Below, one piece after another: positions 1 through 52,405 of a stretch of DNA of 52,405 nt. Position 1 is the first letter of the stretch, and the number at the start of each line of letters is the position of its first letter. Origin of the DNA: Candidatus Woesearchaeota archaeon CG10_big_fil_rev_8_21_14_0_10_33_12 (GTDB lineage: Archaea; Nanobdellota; Nanobdellia; Woesearchaeales; CG1-02-33-12); assembly GCA_002762865.1 (NCBI GenBank), contig PCYE01000017.1, positions 1 to 52,405 on the forward strand, read 5' to 3'. The position numbers were made by a program, and so were the translations under genes. The notes beneath the pieces were generated by a model. The model was not told where the DNA came from. It searched no databases and worked only from the letters and a program-made list of their open reading frames with translations.

Positions 1-797
1 TAAAACGCTTAGGATGTCCAAGATGGCTTCACCATTTTGGACCAAAAAAATATGAGTTCTGGCAACATGCTGTTGCCTTGCTTGTAAAGCAGGAATGCAG
101 GCTTGGTTATCGTCGGGTAAGCAGATTGCTTAGATTGTTGGGGTTTAATGTTCCAACATATTCTGCGCTTGCCAAGATGGTCAAGAGAATTCCTCTCGTT
201 TTATGGCAGAACATTCTCAAGCTAACAGCCAGCTTTAAAGTGCACATTATCTCTATTGACGGCACAGGAATGTCCAGACCGCTGCCAAGCCCATACTATT
301 ACAGAAGAATTGACAAGCCATATCCTGTGGAAATACCTCTAAAACTGAGCATGGCAATTGGCACAAGAAGGAAGAAAATAGCTGCACTAAGGTTAAGGGC
401 TAAAACAGTACATGATATTAAAGATGCAAAGTATCTTATCAAAAGGTTGCCCACAAAACCAGATAAACTAATAGCTGATAAAGGATATGATGCTGAATGG
501 CTTCATAGATATTGCCATAATTTATCTATGGAGGCAGTAATACCTATGAGAGATTATGGAAATAAGCTAATTTACAGGGGAAAAAGCTTGCGAAGACAGT
601 GCAGAAAAAACTTCAGTAAAAGAACATATCATAGAAGGGAAATGTCTGAGTCTGTTTTTTCATCATTCAAAAGAAGGTTTGGTCCTAGCTTAAGCTCTGT
701 TAAAATATCAGCTCAAAGAGCTGAAGTATATTGTAGGGCTATTGCCTACAATATAATTTGTTGTTTTTCAGGACTTTTTCAACGCAGCCCTCAATAA
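1..797 (+). mobile_element. IS4/IS5-family (DDE_Tnp_1-like) transposase gene, 5'-truncated by the window edge
   Basis: The reading frame of ORF 78..797 stays open back to nt 3 (KRLGCPRWLHHFGPKKYEFWQH...), so the true start lies outside the window. DDE-type motifs are present: IISIDGTGM, LIADKGYDAEW, YHRREMSESVFSSFKRRFG. Terminal inverted repeats cannot be defined from this window. Confidence 0.7.
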
Positions 798-867
798 TAG
801 AAAACTATTAATACATAAGAAACAAAAAATAAAAAAGAGCATATAAATCTTTTAAAAAAACAAAAAG

Positions 868-875
868 TTTATATA
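868..875 (+). promoter_or_regulatory. archaeal TATA box (TTTATATA) with A-rich BRE-like stretch upstream of the 923 gene cluster
   Basis: TTTATATA lies 48 nt before ATG 923. A GAGG ribosome-binding site sits at 907-910. The box overlaps the 12-bp palindrome TATACTAGTATA (872-883). Confidence 0.4.
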
Positions 876-922
876 CTAGTATACATATTTGGTAAATTAA
901 GTAAAAGAGGTAAATGTAAAAA

Positions 923-1147
923 ATGGCAAAAGACATTCCAAAAGCAACAATCGCTGTTTTGCTTGTTCTAACAATTCTGGTTTCAATAATAGGCACATGG
1001 ACTGTATTGGAGTCTATAAGTCAAGGAGAAAAAATTCCTGGTGAAATGACCTCAACATCACAAGGCAATATTAACCTAAATATAGAGAAACCGCATGAAC
1101 CGGTAAAAACAGACGATACAGCAACTATTATGTTAACAATTAAATAA
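923..1147 (+). CDS. small N-terminally anchored secreted/surface protein (74 aa)
   Basis: Short charged N-terminus followed by one hydrophobic helix (KATIAVLLVLTILVSIIGTWTVL). First gene of a same-strand string of envelope proteins. No recognisable catalytic motif. Confidence 0.5.
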   Translation: MAKDIPKATIAVLLVLTILVSIIGTWTVLESISQGEKIPGEMTSTSQGNINLNIEKPHEPVKTDDTATIMLTIK

Positions 1148-1164
1148 AATAAGGAGGATAAAAA

Positions 1165-1788
1165 ATGGATGAGATATCAAATAAAACATTGGCAATCTTG
1201 CTCATTGGAGCAATAGTCATTTCTTTGGGAGGAACATTAATCAGTTTAAATAGGTTGGCTAGGATAAGAATTCCAGGTATAACTGGATTTGCAGAAACAG
1301 ATACGGCTACTTTGGATGTTACAATAAGTGACACAACACAAGTCAACTGGACAACAAGTACTATAGGTTGGGGAAGTGGAACAGTTGTTTACCAAAAAAG
1401 ATGTGAATTAAATAGTTATGCTACTCCTGATGCGGCAAACTGCACAGATTTTACTCCAAACACTGATGGTCTTGTTTTGGAGAATACTGGAAATAAGAAT
1501 GTTTCCCTGAATATAAGCACCAGCAAGGATGCTGCTGGATTCATCGGTGGAACTGCCCCAGGATATCAATGGAATGCAAGCGACCTTGAACCAGGTTCAT
1601 GTATTGAATCAGCAGGATTTGATGCCGCTACTTGGTATAGTGGTTCAACTACCCATAAAGAAGTATGTAGCAATTTCCAGGCAGGAGAAGGTATAGATTC
1701 AATGAACTTTGATGTAAGGGTAATAATAGCTGATGATGCAGTAGGAACAAAATCAGATACAATAACTGCTACAGCAACAGGTATTTAA
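1165..1788 (+). CDS. N-terminally anchored surface protein (207 aa) carrying a P-G-ITGFA post-helix motif
   Basis: GGAGG (1153-1157) lies 7 nt upstream of the ATG. N-terminal helix KTLAILLIGAIVISLGGTLISL is followed by IPGITGFAETDTATLDVTI. Thr/Asn-rich with several N-x-S/T sequons. Confidence 0.6.
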   Translation: MDEISNKTLAILLIGAIVISLGGTLISLNRLARIRIPGITGFAETDTATLDVTISDTTQVNWTTSTIGWGSGTVVYQKRCELNSYATPDAANCTDFTPNTDGLVLENTGNKNVSLNISTSKDAAGFIGGTAPGYQWNASDLEPGSCIESAGFDAATWYSGSTTHKEVCSNFQAGEGIDSMNFDVRVIIADDAVGTKSDTITATATGI

Positions 1789-1829
1789 GCATTTTTTTCT
1801 TTTTTTAATAATTTTTTTAGGAGGAGGCA

Positions 1830-3011
1830 ATGAGCAAATTAAGTAAATCTGTATTCTTTATTTTTGTATTAATTTTTATATCTGTTTTTGCAAAATCTGT
1901 TTTTGCAGTTGGCCTAATAGCATCTCCTAATAGGATAATTGATTTTGAGCCGGGGATTGAAAAAACTTTTTACTTTGAGGTAACTTCCTCAAGATATGAT
2001 GTTAATGTTTCTATATATGGCTATTTGTCAGAGTATGCAGCTATCAGCAAGAAATTAATAAAATCAAAAGATACAGACAGGACATTCACAGTAACAGTGA
2101 AACTTCCGGAAAAAGAGGAAGGATTAAAGCCAGGGCACCATAAAATATGGGTATCAGCAAAAGAGATATTGGGCACTGCAGAATCAGGGGGAAATGTCGG
2201 AACCTCTTCAAATGTAATAGTTTATATTTTGGTTAATATTCTTAATGAAAACAAGTATGTTGAGGTTGAACTCAGTGCACCAAATGTCAACCTTAATGAG
2301 CCAGTTGATTTTGCTGTTAATGTAAAAAGTTTTGGAAAGGAGGATATAAGCAAAATAAATGCAGCAATAGATGTTTACAGCCCGGATAATGAAAAGATTG
2401 CCACGGTTTACACAGAAGAAAAGCCATTAAAGTCTAACACAGAGGAAACCCTGCATGCACAGCTTAGCACAACAGGATATCCTTCAGGAACATATATGGC
2501 TATTGCAAAATTAAATTATGATGGTAAAACAAAACAAGCCAATAATACGTTTAAAATAGGAGAGCTTAATATAAAAATAATTAATTATACAAAAGAGTTT
2601 GAAAAAGATAAAATAAATAAATTTGATGTTGAGATAGAGAGTGACTGGGGCAATAAGATAGAGAATGTTTATGGTAAAATAAAGATAAATAACAAAAGTA
2701 TTCAAACACCTAACATAGATTTAGGTTCTTGGGAGAAAAAAACAATAACTGCTTATTGGGATACTAACAATATTGAAATTGGCTCCTATGATGCTGAGAT
2801 GACAGTTTATTATGAGGACAAAACAACAGTAGAAACAGGCATGGTTAATGTCATTGAGAAAAAAGAAGCATTTGTTGAAAACCCAAGTGTAATAAGCCTT
2901 AGTACAACAACAATCTTAATACTAATTATTATCCTGCTTATTATTATAGATATTGTTTGGATTATCAAAAAAGGAAAAAGTAAAGAAAAGCAAAAGACAG
3001 GAAAGAAGTGA
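1830..3011 (+). CDS. secreted CARDB/Ig-like beta-sandwich surface protein with C-terminal TM anchor (393 aa)
   Basis: AGGAGGAGG SD at 1819-1827. Signal-peptide-like N-terminus (VFFIFVLIFISVFAKSVFAVG). C-terminal hydrophobic helix plus Lys-rich tail (ILILIIILLIIIDIVWIIKKGKSKEK). Repeated beta-rich modules in between. Confidence 0.6.
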   Translation: MSKLSKSVFFIFVLIFISVFAKSVFAVGLIASPNRIIDFEPGIEKTFYFEVTSSRYDVNVSIYGYLSEYAAISKKLIKSKDTDRTFTVTVKLPEKEEGLKPGHHKIWVSAKEILGTAESGGNVGTSSNVIVYILVNILNENKYVEVELSAPNVNLNEPVDFAVNVKSFGKEDISKINAAIDVYSPDNEKIATVYTEEKPLKSNTEETLHAQLSTTGYPSGTYMAIAKLNYDGKTKQANNTFKIGELNIKIINYTKEFEKDKINKFDVEIESDWGNKIENVYGKIKINNKSIQTPNIDLGSWEKKTITAYWDTNNIEIGSYDAEMTVYYEDKTTVETGMVNVIEKKEAFVENPSVISLSTTTILILIIILLIIIDIVWIIKKGKSKEKQKTGKK

Positions 3012-3436
3012 TTACAGTGAAAAAAAATTATTTTTTTATTTTATTGTTTGTTATTGCAATAATAAGCATAACTGCAACAATGCTTTTTTATTCATTTTAC
3101 ATAATAGTAGATATAAGAGAATTCAATATGACTCTTATGGTAGGGGACCATGCTGGGTTTGATGTAGATAGTGAGAGATTAGCCTTTGGGATGGCTAGTC
3201 CTGGAGACAATTCATGCACAAGATATATTTTTGTATCAAATAAAAAAGATTATCCCTTAAATGTTTATATTAATTTTTATGGCAAACTCGCAGAATGGGT
3301 TACTGTATCAGACAATTACTTTATTTTAGAGCCAGGTGAGGAAAAGAAACTATCATTCTCAGCAAGTGCACCAGAAGGTTCAGCTTACGGCAACTATACT
3401 GGCACAGCAAGATTTACTTTTAAGAAAATTGTTTAA
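3008..3436 (+). CDS. small membrane-anchored beta-sandwich protein (142 aa, GTG start)
   Basis: The start overlaps the stop of the upstream gene (GTGA). N-terminal TM helix (YFFILLFVIAIISITATMLFYSFYII). The C-terminal domain resembles the CARDB/NEW3-like module (FILEPGEEKKLSFSASAPEGSAYGNYTG). Confidence 0.5.
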   Translation: MITVKKNYFFILLFVIAIISITATMLFYSFYIIVDIREFNMTLMVGDHAGFDVDSERLAFGMASPGDNSCTRYIFVSNKKDYPLNVYINFYGKLAEWVTVSDNYFILEPGEEKKLSFSASAPEGSAYGNYTGTARFTFKKIV

Positions 3437-3492
3437 ATGATTTGCTGGATTTTTAGCTCTGATAATTTTAGTTGATAATCAACAACAAAAGG

Positions 3493-3500
3493 TTTATATA
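3493..3500 (+). promoter_or_regulatory. TATA box (TTTATATA) for the 3529/4085 transcription unit, flanked by TGATAAT repeats
   Basis: The TATA box ends 28 nt before ATG 3529, which suggests a leaderless or near-leaderless mRNA. GTTGATAAT occurs at 3471-3479 and 3509-3517, and TGATAAT also at 3460-3466. Confidence 0.4.
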
Positions 3501-3528
3501 TGAGTTATGTTGATAATAAACATAAACC

Positions 3529-4098
3529 ATGTTTTCAGAAATTAAAAAAGAGATAAAACAACTAAGAGAAATCTGCAGGGAAAAAGAGGTTGTTGATGTA
3601 GTTCTGCTAAGGTGTAGTGAAAAAGAAAAAACAAGCAAAATTGATTTGACAATAGTCTTTAAGGATAAAAAAACTGATTATAACAATAAGATTTTTCTTA
3701 AAATAAAAAAAATTTTTAATAAAAATCAAGCAAAGGTTAATATTAATTCTTTGCTTGCTGAGGATTTGTTTAAAGAGCCACTTTTTTTGGAGTTAGTCCA
3801 AAATGGGTTCAGCATAAAAAATAGTAAGCTTATCAGTAAAACACTTGATGTAGAAACCCTTGTTTTATTGACATATGATTTAAAGACACTTGACCATTCT
3901 AAAAAAACCCTTTTTGGTTATGCATTGAAAGGGAGGAAAGGCCAAAAAGGTTTCTTAGACCATTTAAATGGAAATGTTGTTGGAAGAAACAATGTTTTGA
4001 TTCCAATAAATAAGCTTAGTGAGTTAAAGGAATTTTTGAATACATGGCAGGTCAAATATTTTATTCAAAAATTTCTGAGGATACATGAAGGGGAATAA
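3529..4098 (+). CDS. hypothetical cytoplasmic protein (189 aa)
   Basis: Lys-rich soluble ORF that overlaps the start of the 960-aa adhesin gene by 14 nt, which implies co-transcription. No motif I can assign with confidence. Confidence 0.45.
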   Translation: MFSEIKKEIKQLREICREKEVVDVVLLRCSEKEKTSKIDLTIVFKDKKTDYNNKIFLKIKKIFNKNQAKVNINSLLAEDLFKEPLFLELVQNGFSIKNSKLISKTLDVETLVLLTYDLKTLDHSKKTLFGYALKGRKGQKGFLDHLNGNVVGRNNVLIPINKLSELKEFLNTWQVKYFIQKFLRIHEGE

Positions 4099-6967
4099 AA
4101 TAAGAAAAAAGGAAAGAGAAAATGGCTGGAGAAAAATAAAGAGCAAACACCATCTCTCAAATAATATAGTTGCCTTGCTAGTATTATTATTCATGTTGAC
4201 ATCTCTATTTTTTAACTTGATTATTTATAAAAATACAGAAACTCCTGCTAAACTTCCTAAAATAACTGGCAAGGCTTCAGAAGCAACAATCCGTCTTTGT
4301 ATAGGTGCACCGCCACCATATGTAACTGTTATTTACCCAGATGGTGGGGAAGTTATAAACGGAACAATAGTTGTGAATGCAACTGCAACACAAGCAGATG
4401 AAGATGAAGATACCAACTTAACTTTTACTTATGCTAATTTTGAGCACCTTATTGGAATTGATATTGATGAAAGTGATATATATTACAACCACAGCTGGGA
4501 TACAACAGCAATAGATGACGGAAACTGTAATTATAAAATATTTGCTCAGGCATATAGCAACAAGTCTGTATGTGGGGGAGTTTCAGGCACTGATGGTTCT
4601 AATTCTTATTTTTCAGTAAACAACATAGATGTTGAGCCAACCTGGAATAATTTCAAGAATAATCTAACAACTAATTTCTCAGAGTTTGAAAACTCATTAG
4701 AACTAGGCGATTGGACAATGATAGAAAATGCAACAATTGGTATTCTAGAAAAAGGATTAATAAATTTCTTAGCTCAAACAATAAACTTTGATGATGCTGA
4801 CTTTGATTCACATATTAACATATCATTTAATTATATCAGCCTTGATTCATCTGCTGATGCACTGCCATGCCTGAATAGGCCCGCAATACTGACTTTAAAT
4901 AATATAAGCTTTATACAGCCAAAAATACTAGCAGATAGTGAAAATTGCTCAAGCCCTCAATGCACAATAATAAATTATTCCAATGGAAATTTGGTATTTA
5001 GTGTAACAGATTTCTTATATTCCTATTCTTCTGTTGAGAATGCAAGTTTAAATCTTAATATATGGTACCAGCCAGAGAATATTACAAAATACATAAATGA
5101 AAATGTAACATTTTTTGCTAATCTTAGTGACAGTGCTTATGCCAATCCTATTAATGGAACAGGAACATACTGCAATATTAAATTCAACCTGACAGGTGAC
5201 TATACATCCTTTATTGATATGAACTTTAATCACAGTTCTTTATTATATGAATATAACAGGTCTTTTAGCTCGCCAGGAACATTTAATTACATTGTTTTCT
5301 GTAATGATTCTTATTATAATCTTGGAACAATAAGCAAAACAGATAATTTCACAATAACCAACAGGGATCCTGTTTTAATCTCAATTATGCCCAATGAGAC
5401 ATGGAATGAGGACACAATACTTACTGGCCGTGACCTGGATGATTACTTTATAGAGCCTGATGGAGAAACATTAACATTCATAAGTACAAGCATTCCAAAT
5501 ATTAATGTTTCAATAAACAATGTAACACATGTTGTTACATATATTCCTCAGGCAAATTTCTATGGCAACAGGACAATAAAGTTTTATGCATATGATCCTC
5601 ATAATGCCAGAGCAGAAAGCAATATAGTTTATTTGTTTGTAATAGACGTCCCAGAACCTACTCCTTCTACTAGTGGAGGTGGTGGTGGAGGGGGAACAAG
5701 AATAATATGTGAGGAATATTGGGAATGTACTAATTGGGGAGCATGCCTTCCATCAGGGATAAAGACAAGAACATGCAATGATCTTGCGGAATGTGGAACA
5801 GAGTTTAAGAAACCATTTGAGAGCATGGACTGTGAGTATATTGGAACATGCTCTGACCTTATAAAAAACTGCCATGAAGATTTATGTGAAATAGGTGTAG
5901 ATTGCGGAGGATCATGTCCTGCCTGTCCAACATGTTTTGACGGCATACAAAACCAGGGCGAAACAGGGATTGATTGCGGCGGCCCATGCCCTCTATGTAA
6001 AACATGTTTTGACGGCATACAAAACCAGGGCGAAACAGGGATTGATTGCGGCGGGCCTTGCCCTGCATGCCCAAGCTGTTCTGATGGAATAAAAAACTGC
6101 CATGATAGTCTGTGTGAAGAAGGTGTAGATTGTGGAGGACCATGCTCGGTATGCAAGGAAATAGAAATTCCTGCTGTTGTTAAAAGAGCTGTATGGCCAA
6201 CTATTTTACTATTAGGTATGCTTATTTCAGCAACAATATTTGTTATAATCAAATATCATAAGTATTACCAGCCTTTCATTGCAAAAATATTAATGAAGTT
6301 TATGCCTTTAATTGAGTTGTTTAAGAGAAAGAAAAAGATTGTGCCAGAGGAATTAAGAGTAAGGGAATCAATATTATCAAGATTAGACAAGCTTGAGAAA
6401 AACATTGATAAGAAAAGCATAGAAGAGCTTTCAAAGGAATTTGTTAGAATAATTAGAGATTTCTTGAATGAACTGCTAAAGATAGATTATGAGTTTACAT
6501 ATGAGGAATTCTGCAAGGAAATAGAAAAACACAAAATTTCAATGCCATTAAGGATAATGCTCATAACCTTTTTCAAAAAAATATCTGAAATAAGCTACAA
6601 GGGCTATAAGATGAAAAAGCCAGAGTTAAAGGAATTAATTAAAGAGGCAAAAATTATAGTCAAGTTTGGCTCAGAGGAATACTTGGAAGGGAAAACAGAA
6701 AAAGAAGAGCCAAAGGAAAAGGGATTAAAGAAAAAACAAAAGATTAAGAAAGAATCCATGTTAATGCTGGAAATATACAAGGATTTGATTAAAGCAAAAA
6801 AATCAATAAGAGAATCAGATATTGATTCTGTAAAGCTTGCTTACCTCAGGATAAAAGAGCTTTATGAAGAGCTGCCTGTTAATAAAAAAAGAAAAATCTA
6901 TAAAAAAATTGCTGGGCTATATGGCAAGATAAAGGAAAAAGAGCTGGGTAAGATTAAAATAAATTAA
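4085..6967 (+). CDS. 960-aa type-I-like surface adhesin: N-terminal helix, sequon-rich ectodomain, poly-Gly linker, Cys-rich modules, TM helix, Lys-rich cytoplasmic tail
   Basis: N-terminal helix (IVALLVLLFMLTSLFFNLIIY) followed by LPKITGKA. Many N-x-S/T sequons. SGGGGGGGT linker (about 5672-5698). Four C-x-DG-x-N...DCGG-x-C-x-x-C modules (5849-6160). TM helix VWPTILLLGMLISATIFVII (about 6191-6255). About 235-aa charged tail. Confidence 0.8.
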   Translation: MKGNKIRKKERENGWRKIKSKHHLSNNIVALLVLLFMLTSLFFNLIIYKNTETPAKLPKITGKASEATIRLCIGAPPPYVTVIYPDGGEVINGTIVVNATATQADEDEDTNLTFTYANFEHLIGIDIDESDIYYNHSWDTTAIDDGNCNYKIFAQAYSNKSVCGGVSGTDGSNSYFSVNNIDVEPTWNNFKNNLTTNFSEFENSLELGDWTMIENATIGILEKGLINFLAQTINFDDADFDSHINISFNYISLDSSADALPCLNRPAILTLNNISFIQPKILADSENCSSPQCTIINYSNGNLVFSVTDFLYSYSSVENASLNLNIWYQPENITKYINENVTFFANLSDSAYANPINGTGTYCNIKFNLTGDYTSFIDMNFNHSSLLYEYNRSFSSPGTFNYIVFCNDSYYNLGTISKTDNFTITNRDPVLISIMPNETWNEDTILTGRDLDDYFIEPDGETLTFISTSIPNINVSINNVTHVVTYIPQANFYGNRTIKFYAYDPHNARAESNIVYLFVIDVPEPTPSTSGGGGGGGTRIICEEYWECTNWGACLPSGIKTRTCNDLAECGTEFKKPFESMDCEYIGTCSDLIKNCHEDLCEIGVDCGGSCPACPTCFDGIQNQGETGIDCGGPCPLCKTCFDGIQNQGETGIDCGGPCPACPSCSDGIKNCHDSLCEEGVDCGGPCSVCKEIEIPAVVKRAVWPTILLLGMLISATIFVIIKYHKYYQPFIAKILMKFMPLIELFKRKKKIVPEELRVRESILSRLDKLEKNIDKKSIEELSKEFVRIIRDFLNELLKIDYEFTYEEFCKEIEKHKISMPLRIMLITFFKKISEISYKGYKMKKPELKELIKEAKIIVKFGSEEYLEGKTEKEEPKEKGLKKKQKIKKESMLMLEIYKDLIKAKKSIRESDIDSVKLAYLRIKELYEELPVNKKRKIYKKIAGLYGKIKEKELGKIKIN
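5930..6073 (+). repeat. near-perfect 72-bp (24-codon) tandem duplication inside the Cys-rich region
   Basis: ACATGTTTTGACGGCATACAAAACCAGGGCGAAACAGGGATTGATTGCGGCGG... occurs at 5930 and again at 6002. It encodes CFDGIQNQGETGIDCGGPCP(L/A)C twice. Only a few mismatches, all near the 3' end of the unit. Confidence 0.95.
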
Positions 6968-6977
6968 ACAATTAAAA

Positions 6978-9900
6978 ATGAAAAAGGCAAAAAAAGAAAT
7001 AAATAAGAAACAGTTGAAGTCAATAGTAACTCTGTTTTTAGTACTTAGTGTTATATATTCTGTTGCCCTAACAAACCAAAGAGGGGTTGAACCCTTTATA
7101 CAAGGGATTAGCAAGGGCACAAATAACCTTATTAATTTTGTCCGAAACCCAAGCATAACTGGCTTTGCTACAATCTTTGCCAACAACCAACCATATTTTG
7201 ACCCAAGTCCCCCTGATTATAACCTTACAGAAGATGTGCTCTTTGAGGTTCAGTTAAATGCAACTGACCCAGATAATGATACAATTATCTTTACAGATAA
7301 TTCTGATGCGCCTGAAGTTAACTGGTTAGTATTTAGTATGAATGGCACTGGCTTTATTTCTTTCACACCAACAAATGATGATGTTGGTGGTCATACAGTA
7401 GGAATTAGTATTGAGGATAGCATTAATGATCCTGTAACAGAGAATGTTATTTTCAGTGTGATTAATGTTAATGATCCACCACATATAGTAAACTGGACAC
7501 CAGTAAGCCTGACTCCAGGGACAACAGAAAACAACAGCATTGGTTTCTCATTTGAGTATAATGCAACAGATCCAGACTTGCCATATGGTGATATTTTAAT
7601 TACAAGATGGATTGTTGATGGAGTTATTGATTCAATAACAGTTAATGAAACCAGCGGCTCTTGGAGCTTTACAACAGGATTTTGCGAGCCCCGCAATAGA
7701 AATATAACCCTTGAAGTAAGTGATACATCAAATGAGACAGATATTGTAACATGGAATCTAAGCATAACCAATGTCAATAGAGAGCCGGCATGGAATGGAA
7801 CAATCAATAATATACTTTGGGAGGAAGATAATAATTTAATAAATAATATAAGCCTAGACAATTATTTCTATGACTCTGATTATAGCGAGTGTGGTGATAA
7901 TCCAAGCTTTTCATCAACAGGCAACACAAACATAACAATAAGCATAGACTCATCAACACCACATAGTGTAAGCTTTTATCCTGACTCAGACTGGTTTGGT
8001 ACAGAAGAAGTATTTTTCACAATAGATGATAGCTATGCAACAGCAGATAGCAACAATTTAACATTAAATGTTACTAATGTTCAGGATCCTCCAGAAATAG
8101 AGTTAATACCAGACCAACAAGCATATACCTATGTTTTGTTTAGTTATCAGGTAAATGCATCTGACACTGATAATGATATATTAACATATTATGATAACAC
8201 AACCTTGTTTAACATTAGCTCAATAACAGGGCTTATTAGCTTTACTCCAACAGCTGATAATATTGGCAATTACTCAATAAATATAACAGTAGGTGATGAA
8301 ATAGATAATGCATCTACATTAATGAGTCTTTCAATTCTTAATAATACTGTTCCAGTAATTGATCCAATAGCTAACCAGAATGTTGAAGAGAACACCTTAT
8401 TTGAATTAACAGTAAATGGATCTGATGCTGATGGGGATATCCTTGCATTCTCAAGCAATTATAGCAAAATGCTGAATCCTATATGGAGCAATGCAACATC
8501 TGCAAAATTCAGCTTTACTCCTCTTGACGGAGATAATGGAAACCATACAATACTTGTCACAGTAACTGATGCAAGAGGTGCAACAGATTCAACAACCTTT
8601 GTACTTGAGGTAATAGATGTCAATAACCCTCCTGTGCTTGATCCAATAGGAAACAGGATAGCAAAAATAAACCATACATTCAGCTTAAAAGCAAATGCAT
8701 CTGATCCTGACAATGGTGATACATTAATGTTTAGTAATAATGATACTGCCCTTTTTACAATACATTGGTCAACAGGCATGATTGGGTTTACCCCAGATGA
8801 TGGTGATGAAGGAAACCATTCAGTAAATATTTCAGTAACAGATGATGCAACAATACCAAAAATAGATTATGAAGTTGTGATATTTGAAGTCACAAAAAAT
8901 AGGGCTCCTGTAATTGACCCTATAGGTAACCAAACTGCAACAGAAGACTCAGAATTCAATCTAACAGTAACAGCATCTGACCTTGATGAAGATCCCTTAA
9001 TATTTAGTGACAATGCTTCTTTTTTTGATATTAATTCTTCAACAGGATTTATCAGCTTTATACCAAATGCAAGCCAGGTTGGTGTTTATCAGATACAAAT
9101 CAATGCAACAGATAGTGACAACGCAACAGGAACAGCAACTTTCTGGCTGAATATCAGCGAGGTAAATGATGCCCCTTATTTTTATCCTGCTCTTGCAAAT
9201 CAGACAGCAATAGAAGGAATCTTATTTTATTATGATATTAATGCAACAGATGAAGAAGGTGATACATTAACTTTCAGCAACAATAACACAGCCTTGTTTA
9301 CTATTGATCCTAATACAGGAGTTATATCTTTTACCCCAACAAATGATGATGTTGGGAATTATTCAATAAACATTTCAGTAACTGACAACAATAGCATAGC
9401 AAGCTCTGTTATAATACTCACAATATTAAACATTAACAATGCCCCAAATATAATCTCATACACTCCTGTTAACTTAACACCAAACACAGCAGAGAATTCA
9501 TCATTGCAGTTTAACACAACAGCAGAAGATGAGGATTTAATTCATGGGGATAGTTTAGCATATACATGGTATCTAGATTCTGTTAACCAGTCATCAAACC
9601 ACTCATGGCTTTATGAGCCTGACTTTGCAGCAGCTGGGCAACATAACATAACAGTAATAGTTTCTGATAACTCTAATGAAACAGACAGCGTAACATGGAA
9701 TGCTAGTGTCAGCAATACAAACAGGCTTCCAAGGTTTGGGATAAATACACAAACAACTGAAGCAGATTTCAGCTCTGGAACAAATAGCAACACAAACACA
9801 ACAGTACAGAGTGGAGATGTAATACTAAATAAACAGGATGGAACCAATTATTATGCATCTGGCACATTCACTTCTTCTGCAATAGATCTTTTGGCAGAGG

Positions 9901-11177
9901 GCAATATGAATATAACCTATATCAACTGGACAGCAACGATGCCTGCTGGAACAAATATAACACTACAAACAAGAACATCAGCAACAGAAGCTGGCTTAAC
10001 TAATGCAAGCTGGAGTTCTGTCTATATTAATAATTCATTAGTTGAATCTGAGGATTATCAATATATACAATACAGGGCAAATCTCACAACAACAAACACC
10101 TCTGTAACACCAACCTTGCATGATATAACAATTAATTATGTTATATCTGATTTCACAGGCAATGAAAACACAATATATGTCAATTGGGTAGACCTTGATG
10201 ATTATTTTTATGAAGATGATGCAGATGACACAATAACATATGATGTTAGTGGAAACTTATATATAGATATATCCATAGGAACTACCACCCATCAGGTTAT
10301 GCTCACCCCTGTAAGTGACTGGTATGGCTCAGAAACAATATTCTTTACAATGAATGACAGCTATAATACAACAAGAAGCAATGACATAACATTGACATTT
10401 GTGGAATATGAAGGTATAACACCTGGTGCAACAATAATCTATAGTAGTGGCGGAGGAGGGGGATCATCAACAACAATAATCAAGACAAAAAAAGTGGAAG
10501 TAGAAAAACCATATTCATTTAACTTAATCACTCCGCAAACAATGACTATGTACCAAAATGACACAGTAATTGCACCAATAACCTTAAACAATTATGGGGA
10601 GAATACATTAAATGAAATAAGCCTTAGTGCATCTGTTAACAACACTATTATTAAGTTAAGGTTTACAAAAGACTATTTTGCAACAATAGAAAAAAAGAGC
10701 TCTGTTGAAACAAGCCTTATCATAGAAGCATATACTGCCCTTGGTTCTTATGAGGTAGTTGTGTTTGCAAATGTAAAAGACCCGGAGTTTAATGATTCTG
10801 CCAAGTTCCTTATGAGCTCTATAGAGCTTGGCCAATGGAGCCAAAATGAGTTTGACACAAAAATAGCATTCACAAGGGATTTGCTTGAGGAAAATCCAGA
10901 GTGCCTTGAACTGAATGAACAGCTTATAGAAGCGCAAAGATTAATGGAAAAATCTGATTATAAGAGAGCACAGTTGTTAATACAGTCAGTTGTTGATACC
11001 TGCAAATATTTAATAACCACAAAAGAGCCAATAATAGAAGAACCAACCACTGAGAAACCTATTGGAGAAAGAACAAAGATTATTGCAGCAGGCATAGGGA
11101 TATTGTTTATTATAATATTGCTTCTTTATTTAATTGCTCGTAGTGGACCAAAGAGAAGTCATAGAAGAGTGCATTAA
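6978..11177 (+). CDS. 1399-aa giant surface adhesin with cadherin-like / He_PIG-type repeats and C-terminal TM anchor
   Basis: N-terminal helix followed by NPSITGFA. At least 8 repeats of about 95-100 aa (about 7179-9720) with the pattern N(D/N)(P/A)P..(D)PI.NQ...E...F.L.V.A.D.D.D.L.FS.N...F.I...TG.ISFTP....GN..I.I.V.D. GGGGGSS linker. CARDB-like module. Terminal helix IIAAGIGILFIIILLLYLIA plus RSGPKRSHRRVH. Dozens of N-x-S/T sequons. Confidence 0.85.
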   Translation: MKKAKKEINKKQLKSIVTLFLVLSVIYSVALTNQRGVEPFIQGISKGTNNLINFVRNPSITGFATIFANNQPYFDPSPPDYNLTEDVLFEVQLNATDPDNDTIIFTDNSDAPEVNWLVFSMNGTGFISFTPTNDDVGGHTVGISIEDSINDPVTENVIFSVINVNDPPHIVNWTPVSLTPGTTENNSIGFSFEYNATDPDLPYGDILITRWIVDGVIDSITVNETSGSWSFTTGFCEPRNRNITLEVSDTSNETDIVTWNLSITNVNREPAWNGTINNILWEEDNNLINNISLDNYFYDSDYSECGDNPSFSSTGNTNITISIDSSTPHSVSFYPDSDWFGTEEVFFTIDDSYATADSNNLTLNVTNVQDPPEIELIPDQQAYTYVLFSYQVNASDTDNDILTYYDNTTLFNISSITGLISFTPTADNIGNYSINITVGDEIDNASTLMSLSILNNTVPVIDPIANQNVEENTLFELTVNGSDADGDILAFSSNYSKMLNPIWSNATSAKFSFTPLDGDNGNHTILVTVTDARGATDSTTFVLEVIDVNNPPVLDPIGNRIAKINHTFSLKANASDPDNGDTLMFSNNDTALFTIHWSTGMIGFTPDDGDEGNHSVNISVTDDATIPKIDYEVVIFEVTKNRAPVIDPIGNQTATEDSEFNLTVTASDLDEDPLIFSDNASFFDINSSTGFISFIPNASQVGVYQIQINATDSDNATGTATFWLNISEVNDAPYFYPALANQTAIEGILFYYDINATDEEGDTLTFSNNNTALFTIDPNTGVISFTPTNDDVGNYSINISVTDNNSIASSVIILTILNINNAPNIISYTPVNLTPNTAENSSLQFNTTAEDEDLIHGDSLAYTWYLDSVNQSSNHSWLYEPDFAAAGQHNITVIVSDNSNETDSVTWNASVSNTNRLPRFGINTQTTEADFSSGTNSNTNTTVQSGDVILNKQDGTNYYASGTFTSSAIDLLAEGNMNITYINWTATMPAGTNITLQTRTSATEAGLTNASWSSVYINNSLVESEDYQYIQYRANLTTTNTSVTPTLHDITINYVISDFTGNENTIYVNWVDLDDYFYEDDADDTITYDVSGNLYIDISIGTTTHQVMLTPVSDWYGSETIFFTMNDSYNTTRSNDITLTFVEYEGITPGATIIYSSGGGGGSSTTIIKTKKVEVEKPYSFNLITPQTMTMYQNDTVIAPITLNNYGENTLNEISLSASVNNTIIKLRFTKDYFATIEKKSSVETSLIIEAYTALGSYEVVVFANVKDPEFNDSAKFLMSSIELGQWSQNEFDTKIAFTRDLLEENPECLELNEQLIEAQRLMEKSDYKRAQLLIQSVVDTCKYLITTKEPIIEEPTTEKPIGERTKIIAAGIGILFIIILLLYLIARSGPKRSHRRVH

Positions 11178-11899
11178 TCCTTATTAGCAGAAACAATCTC
11201 TGTATACAAGAGGAGGATATCATCATAAACATCTTTTTTATCTTCAACATCTAACTGGTTGTATTTTTCTTTAATCTTTACATACAGCTGCTTGCTCTTT
11301 TGGATTTTATTGTTATCAAGCATATCCAATGCCTTGATGAGCATTCCATGCACTTGCTCTAATTTGCTTTTTCCAAAATGTATTTTAAGTTTTGAGAGTA
11401 TAGGCTGTATTAAGATTAATAAAATATTTTGTTTCTTCCCAGATTCTTTTTTTTGCATTGCTGGTTTATTAATTCTAAGGAATTTTAGTATTTTATCAAG
11501 CCTTGTCTCTTTAACTTTCTGTTCATTAAATGTCAATTTTTCAAATAATTTTAAAAATTCATTTAATAATTTCTTTAACTCTGAATCAGGCAATCTTTCA
11601 TCGCTATATTCAACAACAGACAATTTTTTTAAGAAAAAAATTATTTTTTCTTTCAAATTTTTGTCTATCCTTCTTCTCTCTAACTCATTGCCTAACTCCT
11701 CAAATGTAAATTCATACTTAATCTTGAATAATTCAGCAAAAAAAAGCCTTATAACATGAAAAAATTGTATAAAATTGTCATCTTTATTTTTTTTAGAAAA
11801 ATGTTTTCTGAATGCCCCTATTCTTTTAAGAGTATTATTTTTTACTAGTTCAAGCCTGTCAGGTTTCTTTTTTTTTCTCTTGAAAAGATTTAAATACAT
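11174..11899 (-). CDS. soluble 241-aa protein paralogous to the cytoplasmic tail of the 960-aa adhesin (possible DUF4129-like helical domain)
   Basis: Colinear similarity to residues about 745-950 of ORF 4085..6967: LFKRKKKKPDRLEL vs LFKRKKKIVPEEL; FFAELFKIKYEFTFEELGNELERRRI vs FLNELLKIDYEFTYEEFCKEIEKHKI; LYVKIKEKYNQLDVEDKKDVYDDILLLY vs AYLRIKELYEELPVNKKRKIYKKIAGLY. TTTATATA on the minus strand (11925-11932) lies 25 nt upstream of the ATG. Confidence 0.7.
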   Translation of the reverse strand: MYLNLFKRKKKKPDRLELVKNNTLKRIGAFRKHFSKKNKDDNFIQFFHVIRLFFAELFKIKYEFTFEELGNELERRRIDKNLKEKIIFFLKKLSVVEYSDERLPDSELKKLLNEFLKLFEKLTFNEQKVKETRLDKILKFLRINKPAMQKKESGKKQNILLILIQPILSKLKIHFGKSKLEQVHGMLIKALDMLDNNKIQKSKQLYVKIKEKYNQLDVEDKKDVYDDILLLYTEIVSANKD

Positions 11900-11973
11900 C
11901 TTAGTTTAGATTATTAAATATTCATATATAAATCTATCGTGTAATATTTTACTCTTTTTAAGTAGAACAACAA

Positions 11974-11983
11974 AATATAAATA
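11974..11983 (+). promoter_or_regulatory. TATA-like box (AATATAAATA) for the moxR operon, leaderless geometry
   Basis: Centre lies about 28 nt upstream of ATG 12006. No SD sequence in between. Confidence 0.4.
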
Positions 11984-12005
11984 TTAGGAATTGCTTGATT
12001 AATGT

Positions 12006-12992
12006 ATGGATGAGAAAAAGTTTGCTGAAAAAATAATCAATAACCAGAAACTTATTGATAAAATAAAGAAAGAAATCTCAAATGTAGTTGTTGGCCAAGA
12101 AAAAGTGATTAATGGATTCTTAAGAGCTCTGTTATCAGATGGCCATGTGCTTGTAGAGGGCGTTCCTGGGCTTGCTAAAACACTTATTGTAAGGACATTA
12201 TCTAGTGTTATGGGCTGTGACTTTAGCAGGATTCAGTTCACTCCAGACCTTTTACCAACAGATATAATAGGTATAACAGCTTATGAAAGGGAAAAGGGTT
12301 TTTATGTTCTTAAGGGGCCAATATTCAGCAATTTTATTCTTGCTGATGAGATAAACAGGGCTCCTCCAAAAGTGCAGTCTGCCTTGCTTGAATGCATGCA
12401 GGAAAAACAGGTAACTATTGGGAAAGAAACATTTAATATGCCCCCACCTTTTTTTGTTCTTGCAACACAAAATCCATTGGAGCAGATAGGTGTTTATCCA
12501 CTGCCAGAGGCACAGATTGACAGGTTCTTGTTCAAGATTAACATAAGCTACCCAAACATTAAGGAAGAACAAATTATACTTAATAACAATATAACAATAA
12601 AGAAGTTTGATGATTTCAACTTAAAATCAATGGTATCTCCTGAAAAAATCTTGGAATTGCAGGCAGATGTAAAAAAGATTTACCTCGACAAGAAGATTGA
12701 AAAGTATATTATCCAGATAGTTGATGCAACAAGGAATCCTGATAAGTACAAGATTAAGCTAGGACATTATATAGAATGGGGTGCTTCCCCAAGGGCATCC
12801 ATTGGACTGTTTATTGCATCAAAGGCAGAGGCATTAATGCAGGGAAAAACATTTGTAACACCTCAATATGTAAAAGAGGTTGCATATGATGTTCTAAGGC
12901 ACAGGATTAGTTTAAATTATGAAGCGCAGTCAGAGAACATAAAGATTGAAGATGTAATCTCAGAGATTCTAGCAAGAGTGCCTGTTCCATAA
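12006..12992 (+). CDS. MoxR-family AAA+ ATPase
   Basis: Walker A GVPGLAKT and Walker B ILADEINRAPPKVQSALLECMQE. The FTPDLLPTDIIG and ATQNP...PEAQ(I)DRF motifs are characteristic of MoxR/COG0714. Confidence 0.9.
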   Translation: MDEKKFAEKIINNQKLIDKIKKEISNVVVGQEKVINGFLRALLSDGHVLVEGVPGLAKTLIVRTLSSVMGCDFSRIQFTPDLLPTDIIGITAYEREKGFYVLKGPIFSNFILADEINRAPPKVQSALLECMQEKQVTIGKETFNMPPPFFVLATQNPLEQIGVYPLPEAQIDRFLFKINISYPNIKEEQIILNNNITIKKFDDFNLKSMVSPEKILELQADVKKIYLDKKIEKYIIQIVDATRNPDKYKIKLGHYIEWGASPRASIGLFIASKAEALMQGKTFVTPQYVKEVAYDVLRHRISLNYEAQSENIKIEDVISEILARVPVP

Positions 12993-13006
12993 ATTATATT
13001 TAAAAA

Positions 13007-13894
13007 ATGGAAGAATTAAAGCTAAACTTAAAACCCCTTATTAAAAGATTGGAAGTACATACTAAAAGAGGGCTTACAAGCACTTTAACAGGCTCTTATA
13101 AAAGCACATTTAAAGGCAAGGGTCTTGACTTTGTAGGATACAGACCTTATGATATTGGTGATGACGCTAATATGATTGACTGGAAAGCAACCTTGAGGTC
13201 ACAGGATTTATTAGTTAAGATTCTTGTGGAGGAAAGGAATGTTAATATTGTCTTTTTAGTTGATGTTAGTTCAAGCATGTCTTTTGCATCCATTGATAAG
13301 CTGAAAAATGAGTATGCAGCAGAGCTTGTTGCCTCGTTGAGTTTTGCAGCTATACAGGCAGGTGATTCAGTTGGTTTGGTTATGTTTAATGATAAGATAG
13401 TCAAATTCCTTCCTCCAAATATGGGCAATAAGCAATATTTCATGATAATAAACTCATTGTCTAACCCAAAACTCTATGACGGAAAATTTGATTTTATAAA
13501 GGTGATAAATGATTTGATAAATTCTTTCAAAAAAGGGGCAATAATTGTTATTGTATCGGACTTTATTGGGCTTGGTAAAGATTGGGAAAATTATTTAAGA
13601 GCTGTATCTGAAAAATTTGAAGTAATTGGCATAATGGTTAGAGATCCTAGAGATTATGAAATACCAGCAGATGTTGGCCAGATTGTTATTTCAGACCCTT
13701 ATTCTGACAAAGAGGTATTGATAGATACAGCAAAAATAAAAGATGAATATGAATCTGTTGTTAAAGAGCAAATAAAACATATAAAAGAGACTTTTATAAA
13801 TTCAAAATCAGATTTTTTAGAGTTAAGAACAGATAAGCCTTTCCTAGATTATATAATAAAATTTTTTTTGATGAGGAATAAGAGGCGAATATGA
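13007..13894 (+). CDS. DUF58 family protein (vWA-like, MoxR partner)
   Basis: YRPYDIGDDANMIDWKATLRSQDLLVK signature, then VFLVDVSSSM (MIDAS-like). Lies directly downstream of moxR, the canonical gene order. Confidence 0.85.
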   Translation: MEELKLNLKPLIKRLEVHTKRGLTSTLTGSYKSTFKGKGLDFVGYRPYDIGDDANMIDWKATLRSQDLLVKILVEERNVNIVFLVDVSSSMSFASIDKLKNEYAAELVASLSFAAIQAGDSVGLVMFNDKIVKFLPPNMGNKQYFMIINSLSNPKLYDGKFDFIKVINDLINSFKKGAIIVIVSDFIGLGKDWENYLRAVSEKFEVIGIMVRDPRDYEIPADVGQIVISDPYSDKEVLIDTAKIKDEYESVVKEQIKHIKETFINSKSDFLELRTDKPFLDYIIKFFLMRNKRRI

Positions 13895-14847
13895 TTACAA
13901 TAAACTTTACTAACATTTATTACCTCTGGCTTTTGGTAAGCATACCTCTGCTTATTATAACCCACTTCTTTGTTTTAGGTTACCTTAAGAGAAGGGCAGT
14001 AAAGTTTGCTAATTTTGAAGCTATAAAAAGGGTTACCGGAACAAAATTTGATATAAAAAATACAAGAACAATATCAAAAAATATGTTTTTATTGATTGTA
14101 AGAATTTTTGTTTTATTGCTCCTTATATTCTCTGTAGCAGGCCCTGTCCTGTGGTACAGCGGCCAGGGCAGTGAGTTTGATTTTGTCCTTGCTATAGATG
14201 CTTCAAGTTCAATGTTGGCAGATGATTTTATACCGTACAGGCTTGATGCTGCGAGAAAGGCTTCTTCATTGTTTGTTGAAAGCTTAAAAGCAAGAACAAT
14301 GGTAGGCATTGTTTCTTTTGCAGGAACAAGCTTTGTTGAGCAGGATTTAATAGATAATATGAAAAAGACAGAAGAGGTTATTAATAATATAAGAATTAAG
14401 AGTGTTGGAGGAACTGATATAGGGGGTGCAATAACAACTTCAACAAACCTTTTGTTAAATCAGGAAAACTCAAGGGTTATTATCCTGCTGACAGATGGGC
14501 AGAGTACTGTTGGAACACCTCTCGATGTGGCTATTGAATATGCAAACAAAAATTATGTAACAATTAACACTATAGGCATTGGTACAGAAGAAGGGGGGAC
14601 ATTCATAAAAGGTGACTTGCTTTCAAAACTTGATGAGCCAACATTGATTGAAATAGCTCAAAAAACCGGAGGGAAATACTATAAGGCTGAGAATGAGGAA
14701 GAATTAGCCAATGCTTTTGATGATATCTCCTCCTCTACAGAAGAAAAAATACCTATAGACTTATCAATGGGTTTTATGATGACTGCCCTGGCACTATTGT
14801 TTCTTGAGTGGGGCATGATAAATACAAAATACAGAACATTGCCATAG
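13891..14847 (+). CDS. BatA-like membrane-anchored von Willebrand factor A protein
   Basis: 4-nt start/stop overlap with the DUF58 gene. Two N-terminal TM helices and one C-terminal TM helix. MIDAS motif LAIDASSSM plus GGTDIG and LLTDGQ. Confidence 0.85.
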   Translation: MITINFTNIYYLWLLVSIPLLIITHFFVLGYLKRRAVKFANFEAIKRVTGTKFDIKNTRTISKNMFLLIVRIFVLLLLIFSVAGPVLWYSGQGSEFDFVLAIDASSSMLADDFIPYRLDAARKASSLFVESLKARTMVGIVSFAGTSFVEQDLIDNMKKTEEVINNIRIKSVGGTDIGGAITTSTNLLLNQENSRVIILLTDGQSTVGTPLDVAIEYANKNYVTINTIGIGTEEGGTFIKGDLLSKLDEPTLIEIAQKTGGKYYKAENEEELANAFDDISSSTEEKIPIDLSMGFMMTALALLFLEWGMINTKYRTLP

Positions 14848-14977
14848 TTTTCGTAATTTCTTTAAGTATCCTGAAAATATGCTTATTTTTTTTGAAAAAC
14901 CCATATAAAGAATTATTTCTAACTTTATTGTATAATCTTTTTTAAAAAGAAGATTAAAAAATTTAGGAGGTTAAAAA

Positions 14978-15157
14978 ATGGAATTTAGCGAGAAAAGACT
15001 GGAACAGATAAAGAACATGCCAATAGTTGAGAGCAAGGTTTTAAAGAGTAAGGATGGAAAGTTTGTTATGCACAAGACAGTCATAACAGATATAAAGCCT
15101 GTAAAATACTATGAAGCTGTTCTTGAAAAAGCTCCGGAAGAATTAGCAGAAGAGTAA
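14978..15157 (+). CDS. small 59-aa protein missing from the ORF track (below its length cutoff)
   Basis: AGGAGG (14965-14970) lies 7 nt upstream of ATG 14978. Translation: MEFSEKRLEQIKNMPIVESKVLKSKDGKFVMHKTVITDIKPVKYYEAVLEKAPEELAEE, stop TAA at 15155-15157. It fills an otherwise empty 316-nt gap. Confidence 0.5.
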   Translation: MEFSEKRLEQIKNMPIVESKVLKSKDGKFVMHKTVITDIKPVKYYEAVLEKAPEELAEE

Positions 15158-15163
15158 TTTTTA

Positions 15164-15820
15164 CTAAAAATCTTTTAAGCTCTTTTGTTTCTTTTTTTTA
15201 TTAATATTTTTCCATGAAGCCCACTCTTTCCTGAAAATTTTCGGATAATTATCATAGTTTTTTTTCAGAAAATCTATTGTGACAGGATCAGAGGGATATC
15301 CAGAGCCAATTGGCTCTTTTATTTTCTTTTGTATTTCTTTTATTTCTTTATCTCTTGTAACCTTTGCAATTATTGATGCTGCTGACACAACAGCATATTT
15401 AAAATCTGCTTTATGCTCTACAACAAGCTCTGTTTTTATGTTTTTCAAATACCCTTTTAAAAAATTTTTATATGCCGGGATATTGTTGCTAGGGCAGTCA
15501 ACTATTGCTTTTTCTGGCTTTAAAGAGTTTATAATCTCTGCAGACTTAATAGCCTCTAACCAGTTAAGGTTAAGGCTTTCTGACTTAAGGGCAGAATCTA
15601 TCTCTTCTGGCTGGATTATTATTGATTTATATCCCTTTATAGTATTGATTATTTTATCAAACATTTCTTCCCTTTGCTTTGGGCTCAGCAGCTTGGAATC
15701 CTTTACCCCTAATTTTTTTAGTTTATAAAGATCTTTTTCATCTATAGATACCCCTGCTATAACCAATGGCCCAATAACAGGGCCCCTGCCTGCTTCATCA
15801 ATGCCTAATATCAACACCAT
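15164..15820 (-). CDS. rnhB: ribonuclease HII
   Basis: N-terminal GIDEAGRGPVIGPLVIAGV catalytic motif. The later DSK and SAASIIAK motifs and the 218-aa length are typical of archaeal RNase HII. Confidence 0.9.
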   Translation of the reverse strand: MVLILGIDEAGRGPVIGPLVIAGVSIDEKDLYKLKKLGVKDSKLLSPKQREEMFDKIINTIKGYKSIIIQPEEIDSALKSESLNLNWLEAIKSAEIINSLKPEKAIVDCPSNNIPAYKNFLKGYLKNIKTELVVEHKADFKYAVVSAASIIAKVTRDKEIKEIQKKIKEPIGSGYPSDPVTIDFLKKNYDNYPKIFRKEWASWKNINKKKKQKSLKDF

Positions 15821-15882
15821 AAAAATTAAAGAATAATAGACTTATTTAAATGTTGCGTGAAAAATAAAAAAATAAAAAAGAT

Positions 15883-16704
15883 TTATGCCTTAATCATTTT
15901 AAGCGCAGGGACCATATCTTTCCATGCAAGCTCAAATAAGTTCTCCAGGGCGGATGCAAAGAATGGAGTGTTTACCCAAATTCCAACATCATATGTTGGA
16001 TGCACTTCTTTATCATCTAGAACCATAAAAATTAATTCTTTGCCGTCAATAACTATAAATCTTGCATTTAGCTTTTCAATATGCCTTATTTCTGCAATTC
16101 CATTTAAGTCATTAACAGCTGCCTTACACTCTTTTGTTATTGGTGCTGCAATTCTTATTTTAACGCCCCTCTTCTTTACCTTTTCAAGGGTTCCTTTGAG
16201 AGATTCCACCTTTCTTATCAAGCCAGATGTTGTTGTTACTATTGTAACTGTTTTCTCAGCACCCCTTATTGTAAAATCAAGGTGATTGTAAAGGTTATGA
16301 CGCCCCCTTAGGGAACCTGAGAGATCACTTGGCTCAACCAGCTCAACTCCTTGCGTAAAAAGTGTTTTTAGCTCACCCAAGACCTCTGTTTTTTTCAACT
16401 CTTCTAATCTTTTTACCTTGGTTTCTGCATCTACCCTCATATTTTTCTTAGCCCTTTCAACAACCTCTTCAGGTGGAACTGCCAGGTATTTTATTGGCTT
16501 TCCAAACTTCATAACAACAAATCCCTTCTTCTCCAGTGACTCAAGAACATCATAGCTTCTTGATCTTGGGACATTTGCTATATCACTCAGCTCGCCAGCT
16601 GTTGAAACTCCTCTTGATAAAAGAGCTGTCCATATCTTTACTTCGTAAAGGTTTAGAGAAAAATACAGCCTTAGTTTGCTCAAAAATTCTTCCTTGACTA
16701 TCAT
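15883..16704 (-). CDS. TrmB-family transcriptional regulator (wHTH plus C-terminal effector domain)
   Basis: LNLYEVKIWTALLSRGVSTAGELSDIANVPRSRSYDVLESLEKKGFV is a classic TrmB wHTH. I prefer ATG 16704 (GGGAGGG SD 7-8 nt upstream) over the track's GTG at 16713. Confidence 0.8.
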   Translation of the reverse strand: MIVKEEFLSKLRLYFSLNLYEVKIWTALLSRGVSTAGELSDIANVPRSRSYDVLESLEKKGFVVMKFGKPIKYLAVPPEEVVERAKKNMRVDAETKVKRLEELKKTEVLGELKTLFTQGVELVEPSDLSGSLRGRHNLYNHLDFTIRGAEKTVTIVTTTSGLIRKVESLKGTLEKVKKRGVKIRIAAPITKECKAAVNDLNGIAEIRHIEKLNARFIVIDGKELIFMVLDDKEVHPTYDVGIWVNTPFFASALENLFELAWKDMVPALKMIKA

Positions 16705-17050
16705 TGGTTTCACCCTCCCTCTTTTATTTTTTTAATATTAACTACTATTAACATATTCTGTTTTTTTAACATTTAATAGTTATTATTTTGCATATGTAAC
16801 TACACAGTCAAAAAATATAATGATTACGATGTAGAACTATTATTTAAATGTTATCTTTTTTTAGGCAATAACTGAAGTTAGTAATTGCAATTATTTGTTT
16901 GAAAGTATTTTTGTTTAAAATTTTGTGTTTTGGGAATTGGCAAAATAGATTGTATCAACTTAAATATGTTTTGTAGGTTTTACTTAAAAACAATTTATAA
17001 ACCAGAATGATTTTGCTCACTTAAGTTGACAGCACCGACAAAACAATACA

Positions 17051-17058
17051 TTTATAAA
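17051..17058 (+). promoter_or_regulatory. TATA box (TTTATAAA) for the 17083/17444 pair, leaderless geometry
   Basis: TTTATAAATA starts at 17051, about 25-28 nt upstream of ATG 17083. No SD sequence. Confidence 0.4.
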
Positions 17059-17082
17059 TAAGTTACGCTTAGAATAAAAATA

Positions 17083-17442
17083 ATGGGTTCTAAAAAAGAG
17101 GAATTGGATTTTGAAAAAGAAGAAATGATGGATAGGTTTCAAATACTCCCTAAACGAAGACTTGCTGAAGTTGAAAAACAATTAATATTTATCCTTATTG
17201 AAAAATCAAAGATTCAAAGGGAACGCTCTATGGCTCTTCTCAATAAAGGGTTCTTGATTTTCATCACATTTATAATAATTACTTATTTAAGCAAAACCAA
17301 CAACATATTGCCTCAAATTTATATCAATATCCTCTTTATTTTTGGCATAATTGTATTGATTGCAGTTGTTGTAACTTACCAAAATACGCTATCCAAAGAG
17401 GAGAAAACTTTGGATAACCTCTTAAATAGTTTTTTAAAATAA
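17083..17442 (+). CDS. small two-TM membrane protein (119 aa)
   Basis: Charged N-terminus, then two hydrophobic helices (FLIFITFIIITYL and INILFIFGIIVLIAVVV). Its stop is 1 nt before the start of the KaiC-like gene. Confidence 0.55.
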   Translation: MGSKKEELDFEKEEMMDRFQILPKRRLAEVEKQLIFILIEKSKIQRERSMALLNKGFLIFITFIIITYLSKTNNILPQIYINILFIFGIIVLIAVVVTYQNTLSKEEKTLDNLLNSFLK

Positions 17443-17443
17443 A

Positions 17444-18136
17444 ATGGTGAAAAGAATAAAGACAGGAATACCTGGATTGGATAAAGTAATGGAGGGTGGA
17501 TTAGTTGATAATTCAGTAAACCTTCTTTCCGGGGGTACAGGTACAGGAAAAAGTATTTTTAGTTTGCAGTTCTTATTCAACGGAGCAAAGCAGTTCAATG
17601 AAAAGGGATTGTACATCTCATTGGAAGAACCAGAGGAGAGTCTTAAAGCAGATGTTGAAAAACTTGGTATGGATTTCAAAAAAGTTTCTAAGAATGTCAA
17701 ATTTATGTACATGCCTCCTTATGGGATAACTAATTTCTTAGATCCTCTTAGGGAACAGATAGAAAAATTTAAACCAGATAGGATTGTTATTGATTCTTTA
17801 ACAGCCCTTGTAATGCCACTGGAAGATGACTTTGAAAGAAAAAAAGAAATTGTTAATATTATTAAACTTCTAAAAAGGTTGAAATGCACTTCAATATTAG
17901 TATCAGAGATACCAAGCAATGGAAACATTGATTCTGATTCTGTTGGAGGATTTTCAAGGTTTGGTATAGAGGAATTTTTGTGTGATAGTCTCATAATATT
18001 ACACTATGCTGGAATAGGTGGTGAATCAGATAGAGCAATAAGAATCATAAAAATGAGACAAACAAACCATGTTAGGGGACCTATTCCAATGTCTATTGGA
18101 AAGTCAGGTATAAGTGTTCTAAAAACAAAGTATTAA
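17444..18136 (+). CDS. single-domain KaiC/RecA-superfamily ATPase (COG0467-like)
   Basis: GIPGLDKVMEGGL, Walker A SGGTGTGKS, Walker B PDRIVIDSL, and C-terminal IIKMRQTNH, all typical of archaeal KaiC-like proteins. Confidence 0.8.
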   Translation: MVKRIKTGIPGLDKVMEGGLVDNSVNLLSGGTGTGKSIFSLQFLFNGAKQFNEKGLYISLEEPEESLKADVEKLGMDFKKVSKNVKFMYMPPYGITNFLDPLREQIEKFKPDRIVIDSLTALVMPLEDDFERKKEIVNIIKLLKRLKCTSILVSEIPSNGNIDSDSVGGFSRFGIEEFLCDSLIILHYAGIGGESDRAIRIIKMRQTNHVRGPIPMSIGKSGISVLKTKY

Positions 18137-18262
18137 AATTCAAGTTCTATTATTTAAAATTCATCATTAAAGGATTTTTCTGTAATATCTTTCTTAAATT
18201 TTTAATATGTTGTAAAAAATATGAAGATTAATTAAAACATGTTGGAAAAAATAAAGAAACCT

Positions 18263-18270
18263 TTTTATAT
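18263..18270 (+). promoter_or_regulatory. TATA box (TTTTATAT) for the V4R-FIST-LuxE-LuxC string, leaderless geometry
   Basis: Centre lies about 25 nt upstream of ATG 18292. No SD sequence in between. Confidence 0.4.
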
Positions 18271-18291
18271 GCTTACATATCACAGTAGTAA

Positions 18292-18762
18292 ATGCTCTCC
18301 ACATTTTTGAAAAAATTGCTTTTTGTAAGGCAATTTTTCATGACAGACGGAAAAATAGAGATACTCGGAAAAAGGCAGGTGATGTTACCACAAGAGATTG
18401 TATCTGATTTAGAGAGAGTTAGCCCAAAGACAGAGTATAAATTCCTAAAAAAGATTTTTATGGAAAGCGTTAAGGATTATGCAAAAAAAATTGGGAGCGG
18501 GGAGGAAGGAATGTTCAAAAATGTGACTGATATTTTTGAAACATTTGGATTGGGCAGGATGGAAGTAGTGAATAATGATAACAAAAAGAAGACGTGTATC
18601 ATAAGGGTTTATGATTGCCCCCTTGTAAAAGAGATAGGTAAATCACAGATACTTACAGCAGCAATGTCAGGAATGTTTTCATTTTTGTTTAACAAAGATG
18701 TTGATGCAAAGCAATTAGCATCTAAGCAAGAGTTTGATTATTACGAGTTTGTTATAAAATAA
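18292..18762 (+). CDS. V4R-domain (4-vinyl reductase-like, COG1719-type) small-molecule-binding protein
   Basis: 156 aa. C-terminal pattern GLGRMEVV...CIIRVYDCPL...TAAMSGMFSFLF resembles V4R domains. The assignment is by eye only. Confidence 0.45.
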   Translation: MLSTFLKKLLFVRQFFMTDGKIEILGKRQVMLPQEIVSDLERVSPKTEYKFLKKIFMESVKDYAKKIGSGEEGMFKNVTDIFETFGLGRMEVVNNDNKKKTCIIRVYDCPLVKEIGKSQILTAAMSGMFSFLFNKDVDAKQLASKQEFDYYEFVIK

Positions 18763-18779
18763 AAAAGAGGCGAGGCAAA

Positions 18780-20159
18780 ATGGAAAAAAAGAATGTTTAT
18801 GCTGGAACAGGGATAAGCCGGGATGATGACCCATACAAGGCAGGAAAGGAAGCTGTTGAGATGGCAATAGAGAAAGCAGGCAAATCTCCTGAGTTTGGTG
18901 TTGTGTTTTGCTCTGGCGGAAAATACGGAAATAATGATAAAAGAATAAAAAAACTTGTCGAGGGAGCACATGATGCTTTTATGGCTGCAAACAAGAACTG
19001 CAAATGGATTGGCTGCACAACAGCAGGTGAAATAAGCAATTATGGGTTCTCAACAGATTCTTGTGTTGCTATGATTATTAATTCTCAATATATTCATTTT
19101 GGTGTAGGTGTTGGAAAAAACATAAACCTTAGGCCTAAGGAAGCTGGCCAGAGAGCTATTAAGGATGCTCTTAAGAATATAAAAACAGATAAATATATCG
19201 AACCATATGTAAGATACCTTGCAGAAAAAAAATTGCCTAACTCAGAATTAATCCAAATGAGGCCCTATTCAGTTATGATGTTAAACACAGGCTTCACAGC
19301 AAAAAAAAGAGGGAATGAAGACGATATTATTGAGGGAATAGTAAATATTATAGGATATAGAATTCCCATTATTGGAGGCAGTTCTGGAGATGATTTTAAC
19401 TTAAAGAAGACTTATTCTTTTCTCAATGGCTTAGTTTATGAAGATAGTGTTATCTGCACAATCATCAGCAGCAGCATAAAAATAGGCAGTTATGTTAGCC
19501 ATGGGTACCTCCCGACTGAGAAATCTGTTTTTATTAATAAAGCACAAGATTATACAGTTTATGAAATGGATAAAAAAAATGCTTTTGATCGCTATTCTGA
19601 GGTTATTGGGAAAACTAAAGAGAATATATGGCCCAAAACAATGAAACTCCAAAAACTAGGAAGTATCTCTACAGCGTTTATGTCTTTTGCAAAAAAACTT
19701 GGAATAGATGTTATGAAATTATCACCTGTGATAGGACTTAACTGCAATTCCCCTCTAGCCCTAGTCGAATATAAACCATATGTAAAGGGAAGATTCTGGA
19801 TTAAGGCAATAGATTCTGTTATTGACAATAAATATTTGAGGTTTACTGAAAAGGTCCCACAAGAAAATGTCTTATACCTCATGAAAACAAATAAGGAAAA
19901 ATCTTTGAATGCAGGACCTGAATCTGTAATAGGGAGCTTGAAACAAGTGGACAACGAGGCTTCATTTTCACTGATTTTTGACTGTGCCCTTCACAGATGG
20001 TTCATAGGAAAACATGCTGCAAAAAGTGTTGAATTAATTAAGAAGAACCTGAAAAATATTCCTTTTGTAGGGTTCTTCGGATATGGTGAAATATTAGATG
20101 GCAAGCATACTCTTAGTGTTGTTTCAATGGTTGCAGGTAAAAAATTAATAAGCGATTGA
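18780..20159 (+). CDS. FIST-domain sensor protein (FIST_N + FIST_C)
   Basis: Motifs PEFGVVFCSG, GCTTAGEIS and IIGGSSGDD, with a C-terminal GFFGYGEI, match the FIST N/C architecture. GAGGCGAGG SD upstream. Confidence 0.7.
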   Translation: MEKKNVYAGTGISRDDDPYKAGKEAVEMAIEKAGKSPEFGVVFCSGGKYGNNDKRIKKLVEGAHDAFMAANKNCKWIGCTTAGEISNYGFSTDSCVAMIINSQYIHFGVGVGKNINLRPKEAGQRAIKDALKNIKTDKYIEPYVRYLAEKKLPNSELIQMRPYSVMMLNTGFTAKKRGNEDDIIEGIVNIIGYRIPIIGGSSGDDFNLKKTYSFLNGLVYEDSVICTIISSSIKIGSYVSHGYLPTEKSVFINKAQDYTVYEMDKKNAFDRYSEVIGKTKENIWPKTMKLQKLGSISTAFMSFAKKLGIDVMKLSPVIGLNCNSPLALVEYKPYVKGRFWIKAIDSVIDNKYLRFTEKVPQENVLYLMKTNKEKSLNAGPESVIGSLKQVDNEASFSLIFDCALHRWFIGKHAAKSVELIKKNLKNIPFVGFFGYGEILDGKHTLSVVSMVAGKKLISD

Positions 20160-20223
20160 ATATCATTTTCAAAAAAGTGAAAAAAAGAGGTGAAAAACAA
20201 AGAAGGTTATGGAGGAGTAAAAA

Positions 20224-21411
20224 ATGAATAACAAAAATTTGATGGATTATGAAAGTATAGAAAAAATTTTGGGTTTTGAAGACCCCTTCAACATAGAGCC
20301 CTCAATCTCTAGAGAGTTAAGGTTTAAGTCCTTAAAAGCAAGTTTTGAGCACCATTACCTTAACAACAAGGTTTATAAGGGATTTTGTGAGTTAGCAAAT
20401 GTTTCACCAGCAGATATTAAGAATTATGAAGATTTAGTCTTAATTCCTCTTGTTCCCTCTGATTTTTTTAGGGACGTGTCAGCAACAGGCCGCCATGAAG
20501 ATTTAGTGCATATATCCAGTGTTCCTGATGAGCAAATAGCCAGGTATTTTACAACAAGCGGAACTGGAGGGCAACCAAGTATTTATCCTTATGATGGAAG
20601 AAGTCTTGGAACAATAAACAGATCGAATGCAATTATTTTTAAAAAGGTAGGTGGCCTAAAATCAGATGATTACATGTTATTTTTAACTCCCTCTACAGAT
20701 AAGGCTGATACAGGGATGGTTCAAGGGATGTACTTGACAATGAAAGGGATTTTTAAAGACACAGATTCTCAATTAGATTTTGCCATCCAAGATAATATTT
20801 TTGATACTAAGTCTATTGTTAATAAACTGACAAAAGCTAAGGGCAGAACAAGGCACCTTTACGGACCGCCATATGCTTATAACCAACTATGTGAGCAGAT
20901 GTCTAATCTCGGATTGGAAATGAGGCTTGATCCTGAAAGCAAAGCAATCACCACAGGCGGTTGGAAATCATTTAAAGACGAAGCAATCAGCCCTTCAGAA
21001 CTGAAAGAAAAAATCCAAAAGGCATTTGGCATTGCTCCGCAGGAAATTAGAGATGGCCTTGGATTAACAGATATAATGTCTATACTAGTTGAATGCCAAT
21101 ATGGAAATAAACATGTTCCACCATGGATAGAGGTTTCTATAAGAGATTTAAATGATCCTAGTTGGAAGACAGATGTTGCTATTGGAAAGGACGGTTTAAT
21201 AGCATTTTTAGACCCATTAATATCATCCTTCCCAGCATATATTGTTACTGGAGATGTAGGAAAGCTGACTATTAGTCAAGATGAAAAATGCAGCTGTGGT
21301 AGATATGGTGCAACTATTGAATATGTTCGAAGAGCAGGTGACCCAAGGGGCTGTGCTCTCAGACAGGAACAACTTATGACTGAAGTTGAATCAAAGAGAA
21401 AAACTAAGTAA
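20224..21411 (+). CDS. LuxE-like acyl-protein synthetase / adenylate-forming enzyme
   Basis: GGAGGAG SD upstream. N-terminal FEHHYLNNKVYKGFCEL...DLVLIPLVPSDFF, nucleotide-binding TTSGTGGQPS, and the length (395 aa) fit the LuxE family. A PaaK-like ligase is the alternative. Confidence 0.65.
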   Translation: MNNKNLMDYESIEKILGFEDPFNIEPSISRELRFKSLKASFEHHYLNNKVYKGFCELANVSPADIKNYEDLVLIPLVPSDFFRDVSATGRHEDLVHISSVPDEQIARYFTTSGTGGQPSIYPYDGRSLGTINRSNAIIFKKVGGLKSDDYMLFLTPSTDKADTGMVQGMYLTMKGIFKDTDSQLDFAIQDNIFDTKSIVNKLTKAKGRTRHLYGPPYAYNQLCEQMSNLGLEMRLDPESKAITTGGWKSFKDEAISPSELKEKIQKAFGIAPQEIRDGLGLTDIMSILVECQYGNKHVPPWIEVSIRDLNDPSWKTDVAIGKDGLIAFLDPLISSFPAYIVTGDVGKLTISQDEKCSCGRYGATIEYVRRAGDPRGCALRQEQLMTEVESKRKTK

Positions 21412-21452
21412 TTTTTATTTATTTGGTTATATTTCAGAGAGACAATCCAAAA

Positions 21453-22784
21453 ATGAAAAACAATACACTGGTTAATGGTTATTACATAAATAGCATTTCT
21501 GATACTGAAATAGAATTAGAAACTAAATTAGTTGAGAATTCTCTGGGAAAAGTCAAAGTTAAAATGCCAAAATTAAATTCTGAAACTCTTGAATGTGTTT
21601 TAAGCAATTTAAGGCTGTCCAAAGAGAGTTTAGCATCCAAAACAGACAAAGAACTTCTAAATCTATTTAACACAAACTTAGGATTATGGTTAGATAAGAA
21701 TTATGGGCCCAGAAAATGTGCTCAGGATATCCTGCCTATAACCCTCGGATATTCCCCGCAAATGGTTGAAACTACTCTAAATGGAATATTTAGTATATTA
21801 AAAAAGGATTTAAATGATTTGAAAAAAACATGGGACTCAAAGGAGCTTGCAGTTGTAGTATACCCTAATATCCCCGGGCCCCAAGTAATTACAGTATTAC
21901 ACTCATTGTTTAATAGAACACCTATATTTTGCAAATCCCCATATGAGGAACCTATTTTTAGTGCTTTATACGCTAAGTCATTAGAAGATGTTGACAAACA
22001 ACTAGCAAAATCAGTATCAGCAGTTCCTTGGGAAGGAGGTGATAAGGAGAACGCAAGTCTTGAAAAGATTCTTTATAGTGGGCTTGGAAAGAGGGATGCA
22101 GTGGTTGTATTTGGTTCATCTAAGACTGCTTCAAAAATTGATTCTCTAAAAAACAAGGAATCAGAATTGATTCAATATAGCAAAGGAATAGGAATTATCA
22201 TTATTGGGAAAGAGTATTTATCAAAAGAAAATATTGATACTACAGCCAATAATTGTGCATTTAATATATCTATGTACAATAGGAATGCCTGCTTCTCTCC
22301 ACAGGGAGTTTTAGCAGAAAGAGGGGGGGAATTTGCTCCGGAAGATTTTGCAAGTTTATTAAGTATTAAAATGACCCAGATTGCTCAACATATATTGCCA
22401 GTAGGTGATTTTTCTGGTGATGATTATGCAAGATTTGCCCAGACTCACAGGTCTGCAGAGCTAAAGAGGATATCTGGTTTTGTGGATTATTTTTCTGTTA
22501 CTGATGAGAACAAAAGAATTGTTGGAGGGGTAATATACCAAAAGAAAGGAAATTTTGAGTTGCCTCGAAGCGGGCAGAGAGTTGTAACTGTTACTCCATT
22601 CAAAGAAATTAGTGATGTAAAAACAATTCTTTCAGAATATATAGAAAACATACATACAATTGGGTTAGGAATGGATAATAAAAAGTATAAAAAATATGAC
22701 TTATTGTTTAAGGAATCAGGAGTAAGGGTAAGTCCCTTAAATGATATGCTTAAGATATCAATCAGGGATTATAAATTTGTTTAA
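21453..22784 (+). CDS. LuxC-like acyl-CoA (acyl-protein) reductase, ALDH-fold
   Basis: Size and position next to the LuxE-like gene. Candidate catalytic-Cys segment MYNRNACFSPQGV. I prefer ATG 21453 over the track's TTG at 21423. Confidence 0.6.
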   Translation: MKNNTLVNGYYINSISDTEIELETKLVENSLGKVKVKMPKLNSETLECVLSNLRLSKESLASKTDKELLNLFNTNLGLWLDKNYGPRKCAQDILPITLGYSPQMVETTLNGIFSILKKDLNDLKKTWDSKELAVVVYPNIPGPQVITVLHSLFNRTPIFCKSPYEEPIFSALYAKSLEDVDKQLAKSVSAVPWEGGDKENASLEKILYSGLGKRDAVVVFGSSKTASKIDSLKNKESELIQYSKGIGIIIIGKEYLSKENIDTTANNCAFNISMYNRNACFSPQGVLAERGGEFAPEDFASLLSIKMTQIAQHILPVGDFSGDDYARFAQTHRSAELKRISGFVDYFSVTDENKRIVGGVIYQKKGNFELPRSGQRVVTVTPFKEISDVKTILSEYIENIHTIGLGMDNKKYKKYDLLFKESGVRVSPLNDMLKISIRDYKFV

Positions 22785-22869
22785 AACGTACATAATAAAA
22801 TGTAAAAATATATAAAGGAGGATTTTGATTTATATATTTATTAAGAGTTCCTAAAAATAAAGATAAAAA

Positions 22870-23328
22870 ATGAAAACAAAACATATCTTTGTGCCAGTAT
22901 TAGACATTGGAGAGCTCTTGCCATTTGTTATCAAGAAAAAAGGAAAATTGCAGGAGAACATAAAGGAGCAGGAAAGAGCCAGGGCTGAGCTTGTTAAATT
23001 CATTGATGAGCTTGAGAAAAATTATAAGGAATCAATATACTATATGGGCATGGACATTATTGAATCAAAAACATATGAAAGGTTCATATTTGAAAATGGC
23101 GGGTTTTTTGAAGTAATGACTGAATCTCCCTTGGCTATGAATGCACATTTTGTGGATGAAAAAAAGGCAAAAAAGTTTTGTTTGACATTAAAAAAAACCA
23201 TTAAACTAATTCTAAAAGGAAATCCTATGTCAAAAATGTTCTTGGATTCCATAGAAGTACAAACTGAGGCAGACCAAAGCTTAACCTATGAAAAATGGGA
23301 CAGAATGAAAAGCATTAACAGCCCTTAA
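22870..23328 (+). CDS. hypothetical protein (152 aa)
   Basis: Clean ORF with an ATG start. No recognisable motifs. Confidence 0.45.
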   Translation: MKTKHIFVPVLDIGELLPFVIKKKGKLQENIKEQERARAELVKFIDELEKNYKESIYYMGMDIIESKTYERFIFENGGFFEVMTESPLAMNAHFVDEKKAKKFCLTLKKTIKLILKGNPMSKMFLDSIEVQTEADQSLTYEKWDRMKSINSP

Positions 23329-23368
23329 ATAGAAGATTTTAAATATTCTTGAGATTGTAATAACAACT

Positions 23369-23632
23369 ATGGACAAGCTAAGAGGCAAAAAATTAAACAG
23401 TGAAGTATACAAGATAATCAAGAAAAGCTGGCCAATACACCCTTCTGAGGTATGCAGAAAGCTTAATATAGAACCAAATGTGTCCAACATTTCTAAAATA
23501 AAGTATCATTTTGACATCCTAAGAAAAAACAAAAAGATAAGGACAACAAAAATAGATAGGGCCTTGGTTGGGTGGCCTGTTGAAATAGAAAGATTAAGAA
23601 TATTGCATGAATTCATAGAAGGTATGGATTAG
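23369..23632 (+). CDS. small winged-helix DNA-binding protein (87 aa)
   Basis: The pattern YKIIKKSWPIHPSEVCRKLNIEPNVSNISKIKYHFDILRKNKKI looks like a wHTH (helix-turn-helix plus basic wing). Confidence 0.45.
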   Translation: MDKLRGKKLNSEVYKIIKKSWPIHPSEVCRKLNIEPNVSNISKIKYHFDILRKNKKIRTTKIDRALVGWPVEIERLRILHEFIEGMD

Positions 23633-23752
23633 TTCTAATTTAAACTAGAGTCATAGACAGTGGCAGGTTATAATACACGAGTTAATACCAAACAGTTTCC
23701 CTTTTTCGGGTTTTTTTCCACGTGAAAAGAAGCTTAAAGGAGAAGCATGATA

Positions 23753-23836
23753 TTATAAGTAATCTTCCAGCTTGGTCGGCTGTTTGCGATGGGTATATTT
23801 TTCTTCTATTACTTCTCTAACTAAGCTAGTTATCTA
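23753..23836 (-). pseudogene. 3'-terminal remnant of a third copy of the small-protein family encoded at 24427..24735 and 24780..25079
   Basis: The first 33 nt (TTATAAGTAATCTTCCAGCTTGGTCGGCTGTTT) differ at 1 position from 24427-24459. The minus-strand translation (...ITSLVREVIEEKYTHRKQPTKLEDYL*) matches the family C-terminus and is cut by an in-frame TAG 27 codons upstream of its stop. Confidence 0.7.
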
Positions 23837-23872
23837 TATATATTTTCTCACATAAATTAGTTTTTAAGTGGT

Positions 23873-24379
23873 TTAACGAACACCCTTAATTAAGTAGTCA
23901 ATAGAGATTTTTGGAGAAAGATAAGAACTTCTTTTAAATGCTCTCTTTGAACCAAAGGATTCATAAAATCCTGCTATAAAATCAATATAGTGTTTTTCTA
24001 TATCAACATTAAAGAGATGGTTACTAGAATCCCTCATGCTGGTTTTCCCATTAAAGATTTGGTGTTTTACAATAAAATCATGGTCTACTTCCCAAAGATA
24101 TTTCTTTTTAAATTTTTCATTTAGGTATTTAACTACATCTTCAGCGGGCATTCCAAACAGATTCCTCGAAGGAATAATACCAAAAGATGAAGCATAAATA
24201 GCTCCTCCTAGAAAGGTATCTAAATCACTATCAAATCCCCCGTAAAGTTTAACATTTATTCCATTCATAATATCTCTTTTTCTTAACTCTTCTAGGATTT
24301 TAATGGCAGCATTATAACCTATTATCTCCTCTTTTATTTTTTCAGATCCATAAAATTTGTTAATAAATTCTCTTAGCAT
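23873..24379 (-). CDS. hypothetical protein (168 aa), co-oriented with the small-protein paralogs
   Basis: AAGGGGGG SD and TTTAAA spacer precede the ATG, the same context as the neighbouring paralogs. No recognisable domain. Confidence 0.5.
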   Translation of the reverse strand: MLREFINKFYGSEKIKEEIIGYNAAIKILEELRKRDIMNGINVKLYGGFDSDLDTFLGGAIYASSFGIIPSRNLFGMPAEDVVKYLNEKFKKKYLWEVDHDFIVKHQIFNGKTSMRDSSNHLFNVDIEKHYIDFIAGFYESFGSKRAFKRSSYLSPKISIDYLIKGVR

Positions 24380-24426
24380 TTTAAACCCCCCTTAATAAAC
24401 TAAATATGCATAAAATAAACATAATT

Positions 24427-24735
24427 TTATAAGTAATCTTCCAGCTTGGTTGGCTGTTTATGATCAGGAAATTTTTCTGCTATAACTTCTATTGCCAGAT
24501 TTCTTGCTAAATTTCTCATTCCCAAATTTATATATTCTTCAGCAGCTTCTCCTCCACTGACTACTGGAGAAAGAATTGAATGTATAATACCTAAGGGATT
24601 AAAAGCACCAGGGTACTTATACTCTTTAGATGGGCATATAGCAATATCATATACTTGCTCATAAGTGCATTTTTCTAGTTGAGTTCTAATTTGTTTTCCT
24701 ATTGATATCTCTCCTAAATTTGGTCCTGAACTCAT
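24427..24735 (-). CDS. small protein, paralog A (102 aa), unknown family
   Basis: Full-length similarity to ORF 24780..25079: SGPNLGEIS/SGLDLEEIL, GGEAAEEY/GEEAAEEY, AIEVIAEKFPDHKQPTKLEDYL/AIKVIAEKYPNLKQPTQLENYL. AGAGGGA SD upstream. Confidence 0.6.
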   Translation of the reverse strand: MSSGPNLGEISIGKQIRTQLEKCTYEQVYDIAICPSKEYKYPGAFNPLGIIHSILSPVVSGGEAAEEYINLGMRNLARNLAIEVIAEKFPDHKQPTKLEDYL

Positions 24736-24779
24736 TTAAGTCCCTCTTAAAGATTTATTATACATAAATTAACCCCATA

Positions 24780-25079
24780 TTATAAGTAATTTTCCAGTTG
24801 AGTTGGCTGTTTAAGATTGGGATATTTTTCTGCTATAACCTTTATTGCTAAAGTGCTCATCACCCGAGCATTATATTCTTCAGCAGCTTCTTCTCCGAAG
24901 TTCCGCAGAGAAAATATCTTCACAAAGGAATTAATAACACTTATGCCCTTTGGTTTAGGGTTAGATGTAGCAAGCTTATATAATTTCTCATAATTATATT
25001 TTCTTAACTTAGTTTTAATTTTTTTTCTTCTTAATATCTCTTCTAAATCTAATCCTGAATCACAACAAAATAATATCAT
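24780..25079 (-). CDS. small protein, paralog B (99 aa), unknown family
   Basis: See paralog A. GAGGGG SD lies 6 nt upstream of the ATG. A minus-strand TTTTATATA box lies further upstream. Confidence 0.6.
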   Translation of the reverse strand: MILFCCDSGLDLEEILRRKKIKTKLRKYNYEKLYKLATSNPKPKGISVINSFVKIFSLRNFGEEAAEEYNARVMSTLAIKVIAEKYPNLKQPTQLENYL

Positions 25080-25236
25080 TTAAACCCCTCGATGAATAAA
25101 TCAAGTTATATAAAACAAATGAAGTTTATAAAACTTTTGGTTTGTTGCTACTTATAAATAGATTAATAATTTTAGGTTATGTTCCAGATTATTCAGTTTT
25201 ACAGCAAAAGTTTTTGTTTATGATTTTAAATGAAAA

Positions 25237-25249
25237 GTTTTAAATAAAT
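25237..25249 (+). promoter_or_regulatory. TATA-like box (TTTTAAATAAATA) for pta-ackA, leaderless geometry
   Basis: Centre lies about 27 nt upstream of ATG 25270. No SD sequence. Confidence 0.35.
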
Positions 25250-25269
25250 AAAAGAAAGTCAGTCTGATT

Positions 25270-26250
25270 ATGAGGGTTTTGGATAGTATAATAAAAAAGG
25301 CCGTAAAAAATCCCAAGAAAATTGTTTTTCCAGAAGCACTAGATGAAAGGATTTTAAGGGCTTCTGAGATTATTTTAAAGCAGGGGATTGCCAAGGTTAT
25401 TCTTCTGGGCAATCCAAAAGAAATCTTAAGAAAGATTGATGCACTTAAGCTAAACCTGAAGGGTGTTGAAATTATTAATCACCTTAAATCAGAAAAATTT
25501 GATTTTTATGCAGAAAAGCTTTTTGAGCTGAGAAAAGAAAAAGGCATAAGTTTGGATGATGCCAAGAAAATGCTGAAAAATGGGCTTTATTTCGGCACAA
25601 TGATGCTGCAGACTGGTGATGCTGATGGTCTCATTGGAGGGGCATCACATTCAACCGCAGACACAATAAGGGCTGCTTTCCAGATAATAAAAACAAAAAA
25701 AAGTGTCAAAAAAGTATCCGGGGCAATGCTCATGATAAAAGATGAAAAAGTTCTGCTCTTTGCTGACTGCGCTGTTATTCCAGATCCAACTTCAGATGAG
25801 TTAGCTGAGATAGCAAGACTATCAATTGAAACCTTTGAAAATCTTTTTAATAAAAAAGCAAAGGCAGGCATGCTCTCATATTCAACAGCTGGCTCTGGAA
25901 ACGGAGAGGATGTGGAAAGGGTAAGAGAGGCTGTAAAGATTGCCAGAAAATCCGGATTAAATGTTGTTGGTGAAATCCAGGCAGACGCTGCGCTTATAGA
26001 AAATGTCTGCGAAATAAAATGCCCTGAAATTAATTGCAGGGAAAAAATCAATGTGCTTGTGTTTCCAGGCCTTAACTCAAGCAATATCTCATACAAGCTT
26101 GTTGAAAGGTTAGGAGAGGTAAGGGCAGTTGGACCAATATTGCAGGGCCTTAAAAAGCCAATGAACGATCTTTCAAGGGGATGCTCTGTTCAGGATATTG
26201 TTGACCTAACTGCAATAACAGTTGTGCAGGCCCAGAATATAAAAAAGTGA
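25270..26250 (+). CDS. pta: phosphate acetyltransferase (short PTA_PTB form)
   Basis: 326 aa. Motifs KIVFPEALDERIL, GDADGLIGGASHSTADT, VFPGLNSSNISYKL and PILQGLKKPMNDLSRG are typical of Pta. Confidence 0.9.
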   Translation: MRVLDSIIKKAVKNPKKIVFPEALDERILRASEIILKQGIAKVILLGNPKEILRKIDALKLNLKGVEIINHLKSEKFDFYAEKLFELRKEKGISLDDAKKMLKNGLYFGTMMLQTGDADGLIGGASHSTADTIRAAFQIIKTKKSVKKVSGAMLMIKDEKVLLFADCAVIPDPTSDELAEIARLSIETFENLFNKKAKAGMLSYSTAGSGNGEDVERVREAVKIARKSGLNVVGEIQADAALIENVCEIKCPEINCREKINVLVFPGLNSSNISYKLVERLGEVRAVGPILQGLKKPMNDLSRGCSVQDIVDLTAITVVQAQNIKK

Positions 26251-26254
26251 TAGA

Positions 26255-27436
26255 ATGAAAATATTAGTATTAAACTCTGGCTCAAGTTCTCTGAAATTCC
26301 AGCTTTTTGAGATTAAAGAAAAAGAAGATGTTCTGATTAAGGGAATTGCTGACGGCATTGGTTTAAAAGATTCTTTTATTTTATATGAAATAAAAAACAA
26401 AATAAAGAGGATAAAAAAGAAAATTAAAAATCATAGGGAAGCATTAAAGGATGTTCTTGATATAATTTTGGCTGAGGATATAATCAACTCATTTAATGAA
26501 ATAAAAGCAATAGGCCACAGGGCAGTTCATGGCGGCGAGGATTTTAAAGAGCCTGTTATAGTCAATGATAAGGTTATGAAAAAGATAGATGAGTTAAGCA
26601 GTCTTGCTCCATTGCATAACCCTGCAAACCTTATTGGGATGAAAGTATGCAAAGAGCTTTTGTCTAAGATAAAACAGGTTGCTGTTTTTGACACTGGATT
26701 TCATAGTAGTATGCATGAAAAAGCATTTATCTATGGGATTCCATATACATATTATAAAAAATATGGCATAAGGCGCTATGGTTTTCACGGGACATCGCAT
26801 CATTATGTTTCAAAAAAAGCAGCTGAAATCTTAAACAAAGATTATAAAAAATTAAAGATAATATCCTGCCATCTTGGCAATGGCTCAAGCATTGCTGCTG
26901 TTATGAACGGCAAGAGCATTGATACCTCAATGGGATTTACTCCCCTTGAAGGAATTGTCATGGGGACAAGGTCTGGCGATATTGACCCTGCAATAATTCC
27001 TTTTTTGATGAAAAAGGAAAAGCTTTCTGTCAAGGAAATTGATGACATGTTAAATAAAAAATCAGGCTTATTCGGAATATCCGGGATAAGCCCTGATGTC
27101 AGGGTTTTATGGTCCAGTGAAAAAAAAGGAAATAAAAAAGCAGGCCTTGCACTTGATATTCTTGGGTATAGGATTGCAAAATACATTGGAGCTTACATAG
27201 CTGCAATGAACGGTGTTGATGCAATTGTGTTTACAGCAGGAATAGGGGAAAACGCATTCTATATAAGGGAGAGGGTTCTGAAGCATTTTGAATATCTTGG
27301 CCTTAAGATTAATAAAACAAGAAACAAAAACAATGAAACAATAATCTCAGCAGATAATTCTAAAATCAAGGCCATGGTAATCCCAACAAACGAAGAACTC
27401 CAGATAGCAAGAGAGACCTTTGAGCTGGTAAAGTAA
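26255..27436 (+). CDS. ackA: acetate kinase
   Basis: MKILVLNSGSSSLKFQLF, GHRAVHGG, FDTGFH, RYGFHGTSH, CHLGNGSSI and VFTAGIGEN are canonical AckA motifs. The gene starts 4 nt after the pta stop. Confidence 0.95.
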   Translation: MKILVLNSGSSSLKFQLFEIKEKEDVLIKGIADGIGLKDSFILYEIKNKIKRIKKKIKNHREALKDVLDIILAEDIINSFNEIKAIGHRAVHGGEDFKEPVIVNDKVMKKIDELSSLAPLHNPANLIGMKVCKELLSKIKQVAVFDTGFHSSMHEKAFIYGIPYTYYKKYGIRRYGFHGTSHHYVSKKAAEILNKDYKKLKIISCHLGNGSSIAAVMNGKSIDTSMGFTPLEGIVMGTRSGDIDPAIIPFLMKKEKLSVKEIDDMLNKKSGLFGISGISPDVRVLWSSEKKGNKKAGLALDILGYRIAKYIGAYIAAMNGVDAIVFTAGIGENAFYIRERVLKHFEYLGLKINKTRNKNNETIISADNSKIKAMVIPTNEELQIARETFELVK

Positions 27437-27443
27437 TTAAAAA

Positions 27444-28505
27444 TTAATAATTTAACTTGTATCTTAGGATTGCAGCTATCCCGCCAAGGCCGTCCAGCTT
27501 CTTGCCGCCGTCATGATCTGAGCCGATTATATTAACAGTGCCTTTCATGCTTTCTGTGTTTTTCATCATCGGGTCTATTTTTTCATAAGTTTTGTTTAAT
27601 CTTGTCTTTTGTATTAGGCCGTCTGTAACCAATAGTTTTTCAACAGCCCCTGCAGTAACAGCTTTTTCTGTTTCTTTAAGGCCATAAACAGCAAGGCTGT
27701 TTTTTGAGATTTCCTCTAATAACAATTCAACAAGTTTCAGCTCTTTTGCAACCCTCTGCTGGCTCAGGACATTTTTTACTTCAGGCCTTTTCAGGACTTC
27801 ATCAATTGCCTCTTTTCCAGAGCAGGAGCATGTTGCCAATGTGATTTTTTTCTTGATTTCATCATTCTTTATGTTTTTCATCAAATCCTCTTTCCAGAAT
27901 GCAGGGCTTGCCAGTATTATATTTTCAATTTTATATCGCTCAGCATAATCATAAAGCTTGTTTACAACATCACCATAAAAATTTCCTGTTTTTGCTTTCA
28001 GGTCTGCTTTTTTCTCAACATCTCCCTTAATCTCAGACAGCAGGCTAAATCCCTGTTTTTTTAGAAGGCCAAAGCATACTTCATCCCTGTCAAGAACGCA
28101 GATAAGTATTTTCTTGGTTTCAACTGATGCCTGTTTTATTTTTTCAATCTGAAAGCTTAGCCATTGCTTTTTTATAACAGTAATAACAGTTCCTGGCTCA
28201 AGGTTGAATGTATGATAAGAACCTTTTTGTATGTCTTCCGGACCCTGCGTTATAGTTCCGGAAACCCTTAAAATTGAAGAATATTCATGAAATTCAACAT
28301 TTTCAACCCTTATTTCAATGAAAATAGTTTTCTTAACAATATTCACCTTTCTTTGGTCGCTCTCGCCAATTTTTATTTTCCTTACAGTCTTGCCTCTAAC
28401 AAGATCTTCTGGCTCTATTATATGGCTTAAACACCAAAGGTCATCCATATTCTCTATTTTGAATTTTGCTTCTCCTTTCTTCAAATCAAAGGATATTTGT
28501 TTCAT
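27444..28505 (-). CDS. pelA: Pelota (Dom34) ribosome-rescue factor
   Basis: 353 aa. N-terminal ...KIENMDDLWCLSHII, with central and C-terminal eRF1-like domains (LLVTDGL...). Typical of archaeal Pelota. Confidence 0.85.
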   Translation of the reverse strand: MKQISFDLKKGEAKFKIENMDDLWCLSHIIEPEDLVRGKTVRKIKIGESDQRKVNIVKKTIFIEIRVENVEFHEYSSILRVSGTITQGPEDIQKGSYHTFNLEPGTVITVIKKQWLSFQIEKIKQASVETKKILICVLDRDEVCFGLLKKQGFSLLSEIKGDVEKKADLKAKTGNFYGDVVNKLYDYAERYKIENIILASPAFWKEDLMKNIKNDEIKKKITLATCSCSGKEAIDEVLKRPEVKNVLSQQRVAKELKLVELLLEEISKNSLAVYGLKETEKAVTAGAVEKLLVTDGLIQKTRLNKTYEKIDPMMKNTESMKGTVNIIGSDHDGGKKLDGLGGIAAILRYKLNY

Positions 28506-28565
28506 ACCTCTAAAATAGGAAAACTTATATATATTAAGTTATCTATTTAAGACAGGTGATTATAA

Positions 28566-29777
28566 ATGAGTTTACATATAAAAAGCAAAAAAGCTAACGG
28601 CAATACTATTACTAGCGCTGGTGGTGCAATGGGATTTATATCCCTTATGGTTGGATTGATTATATTATATATCATATTTCTGCCACCAGGGGAAAGGGCA
28701 AAATTATTAGGGGAAAATGAGAGTGTTGAAGAAGAAGATAATGTTAGTGTAGAAACTGAAGAAAATGTTTTATTGCTTGAGTATCCAGGAAGGATTGATT
28801 ACCTGAAAGAAAAAGAGTATGAGCATGATATCTCGCCTTTTTATTTATATAAAACAACAAATGCAGAGGAGCTTGATACAATCAATCCATTTATAATAAG
28901 GCATGGCCTATTTGATGAGGTAATAAAAGATGTTCCTTTTAAGATATCAGACTTGAAAAATACAGAAAATGTTTTATTATCATTTACAGCAAAAAAGTAT
29001 AATGGATTACTAACTATAAAATTAAATGATGTTAATATATTTGAGAGCGAGATAACAACATCAAATCCAAAGCCAATAAAACTCAAAAAAGATTATCTTG
29101 AAGAGGATAATATGTTAGAGTTTAGTGTTTCCGGAACAGGAGCTAAGTTCTGGTCAACAAATATTTACAGCCTTGATGACATTAGGATAGTTGGTGATGT
29201 TGCTGATATAAGCAGGCAGGAAAGCAAAAACATATTCTTCATAAGCGAGAATGAAAAACTAAATCTTGAGATAGCCAAACTCAGATTTTTGCCTCAATGC
29301 AAACCAGAGGATGTTGGGAAGCTTGATATTTTAATTAATTACCAAAATGTTTTTTCTGGCGTGCCTGATTGCGGGGGCATAAATGTTTATAGTTTTTCAA
29401 CAAATGTTTTGTATACTGGGGATAATAACATTGTTTTTAAAACAGATAAAGGCTCTTACCTTATTGAGCAGATAAAGGTGCAGACAAGCCTTAGAGAGCT
29501 AATATACCCCACCTATTATTTTGAGATTAATGAAACAACAATTGAAAAAATTAAAGGAGACACATATGATGCTGTACTCTCTATTGAATTTGTTGATGAC
29601 AAAAAAAACAAGGAAATGAATCTCAATATAAACAACAGAATGACTTCTGTCGATACAGAGGAAGCAAAATATTTGAAAAAAATAGATGATTACCTAAGAG
29701 AAGGCAACAACTTCATAAAAATAGAGCCATTGTCAATGCTTGATATTATTGAGCTGAAAGTGGAGCTTGAAAAATAA
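28566..29777 (+). CDS. N-terminally anchored extracellular protein with three internal beta-sandwich-like repeats (403 aa)
   Basis: TM helix GAMGFISLMVGLIILYIIFL. Three repeats follow the pattern L.I.(L/I)N...(I/V)F/.......L..G.N.I.F.....Y.I..I.V (LLTIKLNDVNIFESE..., LDILINYQNVFSGV..., MNLNINNRMTSV...). Confidence 0.55.
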   Translation: MSLHIKSKKANGNTITSAGGAMGFISLMVGLIILYIIFLPPGERAKLLGENESVEEEDNVSVETEENVLLLEYPGRIDYLKEKEYEHDISPFYLYKTTNAEELDTINPFIIRHGLFDEVIKDVPFKISDLKNTENVLLSFTAKKYNGLLTIKLNDVNIFESEITTSNPKPIKLKKDYLEEDNMLEFSVSGTGAKFWSTNIYSLDDIRIVGDVADISRQESKNIFFISENEKLNLEIAKLRFLPQCKPEDVGKLDILINYQNVFSGVPDCGGINVYSFSTNVLYTGDNNIVFKTDKGSYLIEQIKVQTSLRELIYPTYYFEINETTIEKIKGDTYDAVLSIEFVDDKKNKEMNLNINNRMTSVDTEEAKYLKKIDDYLREGNNFIKIEPLSMLDIIELKVELEK

Positions 29778-29805
29778 TTTTTTATTTTTCTAAAAAGAGG
29801 GATTT

Positions 29806-32241
29806 ATGGCAAGTGCAAAGGATGTTGGGAAAAATTTTTTAAGTTGGATGAATAAAGGTTTGACTGCTAATCCTTCAATAACCCTTTTTATTGTTATTAG
29901 TCTTGTTATTCATTTAATTGATGTTTTTTCAGACTTCAGAAATACTAATTTTAGAATATTTGCTTATTTAGTATTAACAATAGCTGCATGGCTTAGCCTG
30001 TTTAAAGACCAAGAAAATCCAGGAGTTATTAATATTGCCAACATTAAAGTCCCTGTTATATTATCATCAATTGCAATATTTGCTCCTTATTTAGGGGGAG
30101 TTCTCCCTTTTTTAGGCAGTTCACAATCATTTCAGACAGCAATTATATTTTTTCCAGCTTGGGTACTGTTCCTTTGTTTTGCAATGGGGCAAAATTGGTT
30201 TATTATTATATGCAGGTGGATTATAGTATTATTATTATTGTTTCTTGTTTTTCCGACTATTATTAATGGATTTATAAATGATTTGAGAATAGGTGAAATT
30301 GAAACAGGCATTAATGTGCAGCAAACAATCTCAAATACTATGAGGGATTTAAGCTATGGAGTTAATAGTGCCTTAACAAATATTGGAAAAGCATGGAAAG
30401 ATGCCTATAATAGCCTTATAAAAACAGCCACAGGTGATTATTACACTGGAAAGGTTGATGAGTATGAGGATGAGCCAGTGGGTGTTTATCTTGAGGACCT
30501 GCAGGCAGCCGATTCAAAATTCTTTGAGGGAGAGAAAATAACAGTCTGGGCTGTTCTAAAAGCAAAAACATTGGGGGATAAAGAAATAAACATAAATGTT
30601 TCATGCTATGCAAAAGAAGGGAATAAAAAAGTAGGAGGGAGTATAATTCCCCAGAATGAATTTAACATAGCAACAGAAGAAGAAGAATATCTTGACTGTA
30701 CATTTGATAAGCTTAATCCTGGCAAGATGGATGTAACTTTTAATGCAGAATTTAATTTTGAGACAATGGCTTACCTTAAGACATATTTTATGGATAAGGA
30801 AAGTCTAAGGGCTTTGACAAGAGAGGGAATTGATGTATTCAGCCATTACAAAATCAGCAATATAAACCCAATAGCAATATATACAAATGGTCCTGTAGGC
30901 ATAGGAATGAGAACAGCTGAGCCTTTGCCGGTAGGGGTTTACAGTGATAAAGAAAATATCCCTTTTTTCTTTGGAATAACCATAGAAAACAACTGGGAAG
31001 GAACAATCAAAAAAGTGACAGGTTTGGAAATTCAGGTTCATGACAGCTTAGAGCTGACAAACTGTGACCATGTGTTTGAGTTCAAGGAAAATGAGGATGG
31101 TTATAATATATATAGCCTTGTTCCTGACAAGAGAACAGAAGACATAAAAACAAGAAAATTCCATTCTATCCAGTGCAGGTTAAACCCTGTTGACCCAAAG
31201 AGCCTGCTTGGCAATGAGCCAATAACAACAAGATATTTTAGGGTTACAGCCAGCTATGTTTATGAGCTTGAAAAATCAGTGCCAGTCGAGGTTGAAAAAG
31301 TAGAAGACTACAAAAGCCCAGAAGAAGAGGTAATGACTTCAGATGAGAAAGCACAAGAATTTAAGGATAAACTGAATGAGATGGTAGATGGAAAAACAAA
31401 TAATGAGATTGCATGCAATGTAATAAGCAAATGCAGTGATTATGATGCAAACTATTATGACAAGCTCGGCTTTAATGATCAGACTTGGTGTGATACAAAC
31501 CCTTGTAATTTAGACTGTTATTCAGCTTTCGAGAAAAGTGGTGATGAAGTTTCCTATGATTCATGCAAGGAATGCCCATATTATATGACTATTCAAGATC
31601 TACCAAGGGAAGATTACTGCAATATATACCTTGCCGAAGATTATTGTGAAAAAGATATTTGTAATTTTAGAGATTATAATATTGAATGCCAATGGTATGA
31701 TAATAAATGTATGATGGGTTTTCTCAAAAAAGAGGAATGGAAAGATTATGATGAAAGTGAAGTAAAAGCTAAACTAAGGGAGGCTGCTCAAGAAAATAAT
31801 ATCCCCCCAGAAATTTTATTAGGAGTAGCTTATACTGAAACTGGAGGCACATTTAATAAAGATTTGATTGGTGATGAAGGTGATAGTATAGGTTTAATGC
31901 AAATAAATTTTGGTTTGCATAAGAATGAATGTAATCTTGAAAGTAAAGATGAATTGTTTGACATAAATAAAAACATAGAGTGTAGTATTAAGATATTAAA
32001 AAACCATTATAATAATTTTTGTTCAGTATCAGGAAGTGAAAGATTTAGAAATAAAGTGGATGATGAAGAAAATGGATGTATAAATCCTATTTTTAATGAA
32101 AAATATAAATCATACTCCTATGAATATGGTTGTTGGAATATGGCATTAAGAGCTTATAACGGTTTTGGATGTCAGAATGAAATAATCGCTGGATATGTTG
32201 AGAGGGTTAGAAACAACATAAAAGAACAGGGATTTGATTAA
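29806..32241 (+). CDS. 811-aa polytopic membrane protein with extracellular beta-rich domain, Cys-rich linker and C-terminal family-1 lytic transglycosylase (SLT) domain
   Basis: About 5-6 N-terminal TM helices (residues about 25-150). C-terminal motifs AYTETGG (candidate catalytic Glu, nt 31837-31839), GLMQIN (31891-31908) and RAYNGFG (32152-32169) correspond to SLT motifs ES / GLMQ / AYNxG. Confidence 0.7.
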   Translation: MASAKDVGKNFLSWMNKGLTANPSITLFIVISLVIHLIDVFSDFRNTNFRIFAYLVLTIAAWLSLFKDQENPGVINIANIKVPVILSSIAIFAPYLGGVLPFLGSSQSFQTAIIFFPAWVLFLCFAMGQNWFIIICRWIIVLLLLFLVFPTIINGFINDLRIGEIETGINVQQTISNTMRDLSYGVNSALTNIGKAWKDAYNSLIKTATGDYYTGKVDEYEDEPVGVYLEDLQAADSKFFEGEKITVWAVLKAKTLGDKEININVSCYAKEGNKKVGGSIIPQNEFNIATEEEEYLDCTFDKLNPGKMDVTFNAEFNFETMAYLKTYFMDKESLRALTREGIDVFSHYKISNINPIAIYTNGPVGIGMRTAEPLPVGVYSDKENIPFFFGITIENNWEGTIKKVTGLEIQVHDSLELTNCDHVFEFKENEDGYNIYSLVPDKRTEDIKTRKFHSIQCRLNPVDPKSLLGNEPITTRYFRVTASYVYELEKSVPVEVEKVEDYKSPEEEVMTSDEKAQEFKDKLNEMVDGKTNNEIACNVISKCSDYDANYYDKLGFNDQTWCDTNPCNLDCYSAFEKSGDEVSYDSCKECPYYMTIQDLPREDYCNIYLAEDYCEKDICNFRDYNIECQWYDNKCMMGFLKKEEWKDYDESEVKAKLREAAQENNIPPEILLGVAYTETGGTFNKDLIGDEGDSIGLMQINFGLHKNECNLESKDELFDINKNIECSIKILKNHYNNFCSVSGSERFRNKVDDEENGCINPIFNEKYKSYSYEYGCWNMALRAYNGFGCQNEIIAGYVERVRNNIKEQGFD

Positions 32242-32245
32242 GAAG

Positions 32246-33178
32246 ATGAATATTAAGCAAAATAAAAATACTGGAATTATTTTATTAATTATAACTACAT
32301 TAATTTTCTCAGGATGCATACAAAATCCTTTTGTAAAAACAACAACGCAGGATGACTTCAGAACAGGAAGCCAGGGAATACTAATGGAATTCTTGACTAA
32401 TGCCCCTCCAAGTGAGACATATGAAGAGTACCCATTCCAGGTAGGGGTTATTTTAGAAAATGTTGGAGCATATGATACCAAAAATGGTTTTATTTCTTTC
32501 ACAATTGAAGAGGATTATATGGAGCTAATGAACCAAAATGATGATGTTGTTAGCTTTAGCCTAAAGGGCAAGTCTGTTTCCCTCCCAACAGGAGACCAGT
32601 TAGTAAAAATAATAAAAGCAAATACAAAAAAAATAGACGAACAAAGTGAAAAACATGATTCAACAGTATTAGCAAATGTGTGCTATCAATACCAAACAAA
32701 AAAAGATGTTACAATCTGTATAGATACAGATATTTATAATCTTAAAGAAATGCAAAAAGTATGTAATATTAAAGACATAACCTTAACTCCTCAGGGAGCT
32801 CCTGTTGCAATAACAAAGATAGAGAGCGAGATGCTTCCAGCAGAGGATGATAACCTAATAAAGCCAGCATTTAAAATTCAGATAAAGAATGTTGGCAATG
32901 GGGAGGTTATTGACAAGGGTAAGATATCTGATATATGCTCATCAGAGCCAGTAGATTATAAGGAATTAAATACAGTTGATATAAAAGTCATGCTTTCCAA
33001 TGAAGAGCTTGAATGCAAGCCAACACCTTTAAAGCTAAAATCTAATGAAGATGAGGTTAGGTGCATTCTTGAGAAAGGCATTCCAAAAGACAGGGCAACC
33101 TATACTAGTCCATTGACAATTGAGCTGGACTATGGCTATACATACTCTATATCAACTAAGGTTGTAATAAGAAAATAG
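32246..33178 (+). CDS. lipoprotein, paralog 1 of a three-member family
   Basis: Lipobox LIFSGC. Shared family motifs: RTGSQGILMEF..APPSETY, CYQYQT......CI, GAPVAITKIE, LTIELDYGYTYSIS. I prefer ATG 32246 over the track's TTG at 32234. Confidence 0.65.
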   Translation: MNIKQNKNTGIILLIITTLIFSGCIQNPFVKTTTQDDFRTGSQGILMEFLTNAPPSETYEEYPFQVGVILENVGAYDTKNGFISFTIEEDYMELMNQNDDVVSFSLKGKSVSLPTGDQLVKIIKANTKKIDEQSEKHDSTVLANVCYQYQTKKDVTICIDTDIYNLKEMQKVCNIKDITLTPQGAPVAITKIESEMLPAEDDNLIKPAFKIQIKNVGNGEVIDKGKISDICSSEPVDYKELNTVDIKVMLSNEELECKPTPLKLKSNEDEVRCILEKGIPKDRATYTSPLTIELDYGYTYSISTKVVIRK

Positions 33179-33225
33179 TTTTTAATAGAAAGTTTTAAAT
33201 ACAAATCAAGGGATTATATAACAAA

Positions 33226-34173
33226 ATGAGAAAAATTATATTGGTAATCCTTATATTATTCTTGTTCTTAAGTTTTGGATGCACCACAAAAACAGGAGAA
33301 ACTGATGTTGATTACAGAACTGGGACTCAGGGAATTGTTATGAATTTCATGACAGATATACCTCCAGCCAAGATGTATGATGATATGCCAATTGACCTTG
33401 TTGTAGAGATAAAAAACAAAGGGGCTTATCCACAGCCAACAAGCATTACTGGCTGGGCAATTATCACAACCTCTGGCACAAATGGGATTGGAACCTTTTA
33501 TTTAAGTGGTTTTGATGACACCCTTATAATGGGCATGCCAAAACAGATGTCAGTTTCTAACCTTGAGGGGAAAAACCCTTACAACCTGGAAGGAGGTTAT
33601 GATGTGATTTCATTTAGGGGCAATATAATAAATTTTGACAGCAGGAATATTGATAGTTATAATGCAAACTTTCTTGTTACATCATGCTATAATTATGAAA
33701 CAATAACTTCCCAAACAATCTGTGTTGATCCAGAGCCCTATTCAGCAAAGGAAAAAACAAAAGTTTGTACCATCCCACCTAGTTATTCTTTATCAGGAGG
33801 CCAGGGTGCTCCTGTTGCTGTAACAAAAATAGAAGAGGCTGTGCTCTCAAACAAAATACAATTCAAGGTATATATAAAGAATCTTGGAGACGGCAAGATT
33901 GTTGACAAGAATAGGCTTAATATTGACTGCCCATATTCGCTGGACTATACAAACCTCAATAAGGTTTATGTAAGCGGCCGTGTTTCTGGCTACAGCCTCA
34001 GCTGCAAGCCAAATAACCCAATTAATTTAATAAATGGAGAGGGAAGTGTTGTATGCACTGTTCCAAAACCAGCAATGAGCAAGTCAGCATATACCACCCC
34101 ATTGCAGGTTAAATTAGAGTATGGCTATTCATCATCAATACAAAGAAGTGTTGAAATATTAAACACACCCTGA
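33226..34173 (+). CDS. lipoprotein, paralog 2
   Basis: Lipobox LSFGC. Motifs: RTGTQGIVMNF..IPPAKMY, CYNYET......CV, GAPVAVTKIEE, LQVKLEYGYSSSIQ. Confidence 0.65.
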   Translation: MRKIILVILILFLFLSFGCTTKTGETDVDYRTGTQGIVMNFMTDIPPAKMYDDMPIDLVVEIKNKGAYPQPTSITGWAIITTSGTNGIGTFYLSGFDDTLIMGMPKQMSVSNLEGKNPYNLEGGYDVISFRGNIINFDSRNIDSYNANFLVTSCYNYETITSQTICVDPEPYSAKEKTKVCTIPPSYSLSGGQGAPVAVTKIEEAVLSNKIQFKVYIKNLGDGKIVDKNRLNIDCPYSLDYTNLNKVYVSGRVSGYSLSCKPNNPINLINGEGSVVCTVPKPAMSKSAYTTPLQVKLEYGYSSSIQRSVEILNTP

Positions 34174-34228
34174 TTAACAGAAAAATTTATATAATCAAAT
34201 AATGTATTAAAAACCGGAGGCTTGAAAA

Positions 34229-35152
34229 ATGAAAAATTATGTTAATATAATATTAATATTGGCTTTACTGATTTTTGCATCTGGATGCGGAAAAGAAACA
34301 GCTCCTTCTAAGGAAAGCCCATTTATTGGCGGAACAACAGGTCTTTTGATAAGTTATGATGAGGGTGCACCTCCTGCAGAGGTCTATGATGGAGGAGACT
34401 TTGATTTTGAAGTTGTTGTCAAGCTAAAGAATGATGGCGAACAAAGTGTAAGCAAGGATAAGGTGGAGGTAAGCCTTAGTGGAATTGACCCAAGGGAATT
34501 TGGATTATCAGATTCAAATTTTGTTAAACACCCTGATGAGGACTTAGAAAAGACTTACAAGGATTCTGAGGGAAACAAGATAGAAGGAACAACAACTTGG
34601 GTGGTATTTTCTGGATTAAATCACCGTGAAAGCTTAATTGGGAACACTCCTTATACAGTAAGGGCAGAGGTATGTTATAATTATGCAACAGATATAAACT
34701 CAATGCTTTGCATAAAAAAAGGCCAGATTGATAAAGAAGGAGATATCTGTAAGATTACTGAGGAAAAAGCTGTTTTTAACTCAGGCGGACCAGTACAGGT
34801 TACAAGCTTTAAAGAAACTCCTAAAGGGAGTAATAAGTTTAACTTTCAGTTTACAATAAAACCTAAGGGAAATGGGGGAATATACAAAAAAGATTCTAAC
34901 TGCGAGTATACAAGGGCAAATGAAAACAAGATTTTTGTGAGCGTTGATACAGGAATGAGTGGCTTAACCTGTGTTGGTTTAGATGGTGGCGCTACAAGTG
35001 GTTATATAACTTTATATAGCGGAGAACGTACGATAACCTGCACCCAGGATACAGAAACAAACACAAACTTTGAAAAACCAGTTAATATAAAATTAGAATA
35101 TGATTATGAAGAAGATATATCAACACAGGTTTTGGTAAAACATTCTACTTAA
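34229..35152 (+). CDS. lipoprotein, paralog 3 (more divergent)
   Basis: GGAGG SD and lipobox FASGC. Motifs: [24 protein letters not shown]......[27 protein letters not shown]. Confidence 0.65.
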
Positions 35153-36114
35153 TTTTCTTTTTTTATTCCTATTAAAGTAACCTGACTTAGAAGCGCTTCT
35201 AGCTGCAAAAATTCGTCAGAGCCTTCAACCATCCTGAACTCTATCTCGCCGCATTTGTCTATTAAAAACATCTTTTTTCTTGGCTCAATATCAAGGTTTA
35301 ATATTTCTTTCTGAATCTGCTTTATTACATCAAAGCCAGACAATCCATACTCAAGCATTATATCCAATAATTTGTTTCTTGCATCCTTGAATTTATTTTT
35401 TAAGGCAAGGTTTAATACTTCATCTATTTCTTTTGGCCTTGCAACAGAGGCCATTGAATAAATAAGTTCCTCTGTTATCTCATTTGAGAGTGCTGCACAG
35501 CTTTGCAGTATGTTTTCCATCCTCCTGCAGTCCCCGTTGCTGATTTCATATAATGCTTCTTTTGCTTCATCATTCATTTTCAATGATTCTGATTTTACAA
35601 TACTCTCAATGATCTCTATAATATCTTTTTTAATTAAAAACTTAAACCTAAATATAGCACATCTTGATTGTATTGGTTCTATAATTTTACTGCTGTAGTT
35701 GCAGCTGAGAATAAATCTGCATGTGCGAGTGTAATTCTCCATTGTCCTTCTTAAAGCCTGCTGTGCTTCTTTTGTCAAGGCATCTGACTCATCAAGGTAG
35801 ATTATCTTAAACGGCACATCGCCAATTGCCCTTGTCCTGGCAAAATCCTTTACCTTGTTTCTTACAACATCAATCCCTCTTTCATCAGAGGCATTTAATT
35901 CAAGAATATTCTCGTGCCAGCTGTCACCAAACAATTTTTTTGATATTACCAAAGCCAGGCTTGTCTTGCCTGTCCCTGCTGGCCCAGAAAACAATAAATG
36001 AGGCATATTTTTTTGCTTAACAAATGCCTTTGCCTTTTTGACTATTTCCTTTTGGCCTTTTATATCAGAGAATTCTTTTGGCCTATATTTTTCAGTCCAG
36101 ATTGTGTTTTCCAT
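35149..36114 (-). CDS. rfcS: replication factor C small subunit
   Basis: [16 protein letters not shown], Walker [10 protein letters not shown], Walker [12 protein letters not shown], and the SRC motif QSRCAIFRF. Confidence 0.95.
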
Positions 36115-36162
36115 AAAGGAAGCTAAATAAGCTTTATTTAAATATTTATCCCAAAAAAAGAA

Positions 36163-36426
36163 TTAAATTATATCCTCTTCTGCTATAACAATAAAATCTC
36201 CCATAGCTATTACTGCACTGAAAGGTATTAGTATTTCGCCTTCCTTGTTTTTTTCAAGCTCTAGCTTTTCTGTGTATGTTGTTGGATTGCCTAAGACTAT
36301 GTTGATAAGTTCTCCAGATCTTGTTTCAAATATAATATCCCCTACCTCACCAAATCGCTTTCCAGTTTTGCTAACAACAGTTTTACCTATTAATTGTTTT
36401 GAGAATTTTTTATCTTCTTCAGCCAT
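36163..36426 (-). CDS. PRC-barrel domain protein
   Basis: The segments LIGKTVVSKTGKRFGEVGDIIFETRSGELINIVL and ILIPFSAVIAMGDFIVI are PRC-barrel-like. ATG 36426 with a GGTGGA SD is preferred over the track's GTG at 36435. Confidence 0.65.
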   Translation of the reverse strand: MAEEDKKFSKQLIGKTVVSKTGKRFGEVGDIIFETRSGELINIVLGNPTTYTEKLELEKNKEGEILIPFSAVIAMGDFIVIAEEDII

Positions 36427-36560
36427 TACATCCACCCTTACATGATTTTTAATGTTATCTTAAATGGTTAAGTTATATTTAAATCTTTTGGAAATAAAAT
36501 CTTAATATGGGGTAAAAACCAAAAAACTTTTAATGTTATCCACTATTTATTCTAATTAAA

Positions 36561-37634
36561 ATGGATATAACTGCAAAATTAGAGCTTATAAAGCAGGTTG
36601 GAGAGGAAATTCTTACAGAAGAAGAGCTGAAAACATTATTGGAAACAAAAGAGCATCCAACAGCTTACGACGGTTTTGAGCCTTCTGGACAGATACACGT
36701 TGCCCAGGGGGTTATGAGGGCTATTAATGTTAATAAGATGATTAAGGCTGGCATTGACTTTAAGATGTATGTAGCAGATTGGCATGGCTGGGCAAATAAT
36801 AAGCTGGGGGGAGATTTAGAGAAAATACAAACATGCGGGGATTATTTCATTGAAATATGGAAAGTTTGTGGTATGAATGTTGATAAGGTTAAGTTCATAA
36901 GAGCTTCTGAGATTGTAAATAGCATGGAATACTGGAAAAAGGTAATGCAGGTTGCAAGAAACACTACAATAAAAAGAATAACAAGATGCGGCCAAATAAT
37001 GGGAAGAAATGATGCTGAGATGCAACAGGCATCCCAAATACTTTATCCCTGCATGCAGTGTGCTGATGTATTTGAGCTTAAGGCAGATATAACCGAGCTT
37101 GGCATGGATCAGAGAAAAGTAAATATCCTTGCCCGTGAGATTGGCCCAAAGATTGGTTGGTGGAAACCAGTTGTTATAAATCATCATATGCTTCTCGGTC
37201 TTGGAAAGCCTGCAAGCAACAAAACCGGAGTTGAGCGTGCTATTGACTTAAAAATGTCAAAATCAAAACCAGATGCTGCAATATTCATGACAGATTCAGA
37301 AGAGGAAATAAAAAGAAAAATCAACAAAGCATACTGTCCTGAGAAAATAATAGATGAAAATCCATTGATAGAATATGCAAAATACATTATCTTTGAGAAG
37401 TTTGATAAAATGAAAATTGAGAGGCAAAAAAAGTTTGGCGGCGACCTTGAACTTAATGGTTATGATGAGCTTGTCAAAGTTTTTGAGAAAGGTGATTTGC
37501 ATCCAATGGATTTAAAGCCAGCAGTTGCAACTTACATAAACAAGCTTGTAGAGCCAGTAAGAGAACATTTTGAAAAAAACAAAAAAGCAAATGAACTTCT
37601 TGAAAAAGTCAAAAGCTTTAAGGTTACAAGATAA
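36561..37634 (+). CDS. tyrS: tyrosyl-tRNA synthetase, archaeal type
   Basis: YDGFEPSGQIHVAQG (HIGH region), KMSKSKP (KMSKS loop), and the C-terminal AYCPEKIIDENPLIEYAKY...FGGDLELNGYDEL...DLHPMDLK, which closely parallels Methanocaldococcus TyrRS as I recall it. Confidence 0.85.
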   Translation: MDITAKLELIKQVGEEILTEEELKTLLETKEHPTAYDGFEPSGQIHVAQGVMRAINVNKMIKAGIDFKMYVADWHGWANNKLGGDLEKIQTCGDYFIEIWKVCGMNVDKVKFIRASEIVNSMEYWKKVMQVARNTTIKRITRCGQIMGRNDAEMQQASQILYPCMQCADVFELKADITELGMDQRKVNILAREIGPKIGWWKPVVINHHMLLGLGKPASNKTGVERAIDLKMSKSKPDAAIFMTDSEEEIKRKINKAYCPEKIIDENPLIEYAKYIIFEKFDKMKIERQKKFGGDLELNGYDELVKVFEKGDLHPMDLKPAVATYINKLVEPVREHFEKNKKANELLEKVKSFKVTR

Positions 37635-37639
37635 AAAAA

Positions 37640-38818
37640 TTAATTTGAAGTATTTATTTTTGAAACTCCTACCTTCCATCTGGTTATTAAATAAGACAGA
37701 AGGAAAGGAACTATAAAATTAAATGCTATTGTGGCTCCGATTAATACAGAATATAAACCTAATTGTATCAATCCTTTTTCAAATAATAGCTTTATAATCA
37801 CAATACTTGTGCTTAATTTTACACATAGGCTAACTCCCAACACAATTGATTTTTTTGTGCCTAATTCTTTCTTTCCCACCAAGTAGCTGCCTGATATCTT
37901 AGCTATATTTGTCATAACCATGATAAGAAGAATTAACATGGGAAATTTTAAGAGGTAACCTATATCAGTATCTGCTCCTACCCACAGGAAGAATACTGGT
38001 GCAAAAAGCCCATAAGCCATTGTTCTGATTTCTGAACCAATTAAATTAAGGATTTTGTCAGGAATTATATTTTTCAGGGCAATTCCTGCTAAGAGTGCAC
38101 CTAATGCTGCTGACTCAACAAACTGCCCTATTCCAATAAACAAAAAAATAAAAAATATGACTAAGAGAAAGAATGATGGTATATCCTTGTATTTAAATGA
38201 TGTTAAGGACTTACGGAATCTAGTTAATATAAAAACTAATCCAAAGAGTGAACATAATATTAATAGGTTTATCCAGATATTAAAATGAGTATGACCCACT
38301 GAACGGCCTATTATTACTGAAGCAACAACAATAGTCAAGACTTCAATAATATCATCTAAAACACCAATACTAAGAATTGTCTGCCCAAGTTTTGTTTTTG
38401 TAAGGTTGAACTCATCAAGTATTGGCAAGAGAACTGCTTCCCCAACTGTTGCAAATGATGAGGCCACTAAAACTGAAATAAGCCATGAAACTCCAAAAAC
38501 ATAATGAACCAATAATGTTCCAAATAAAGTTTCTGTAAAAATAATAACAAAAGTAGTTTTAAATATAAAACCTCGGTTCTTTAGTAATTTCTTTATATCT
38601 AATTCAAATCCAATAATGAAGAGAAGAAAAAACATGCCTAATTCTGCTAAAAAAATAAATGAAGAGGAATCAGTGACTTCCGTAAATGGATTATAGGCTG
38701 CCAAGCCAAGCCCAATTAATAAAGCTGAAAAAATCCATGGAATACGTATTTTTTCTAATAGCCTTCCAAGAAGAAATGTTAATAAAAATACTCCTGCTAA
38801 AAACAATATTAGCTCCAT
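37640..38818 (-). CDS. cation:proton antiporter (CPA2 / Kef-NapA type Na+/H+ exchanger family)
   Basis: 392 aa with about 11-12 TM helices. The N-terminal LLGRLLEKIRIPWIFSALLIGLGL and GLE(L/F)D-like (IGFELDI) motifs are typical of the Na_H_exchanger family. Confidence 0.75.
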   Translation of the reverse strand: MELILFLAGVFLLTFLLGRLLEKIRIPWIFSALLIGLGLAAYNPFTEVTDSSSFIFLAELGMFFLLFIIGFELDIKKLLKNRGFIFKTTFVIIFTETLFGTLLVHYVFGVSWLISVLVASSFATVGEAVLLPILDEFNLTKTKLGQTILSIGVLDDIIEVLTIVVASVIIGRSVGHTHFNIWINLLILCSLFGLVFILTRFRKSLTSFKYKDIPSFFLLVIFFIFLFIGIGQFVESAALGALLAGIALKNIIPDKILNLIGSEIRTMAYGLFAPVFFLWVGADTDIGYLLKFPMLILLIMVMTNIAKISGSYLVGKKELGTKKSIVLGVSLCVKLSTSIVIIKLLFEKGLIQLGLYSVLIGATIAFNFIVPFLLSYLITRWKVGVSKINTSN

Positions 38819-39064
38819 AATCTGTAGTTTAGTTTAATAATATAAAAATTTATTGCTTAGTAACTATTTTTATTAATTATCAGTACCTCCAATTAGAAAA
38901 TAGCTACTTTTAAGTTTAGAGAAAAATAAAAATAAAATAAGTACCGGTACTTATGTTGTGTAAACAACATGAATGGTATAACAGCTTTATAGGTTAATGC
39001 AAAAATCATAGATTTCTGCTTGCAGATTACATCTGCAATCGGAAATACTGAATCATACAAAAAA

Positions 39065-39072
39065 CTTATAAA
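39065..39072 (+). promoter_or_regulatory. TATA box (CTTATAAA) for the tRNA gene
   Basis: Ends 24 nt upstream of tRNA position +1 (39097), the canonical archaeal spacing. Confidence 0.5.
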
Positions 39073-39096
39073 CAAGCATAAAAACCCCATTATTAC

Positions 39097-39171
39097 AGCG
39101 GGGTGGGGCAGTCAGGAGTGCCCGATGGGCCCATAACCCATAGGTCAAAGGTTCAAATCCTTTCCCCGCTA
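39097..39171 (+). tRNA. initiator tRNA-Met (anticodon CAU), archaeal type, no encoded CCA, no intron
   Basis: Manual cloverleaf. Acceptor AGCGGGG/CCCCGCU with A1:U72. D stem GGGC/GCCC. Anticodon stem AUGGG/CCCAU with three consecutive G:C pairs (29-31:39-41). Anticodon loop CCCAUAA, variable loop AGGUC, T arm AAAGG-UUCAAAU-CCUUU, discriminator A. Confidence 0.9.
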
Positions 39172-39214
39172 TCCTTTACAAAAGGATAGAACCCAAAGTG
39201 TGCGACATTTCGCT

Positions 39215-39261
39215 TCGCTTCAGTCCCACGAGACTCTTGAAGCGATTGTAGATTATTTTTT
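39215..39261 (+). terminator. GC-rich hairpin (8-bp stem TCGCTTCA/TGAAGCGA, 15-nt loop) followed by an oligo-T tract downstream of the tRNA
   Basis: Stem at 39215-39222 / 39238-39245. T-run at 39255-39261. A second 7-bp hairpin ATCCTTT-ACA-AAAGGAT (39171-39187) abuts the tRNA 3' end. Confidence 0.35.
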
Positions 39262-39339
39262 CTCATTTAACTTTTATTATCTTTTATCTTATTTTAATAA
39301 AACACAAATTTAATAAACAAATAAAGTTTTAAGCTAAAT

Positions 39340-39900
39340 ATGTATATTTCAAAACTCTTTGATTTAACCTTGTTTGAGACAAAATACAAACAGCAGGTTA
39401 TTGAGCTGGTTGCTTATTCTCTTATTGCCTTTTTTATCCCTTTCTTTGTAGGCCACCCGCAGCTGTTAGTCGGAACAGCTGTTAATATGGCATTGATACT
39501 ATCCAGCCTTTCGCTAAAAAGAAACTTTCTATTGCCTGTTATCTTCATGCCAAGCATCGCAGTCCTGTCAAGAGGGATGATTTTTGGGCCTTTTACAATC
39601 TTCTTGGTTTACTTCATCCCTTTCATATGGGCTGGAAACTTCATGCTTGCAATGTTCTTTAAAGGCCTTTACCTAAAAAGTAAAACAAACTATTTTGTCA
39701 CACTATTATCAGGCAGTTTTGCAAAGGCCATTTTCCTTTTTTTAACAGCCCTACTTTTCTTTAAATTAAATCTAATACCAGAAATATTCCTTAAAACAAT
39801 GGGTATCCTGCAGTTCACAACAGCAATTTGTGGAGGAATGGCTGCGTTTGCAATAATAAAATCAAGAGAAAGAATAAATAATTTTAAGCAGGCAATCTAA
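39340..39900 (+). CDS. integral membrane protein (186 aa, about 5-6 TM), function unknown
   Basis: Hydrophobic throughout (FFIPFFVGHPQLLVGTAVNMALILSS...). No secure family assignment. Confidence 0.55.
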   Translation: MYISKLFDLTLFETKYKQQVIELVAYSLIAFFIPFFVGHPQLLVGTAVNMALILSSLSLKRNFLLPVIFMPSIAVLSRGMIFGPFTIFLVYFIPFIWAGNFMLAMFFKGLYLKSKTNYFVTLLSGSFAKAIFLFLTALLFFKLNLIPEIFLKTMGILQFTTAICGGMAAFAIIKSRERINNFKQAI

Positions 39901-40199
39901 TCATGAAACCTGTGCTCAATCATTCTTTCAACCTTATTAAAGGCCATATGCAATGCCTTTGCAAGCTCCCACTCAGCTGCCTTTGAATCAAATGTTCTTG
40001 TAGGCGCAACAACCTTTAAACTTACACTATATTTTTTCCTGTTACCTGTCTTTTCATAACTCTTTATATGCATTACAACAGAAGTTAAATTCTTAATAGC
40101 CCTCTGTATCTTTCCATAATATTCCTTGGCCAGCCTGTTAACAGTCTCTACCTCTTTGTCATCCAATTCCTTTATTCCGATTATTTTTATTTGTTCCAT
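39897..40199 (-). CDS. HPF/RaiA (S30AE)-like ribosome-associated protein, about 100 aa
   Basis: Predicted beta-alpha-beta-beta-beta-alpha layout (IKIIGI / EVETVNRLAKEYYGKIQRAI / VVMHIKSYE / YSVSLKVV / FDSKAA / ELAKALHMAFNKVERMIEH), like ribosome hibernation factors. The track gives the start as 40211. The third ATG (40199) has the best TATA spacing. Confidence 0.4.
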   Translation of the reverse strand: MEQIKIIGIKELDDKEVETVNRLAKEYYGKIQRAIKNLTSVVMHIKSYEKTGNRKKYSVSLKVVAPTRTFDSKAAEWELAKALHMAFNKVERMIEHRFHD

Positions 40200-40235
40200 A
40201 TGAATCATCATATAGTTAATCTTTATATATCTTAT

Positions 40236-40423
40236 TGGTAATTCATCTCCTCCAAAATCTAATTAATTAAATATTTATTTTTTGTGGTAATTAACTCCAA
40301 ACTAGATTATTTTAGTGGTAATTAACAGTAAAACTTATAAATAAGTGGTAATTAATAGTTATTATTAATACATGTGGTAATTAAAAGTATAAAGGATTGC
40401 TATTAAACATATGTGGTAATTAA
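40236..40423 (+). promoter_or_regulatory. array of five perfect GTGGTAATTAA direct repeats (plus one degenerate copy) across the pheS promoter and start codon
   Basis: Perfect 11-mers at 40284, 40315, 40345, 40374 and 40413, with spacings of 31, 30, 29 and 39 nt. Degenerate TGGTAATTCA at 40236. Three copies extend to GTGGTAATTAAnAGT. The last copy ends 1 nt before ATG 40425. The motif occurs nowhere else in the window. Confidence 0.8.
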
Positions 40424-40424
40424 C

Positions 40425-42131
40425 ATGGTTTACAGGAAACAGGTTGAGATAAAAGGCCAAAAATACTGGTATCTGTTTCATACTGTAAGAAGTGGAGATA
40501 AATACCTTAAGAAATCAAAATATATAGGAAAAGAGCTGCCAAAAAACATTGAAGAGATTGAAAAAAAATTTTCAGAAGAAGTTAAGATGGAAAAAGAAGA
40601 GATACCAAAAGAGATAAGAGAGCTGGCTGAAACATTGCATCCTTATGAGAGAAAGATTCTTCCATTTCTTAAAGATAACAAATCATTAAAAGAGTTAGTA
40701 AAGGCCTCAAAAATGCAGGAAATAGAGGTTATGAGGGCATTGCAGTGGCTTGAGAACAAGAATATTCTTTCAATAAAAAAAGAGCTTAAAGAGGTTATAA
40801 GCCTGGGCAGTAATGGCAAGTTGTATCTGCAGAATGACTTGCCTGAAAAAAGATTTCTTAAGGCAATTAATGGAATAATTTCTGTTGACAAAATAAAGGA
40901 AAAAGCTGGCCTTGAAAAAGACGAGATAAACGTCTGCCTGGGACTGTTAAGAAGAAAAGCAGCAATAGAGATAATACCTGGAATGAAAATCAAGATAACT
41001 GATAATGGAAAAAAATTACTGCAAAAGCCAGGTTTTGAAGAGCTTTTCCTAAAGCAGCTGCCTCTTGAATCAAAAAACTTAACACAGGAGCAGAAGTATG
41101 CCTTTAATGAGTTAAAGAAAAGAAAAGGAATAATAAAAACAGATATTGTTACAGAAAGAAATATTGAACTAGCAGGGCTTTACAATGATCTGATAAAAGC
41201 AAAGATTTCATTTAAGAACATAATCGACGAGCTTTCTCCGGCAATAATAAAAGACAGCTCATGGAGAAACAAAAGCTTCAGGAGATATGACATAAAGATT
41301 AATGTTCCTTCTATCTCAGGAGGAAGAAGGCATTTTGTAAACGAGGCAGTTGAATACATAAAAAAAGTGTGGCTTGAGATGGGCTTTAAGGAGATGCAGG
41401 GCCCTTTATTGCAGACATCATTCTGGAATTTTGATGCATTATTTACAGCACAGGATCATCCTGCCAGGGAGATGCAGGACACTTTCTTTATCAAAAATCC
41501 TGAGAAAGGAAAGCTTCCTGAAAAAAGGTTTGTTGACGGAGTAAAAAATGCACATGAAAACGGCTTTAAAACAGGAAGCTTGGGCTGGCGCTATAAATGG
41601 AATCCAGAAACAGCAATGAAAAATGTTCTGAGAACGCATACAACTGTTTTGTCTGCAAGAACAATTGCTTCTCTGAAAAAAGATGACCTGCCTGCAAAAT
41701 ATTTTACAGTCGGAAAATGCTTCAGAAATGAGACAGTTGACTGGTGCCACTTGTTTGAATTATGCCAGGTTGAGGGAATTGTTGTTGACCCAGATGTTAA
41801 TTTCAAAAATCTTGTCGGATATTTGACAGAGTTTTACAAAAAGCTCGGTTATGATAAAGTAAGGATAAGGCCAGGCTATTTTCCATACACAGAGATGAGC
41901 GCAGAAGTGGATGTTTTTCATCCTGTAAGAAAAGAGTGGGTTGAACTTGGGGGTTCTGGAATATTCAGGCCAGAGGTTGTAAAGCCATTATTAGGAATTG
42001 AGGTTCCTGTCCTGGCATGGGGCTTGGGAATGGAAAGGGCAATCTCAATGTATTACAATATAAATGATATTCGCGATTTGTACAGAAATGATTTAAAGCA
42101 ATTAAGGGAAATGAAAGCATGGTTGAAATAA
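40425..42131 (+). CDS. pheS: phenylalanyl-tRNA synthetase alpha subunit, archaeal/eukaryal type, with an extra N-terminal extension
   Basis: The C-terminal class II core (FWNFDALFTAQDHPAREMQDTFF, LRTHTT, GKCFRNE, GIVV, GGSGIFRPEV, AWGLGMERA) is preceded by wHTH-like repeats. ATG 40425 is preferred over the track's GTG at 40413, which lies inside a repeat. Confidence 0.9.
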   Translation: MVYRKQVEIKGQKYWYLFHTVRSGDKYLKKSKYIGKELPKNIEEIEKKFSEEVKMEKEEIPKEIRELAETLHPYERKILPFLKDNKSLKELVKASKMQEIEVMRALQWLENKNILSIKKELKEVISLGSNGKLYLQNDLPEKRFLKAINGIISVDKIKEKAGLEKDEINVCLGLLRRKAAIEIIPGMKIKITDNGKKLLQKPGFEELFLKQLPLESKNLTQEQKYAFNELKKRKGIIKTDIVTERNIELAGLYNDLIKAKISFKNIIDELSPAIIKDSSWRNKSFRRYDIKINVPSISGGRRHFVNEAVEYIKKVWLEMGFKEMQGPLLQTSFWNFDALFTAQDHPAREMQDTFFIKNPEKGKLPEKRFVDGVKNAHENGFKTGSLGWRYKWNPETAMKNVLRTHTTVLSARTIASLKKDDLPAKYFTVGKCFRNETVDWCHLFELCQVEGIVVDPDVNFKNLVGYLTEFYKKLGYDKVRIRPGYFPYTEMSAEVDVFHPVRKEWVELGGSGIFRPEVVKPLLGIEVPVLAWGLGMERAISMYYNINDIRDLYRNDLKQLREMKAWLK

Positions 42132-42132
42132 A

Positions 42133-43779
42133 ATGCCTACAATAACTTTAGACAAAAAGGATGTAATGAAACTTGTTGGAAAGGAAATCCCTGATGACAG
42201 GCTGAAAGACAGAATCTCAATGCTTGGAACTGACTTGGAAAAGGTTAGTGATTCTGAGATTATAGTAGAAATATTTCCCAACAGGCCTGATTTATTGTCT
42301 GAAGAGGGCTTTGCAAGGGCATTATCATCTTTTATTGGGGTTAAGACAGGATTAAGAAAATATGATGTCAAGAAATCTTTGTTTAAGGTTAAGGTTGAAA
42401 AGTCTGTTGAAAATGTGAGGCCTTTCATAAGATGCGCTGTTCTTAAAAATGTTAATCTTAGTGATGAGGCAATAAAGAGTTTAATGCAGCTGCAGGAAAA
42501 ACTGCACTTAACACATGGAAGAAAAAGAAGAAAAGTTGCAATAGGTGTTCATGACTTTGATGTTATAAAATTTCCATTGGTTTACAAAGCTGTAAAACCA
42601 GATTTAATATCCTTTGTTCCATTAGGCATGACAGCTGAGATGAATCTTGCTCAGATCCTGTCAAAACATCCAAAGGGAAGGGATTATGCATTCTGCTTGG
42701 ATGGGCTTGAAAAATATCCTGTGATAATTGATGCAAAAAATGATGTTGTCTCTTTTCCGCCGATTATCAATGGGATTGTAACACAGGTCAGAGAAGAAAC
42801 AAAAAATCTTTTTGTTGACGTGACTGGAACTGATGTCAATGCAGTTACACAAGCTTTGAATATTTTGGTTGCAAGCTTAGCAGATAGGGGAGCAGAGATT
42901 TATTCTCTTGATGTCGGCGGGATTGTTAGCCCTGATTTAATCCCGAGAAAAATGAAAGTTGAGTTAAGTTATGTTAATAAGCTATTGGGGCTTAGTTTAA
43001 AGCAAAAAGAATTTGAGGAACTGCTCTCAAAAATGGGCCTTGGCTATGATAAGGAAGTATTGATTCCTGCTTACCGTGGTGATATAATCCATCCGGTTGA
43101 TGTTGTTGAAGCAGCTGCAATTGCATACGGCTATGAAAATTTTCAGCCAGAGATACCAAACCTTGTTACAATCGCAGAGGAAAATCCATTTGAAAAATTC
43201 AAGAGTAAGATAGCTGAACTTCTTGTTGGTCTTGGAATGATTGAGACAAATACTTATCATATAACCAATAAAGAAAGTTTGAATAAAAAAATGAATCTTG
43301 AGCTTAGCTGTGTTGAGCTTTCAAATGCGCTTACAACTGATTATGATGTCTTGAGGTCATGGATAACTCCAAGTTTAATGGATGTTTTAAGGAACAACAG
43401 AAACAGGGAATTTCCCCAGAAAATATTTGAGATGGGAATATGCTTTAAAGAAAACAATGAAACAGAGACCGGAGTTGAAGAATTCACAAGGCTGGCTGTT
43501 TTAATCTCACATACAAAAGCAAACTTCACAGAAATAAAACAAATGCTTGATTATTTGTTTAATATTCTTTGCCTGGAATACAAAACTGAAGATACAGAAC
43601 ATACAAGCTTTATCAGGGGAAGGGTTGGCCGTGTTGTTGTTGATGGAAAGAAGCTGGCCTACATAGGAGAACTATCGCCAGAGGTCATAACAAACTGGGA
43701 ATTGGAGATGCCAGTTGCAGCCCTTGAATTAAACTTAACAGAGCTTTTTGAATTAATTCTTAAACAAAAAACCTTATAA
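42133..43779 (+). CDS. pheT: phenylalanyl-tRNA synthetase beta subunit, archaeal type
   Basis: Starts 1 nt after the pheS stop. MPTITL.K.D...L.G, EIFPNRPDLLSEEG, B3/4 and B5 regions, and the 548-aa length are typical of archaeal PheT. Confidence 0.9.
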   Translation: MPTITLDKKDVMKLVGKEIPDDRLKDRISMLGTDLEKVSDSEIIVEIFPNRPDLLSEEGFARALSSFIGVKTGLRKYDVKKSLFKVKVEKSVENVRPFIRCAVLKNVNLSDEAIKSLMQLQEKLHLTHGRKRRKVAIGVHDFDVIKFPLVYKAVKPDLISFVPLGMTAEMNLAQILSKHPKGRDYAFCLDGLEKYPVIIDAKNDVVSFPPIINGIVTQVREETKNLFVDVTGTDVNAVTQALNILVASLADRGAEIYSLDVGGIVSPDLIPRKMKVELSYVNKLLGLSLKQKEFEELLSKMGLGYDKEVLIPAYRGDIIHPVDVVEAAAIAYGYENFQPEIPNLVTIAEENPFEKFKSKIAELLVGLGMIETNTYHITNKESLNKKMNLELSCVELSNALTTDYDVLRSWITPSLMDVLRNNRNREFPQKIFEMGICFKENNETETGVEEFTRLAVLISHTKANFTEIKQMLDYLFNILCLEYKTEDTEHTSFIRGRVGRVVVDGKKLAYIGELSPEVITNWELEMPVAALELNLTELFELILKQKTL

Positions 43780-43814
43780 ATAATAAGTATTATTTTAATT
43801 AAAGAGGTGATATT

Positions 43815-43997
43815 ATGGCAAAAGTTAAAGAAAGGTGTTGTGGAGGATTTCCAACATTTGCAGTTATTTTGCTTGTGGTTGGAATAATATGGCTTTTGAA
43901 TGATTTGAATGTAATCATGGTGAATATTCCATGGGTGCCAATGGTTTTAATAATCGTTGCAATTGGAATGATTTACAACAAATTTAAAAAAGCTTAG
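43815..43997 (+). CDS. small two-TM membrane protein with N-terminal CC motif (60 aa)
   Basis: AGAGGTG SD upstream. MAKVKERCCGGFPTFAVILLVVGIIWLL...VLIIVAIGMIY. Lies immediately upstream of zupT. Confidence 0.5.
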   Translation: MAKVKERCCGGFPTFAVILLVVGIIWLLNDLNVIMVNIPWVPMVLIIVAIGMIYNKFKKA

Positions 43998-44007
43998 GCA
44001 AAAATAA

Positions 44008-44772
44008 ATGGATGCTTCCCAAATCTGGATACCTTTGTTTATTACTTTTCTTGCAGGCATATCCACAGGAATAGGAAGCCTCATTTCCCTTTTTATCAAA
44101 AAGTTTAAAGACAGTTACCTTCACTTTTTTCTTGGATTATCAGCGGGCGTAATGATTTATGTCTCTTTTGCAGAACTTCTTCCTGAGGCAGTTGAAAACC
44201 TTGGGTTTATTCTTGGAAATGCAGGATTCTTTATAGGGATTTTTTTTATTTTATTTATTGATTTTAAAATTCCTCATGAGTATATAGAAGAGCATGTCAG
44301 TAAGAATGTATGCAAGAGAGAGCGCAGGCTCATGAAGGCAGGTGTTTTTACTGCTGTGGGAATTGCAATACACAACTTTCCCGAAGGAATTGCTGTGTTT
44401 ATGAGTTCTTTAAGTGACTTATCCTTAGGAATTCCATTAGCTGTTGCAATAGCAATACATAATATTCCGGAAGGCATAGCAGTTGCAATGCCTATTTATT
44501 ATGCAACAAAAGACAGGAAAAAGGCCTTTAAATTTTCGCTTCTTTCAGGCCTTGCAGAGCCATTAGGAGCTTTGATTGGAATCTTAATACTGCTTCCTTT
44601 TTTAACGCCGCAGATATTGTTTTTCTTTTTGGCATTTGTTGCAGGCATAATGGTTTTCATAAGCTTTGATGAATTGTTGCCAATATGCTTTAAGGAAGAT
44701 AGTAGTCATGTGCCAATCCTTGGTTTAATAACAGGAATGCTTATCATGGCTTCAAGTTTATATCTTCTTTAG
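44008..44772 (+). CDS. zupT: ZIP-family zinc transporter ZupT
   Basis: Duplicated AIHNFPEGIAV / AIHNIPEGIAVA motifs. 254 aa with about 8 TM helices. Confidence 0.9.
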   Translation: MDASQIWIPLFITFLAGISTGIGSLISLFIKKFKDSYLHFFLGLSAGVMIYVSFAELLPEAVENLGFILGNAGFFIGIFFILFIDFKIPHEYIEEHVSKNVCKRERRLMKAGVFTAVGIAIHNFPEGIAVFMSSLSDLSLGIPLAVAIAIHNIPEGIAVAMPIYYATKDRKKAFKFSLLSGLAEPLGALIGILILLPFLTPQILFFFLAFVAGIMVFISFDELLPICFKEDSSHVPILGLITGMLIMASSLYLL

Positions 44773-45425
44773 AAATCATGTTCCTTTTCATATTCTTTAA
44801 AATATCTTTCTCTTAGCTGATTTATTTCCTTCATAATAGGAATATTAACTCCTTTTTCTTCAAGAATATCAAGCCGTTCTCCAACCCATGTAATCCATAC
44901 ATCCTGTCTGCTTTTTTTGATTTGATTTTTTAATTCATTAAGAATAATTTCCCATTTTATTCCTCTCTTTGCGAGACTAATGCAGTCTTCTAAGTCACCT
45001 TCTCTTTCAGTCATTGTTTTGAATAGGAAAATATCCTCATTGGAGCAAAAATTTAGTTTAATTTTTTCAAGATCAATAAAGGTAATTGCTCTTTCCATCA
45101 TCCCATTTGAAATAGAAAATCTTCCGCAAATTTCTTTCTGGAACAGATCAATCCTAAAGTCATCCCTTATGAATATCTGGTTTAAGTTCATATTCTTATA
45201 TTCAATATTGGGAATTTTTACTGTGAAGTTTATAGAATTTAATGCGTTTTTTAAAATCATAAATTCTTCTTTTGTTTCTATAACTAAATCTATATCTTTT
45301 GTTGCTGGTTTTAATCCCTGCTGTAGCAACACTGCTCCACCTATCACAAAGATTTTTACTTTCTTTCTTAATGAAGCATCTATCTCTTTAAACAATTTCT
45401 CTATCTGCTTAAATTCTGATATCAT
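44769..45425 (-). CDS. AbiEii/DUF6036-like nucleotidyltransferase (putative toxin)
   Basis: NTase signature VIGGAVLLQQGLKPATKDIDLVI (GG-x-A...T-x-DIDL). Its start overlaps the stop of the upstream wHTH gene by 17 nt. Confidence 0.55.
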   Translation of the reverse strand: MISEFKQIEKLFKEIDASLRKKVKIFVIGGAVLLQQGLKPATKDIDLVIETKEEFMILKNALNSINFTVKIPNIEYKNMNLNQIFIRDDFRIDLFQKEICGRFSISNGMMERAITFIDLEKIKLNFCSNEDIFLFKTMTEREGDLEDCISLAKRGIKWEIILNELKNQIKKSRQDVWITWVGERLDILEEKGVNIPIMKEINQLRERYFKEYEKEHDF

Positions 45426-46272
45426 ACATATCTGCCCTTTCTTTTATTTCCTGAAGTGTTGGATAATTTGAAAATTTATTGCCTTTCAAAATTAAGTTTA
45501 GTCTATCAATTATAGGATGTTTTACTAATAGCTCTTTTTTGAATTTAAGGTAAAACAATGAAATAAATATTAAGTATCTTACTGTTTTTTCTTTTTCAGC
45601 TATATCTAATGAATGCATAAAAATAATCTTTTTTGATAATTTTCTTTTAGGGAGGGTGTAATAGTTTGTTGTAAGGAACAATTTTATCCCAAAATTTTCA
45701 AAACAGGAGAATGCAGTTAGAGTTGCATTTATCTTGCTTTTATTTGCAAAAACTAATTCTTTGTCTGTTTTTTTGTATATTATTGAATTTGCAGGAATTT
45801 TTTTATCAATGGTTTCTAAAAACTTGTTGTATTCTTCAAGAAATTCTTTTAGTTTATCCCATACTTTTATATTTAAAACATAATTTTTCTTTTCTTTTCT
45901 TACTATGCTCATATTGTAGAATTGCTTCATCTTTTGATAAATAACGCTCTTTTTAAGATTTATTTCTTTTGCGATTTGCTTAATGTTTTTTGGACTTAAT
46001 ATTGCAACAAGTATCTTAATTCCATTTCCTGATAACACTTTTATAAGGTTAGGATGTTGTGATAATAAATTTAATAAAAAAGCATTATGTGTTGTTTTTT
46101 TTGCTGTTATTATCCCTCTTGATACTTCTATAAACCCCTTTTCTATAAGATTTTTGCTTGTTCTGTATATTTGCTTATCACTTTTTTTTATAGCATGGGC
46201 TATTTCAGTAATTTTTGTATTTCCGCTTGCAATCTGCTCAAGCACCCTTAATTCAGGTTTTGATAAGTTCAT
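45409..46272 (-). CDS. double-wHTH regulator with C-terminal domain (AbiEi-like putative antitoxin)
   Basis: Two wHTH units (PELRVLEQIASGNTKITEIAHAIKKSDKQIYRTSKNLIEKGFIE and GIKILVAILSPKNIKQIAKEINLKKSVIYQKMKQFYNMSIV) plus a C-terminal domain of about 150 aa. Confidence 0.5.
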   Translation of the reverse strand: MNLSKPELRVLEQIASGNTKITEIAHAIKKSDKQIYRTSKNLIEKGFIEVSRGIITAKKTTHNAFLLNLLSQHPNLIKVLSGNGIKILVAILSPKNIKQIAKEINLKKSVIYQKMKQFYNMSIVRKEKKNYVLNIKVWDKLKEFLEEYNKFLETIDKKIPANSIIYKKTDKELVFANKSKINATLTAFSCFENFGIKLFLTTNYYTLPKRKLSKKIIFMHSLDIAEKEKTVRYLIFISLFYLKFKKELLVKHPIIDRLNLILKGNKFSNYPTLQEIKERADMYDIRI

Positions 46273-46430
46273 ATTTCCACAAAAACATTACTTATTTATA
46301 TACTTTTCGTATTTATATGGAATTATTTACTTAATCAGCTATTTTTCAGTTAAACTTATACACTCCTTTTATTACCGAAAGATTTAAATAGTAAAGCTTA
46401 CTTTACGTTAAGCATACTTTACATTTGAAG

Positions 46431-46628
46431 ATGGAACTCAGGAAAAATAAATTGCAGGATTGCAGGAAAAAAGCTTATTTGAGCCAGGAAAAGCTTGCTG
46501 AAAAGGCAGGAGTCACAAGGCAGACAATAATTTCAATAGAAAGCAGCAGGTATGTGCCGTCTTTACAGCTGGCATTAAAGCTTGCAAAAATCTTCAAATG
46601 CAGAGTAGAGGACTTATTCAGCCTGTGA
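46431..46628 (+). CDS. XRE-family HTH transcriptional regulator (65 aa)
   Basis: LSQEKLAEKAGVTRQTIISIESSRYVPSLQLALKLAKIF is a canonical Cro/C1-type HTH. ATG 46431 is preferred over the track's TTG at 46425. Confidence 0.85.
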   Translation: MELRKNKLQDCRKKAYLSQEKLAEKAGVTRQTIISIESSRYVPSLQLALKLAKIFKCRVEDLFSL

Positions 46629-46637
46629 GGTGTTAAA

Positions 46638-47036
46638 ATGGAAAAATCAAAAGGAACAATATTAAGGTATGGAATGTCAGTCTTATTTTTAGCTCTCGGA
46701 GTATTGTTTAATTCATTTAATGTAGGAAGCAGGAATTTTCTTAGCTTTGGCAGTGTTGGAAACTGGCTGATTTACATTGGATTTGTTTCTCTGATGATTG
46801 TAACAATAAGAACTTTAAGTAAAAAAGAAAGGAAAGCTGACGAAAGAAACTATTTTATTGCTGCAAAAGCAAACCGAATTACATTTATCATGATAATCTT
46901 GGCTGCATTTATCATCATGGTCTGTGACGGGATAAAAACAATAACTCTTTCATACCATATGTTCATGAGTTTTTTTGTATGCGGGATTATACTGGCTTAT
47001 TTTGTCTCATACAAAATACTGGAGAAATACCATTAG
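46638..47036 (+). CDS. four-TM membrane protein partnered with the XRE regulator (DUF2178-like arrangement)
   Basis: GAGGTG SD. Starts 9 nt after the XRE stop. Four hydrophobic helices. Confidence 0.55.
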   Translation: MEKSKGTILRYGMSVLFLALGVLFNSFNVGSRNFLSFGSVGNWLIYIGFVSLMIVTIRTLSKKERKADERNYFIAAKANRITFIMIILAAFIIMVCDGIKTITLSYHMFMSFFVCGIILAYFVSYKILEKYH

Positions 47037-47081
47037 GGTTATAGTTAAATTTATATAATATCTTATTCAGTAGAAAATAAA

Positions 47082-47525
47082 ATGAAGAGAATAATGCCTC
47101 CAACCTATTTTATGTTTTTGCTTGCTTTGTCTGTTTTGCTTCATTTCTTTTTTCCTTTAGTTAGATTTTCTTATTTTCCTTACAATTATATAGGTATTTT
47201 GCTGATAATCTTTGGAATTTTTCTTAACCTTAAGGCAGACTCAATGTTCACAAAAAGCAGGACAACTGTTAAGCCATATTTAATACCAAGCTCTTTTCAT
47301 GTTTCAGGCCCATTCAAAATAAGCAGGCATCCAATGTACTTGGGAATGTTCTTGATTTTGTTTGGAGCCGCATTAATCATGGGCTTTTTGACTGCTTTTG
47401 TACTTTCTTTTGTTTTTGTTGCATTAATGGAAATTCTTTTTATCCCACAAGAAGAGAAAAACATGGAAAAGGCCTTTGGAAAGAAATATTTGGAATACAA
47501 AAAAAGAGTGAGATGCTGGATATAA
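47082..47525 (+). CDS. ICMT/PEMT-family membrane methyltransferase
   Basis: GPFKISRHPMYLGMFLILFGAALIMG, followed by the C-terminal EEKNMEKAFGKKYLEYKKRV, is typical of the isoprenylcysteine carboxyl / phospholipid methyltransferase family. Confidence 0.7.
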   Translation: MKRIMPPTYFMFLLALSVLLHFFFPLVRFSYFPYNYIGILLIIFGIFLNLKADSMFTKSRTTVKPYLIPSSFHVSGPFKISRHPMYLGMFLILFGAALIMGFLTAFVLSFVFVALMEILFIPQEEKNMEKAFGKKYLEYKKRVRCWI

Positions 47526-47667
47526 TCCTGATAAGAAGGTTAGAAATTTCATATAACATATGCTGTTTATGAAGTTTGCTGAGTGAGTGTAGCGTTTGAG
47601 TTTAAGCGTAAAATATAAATACTTATTAAAAATACAGCATATTGATATAAAAAACGCAGAAGTCAAA

Positions 47668-49026
47668 ATGAACGAGATAGAAAAATATAATAAAATAATT
47701 AGTGAAAACAATCACCAAAATCAAAATAAAAAAACACAAAATCCAAAAAAATTTCTTTTTGTGACTATTGATAACCTTATAGCAAATATTGCTTGGCGTA
47801 TTAAAATAGAGGGTCATCAGGTCAAGTATTATGTAAAGAATCCTGATGACAAGGAAGTTGGGATGGGTTTTGTTGATATGATAGAAGACTGGAAAAAAGA
47901 GGTAGACTGGGCCGATATTATTGTTTTTGATGATGTGTTAGGTCAAGGAGCAAAAGCAAAGGAACTGAGAGATAAAGGAAAGTTAGTTGTAGGCGGAACT
48001 CCTTATACTGACAGGCTTGAGGATGATAGAAATTTTGGGCAAGAGGAATTAAAAAAACTGGGTATAAACATACTTCCTTCAAGGATATTCACAAGTTTTG
48101 AAGAAGCAATTCAATTTGTTAAAGAAAATCCTGATAGGTATGTGCTAAAACCTTGCGGTGAGGCCGCCAATATCAAAGGACTCCTTTTTATAGGGGAGGA
48201 AAAGGATGGCAGGGATGTTATACAAGTACTTGGAGATTATCACAAGGCTTGGTCAAAGAAGATTCCTTCATTTCAATTGCAAAAATGGATATTTGGTGTA
48301 GAAATTGCTGTTGGAGCTTTCTTTAACGGAAAATCGTTTATATATCCAATTAATGTAAATTTTGAACATAAGAAGCTTTTTCCAGGGGACTTAGGACCTT
48401 CAACAGGAGAAATGGGAACATCAATGTTCTGGTCTTGTCCGAATAAGTTGTTTAATATGACTTTGAAAAAAATGGAACCTAAACTTGCAGAAGAAGGGTA
48501 TATTGGTTATATTGATTTAAATTGTATTGTCAATAGTAGGGGCATTTATCCTCTTGAATTTACAAGCAGATTTGGATATCCTTGCATATTTATACAAGAG
48601 GAGGGTATGTTAAGTCCCATAGGTGATTTTTTGTACGGGCTTGCTCAAGGGAATTCACCTAATTTAAAAGTAAAATCAGGATTCCAAATAGGCATTAGAA
48701 TTGTTGTGCCTCCCTTCCCATTTACAGATAAAGAAACTTTTGAAGTAAAATCCAAAGACTCTATAATATACTTTAAAAAACCTACTGAGGGAGTGCATAT
48801 TGAAGATGTTAAATTAGTAAATGATGAGTGGGTGGTTACTGGAACTTCAGGAGTCGTATTAGTTGTATGCGGATGCGGACAAACTATGCAGCAAGCAAGA
48901 CATCAGGCTTACCAAAGGATTAAGAATATATCTATTCCCCATATGTATTATAGAGATGATATCGGAGAAAGCTGGTCTGAAGATAGTGATAAATTACATA
49001 CATGGGGATATTTAATAGAACAATAA
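47668..49026 (+). CDS. divergent PurD-like ATP-grasp protein (phosphoribosylamine-glycine ligase family)
   Basis: YVLKPCGEAANIKG, PGDLGPSTGEMGT (compare PurD D-x-GPNTGGMG) and LEFTSRFGYPC (compare EFN-x-RFGDPE). ATG 47668 is preferred over the track's TTG at 47596. Confidence 0.6.
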   Translation: MNEIEKYNKIISENNHQNQNKKTQNPKKFLFVTIDNLIANIAWRIKIEGHQVKYYVKNPDDKEVGMGFVDMIEDWKKEVDWADIIVFDDVLGQGAKAKELRDKGKLVVGGTPYTDRLEDDRNFGQEELKKLGINILPSRIFTSFEEAIQFVKENPDRYVLKPCGEAANIKGLLFIGEEKDGRDVIQVLGDYHKAWSKKIPSFQLQKWIFGVEIAVGAFFNGKSFIYPINVNFEHKKLFPGDLGPSTGEMGTSMFWSCPNKLFNMTLKKMEPKLAEEGYIGYIDLNCIVNSRGIYPLEFTSRFGYPCIFIQEEGMLSPIGDFLYGLAQGNSPNLKVKSGFQIGIRIVVPPFPFTDKETFEVKSKDSIIYFKKPTEGVHIEDVKLVNDEWVVTGTSGVVLVVCGCGQTMQQARHQAYQRIKNISIPHMYYRDDIGESWSEDSDKLHTWGYLIEQ

Positions 49027-49106
49027 ATAATAAAGTAATCCTAATCCCTGGTTTCTATCAAATTTTATGAGAGGATTTGCAATCTATGCCAAAGATTCTA
49101 AAAGCT

Positions 49107-50058
49107 TTAGTTATTCATATTTCTAACTAATTTCCTTAGAAGAATATTAATAACCCATGGATGCAGCCTAAGGGATTCTGGCTTAAACTGGATAAGCATA
49201 TATTTGCCTTCTTTAATGTTTTTTCTTATATAATCATTTAGGTTATTTTCATCAAAGTTTTCTTTGCTTATCAGGTTTGCATAAGTATTAAAATAAATGC
49301 CAATTATATGCGCATCAGGATTTGAAACAAGCGGAATATTGTATTTTTCTGACCATTTCTCTGCTTTTTTATTGTAAAAATAGCAGGCAGGAAACAGGTA
49401 TTGAGCCATTAATCTCTATGCCATCAAGAATATCTGCATATTTTTTTATATTTTCTTCCCCCATACCCCCCAGTATAAGAACTGCTGGATGTGGAGCCAT
49501 AATCAGGGCACCCTGCTCCTTAAGCTCATTAATAATATTTTCTAATGGCTGGTAGCTGTCTGGCTTATTAGCATAACCAATTCCCAAAACTTCAACACCC
49601 TCCTGCGCCATTATTTCTGATGCTTTTAATAAATAAACAATATCTTTTTTATTGTCATTATCATTATCAAATGAGTCAATAATCTTTAATGTATAATTAT
49701 TAACTTTTTCTAAATCAAAATTAAAACCTGATTCTTTATCAGCACAGGACTCAAGAATATTAAAAAAATTATTGTTATTGTGGTCACTAACAGCAATAAT
49801 AGAATAATCCTCTTTAAAGGAATCATTAATCAACTCATCAATAGTTTTTATCCCATCAGAATAAACAGTATGCATATGAAAAGAAGAGATATTATATTTT
49901 TGAGTAATCTCAGCCTTGTTTTTAATAAATTCCTCCTGTTTTTCTTTATTATAAACATCACTTCTAGCTACAAACCCTGTGTAGATTATTCCTGCAATTA
50001 TTGTTCCTGCAACAACATTCCTGATATACCTTATTATCTTGTTTTTCATAGAAACCAA
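49107..50058 (-). pseudogene. membrane-anchored PHP-domain phosphoesterase split by a 1-nt frameshift
   Basis: ORF 49369..50058 carries the N-terminal PHP motifs (FHMHTVYSDG, AVSDHNN, GIEING). ORF 49107..49409, in the adjacent frame, carries the C-terminal part (NKKAEKWSEKYNIPLVSNPDAH). The frames overlap over 49369-49409. Confidence 0.65.
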
Positions 50059-50078
50059 TGATTTGATTTTATACTAGT

Positions 50079-50843
50079 TTAGCGGTTACCTCTCCATATA
50101 CCTGGTTTAGTTATAAGATGCTTTTTATTATGTTCCATTAACTCATAGGGCTTTTTTTTTGTGTGAACCTCTCCATTAACTGAATACCATATCCCCCCAT
50201 CTTCTTCATCTTCCCATTCCCTTGGTTGGGCTATCCATCTGTCAGATGTTGCTATGTCATAACCTTTTTCAATAGCATCCTTTGCAGTTTCACGAACACA
50301 TCCCATTGCATTTATTCCCATAAGATAAAGCTTTTTTATATTTTTATCCTGTAATTTAAGGTTTAAGTTTGTTTGATCAAATGCACTGTCTTTAGGTTTT
50401 TCAATTAAATCTTTATTCTGAAGCTTATCAACAATCCAGGATATTTCTTCACTAATATCCCCACAATCCTTAAATTTGACAACAATAGTGTATATGCCCT
50501 CCTGAATAGAGTATTCTAACATTTCTCTTTGGTATCTAATTATTCTTTTCTTATCCTTGTTATGTATATCCTCCAGAAACTCTTCTTGCATGTCTATCAA
50601 GAGAAAAGCAATATCCTTTTCAGCACTTATTCTTTCATGCAGCTTACTGTAATCCCTAACATTTAGGATTGACTCATCAATGTAAAAATTACCCCTGTAT
50701 TTTACCTTATATCTCTCAGGGCATTTAAACCTTAAGACTTCTTTATTATTAGTTAGATGATTATTAGCAATATTCTTTTTGATTTTATTTGATAGCTTAC
50801 CCAGAATATTTTTAATGCCCCTATTTATATGAGTTGAAGTCAT
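50079..50843 (-). CDS. isochorismatase-family cysteine hydrolase with an N-terminal extension of about 75 aa
   Basis: Candidate D-K-C triad context: FLLIDMQEEF, EKPKDSAF, LYLMGINAMGCVRETAKDA. Confidence 0.65.
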   Translation of the reverse strand: MTSTHINRGIKNILGKLSNKIKKNIANNHLTNNKEVLRFKCPERYKVKYRGNFYIDESILNVRDYSKLHERISAEKDIAFLLIDMQEEFLEDIHNKDKKRIIRYQREMLEYSIQEGIYTIVVKFKDCGDISEEISWIVDKLQNKDLIEKPKDSAFDQTNLNLKLQDKNIKKLYLMGINAMGCVRETAKDAIEKGYDIATSDRWIAQPREWEDEEDGGIWYSVNGEVHTKKKPYELMEHNKKHLITKPGIWRGNR

Positions 50844-51005
50844 TTTTATCTTAAAATATAATACAGGGTATTTAAATCTTACTATTTAATCTACTTAAAA
50901 GTAGTAAAGATAGTATAATCCAAATATAAATTTTAATTTTAGATGATTCGGCCAAGACCTAAGCAAACAAAAGCCTTTAAATACTAATATTTCTTTTTCT
51001 TTTTT

Positions 51006-51605
51006 ATGGAAGAGCAAATTCTCATAGATAAGGAAACACTTAAGGCAATTGCCGTAGATACAAGGCTTAACATACTTAAGCTTCTTTCAAAAAAGAAATA
51101 CACTCTTTCAGATATTTCTGAAATCCTTGGTTTTGGAAACTCAACAGTAAAAGAGCATCTTGATATTTTGTCAAAAGCCGGATTAATAAAAAAAGAGGAT
51201 ACAGAAAGGAAATGGAAGTATTATTCCCTTACATTTAAGGGAAAAATGCTGATAGAGCCAAGGGAGATAAAAGTTCTTTTTGCATTTATAACAACCTTGA
51301 TTGCAGCTATTGGAATAGCTTTTGTCTTTGCAAAAAATTTCCTAGTGAAAGAAGCACAGACTTTTGCTGCAGAAGCACCAAGGGCATTAGTGCCAAATCT
51401 TATGGAAGCAGCAAAGGATGTAAACGGAGAAATTGTTCAGGCTGTAGAAGAGACAGTAATCACAGGAACCCAGATATCTTCTTATAATCTGTCAATAATA
51501 ATGTTTGTAGTGCTTTTGGTTTTAATTGCACTGAGCGCATTCTTTTTTGGAATGCTTCTGAAGAAACCGCAATTAATAATAACAAAAGGAGGTAATAAAA
51601 AATGA
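51006..51605 (+). CDS. ArsR-family wHTH regulator fused to two C-terminal TM helices
   Basis: LKAIAVDTRLNILKLLSKKKYTLSDISEILGFGNSTVKEHLDILSKAGLIKK (ArsR HTH). TM helices VLFAFITTLIAAIGIAFVFA and LSIIMFVVLLVLIALSAFFFGML. Confidence 0.75.
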   Translation: MEEQILIDKETLKAIAVDTRLNILKLLSKKKYTLSDISEILGFGNSTVKEHLDILSKAGLIKKEDTERKWKYYSLTFKGKMLIEPREIKVLFAFITTLIAAIGIAFVFAKNFLVKEAQTFAAEAPRALVPNLMEAAKDVNGEIVQAVEETVITGTQISSYNLSIIMFVVLLVLIALSAFFFGMLLKKPQLIITKGGNKK

Positions 51606-52222
51606 GAAAAGAAATAATCTTAATATCAATAATAACACTGCTTTTCATAGCAGGATGCACAGCAGAAAAACCAATTGGCGGAGATAAAGATGAGCATGGG
51701 TGCCTTATTGCCGCAGGATATAGCTGGTGTGAGTCAAAGCAGAAATGCTTAAGAACATGGGAAGAAGGATGTCCATCTGAGCAAGAATTTGCCTGCGAAA
51801 CTGATGATGACTGCATTCCATTGCCATCTGACTGCCATCCAATGCTCTGCATAAACAAAGTGTATGAACTAGCATATGAAAGACCAGAAGTATGCACTGA
51901 GCTTTTTGCATTGGAAGCAGCATACAATCCGGAAGATTGCGGCTGTGTTGAAAGCAAATGTGTTAACAAAAACCTCGGCAGAGGCTTTGAAGAAGAGGGA
52001 ATGACTTTTGAAGAGGCAAAAATAATAGCAGAAGAAAGCGAGTGCACTGAAAAAGGGACTTTAACAGATAGTTCTTTTTACAACAATTACACAAGAACAT
52101 GGTGGATTGACCTTGATATGAAAGAAGAGTTTAAGCTTGATTACTGCAACCCTGCATGTGTTGTAAGTGAGGAAACAAAAACAGCAGAAATAAACTGGAG
52201 ATGCACTGGAGCTAAAATATAA
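51602..52222 (+). CDS. Cys-rich secreted lipoprotein (206 aa)
   Basis: 4-nt ATGA overlap with the ArsR gene. Lipobox LFIAGC. About 20 Cys residues arranged in clusters (DEHGCLIAAGYSWCESKQKC, ACETDDDCIPLPSDCHPMLC, CGCVESKC). Confidence 0.65.
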   Translation: MRKEIILISIITLLFIAGCTAEKPIGGDKDEHGCLIAAGYSWCESKQKCLRTWEEGCPSEQEFACETDDDCIPLPSDCHPMLCINKVYELAYERPEVCTELFALEAAYNPEDCGCVESKCVNKNLGRGFEEEGMTFEEAKIIAEESECTEKGTLTDSSFYNNYTRTWWIDLDMKEEFKLDYCNPACVVSEETKTAEINWRCTGAKI

Positions 52223-52228
52223 AAAAAG

Positions 52229-52405
52229 TTAACAACTTAAAGAAGAATCAACTGCTCTAACAACATCATCAATGTTGTATGGCTTATTAATTTGTTTAAA
52301 TCCTGCTTTTTGAACTGATTCTCTTATTTTTCCTTCAATTTCTTCATCAGCTAATACAATCACAGGTGCCTGAGCAAGCTTTAGACAGCCAATACCCTCA
52401 TCTTT
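52229..52405 (-). CDS. C-terminal part of a CheY-like receiver domain protein (5' end outside the window)
   Basis: The minus-strand frame is open to the window edge: ...KDEGIGCLKLAQAPVIVLADEEIEGKIRESVQKAGFKQINKPYNIDDVVRAVDSSLSC*. The PVIVL...KP(Y/F) pattern is typical of receiver alpha4-beta5. Confidence 0.6.
   Translation of the reverse strand, partial: KDEGIGCLKLAQAPVIVLADEEIEGKIRESVQKAGFKQINKPYNIDDVVRAVDSSLSC

What the first reader, a model, noticed from the sequence alone, without database searches (positions are those of the whole stretch)
40236..40423. Five perfect GTGGTAATTAA direct repeats phased at about 30 bp over the pheST promoter and start codon
Identical 11-mers start at 40284, 40315, 40345, 40374 and 40413. 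The spacings are 31, 30, 29 and 39 nt, about three helical turns, so the sites lie on the same DNA face. A degenerate sixth copy is at 40236. Three copies extend to GTGGTAATTAAnAGT. The last copies bracket the likely TATA elements (40386-40408), and the final one abuts the pheS ATG. The array fills the divergent spacer between the HPF-like gene and pheS-pheT. The motif occurs nowhere else in these 52 kb. Phased iteron-like sites on an aminoacyl-tRNA synthetase promoter suggest cooperative repressor binding. One speculative candidate is the wHTH-rich N-terminus of PheRS alpha itself (autoregulation). Bacterial pheST control by attenuation or T-box has no known archaeal equivalent.
Basis: seen in the sequence. 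Interest (0 to 1): 0.65.

Follow-up and report, generated by a model that had tools for sequence, protein, structure and literature searches.

The report
Self-regulating switch on an archaeal PheRS gene
Five identical 11-base sites over the pheS promoter always occur with a small, undescribed domain at the start of the protein they precede, whatever that protein is, so the enzyme probably binds its own promoter.

Summary
Five exact GTGGTAATTAA copies lie at 40284, 40315, 40345, 40374 and 40413, where 0.09 are expected in the whole window, and there are none elsewhere.

The array is conserved upstream of pheS in dozens of Woesearchaeota/Nanoarchaeota genomes. In nine close relatives the repeats are invariant while the spacers drift.

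The array does not follow pheS. It follows a basic domain of about 55 residues (three beta strands plus a helix) at the N-terminus of this PheS. That domain has no Pfam, NCBIfam, PHROGs, PADLOC or PDB match.
- The same domain heads Fic proteins and NuoE-like ferredoxins in other archaea, behind the same repeats.
- Equally close PheS proteins without the domain have no repeats (three lineages checked).
- Diverged copies of the domain keep the same layout (site, TATA box, site, about 8 nt, ATG) but with different site sequences, such as GTGGCGTATAAC and GTAGTACATAAC.

Most likely this is a portable autoregulatory unit: an operator array plus an N-terminal DNA-binding domain that lets PheRS alpha repress pheST transcription. 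DNA binding and the direction of regulation are inferred, not shown.

The binding domain is not the winged-helix region, and the sixth copy is not above chance.

The parts
40284..40294 (+). Repeat 1 (GTGGTAATTAA), the distal operator copy
   Evidence: Exact copy. Invariant in 9 close relatives, whereas DNA upstream of it cannot be aligned.
40315..40325 (+). Repeat 2, immediately upstream of the BRE/TATA box of the conserved promoter
   Evidence: Exact copy. Its position matches the site upstream of the TATA box seen in about 50 related promoters.
40334..40344 (+). Conserved TATA box (CTTATAAATAA) between repeats 2 and 3
   Evidence: Conserved in eight of the nine close relatives; L028 has one substitution. 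Other lineages place the same TTTATAAATA-type box between their last two repeats.
40345..40355 (+). Repeat 3, abutting the 3' side of the TATA box in the position typical of archaeal repressors
   Evidence: Exact copy. The layout matches the site downstream of the TATA box in related promoters.
40374..40384 (+). Repeat 4
   Evidence: Exact copy. Conserved in relatives, with one G variant in L028.
40387..40412 (+). Spacer with weaker TATA-like stretches (GTATAAAGG; CTATTAAACATAT); possibly a second, near-leaderless promoter
   Evidence: Read from the sequence. In relatives this spacer reads GCTTATTTAAAATAA. Leaderless promoters with a TATA box starting about 27-36 nt before the ATG are common in this window. 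The transcription start is not mapped.
40413..40423 (+). Repeat 5, proximal operator copy ending 1 nt before the pheS ATG
   Evidence: Exact copy. A proximal copy starts 12-19 nt before the ATG in 48 of 52 related promoters.
40425..40592 (+). Coding region for the N-terminal domain of PheS (residues 1-56). The basic three-stranded sheet is residues 2-35 (the first 41 residues have pI 10.0) and the helix is residues 42-55/59.
   Evidence: AF2 models give pLDDT 84 for the domain alone, and the same secondary-structure elements in the full-length model, with a confidence dip at residues 51-60. Absent from 85 of the 120 closest PheS homologues. No hit in Pfam, NCBIfam, PHROGs, PADLOC or PDB. pI.
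40425..42131 (+). pheS (PheRS alpha, 568 aa), the regulated gene and the presumed regulator
   Evidence: Pfam tRNA-synt_2d, E=2.7e-82. About 77 residues longer at the N-terminus than solved PheRS alpha chains.
42133..43779 (+). pheT (PheRS beta, 548 aa), which starts 2 nt after pheS and is presumably co-transcribed
   Evidence: Pfam tRNA_synthFbeta, B5, B1 and B3_4 domains.

Best explanation
The five repeats are the operator of a self-contained autoregulatory unit. The unit has two halves.

1. The first roughly 55 codons of the regulated gene encode a small, basic domain made of three beta strands and a helix.
2. Two or more direct copies of an 11-12 bp site (here GTGGTAATTAA, usually followed by C) lie about 30 bp apart. 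They bracket the TATA box, and the proximal copy fills the gap between the TATA box and the start codon.

Proposed mechanism: PheRS alpha carries the domain, so the (alpha-beta)2 enzyme carries two. It binds these sites on one face of the DNA. When enzyme is plentiful, binding hinders TFB/RNA polymerase recruitment or promoter opening, giving negative feedback on pheS-pheT transcription.

**Shown here**
- The sites are under strong selection.
- They track the domain rather than pheS.
- Site sequence changes with domain subtype.
- The layout relative to the TATA box and the ATG is fixed.

**Inferred**
- The domain itself contacts DNA.
- Binding is cooperative.
- The outcome is repression rather than activation.
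For: 1. **Selection on the sites.** In 9 relatives with PheS 85-92% identical, 53 of 55 repeat columns are invariant (pairwise identity 0.99). Spacers have 37 of 87 invariant columns (0.76), and DNA upstream of copy 1 cannot be aligned (0.36).
2. **Motif-first search.** A scan of 185,579 species genomes for two copies 15-32 nt apart gave 45 loci. 36 are archaeal, and in 33 of these the array sits directly upstream of a gene that starts with the domain. Of the other three, one has the array ahead of a two-gene operon that contains the domain-bearing pheS, one is cut off at a contig end, and one lies in a mobile-element-like region. The 9 bacterial hits and 1 viral hit are longer tandem repeats with no connection to this system.
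3. **The body of the protein does not matter.** The same domain and the same repeats precede PheS, Fic proteins (PF02661; Methanocellales-labelled genomes and Altiarchaeales) and NuoE-like 2Fe-2S ferredoxins (PF01257).
4. **Domain-first search.** 23 of 25 metagenomic loci found through the domain carry the site (at most 1 mismatch) just before the ATG. The 2 exceptions are explained below. Pooled, 52 of 53 non-redundant promoters carry it. The modal spacing is 30 nt, and the last copy starts 19 nt before the ATG in 28 of them.
5. **Negative control.** Among the 120 closest PheS homologues, 85 lack the domain yet are equally similar (60-64% identity). Three distinct promoters of this kind have a TATA box and a leaderless layout but no site.
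6. **Covariation.** Diverged domains keep the site-TATA-site-ATG layout with different sites:
   - L072: GTGGCGTATAAC twice, at -51 and -21.
   - L075: GTGGTGTATA twice, at the same positions.
   - L077 and L078 (same domain subtype): GTAGTACATAAC.
   - L079 and L081: GTAGGTATAC, plus an inverted copy upstream.
7. **Specificity.** Two complete genomes (829 kb and 987 kb) and one 1.39-Mb scaffold each gave a single paired-motif locus, which is the promoter of the domain-bearing gene. Other leaderless promoters in the window lack the site. Direct repeats of at least 10 nt at 27-33 nt spacing occur upstream of 7 of 357 control ORFs, against 28 of 64 domain-bearing genes.
8. **Properties of the domain.**
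   - Confident beta-beta-beta-helix fold (pLDDT 84).
   - The first 41 residues have pI 10.0.
   - A low-confidence linker joins it to the canonical PheS body.
   - It lies at the N-terminus in most of the 71 database representatives (63 start within the first 8 residues).
Against: - There is no direct evidence that the domain binds DNA.
- Foldseek found no significant structural neighbour in PDB (best E=0.26) or BFVD (best E=0.08). The fold therefore gives no independent support for nucleic-acid binding.
- Stand-alone ORFs of 55-100 aa carrying the domain exist. A free paralogue could be the true regulator.
- In a few loci, arrays precede genes that lack the domain: a radical-SAM-like gene in L020, a Fic gene in L021 and a mobile-element ORF in L004. 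The link is therefore not strictly one-to-one.
- In the window's own clade the conserved TATA box lies between copies 2 and 3. Copies 4 and 5 may therefore be transcribed, which leaves room for an RNA-level component.
- The direction of regulation is inferred from position only.
Confidence: 0.62

Rival explanations
1. A separate, trans-encoded transcription factor binds the repeats. It might be a free-standing paralogue of the domain. The fused domain would then do something else, such as contacting that factor or tethering the enzyme.
For: - Short stand-alone ORFs carrying the domain exist, for example 57-aa proteins in Altiarchaeota.
- Arrays sometimes precede genes that lack the domain.
- No DNA-binding fold match was found.
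Against: - Site sequence co-varies with the fused domain in the same locus.
- No conserved neighbouring regulator gene exists: the flanks cannot be aligned even among close relatives.
- In three large assemblies the paired motif occurs only at the domain-bearing gene.
- Many of the 'stand-alone' ORFs are followed at once by a Fic ORF, so they look like split or frameshifted fusions.
Confidence: 0.2
2. The domain activates rather than represses. Binding upstream of the BRE/TATA box would recruit TBP/TFB, giving positive feedback or a bistable switch. Alternatively it acts both ways depending on occupancy.
For: - At least one copy always lies just upstream of the BRE/TATA box. From my own knowledge, archaeal activators such as Ptr2 bind in that position.
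- Up to 8 copies extend upstream.
Against: - The most conserved copy is the proximal one, between the TATA box and the ATG. It is present in 52 of 53 promoters and is the only copy in 5 of them.
- From established knowledge of archaeal repressors (MDR1, Phr, LrpA, TrmB), this is where a bound protein blocks RNA polymerase recruitment.
Confidence: 0.12
3. The element works at the RNA level. The repeats lie in a 5' leader, and the domain or another factor binds the mRNA to control translation, as in bacterial ThrRS autoregulation.
For: In the window's clade the conserved TATA box (40334-40344) lies upstream of copies 3 to 5, so a leader of about 60 nt containing copies 4 and 5 is possible.
Against: - In most lineages every copy lies upstream of, or directly against, the only TATA box, and the ATG follows about 20 nt after it. 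That is a leaderless layout, so the sites would not be transcribed.
- The region shows no RNA structure signal (z = -0.38).
- No Rfam family matches, even at E<=1.
Confidence: 0.05
4. The repeats have no function. They would be slippage or duplication products, or remnants of a mobile element, or replication iterons.
For: - The L004 array is a recent perfect 30-nt tandem duplication in a mobile-element-like context.
- The bacterial matches to the same 11-mer are plain tandem repeats.
Against: - In archaeal promoters only the 11-mer is conserved while the spacers diverge.
- The motif is identical across several archaeal lineages, with PheS identity as low as 46%.
- Orientation and distance to the TATA box and the ATG are fixed.
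- The sites are absent from pheS genes that lack the domain.
Confidence: 0.02

Closest known systems
Trigger enzymes with an N-terminal DNA-binding domain: PutA (ribbon-helix-helix domain, several operator sites in the divergent put control region), BirA (winged-helix domain fused to a class II synthetase-like biotin ligase) and archaeal RbkR (riboflavin kinase fused to a winged-helix domain; PMC5397151). PutA and BirA are from my own knowledge.
   Same: - An enzyme carries an appended N-terminal DNA-binding module and controls transcription of its own or its pathway's genes.
- As in PutA, several sites lie in a short divergent intergenic region.
- BirA's catalytic fold is related to class II aminoacyl-tRNA synthetases such as PheRS.
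   Different: - The domain here has no detectable relation to RHH or HTH folds or to any described family.
- The sites are direct repeats about 30 bp apart, not palindromes.
- The same domain-plus-operator unit occurs on unrelated enzymes (PheS, Fic, NuoE-like and others).
- Binding has not been tested.
E. coli alanyl-tRNA synthetase, which represses transcription of its own gene (Putney and Schimmel 1981; my own knowledge)
   Same: An aminoacyl-tRNA synthetase acts as the transcriptional regulator of its own gene by binding at the promoter and start site.
   Different: - AlaRS is bacterial and binds a palindrome flanking the transcription start.
- It has no dedicated, portable N-terminal module.
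- Here the promoter is archaeal (TBP/TFB type) and carries phased direct repeats.
Archaeal repressors that bind between the TATA box and the transcription start (MDR1, Phr, LrpA, TrmB family; my own knowledge; reviews PMC4158304 and PMC2995911 appeared)
   Same: The operator lies directly downstream of, or around, the TATA box, sometimes as several adjacent sites. The expected action is to block RNA polymerase recruitment.
   Different: Those are free-standing HTH or winged-helix regulators. Here the presumed binder is a non-HTH domain fused to the regulated enzyme.
Bacterial pheST control by attenuation or T-box leaders, and ThrRS translational autoregulation
   Same: All provide feedback control of a synthetase gene.
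   Different: Those act through structured leader RNAs. This region has no structure signal and no Rfam match, and most of the sites lie upstream of the transcript.
DNA-binding domains built from a three-stranded sheet plus a helix (lambda and Tn916 integrase arm-binding domains, AP2/ERF)
   Same: The predicted order of elements is beta-beta-beta-alpha, and integrase arm sites are direct repeats. This resemblance is recalled from memory.
   Different: Foldseek did not retrieve any of them (best PDB E=0.26), and there is no sequence similarity. Membership is not supported.
Plasmid iterons
   Same: Short identical direct repeats in phase, bound by a protein encoded next to them that also autoregulates its own gene.
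   Different: There is no replication context. The sites are chromosomal, tied to the TATA box and start codon of a housekeeping gene, and occur as a single locus per genome.

Membership tests
Autoregulatory enzyme/DNA-binding-domain fusion ('trigger enzyme' with its own operator) | A discrete extra domain is appended to an otherwise canonical enzyme | tested here: met
   - Window PheS residue 266 aligns with residue 188 of human PheRS alpha.
- 85 of the 120 closest homologues start at about window residue 62 and lack the domain.
- The AF2 full-length model shows a separate beta-beta-beta-helix module, followed by a dip in confidence at residues 51-60.
Autoregulatory enzyme/DNA-binding-domain fusion ('trigger enzyme' with its own operator) | Specific conserved sites lie in the promoter of the enzyme's own gene | tested here: met
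   - 52 of 53 non-redundant promoters carry the site.
- Repeats are invariant while spacers drift.
- Position relative to the TATA box and the ATG is fixed.
Autoregulatory enzyme/DNA-binding-domain fusion ('trigger enzyme' with its own operator) | Sites co-occur and co-vary with the domain rather than with the enzyme body | tested here: met
   - The same sites occur with PheS, Fic and NuoE-like bodies.
- They are absent from 3 lineages of pheS that lack the domain.
- Diverged domains have different sites in the same layout.
Autoregulatory enzyme/DNA-binding-domain fusion ('trigger enzyme' with its own operator) | The domain binds the sites and changes transcription | not testable with these tools
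   This needs EMSA or footprinting and in vitro transcription. The only indirect support is that the first 41 residues have pI 10.0.
Known DNA-binding folds (HTH/wHTH, RHH, AP2/integrase-arm, Sso7d-like) | Sequence or structural similarity to a described family | tested here: not met
   - Pfam, NCBIfam, PHROGs and PADLOC gave no significant hit to the domain: none in NCBIfam or PADLOC, and the best elsewhere were E=0.032 (Pfam DUF2004) and E=0.19 (one PHROG).
- A PDB profile search gave a best E of 0.44.
- Foldseek against PDB gave a best E of 0.26, and against BFVD 0.08.
Leader-RNA control of synthetase genes (T-box, attenuator, ThrRS-type operator) | A structured, conserved 5' leader RNA | tested here: not met
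   - No Rfam match at the gathering threshold or at E<=1.
- Folding z-score is -0.38.
- Most lineages have a leaderless layout.
Plasmid/viral iteron origin | Repeats lie next to a replication initiator gene or an AT-rich unwinding element on a replicon | tested here: not met
   - The neighbours are pheS/pheT and an HPF-like gene.
- The same array is chromosomal in complete genomes and occurs once per genome.
CRISPR or other tandem-repeat arrays | The whole repeat unit, spacer length included, is regular, and the repeat is at least about 20 nt | tested here: not met
   - The repeat is 11-12 nt, and spacers of 18-28 nt are conserved by position among relatives.
- TRF finds only a weak 30-nt period (score 83).

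The most novel reading that the evidence does not exclude
This would be a previously undescribed family of small DNA-binding domains (three beta strands plus a helix, always at the N-terminus) that travels together with its own operator as a plug-in negative-feedback cassette.

- Evolution has grafted the cassette onto unrelated genes across several archaeal lineages. The partners are PheRS alpha, Fic enzymes, NuoE-like ferredoxins, NAD kinase, a PAS histidine kinase and an ADP-ribosyltransferase.
- Site specificity follows domain subtype, in the general form GT(G/A)G-N4-TAAC.
- The domain is the first part of the protein to leave the ribosome, and the operator touches the start codon of a leaderless gene. 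The domain could therefore act in cis, co-translationally, on the very promoter that produced it.
Probability: 0.45. Interest if true: 0.85.

Novelty: new variant of a known kind. Interest (0 to 1): 0.78.

Why it matters
- No transcriptional feedback on an aminoacyl-tRNA synthetase gene is known in archaea. How genome-reduced DPANN archaea regulate core translation genes is largely unknown.
- If the reading is right, this is the first such circuit. It uses a domain absent from current domain libraries.
- The same domain-plus-operator unit on PheS, Fic, NuoE-like and other proteins would be a natural example of a portable autoregulation cassette.
- Its small size (about 55 residues and a 12-bp site) and its apparent range of specificities could make it a compact, orthogonal repressor/operator set for archaeal genetics.
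- It also gives a concrete, testable function for the unexplained N-terminal extension annotated simply as part of 'phenylalanine--tRNA ligase subunit alpha' in many metagenome-assembled genomes.

Tried and rejected
- **Known RNA element:** none found. Rfam gave no match at the gathering threshold or at E<=1, and the RNA folding z-score is -0.38.
- **Known protein family for the N-terminal domain:** nothing significant in Pfam, NCBIfam, PHROGs or PADLOC (best E=0.032 in Pfam and 0.19 in PHROGs; none in the other two), nor in a PDB sequence-profile search (best E=0.44).
- **Fold comparison:** the AF2 model gave no significant Foldseek match in PDB or BFVD. I therefore dropped my initial idea that it is an AP2 or integrase-arm type domain.
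- **Word-indexed homologue search:** the 56-aa domain alone gave only 3 hits. A diverse alignment returned only short proteins.
- **The search for related loci:** The closer alignment A2 worked.
- **Bacterial and viral matches to the paired 11-mer:** these are longer tandem or coding repeats and are unrelated.
- **The 'sixth degenerate copy':** rejected as chance.
- **The divergent HPF-like gene as a partner of the array:** rejected. In relatives it is 1 kb or more away or absent, while the array stays with pheS.
- **The motif as a general promoter or Shine-Dalgarno element:** rejected. Other leaderless promoters in the window, and promoters of pheS genes that lack the domain, do not have it.
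- **Literature searches:** searches for the motif string, for synthetase N-terminal extensions in Woesearchaeota and for N-terminal domains of archaeal Fic proteins found nothing relevant.
Full report
**1. The observation**

Reading 39900-40700 and searching for the pattern confirm five exact GTGGTAATTAA copies on the + strand. They start at 40284, 40315, 40345, 40374 and 40413, with spacings of 31, 30, 29 and 39 nt.
- There is no other exact copy on either strand of the window. Base composition predicts 0.09 copies.
- It is the only 10-12-mer in the window that clusters three or more times within 300 nt.
- The array lies in the 213-nt spacer between a weakly HPF-like gene (39897-40211, minus strand) and pheS (ATG at 40425) followed by pheT (42133-43779).

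Three details need correcting.
- The 'sixth copy' (TTGGTAATTCA, 40235-40245) has two mismatches. At that stringency the window holds 21 matches against 26.9 expected, and the copy does not align in relatives.
- The nAGT extension of copies 2 to 4 is real but not conserved. Only a C at position +12 is favoured (100 of 177 copies).
- The mechanical ORF call starts at the GTG of repeat 5. All homologues show that ATG 40425 is the start.

**2. The array is conserved**

I scanned one genome per species (185,579 genomes) for two copies 15-32 nt apart. This returned 45 loci, where roughly one is expected for 22 specified bases.
- 36 loci are archaeal. Most are Woesearchaeota/Nanoarchaeota. There are also one Altiarchaeales scaffold and contigs labelled Methanocellales or Methanosarcinales.
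- The 9 bacterial loci and the single viral match are longer tandem or coding repeats that happen to contain the 11-mer.
- I aligned nine close relatives of the window (PheS 85-92% identical). In these, 53 of 55 repeat columns are invariant, against 37 of 87 spacer columns, and DNA upstream of copy 1 cannot be aligned at all. This is the footprint of selection on the 11-mers themselves.

**3. The array follows an N-terminal domain, not pheS**

tblastn with the window's PheS showed full-length matches downstream of the array in most archaeal loci. In ten loci, however, only the first 55-90 residues matched.
- In those ten loci the downstream proteins are Fic enzymes (PF02661) or NuoE-like thioredoxin-like 2Fe-2S ferredoxins (PF01257). 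All begin with the same module, M-[VPA]-Y-x-K-x-V-x-I-K-G-x-x-Y-[WY]-Y-L-F-H-T-V-R...K-Y-[IL]-G-K.
- The window's PheS is about 77 residues longer at its N-terminus than solved PheRS alpha chains.
- Of its 120 closest homologues, 35 carry the module (532-568 aa). The other 85 do not (494-523 aa) and start at the position of window residue ~62, although they are just as similar (60-64% identity).

**4. Tests of the association**

- *Domain-first sampling.* A metagenome scan using the domain gave 27 loci, of which 25 include the domain's start and upstream DNA. 23 of these carry the site (at most 1 mismatch) immediately before the ATG.
- *The two exceptions are informative.*
  - In L055 (the same arrangement as L021), pheS is the second gene behind an inserted AAA ATPase gene, and the array sits upstream of that operon.
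  - In L072 the domain is diverged (46% identity) and a different repeat occupies the same places (see section 6).
- *Negative control.* Three distinct lineages of pheS that lack the domain (L083-85, L086, L087-88) have a TATA box about 22-25 nt before the ATG. None has a site with 1 mismatch or fewer upstream of pheS.
- *Specificity.* The complete genomes CP010426 (829 kb) and CP061209 (987 kb) and the 1.39-Mb Altiarchaeales scaffold each yielded a single paired-motif locus. In each case it is the promoter of the domain-bearing gene.
- *Background rate.* Direct repeats of at least 10 nt at 27-33 nt spacing occur upstream of 7 of 357 other ORFs in the same DNA, against 28 of 64 domain-bearing genes.

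**5. Anatomy of the promoter**

Across 53 non-redundant promoters of the window's domain subtype:
- 52 carry at least one site.
- The number of copies per promoter ranges from 1 to 8, with a mode of 3.
- Spacing peaks at 30 nt (28-31 nt in 84 of 135 intervals). Secondary peaks at 39 and 45-46 nt occur; the 45-46-nt intervals often contain a degenerate copy.
- The last copy starts 19 nt before the ATG in 28 promoters, and 12-13 nt before it in the window's clade.

The typical unit reads: site, N19, site, (a/g)gaaa-n-aTTTATAAATA, site, about 8 nt, ATG. The TATA box is therefore sandwiched between two sites on the same face of the helix.

The ATG follows the TATA box by about 20 nt. That is the leaderless layout seen at many other promoters in this window, and those promoters lack the site.

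In the window's clade the unit appears to be doubled.
- Copy 2, a conserved TATA box (40334-40344) and copy 3 form one unit.
- Copy 4, a weaker and variable TATA-like stretch, and copy 5 form a second.
- Copy 5 ends 1 nt before the ATG.
- The transcription start cannot be decided from sequence alone.

**6. Covariation between domain and site**

Genes with diverged domains keep the layout but use different sites.

| Locus | Domain core | Site | Position of repeat start relative to ATG |
|---|---|---|---|
| Window type | YWYLFHTVR | GTGGTAATTAAC | 19 nt before ATG (12-13 in the window's clade) |
| L072 | YWILEHTLRKGKKY | GTGGCGTATAAC, two copies | -51 and -21 |
| L075 | YYVLVHSVRKGKKV | GTGGTGTATA, two copies | -51 and -21 |
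| L077 | YWILIHSVRKG | GTAGTGCATAAC and GTAGTACATAAC | -48 and -18 |
| L078 (same subtype as L077) | YWILIHSVRKG | GTAGTACATAAC | one copy, just before the ATG |
| L082 | YYYLVSSHR | GTAGTGCCTAAC | after the TATA box |
| L079, L081 | YFYL(V/K)HSYR | GTAGGTATAC, plus an inverted copy upstream of the TATA box | after the TATA box |

For L072 and L075 the positions are those of the repeat with its flanking T (TGTGG...). Several of the sites fit the form GT(G/A)G-N4-TAAC. A change in site sequence that matches a change in the adjacent domain is what direct recognition predicts. A general host factor would be hard to reconcile with this pattern.

**7. The domain**

- *Distribution.* An exhaustive phmmer search of 1.84 billion cluster representatives found 71 proteins at E<=1e-3. 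In most of them the domain is N-terminal (63 start within the first 8 residues).
- *Fusion partners.* By Pfam, the partners include 2Fe-2S_thioredx, Fic, PheS, a PAS histidine kinase, NAD kinase, an ADP-ribosyltransferase, RCC1 and AP_endonuc_2. Many hits are short fragments or possibly stand-alone proteins.
- *Predicted structure.*
  - AF2 with a 51-sequence alignment gives strands 2-9, 12-23 and 26-35 and a helix 42-59, with mean pLDDT 84.
  - The full-length PheS model gives almost the same elements (strands 3-9, 12-23, 26-35; helix 42-55), followed by a low-confidence stretch at residues 51-60 before the canonical body.
- *Charge.* The first 41 residues, which contain the sheet, are strongly basic, with pI 10.0.
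- *No known relatives.*
  - Pfam, NCBIfam, PHROGs, PADLOC and PDB sequences give no significant match.
  - Foldseek finds no significant neighbour in PDB or BFVD.
  - My recollection that lambda and Tn916 integrase arm-binding domains and AP2/ERF domains share a beta-beta-beta-alpha order is only a lead. The test did not support membership.

**8. Mechanism**

The best-supported reading is an autoregulatory unit. The N-terminal domain of PheRS alpha binds the phased sites around the TATA box and start site of its own operon and limits transcription when the enzyme is abundant.
- *Shown:* conservation, linkage to the domain, covariation and position.
- *Inferred:*
  - DNA binding by the domain.
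  - Cooperativity, suggested by same-face spacing and by the two domains per (alpha-beta)2 enzyme.
  - Repression, suggested by the proximal site lying where archaeal repressors such as MDR1, Phr and TrmB act (my own knowledge).
- *Open question:* whether the enzyme body passes a signal such as Phe, ATP or tRNA to the domain, as in BirA, PutA or archaeal RbkR (PMC5397151).

The rival explanations are a separate factor or free paralogue as the binder, activation or dual action, an RNA-level role for copies 4 and 5, and non-functional repeats. The last two are poorly supported.

**9. Comparison with known systems and novelty**

In function this resembles trigger enzymes (PutA, BirA, RbkR) and the self-repression of E. 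coli alaS by AlaRS. In position it resembles archaeal repressors that bind downstream of the TATA box. It differs in four ways.
- The domain is undescribed.
- The operators are phased direct repeats.
- The domain-plus-operator unit is portable across unrelated genes and several archaeal lineages.
- The regulated gene is an aminoacyl-tRNA synthetase in archaea.

Literature searches for the motif, for synthetase extensions in Woesearchaeota and for N-terminal domains of archaeal Fic proteins found no prior description.

I rate it a new variant of a known kind, with a sizeable chance that the domain is a new DNA-binding family.

**10. Verdict**

Autoregulation by the PheS N-terminus fits the evidence, but through a different domain than the one proposed.
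- Interest is high, because the finding turns an anonymous N-terminal extension into a directly testable regulatory circuit.

Noticed in passing
L004 4998-5156 (minus strand): Six near-identical 30-nt tandem units, each starting GTGGTAATTAAC. The region looks like a mobile element (serine recombinase, HTH-containing ATPase). A 112-aa membrane ORF without the N-terminal domain follows. A plasmid or virus may be borrowing, or titrating, the host's operator sites.
   Followed up: partly
L021 4630-7580 (minus strand); also L055: An AAA ATPase gene (426 aa) sits between the repeat array and the domain-bearing pheS. A neighbouring Fic gene without the domain has its own two-copy cluster, which hints at regulation in trans. 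The ATPase gene carries its own repeat, TATGTTACAC, at -54 and -21.
   Followed up: partly
L020 1829-1871 and 1914-3299: A partial duplicate of the pheS promoter array (two copies, a TATA box and a degenerate copy) lies in front of a 461-aa radical-SAM-like ORF. This ORF is inserted between the HPF-like gene and pheS in a close relative of the window.
   Followed up: no
L083-L088, about 150-1100 nt upstream of pheS: All three lineages of pheS that lack the domain have a TrmB-family regulator gene immediately upstream, on the same strand. This may be an alternative way of regulating pheST in those genomes.
   Followed up: no
window 40413-40425 and 40199-40211: Two probable start-codon corrections. 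The mechanical ORF call begins pheS at the GTG inside repeat 5, but the real start is ATG 40425. The HPF-like gene probably starts at ATG 40199, because relatives begin MEKIKIIG, which corresponds to the window's fifth residue.
   Followed up: partly
window 5900-6097: A 72-nt tandem repeat (2.8 copies, 82% match) lies inside the 960-aa ORF 4085-6967. It encodes a Cys/Gly/Pro-rich repeat.
   Followed up: no
L010, L012, L016, L020, L029, L038, L044: These MAG contigs are labelled 'Methanosarcinales'. L010, L016 and L029 encode PheS 85-92% identical to that of Woesearchaeota/Nanoarchaeota MAGs (L029 in two pieces, 79% and 91%), L020 carries an HPF-like gene 78% identical to the window's, and L012, L038 and L044 carry the domain-bearing NuoE-like gene. 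The labels are probably binning or classification errors.
   Followed up: no
L075 2501-3404, L076 2501-3391, L077 2501-3406, L081 218-1143: ORFs of 56-99 aa that contain only the domain are followed directly by a Fic-domain ORF. These are either frameshifted or split fusions, or a genuine two-gene form of the same system.
   Followed up: no
L066 3001-4691: The domain-bearing NuoE-like gene, behind seven exact repeats, is followed with a 4-nt overlap by a 363-aa ORF that by eye resembles NuoF (not scanned against Pfam). The cassette would therefore control a NuoEF-type module in those archaea.
   Followed up: no
protein P0034 (268 aa): This is one of the few cases where the domain is not N-terminal. 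It lies at residues 169-221, downstream of an ART-PolyVal ADP-ribosyltransferase domain.
   Followed up: no
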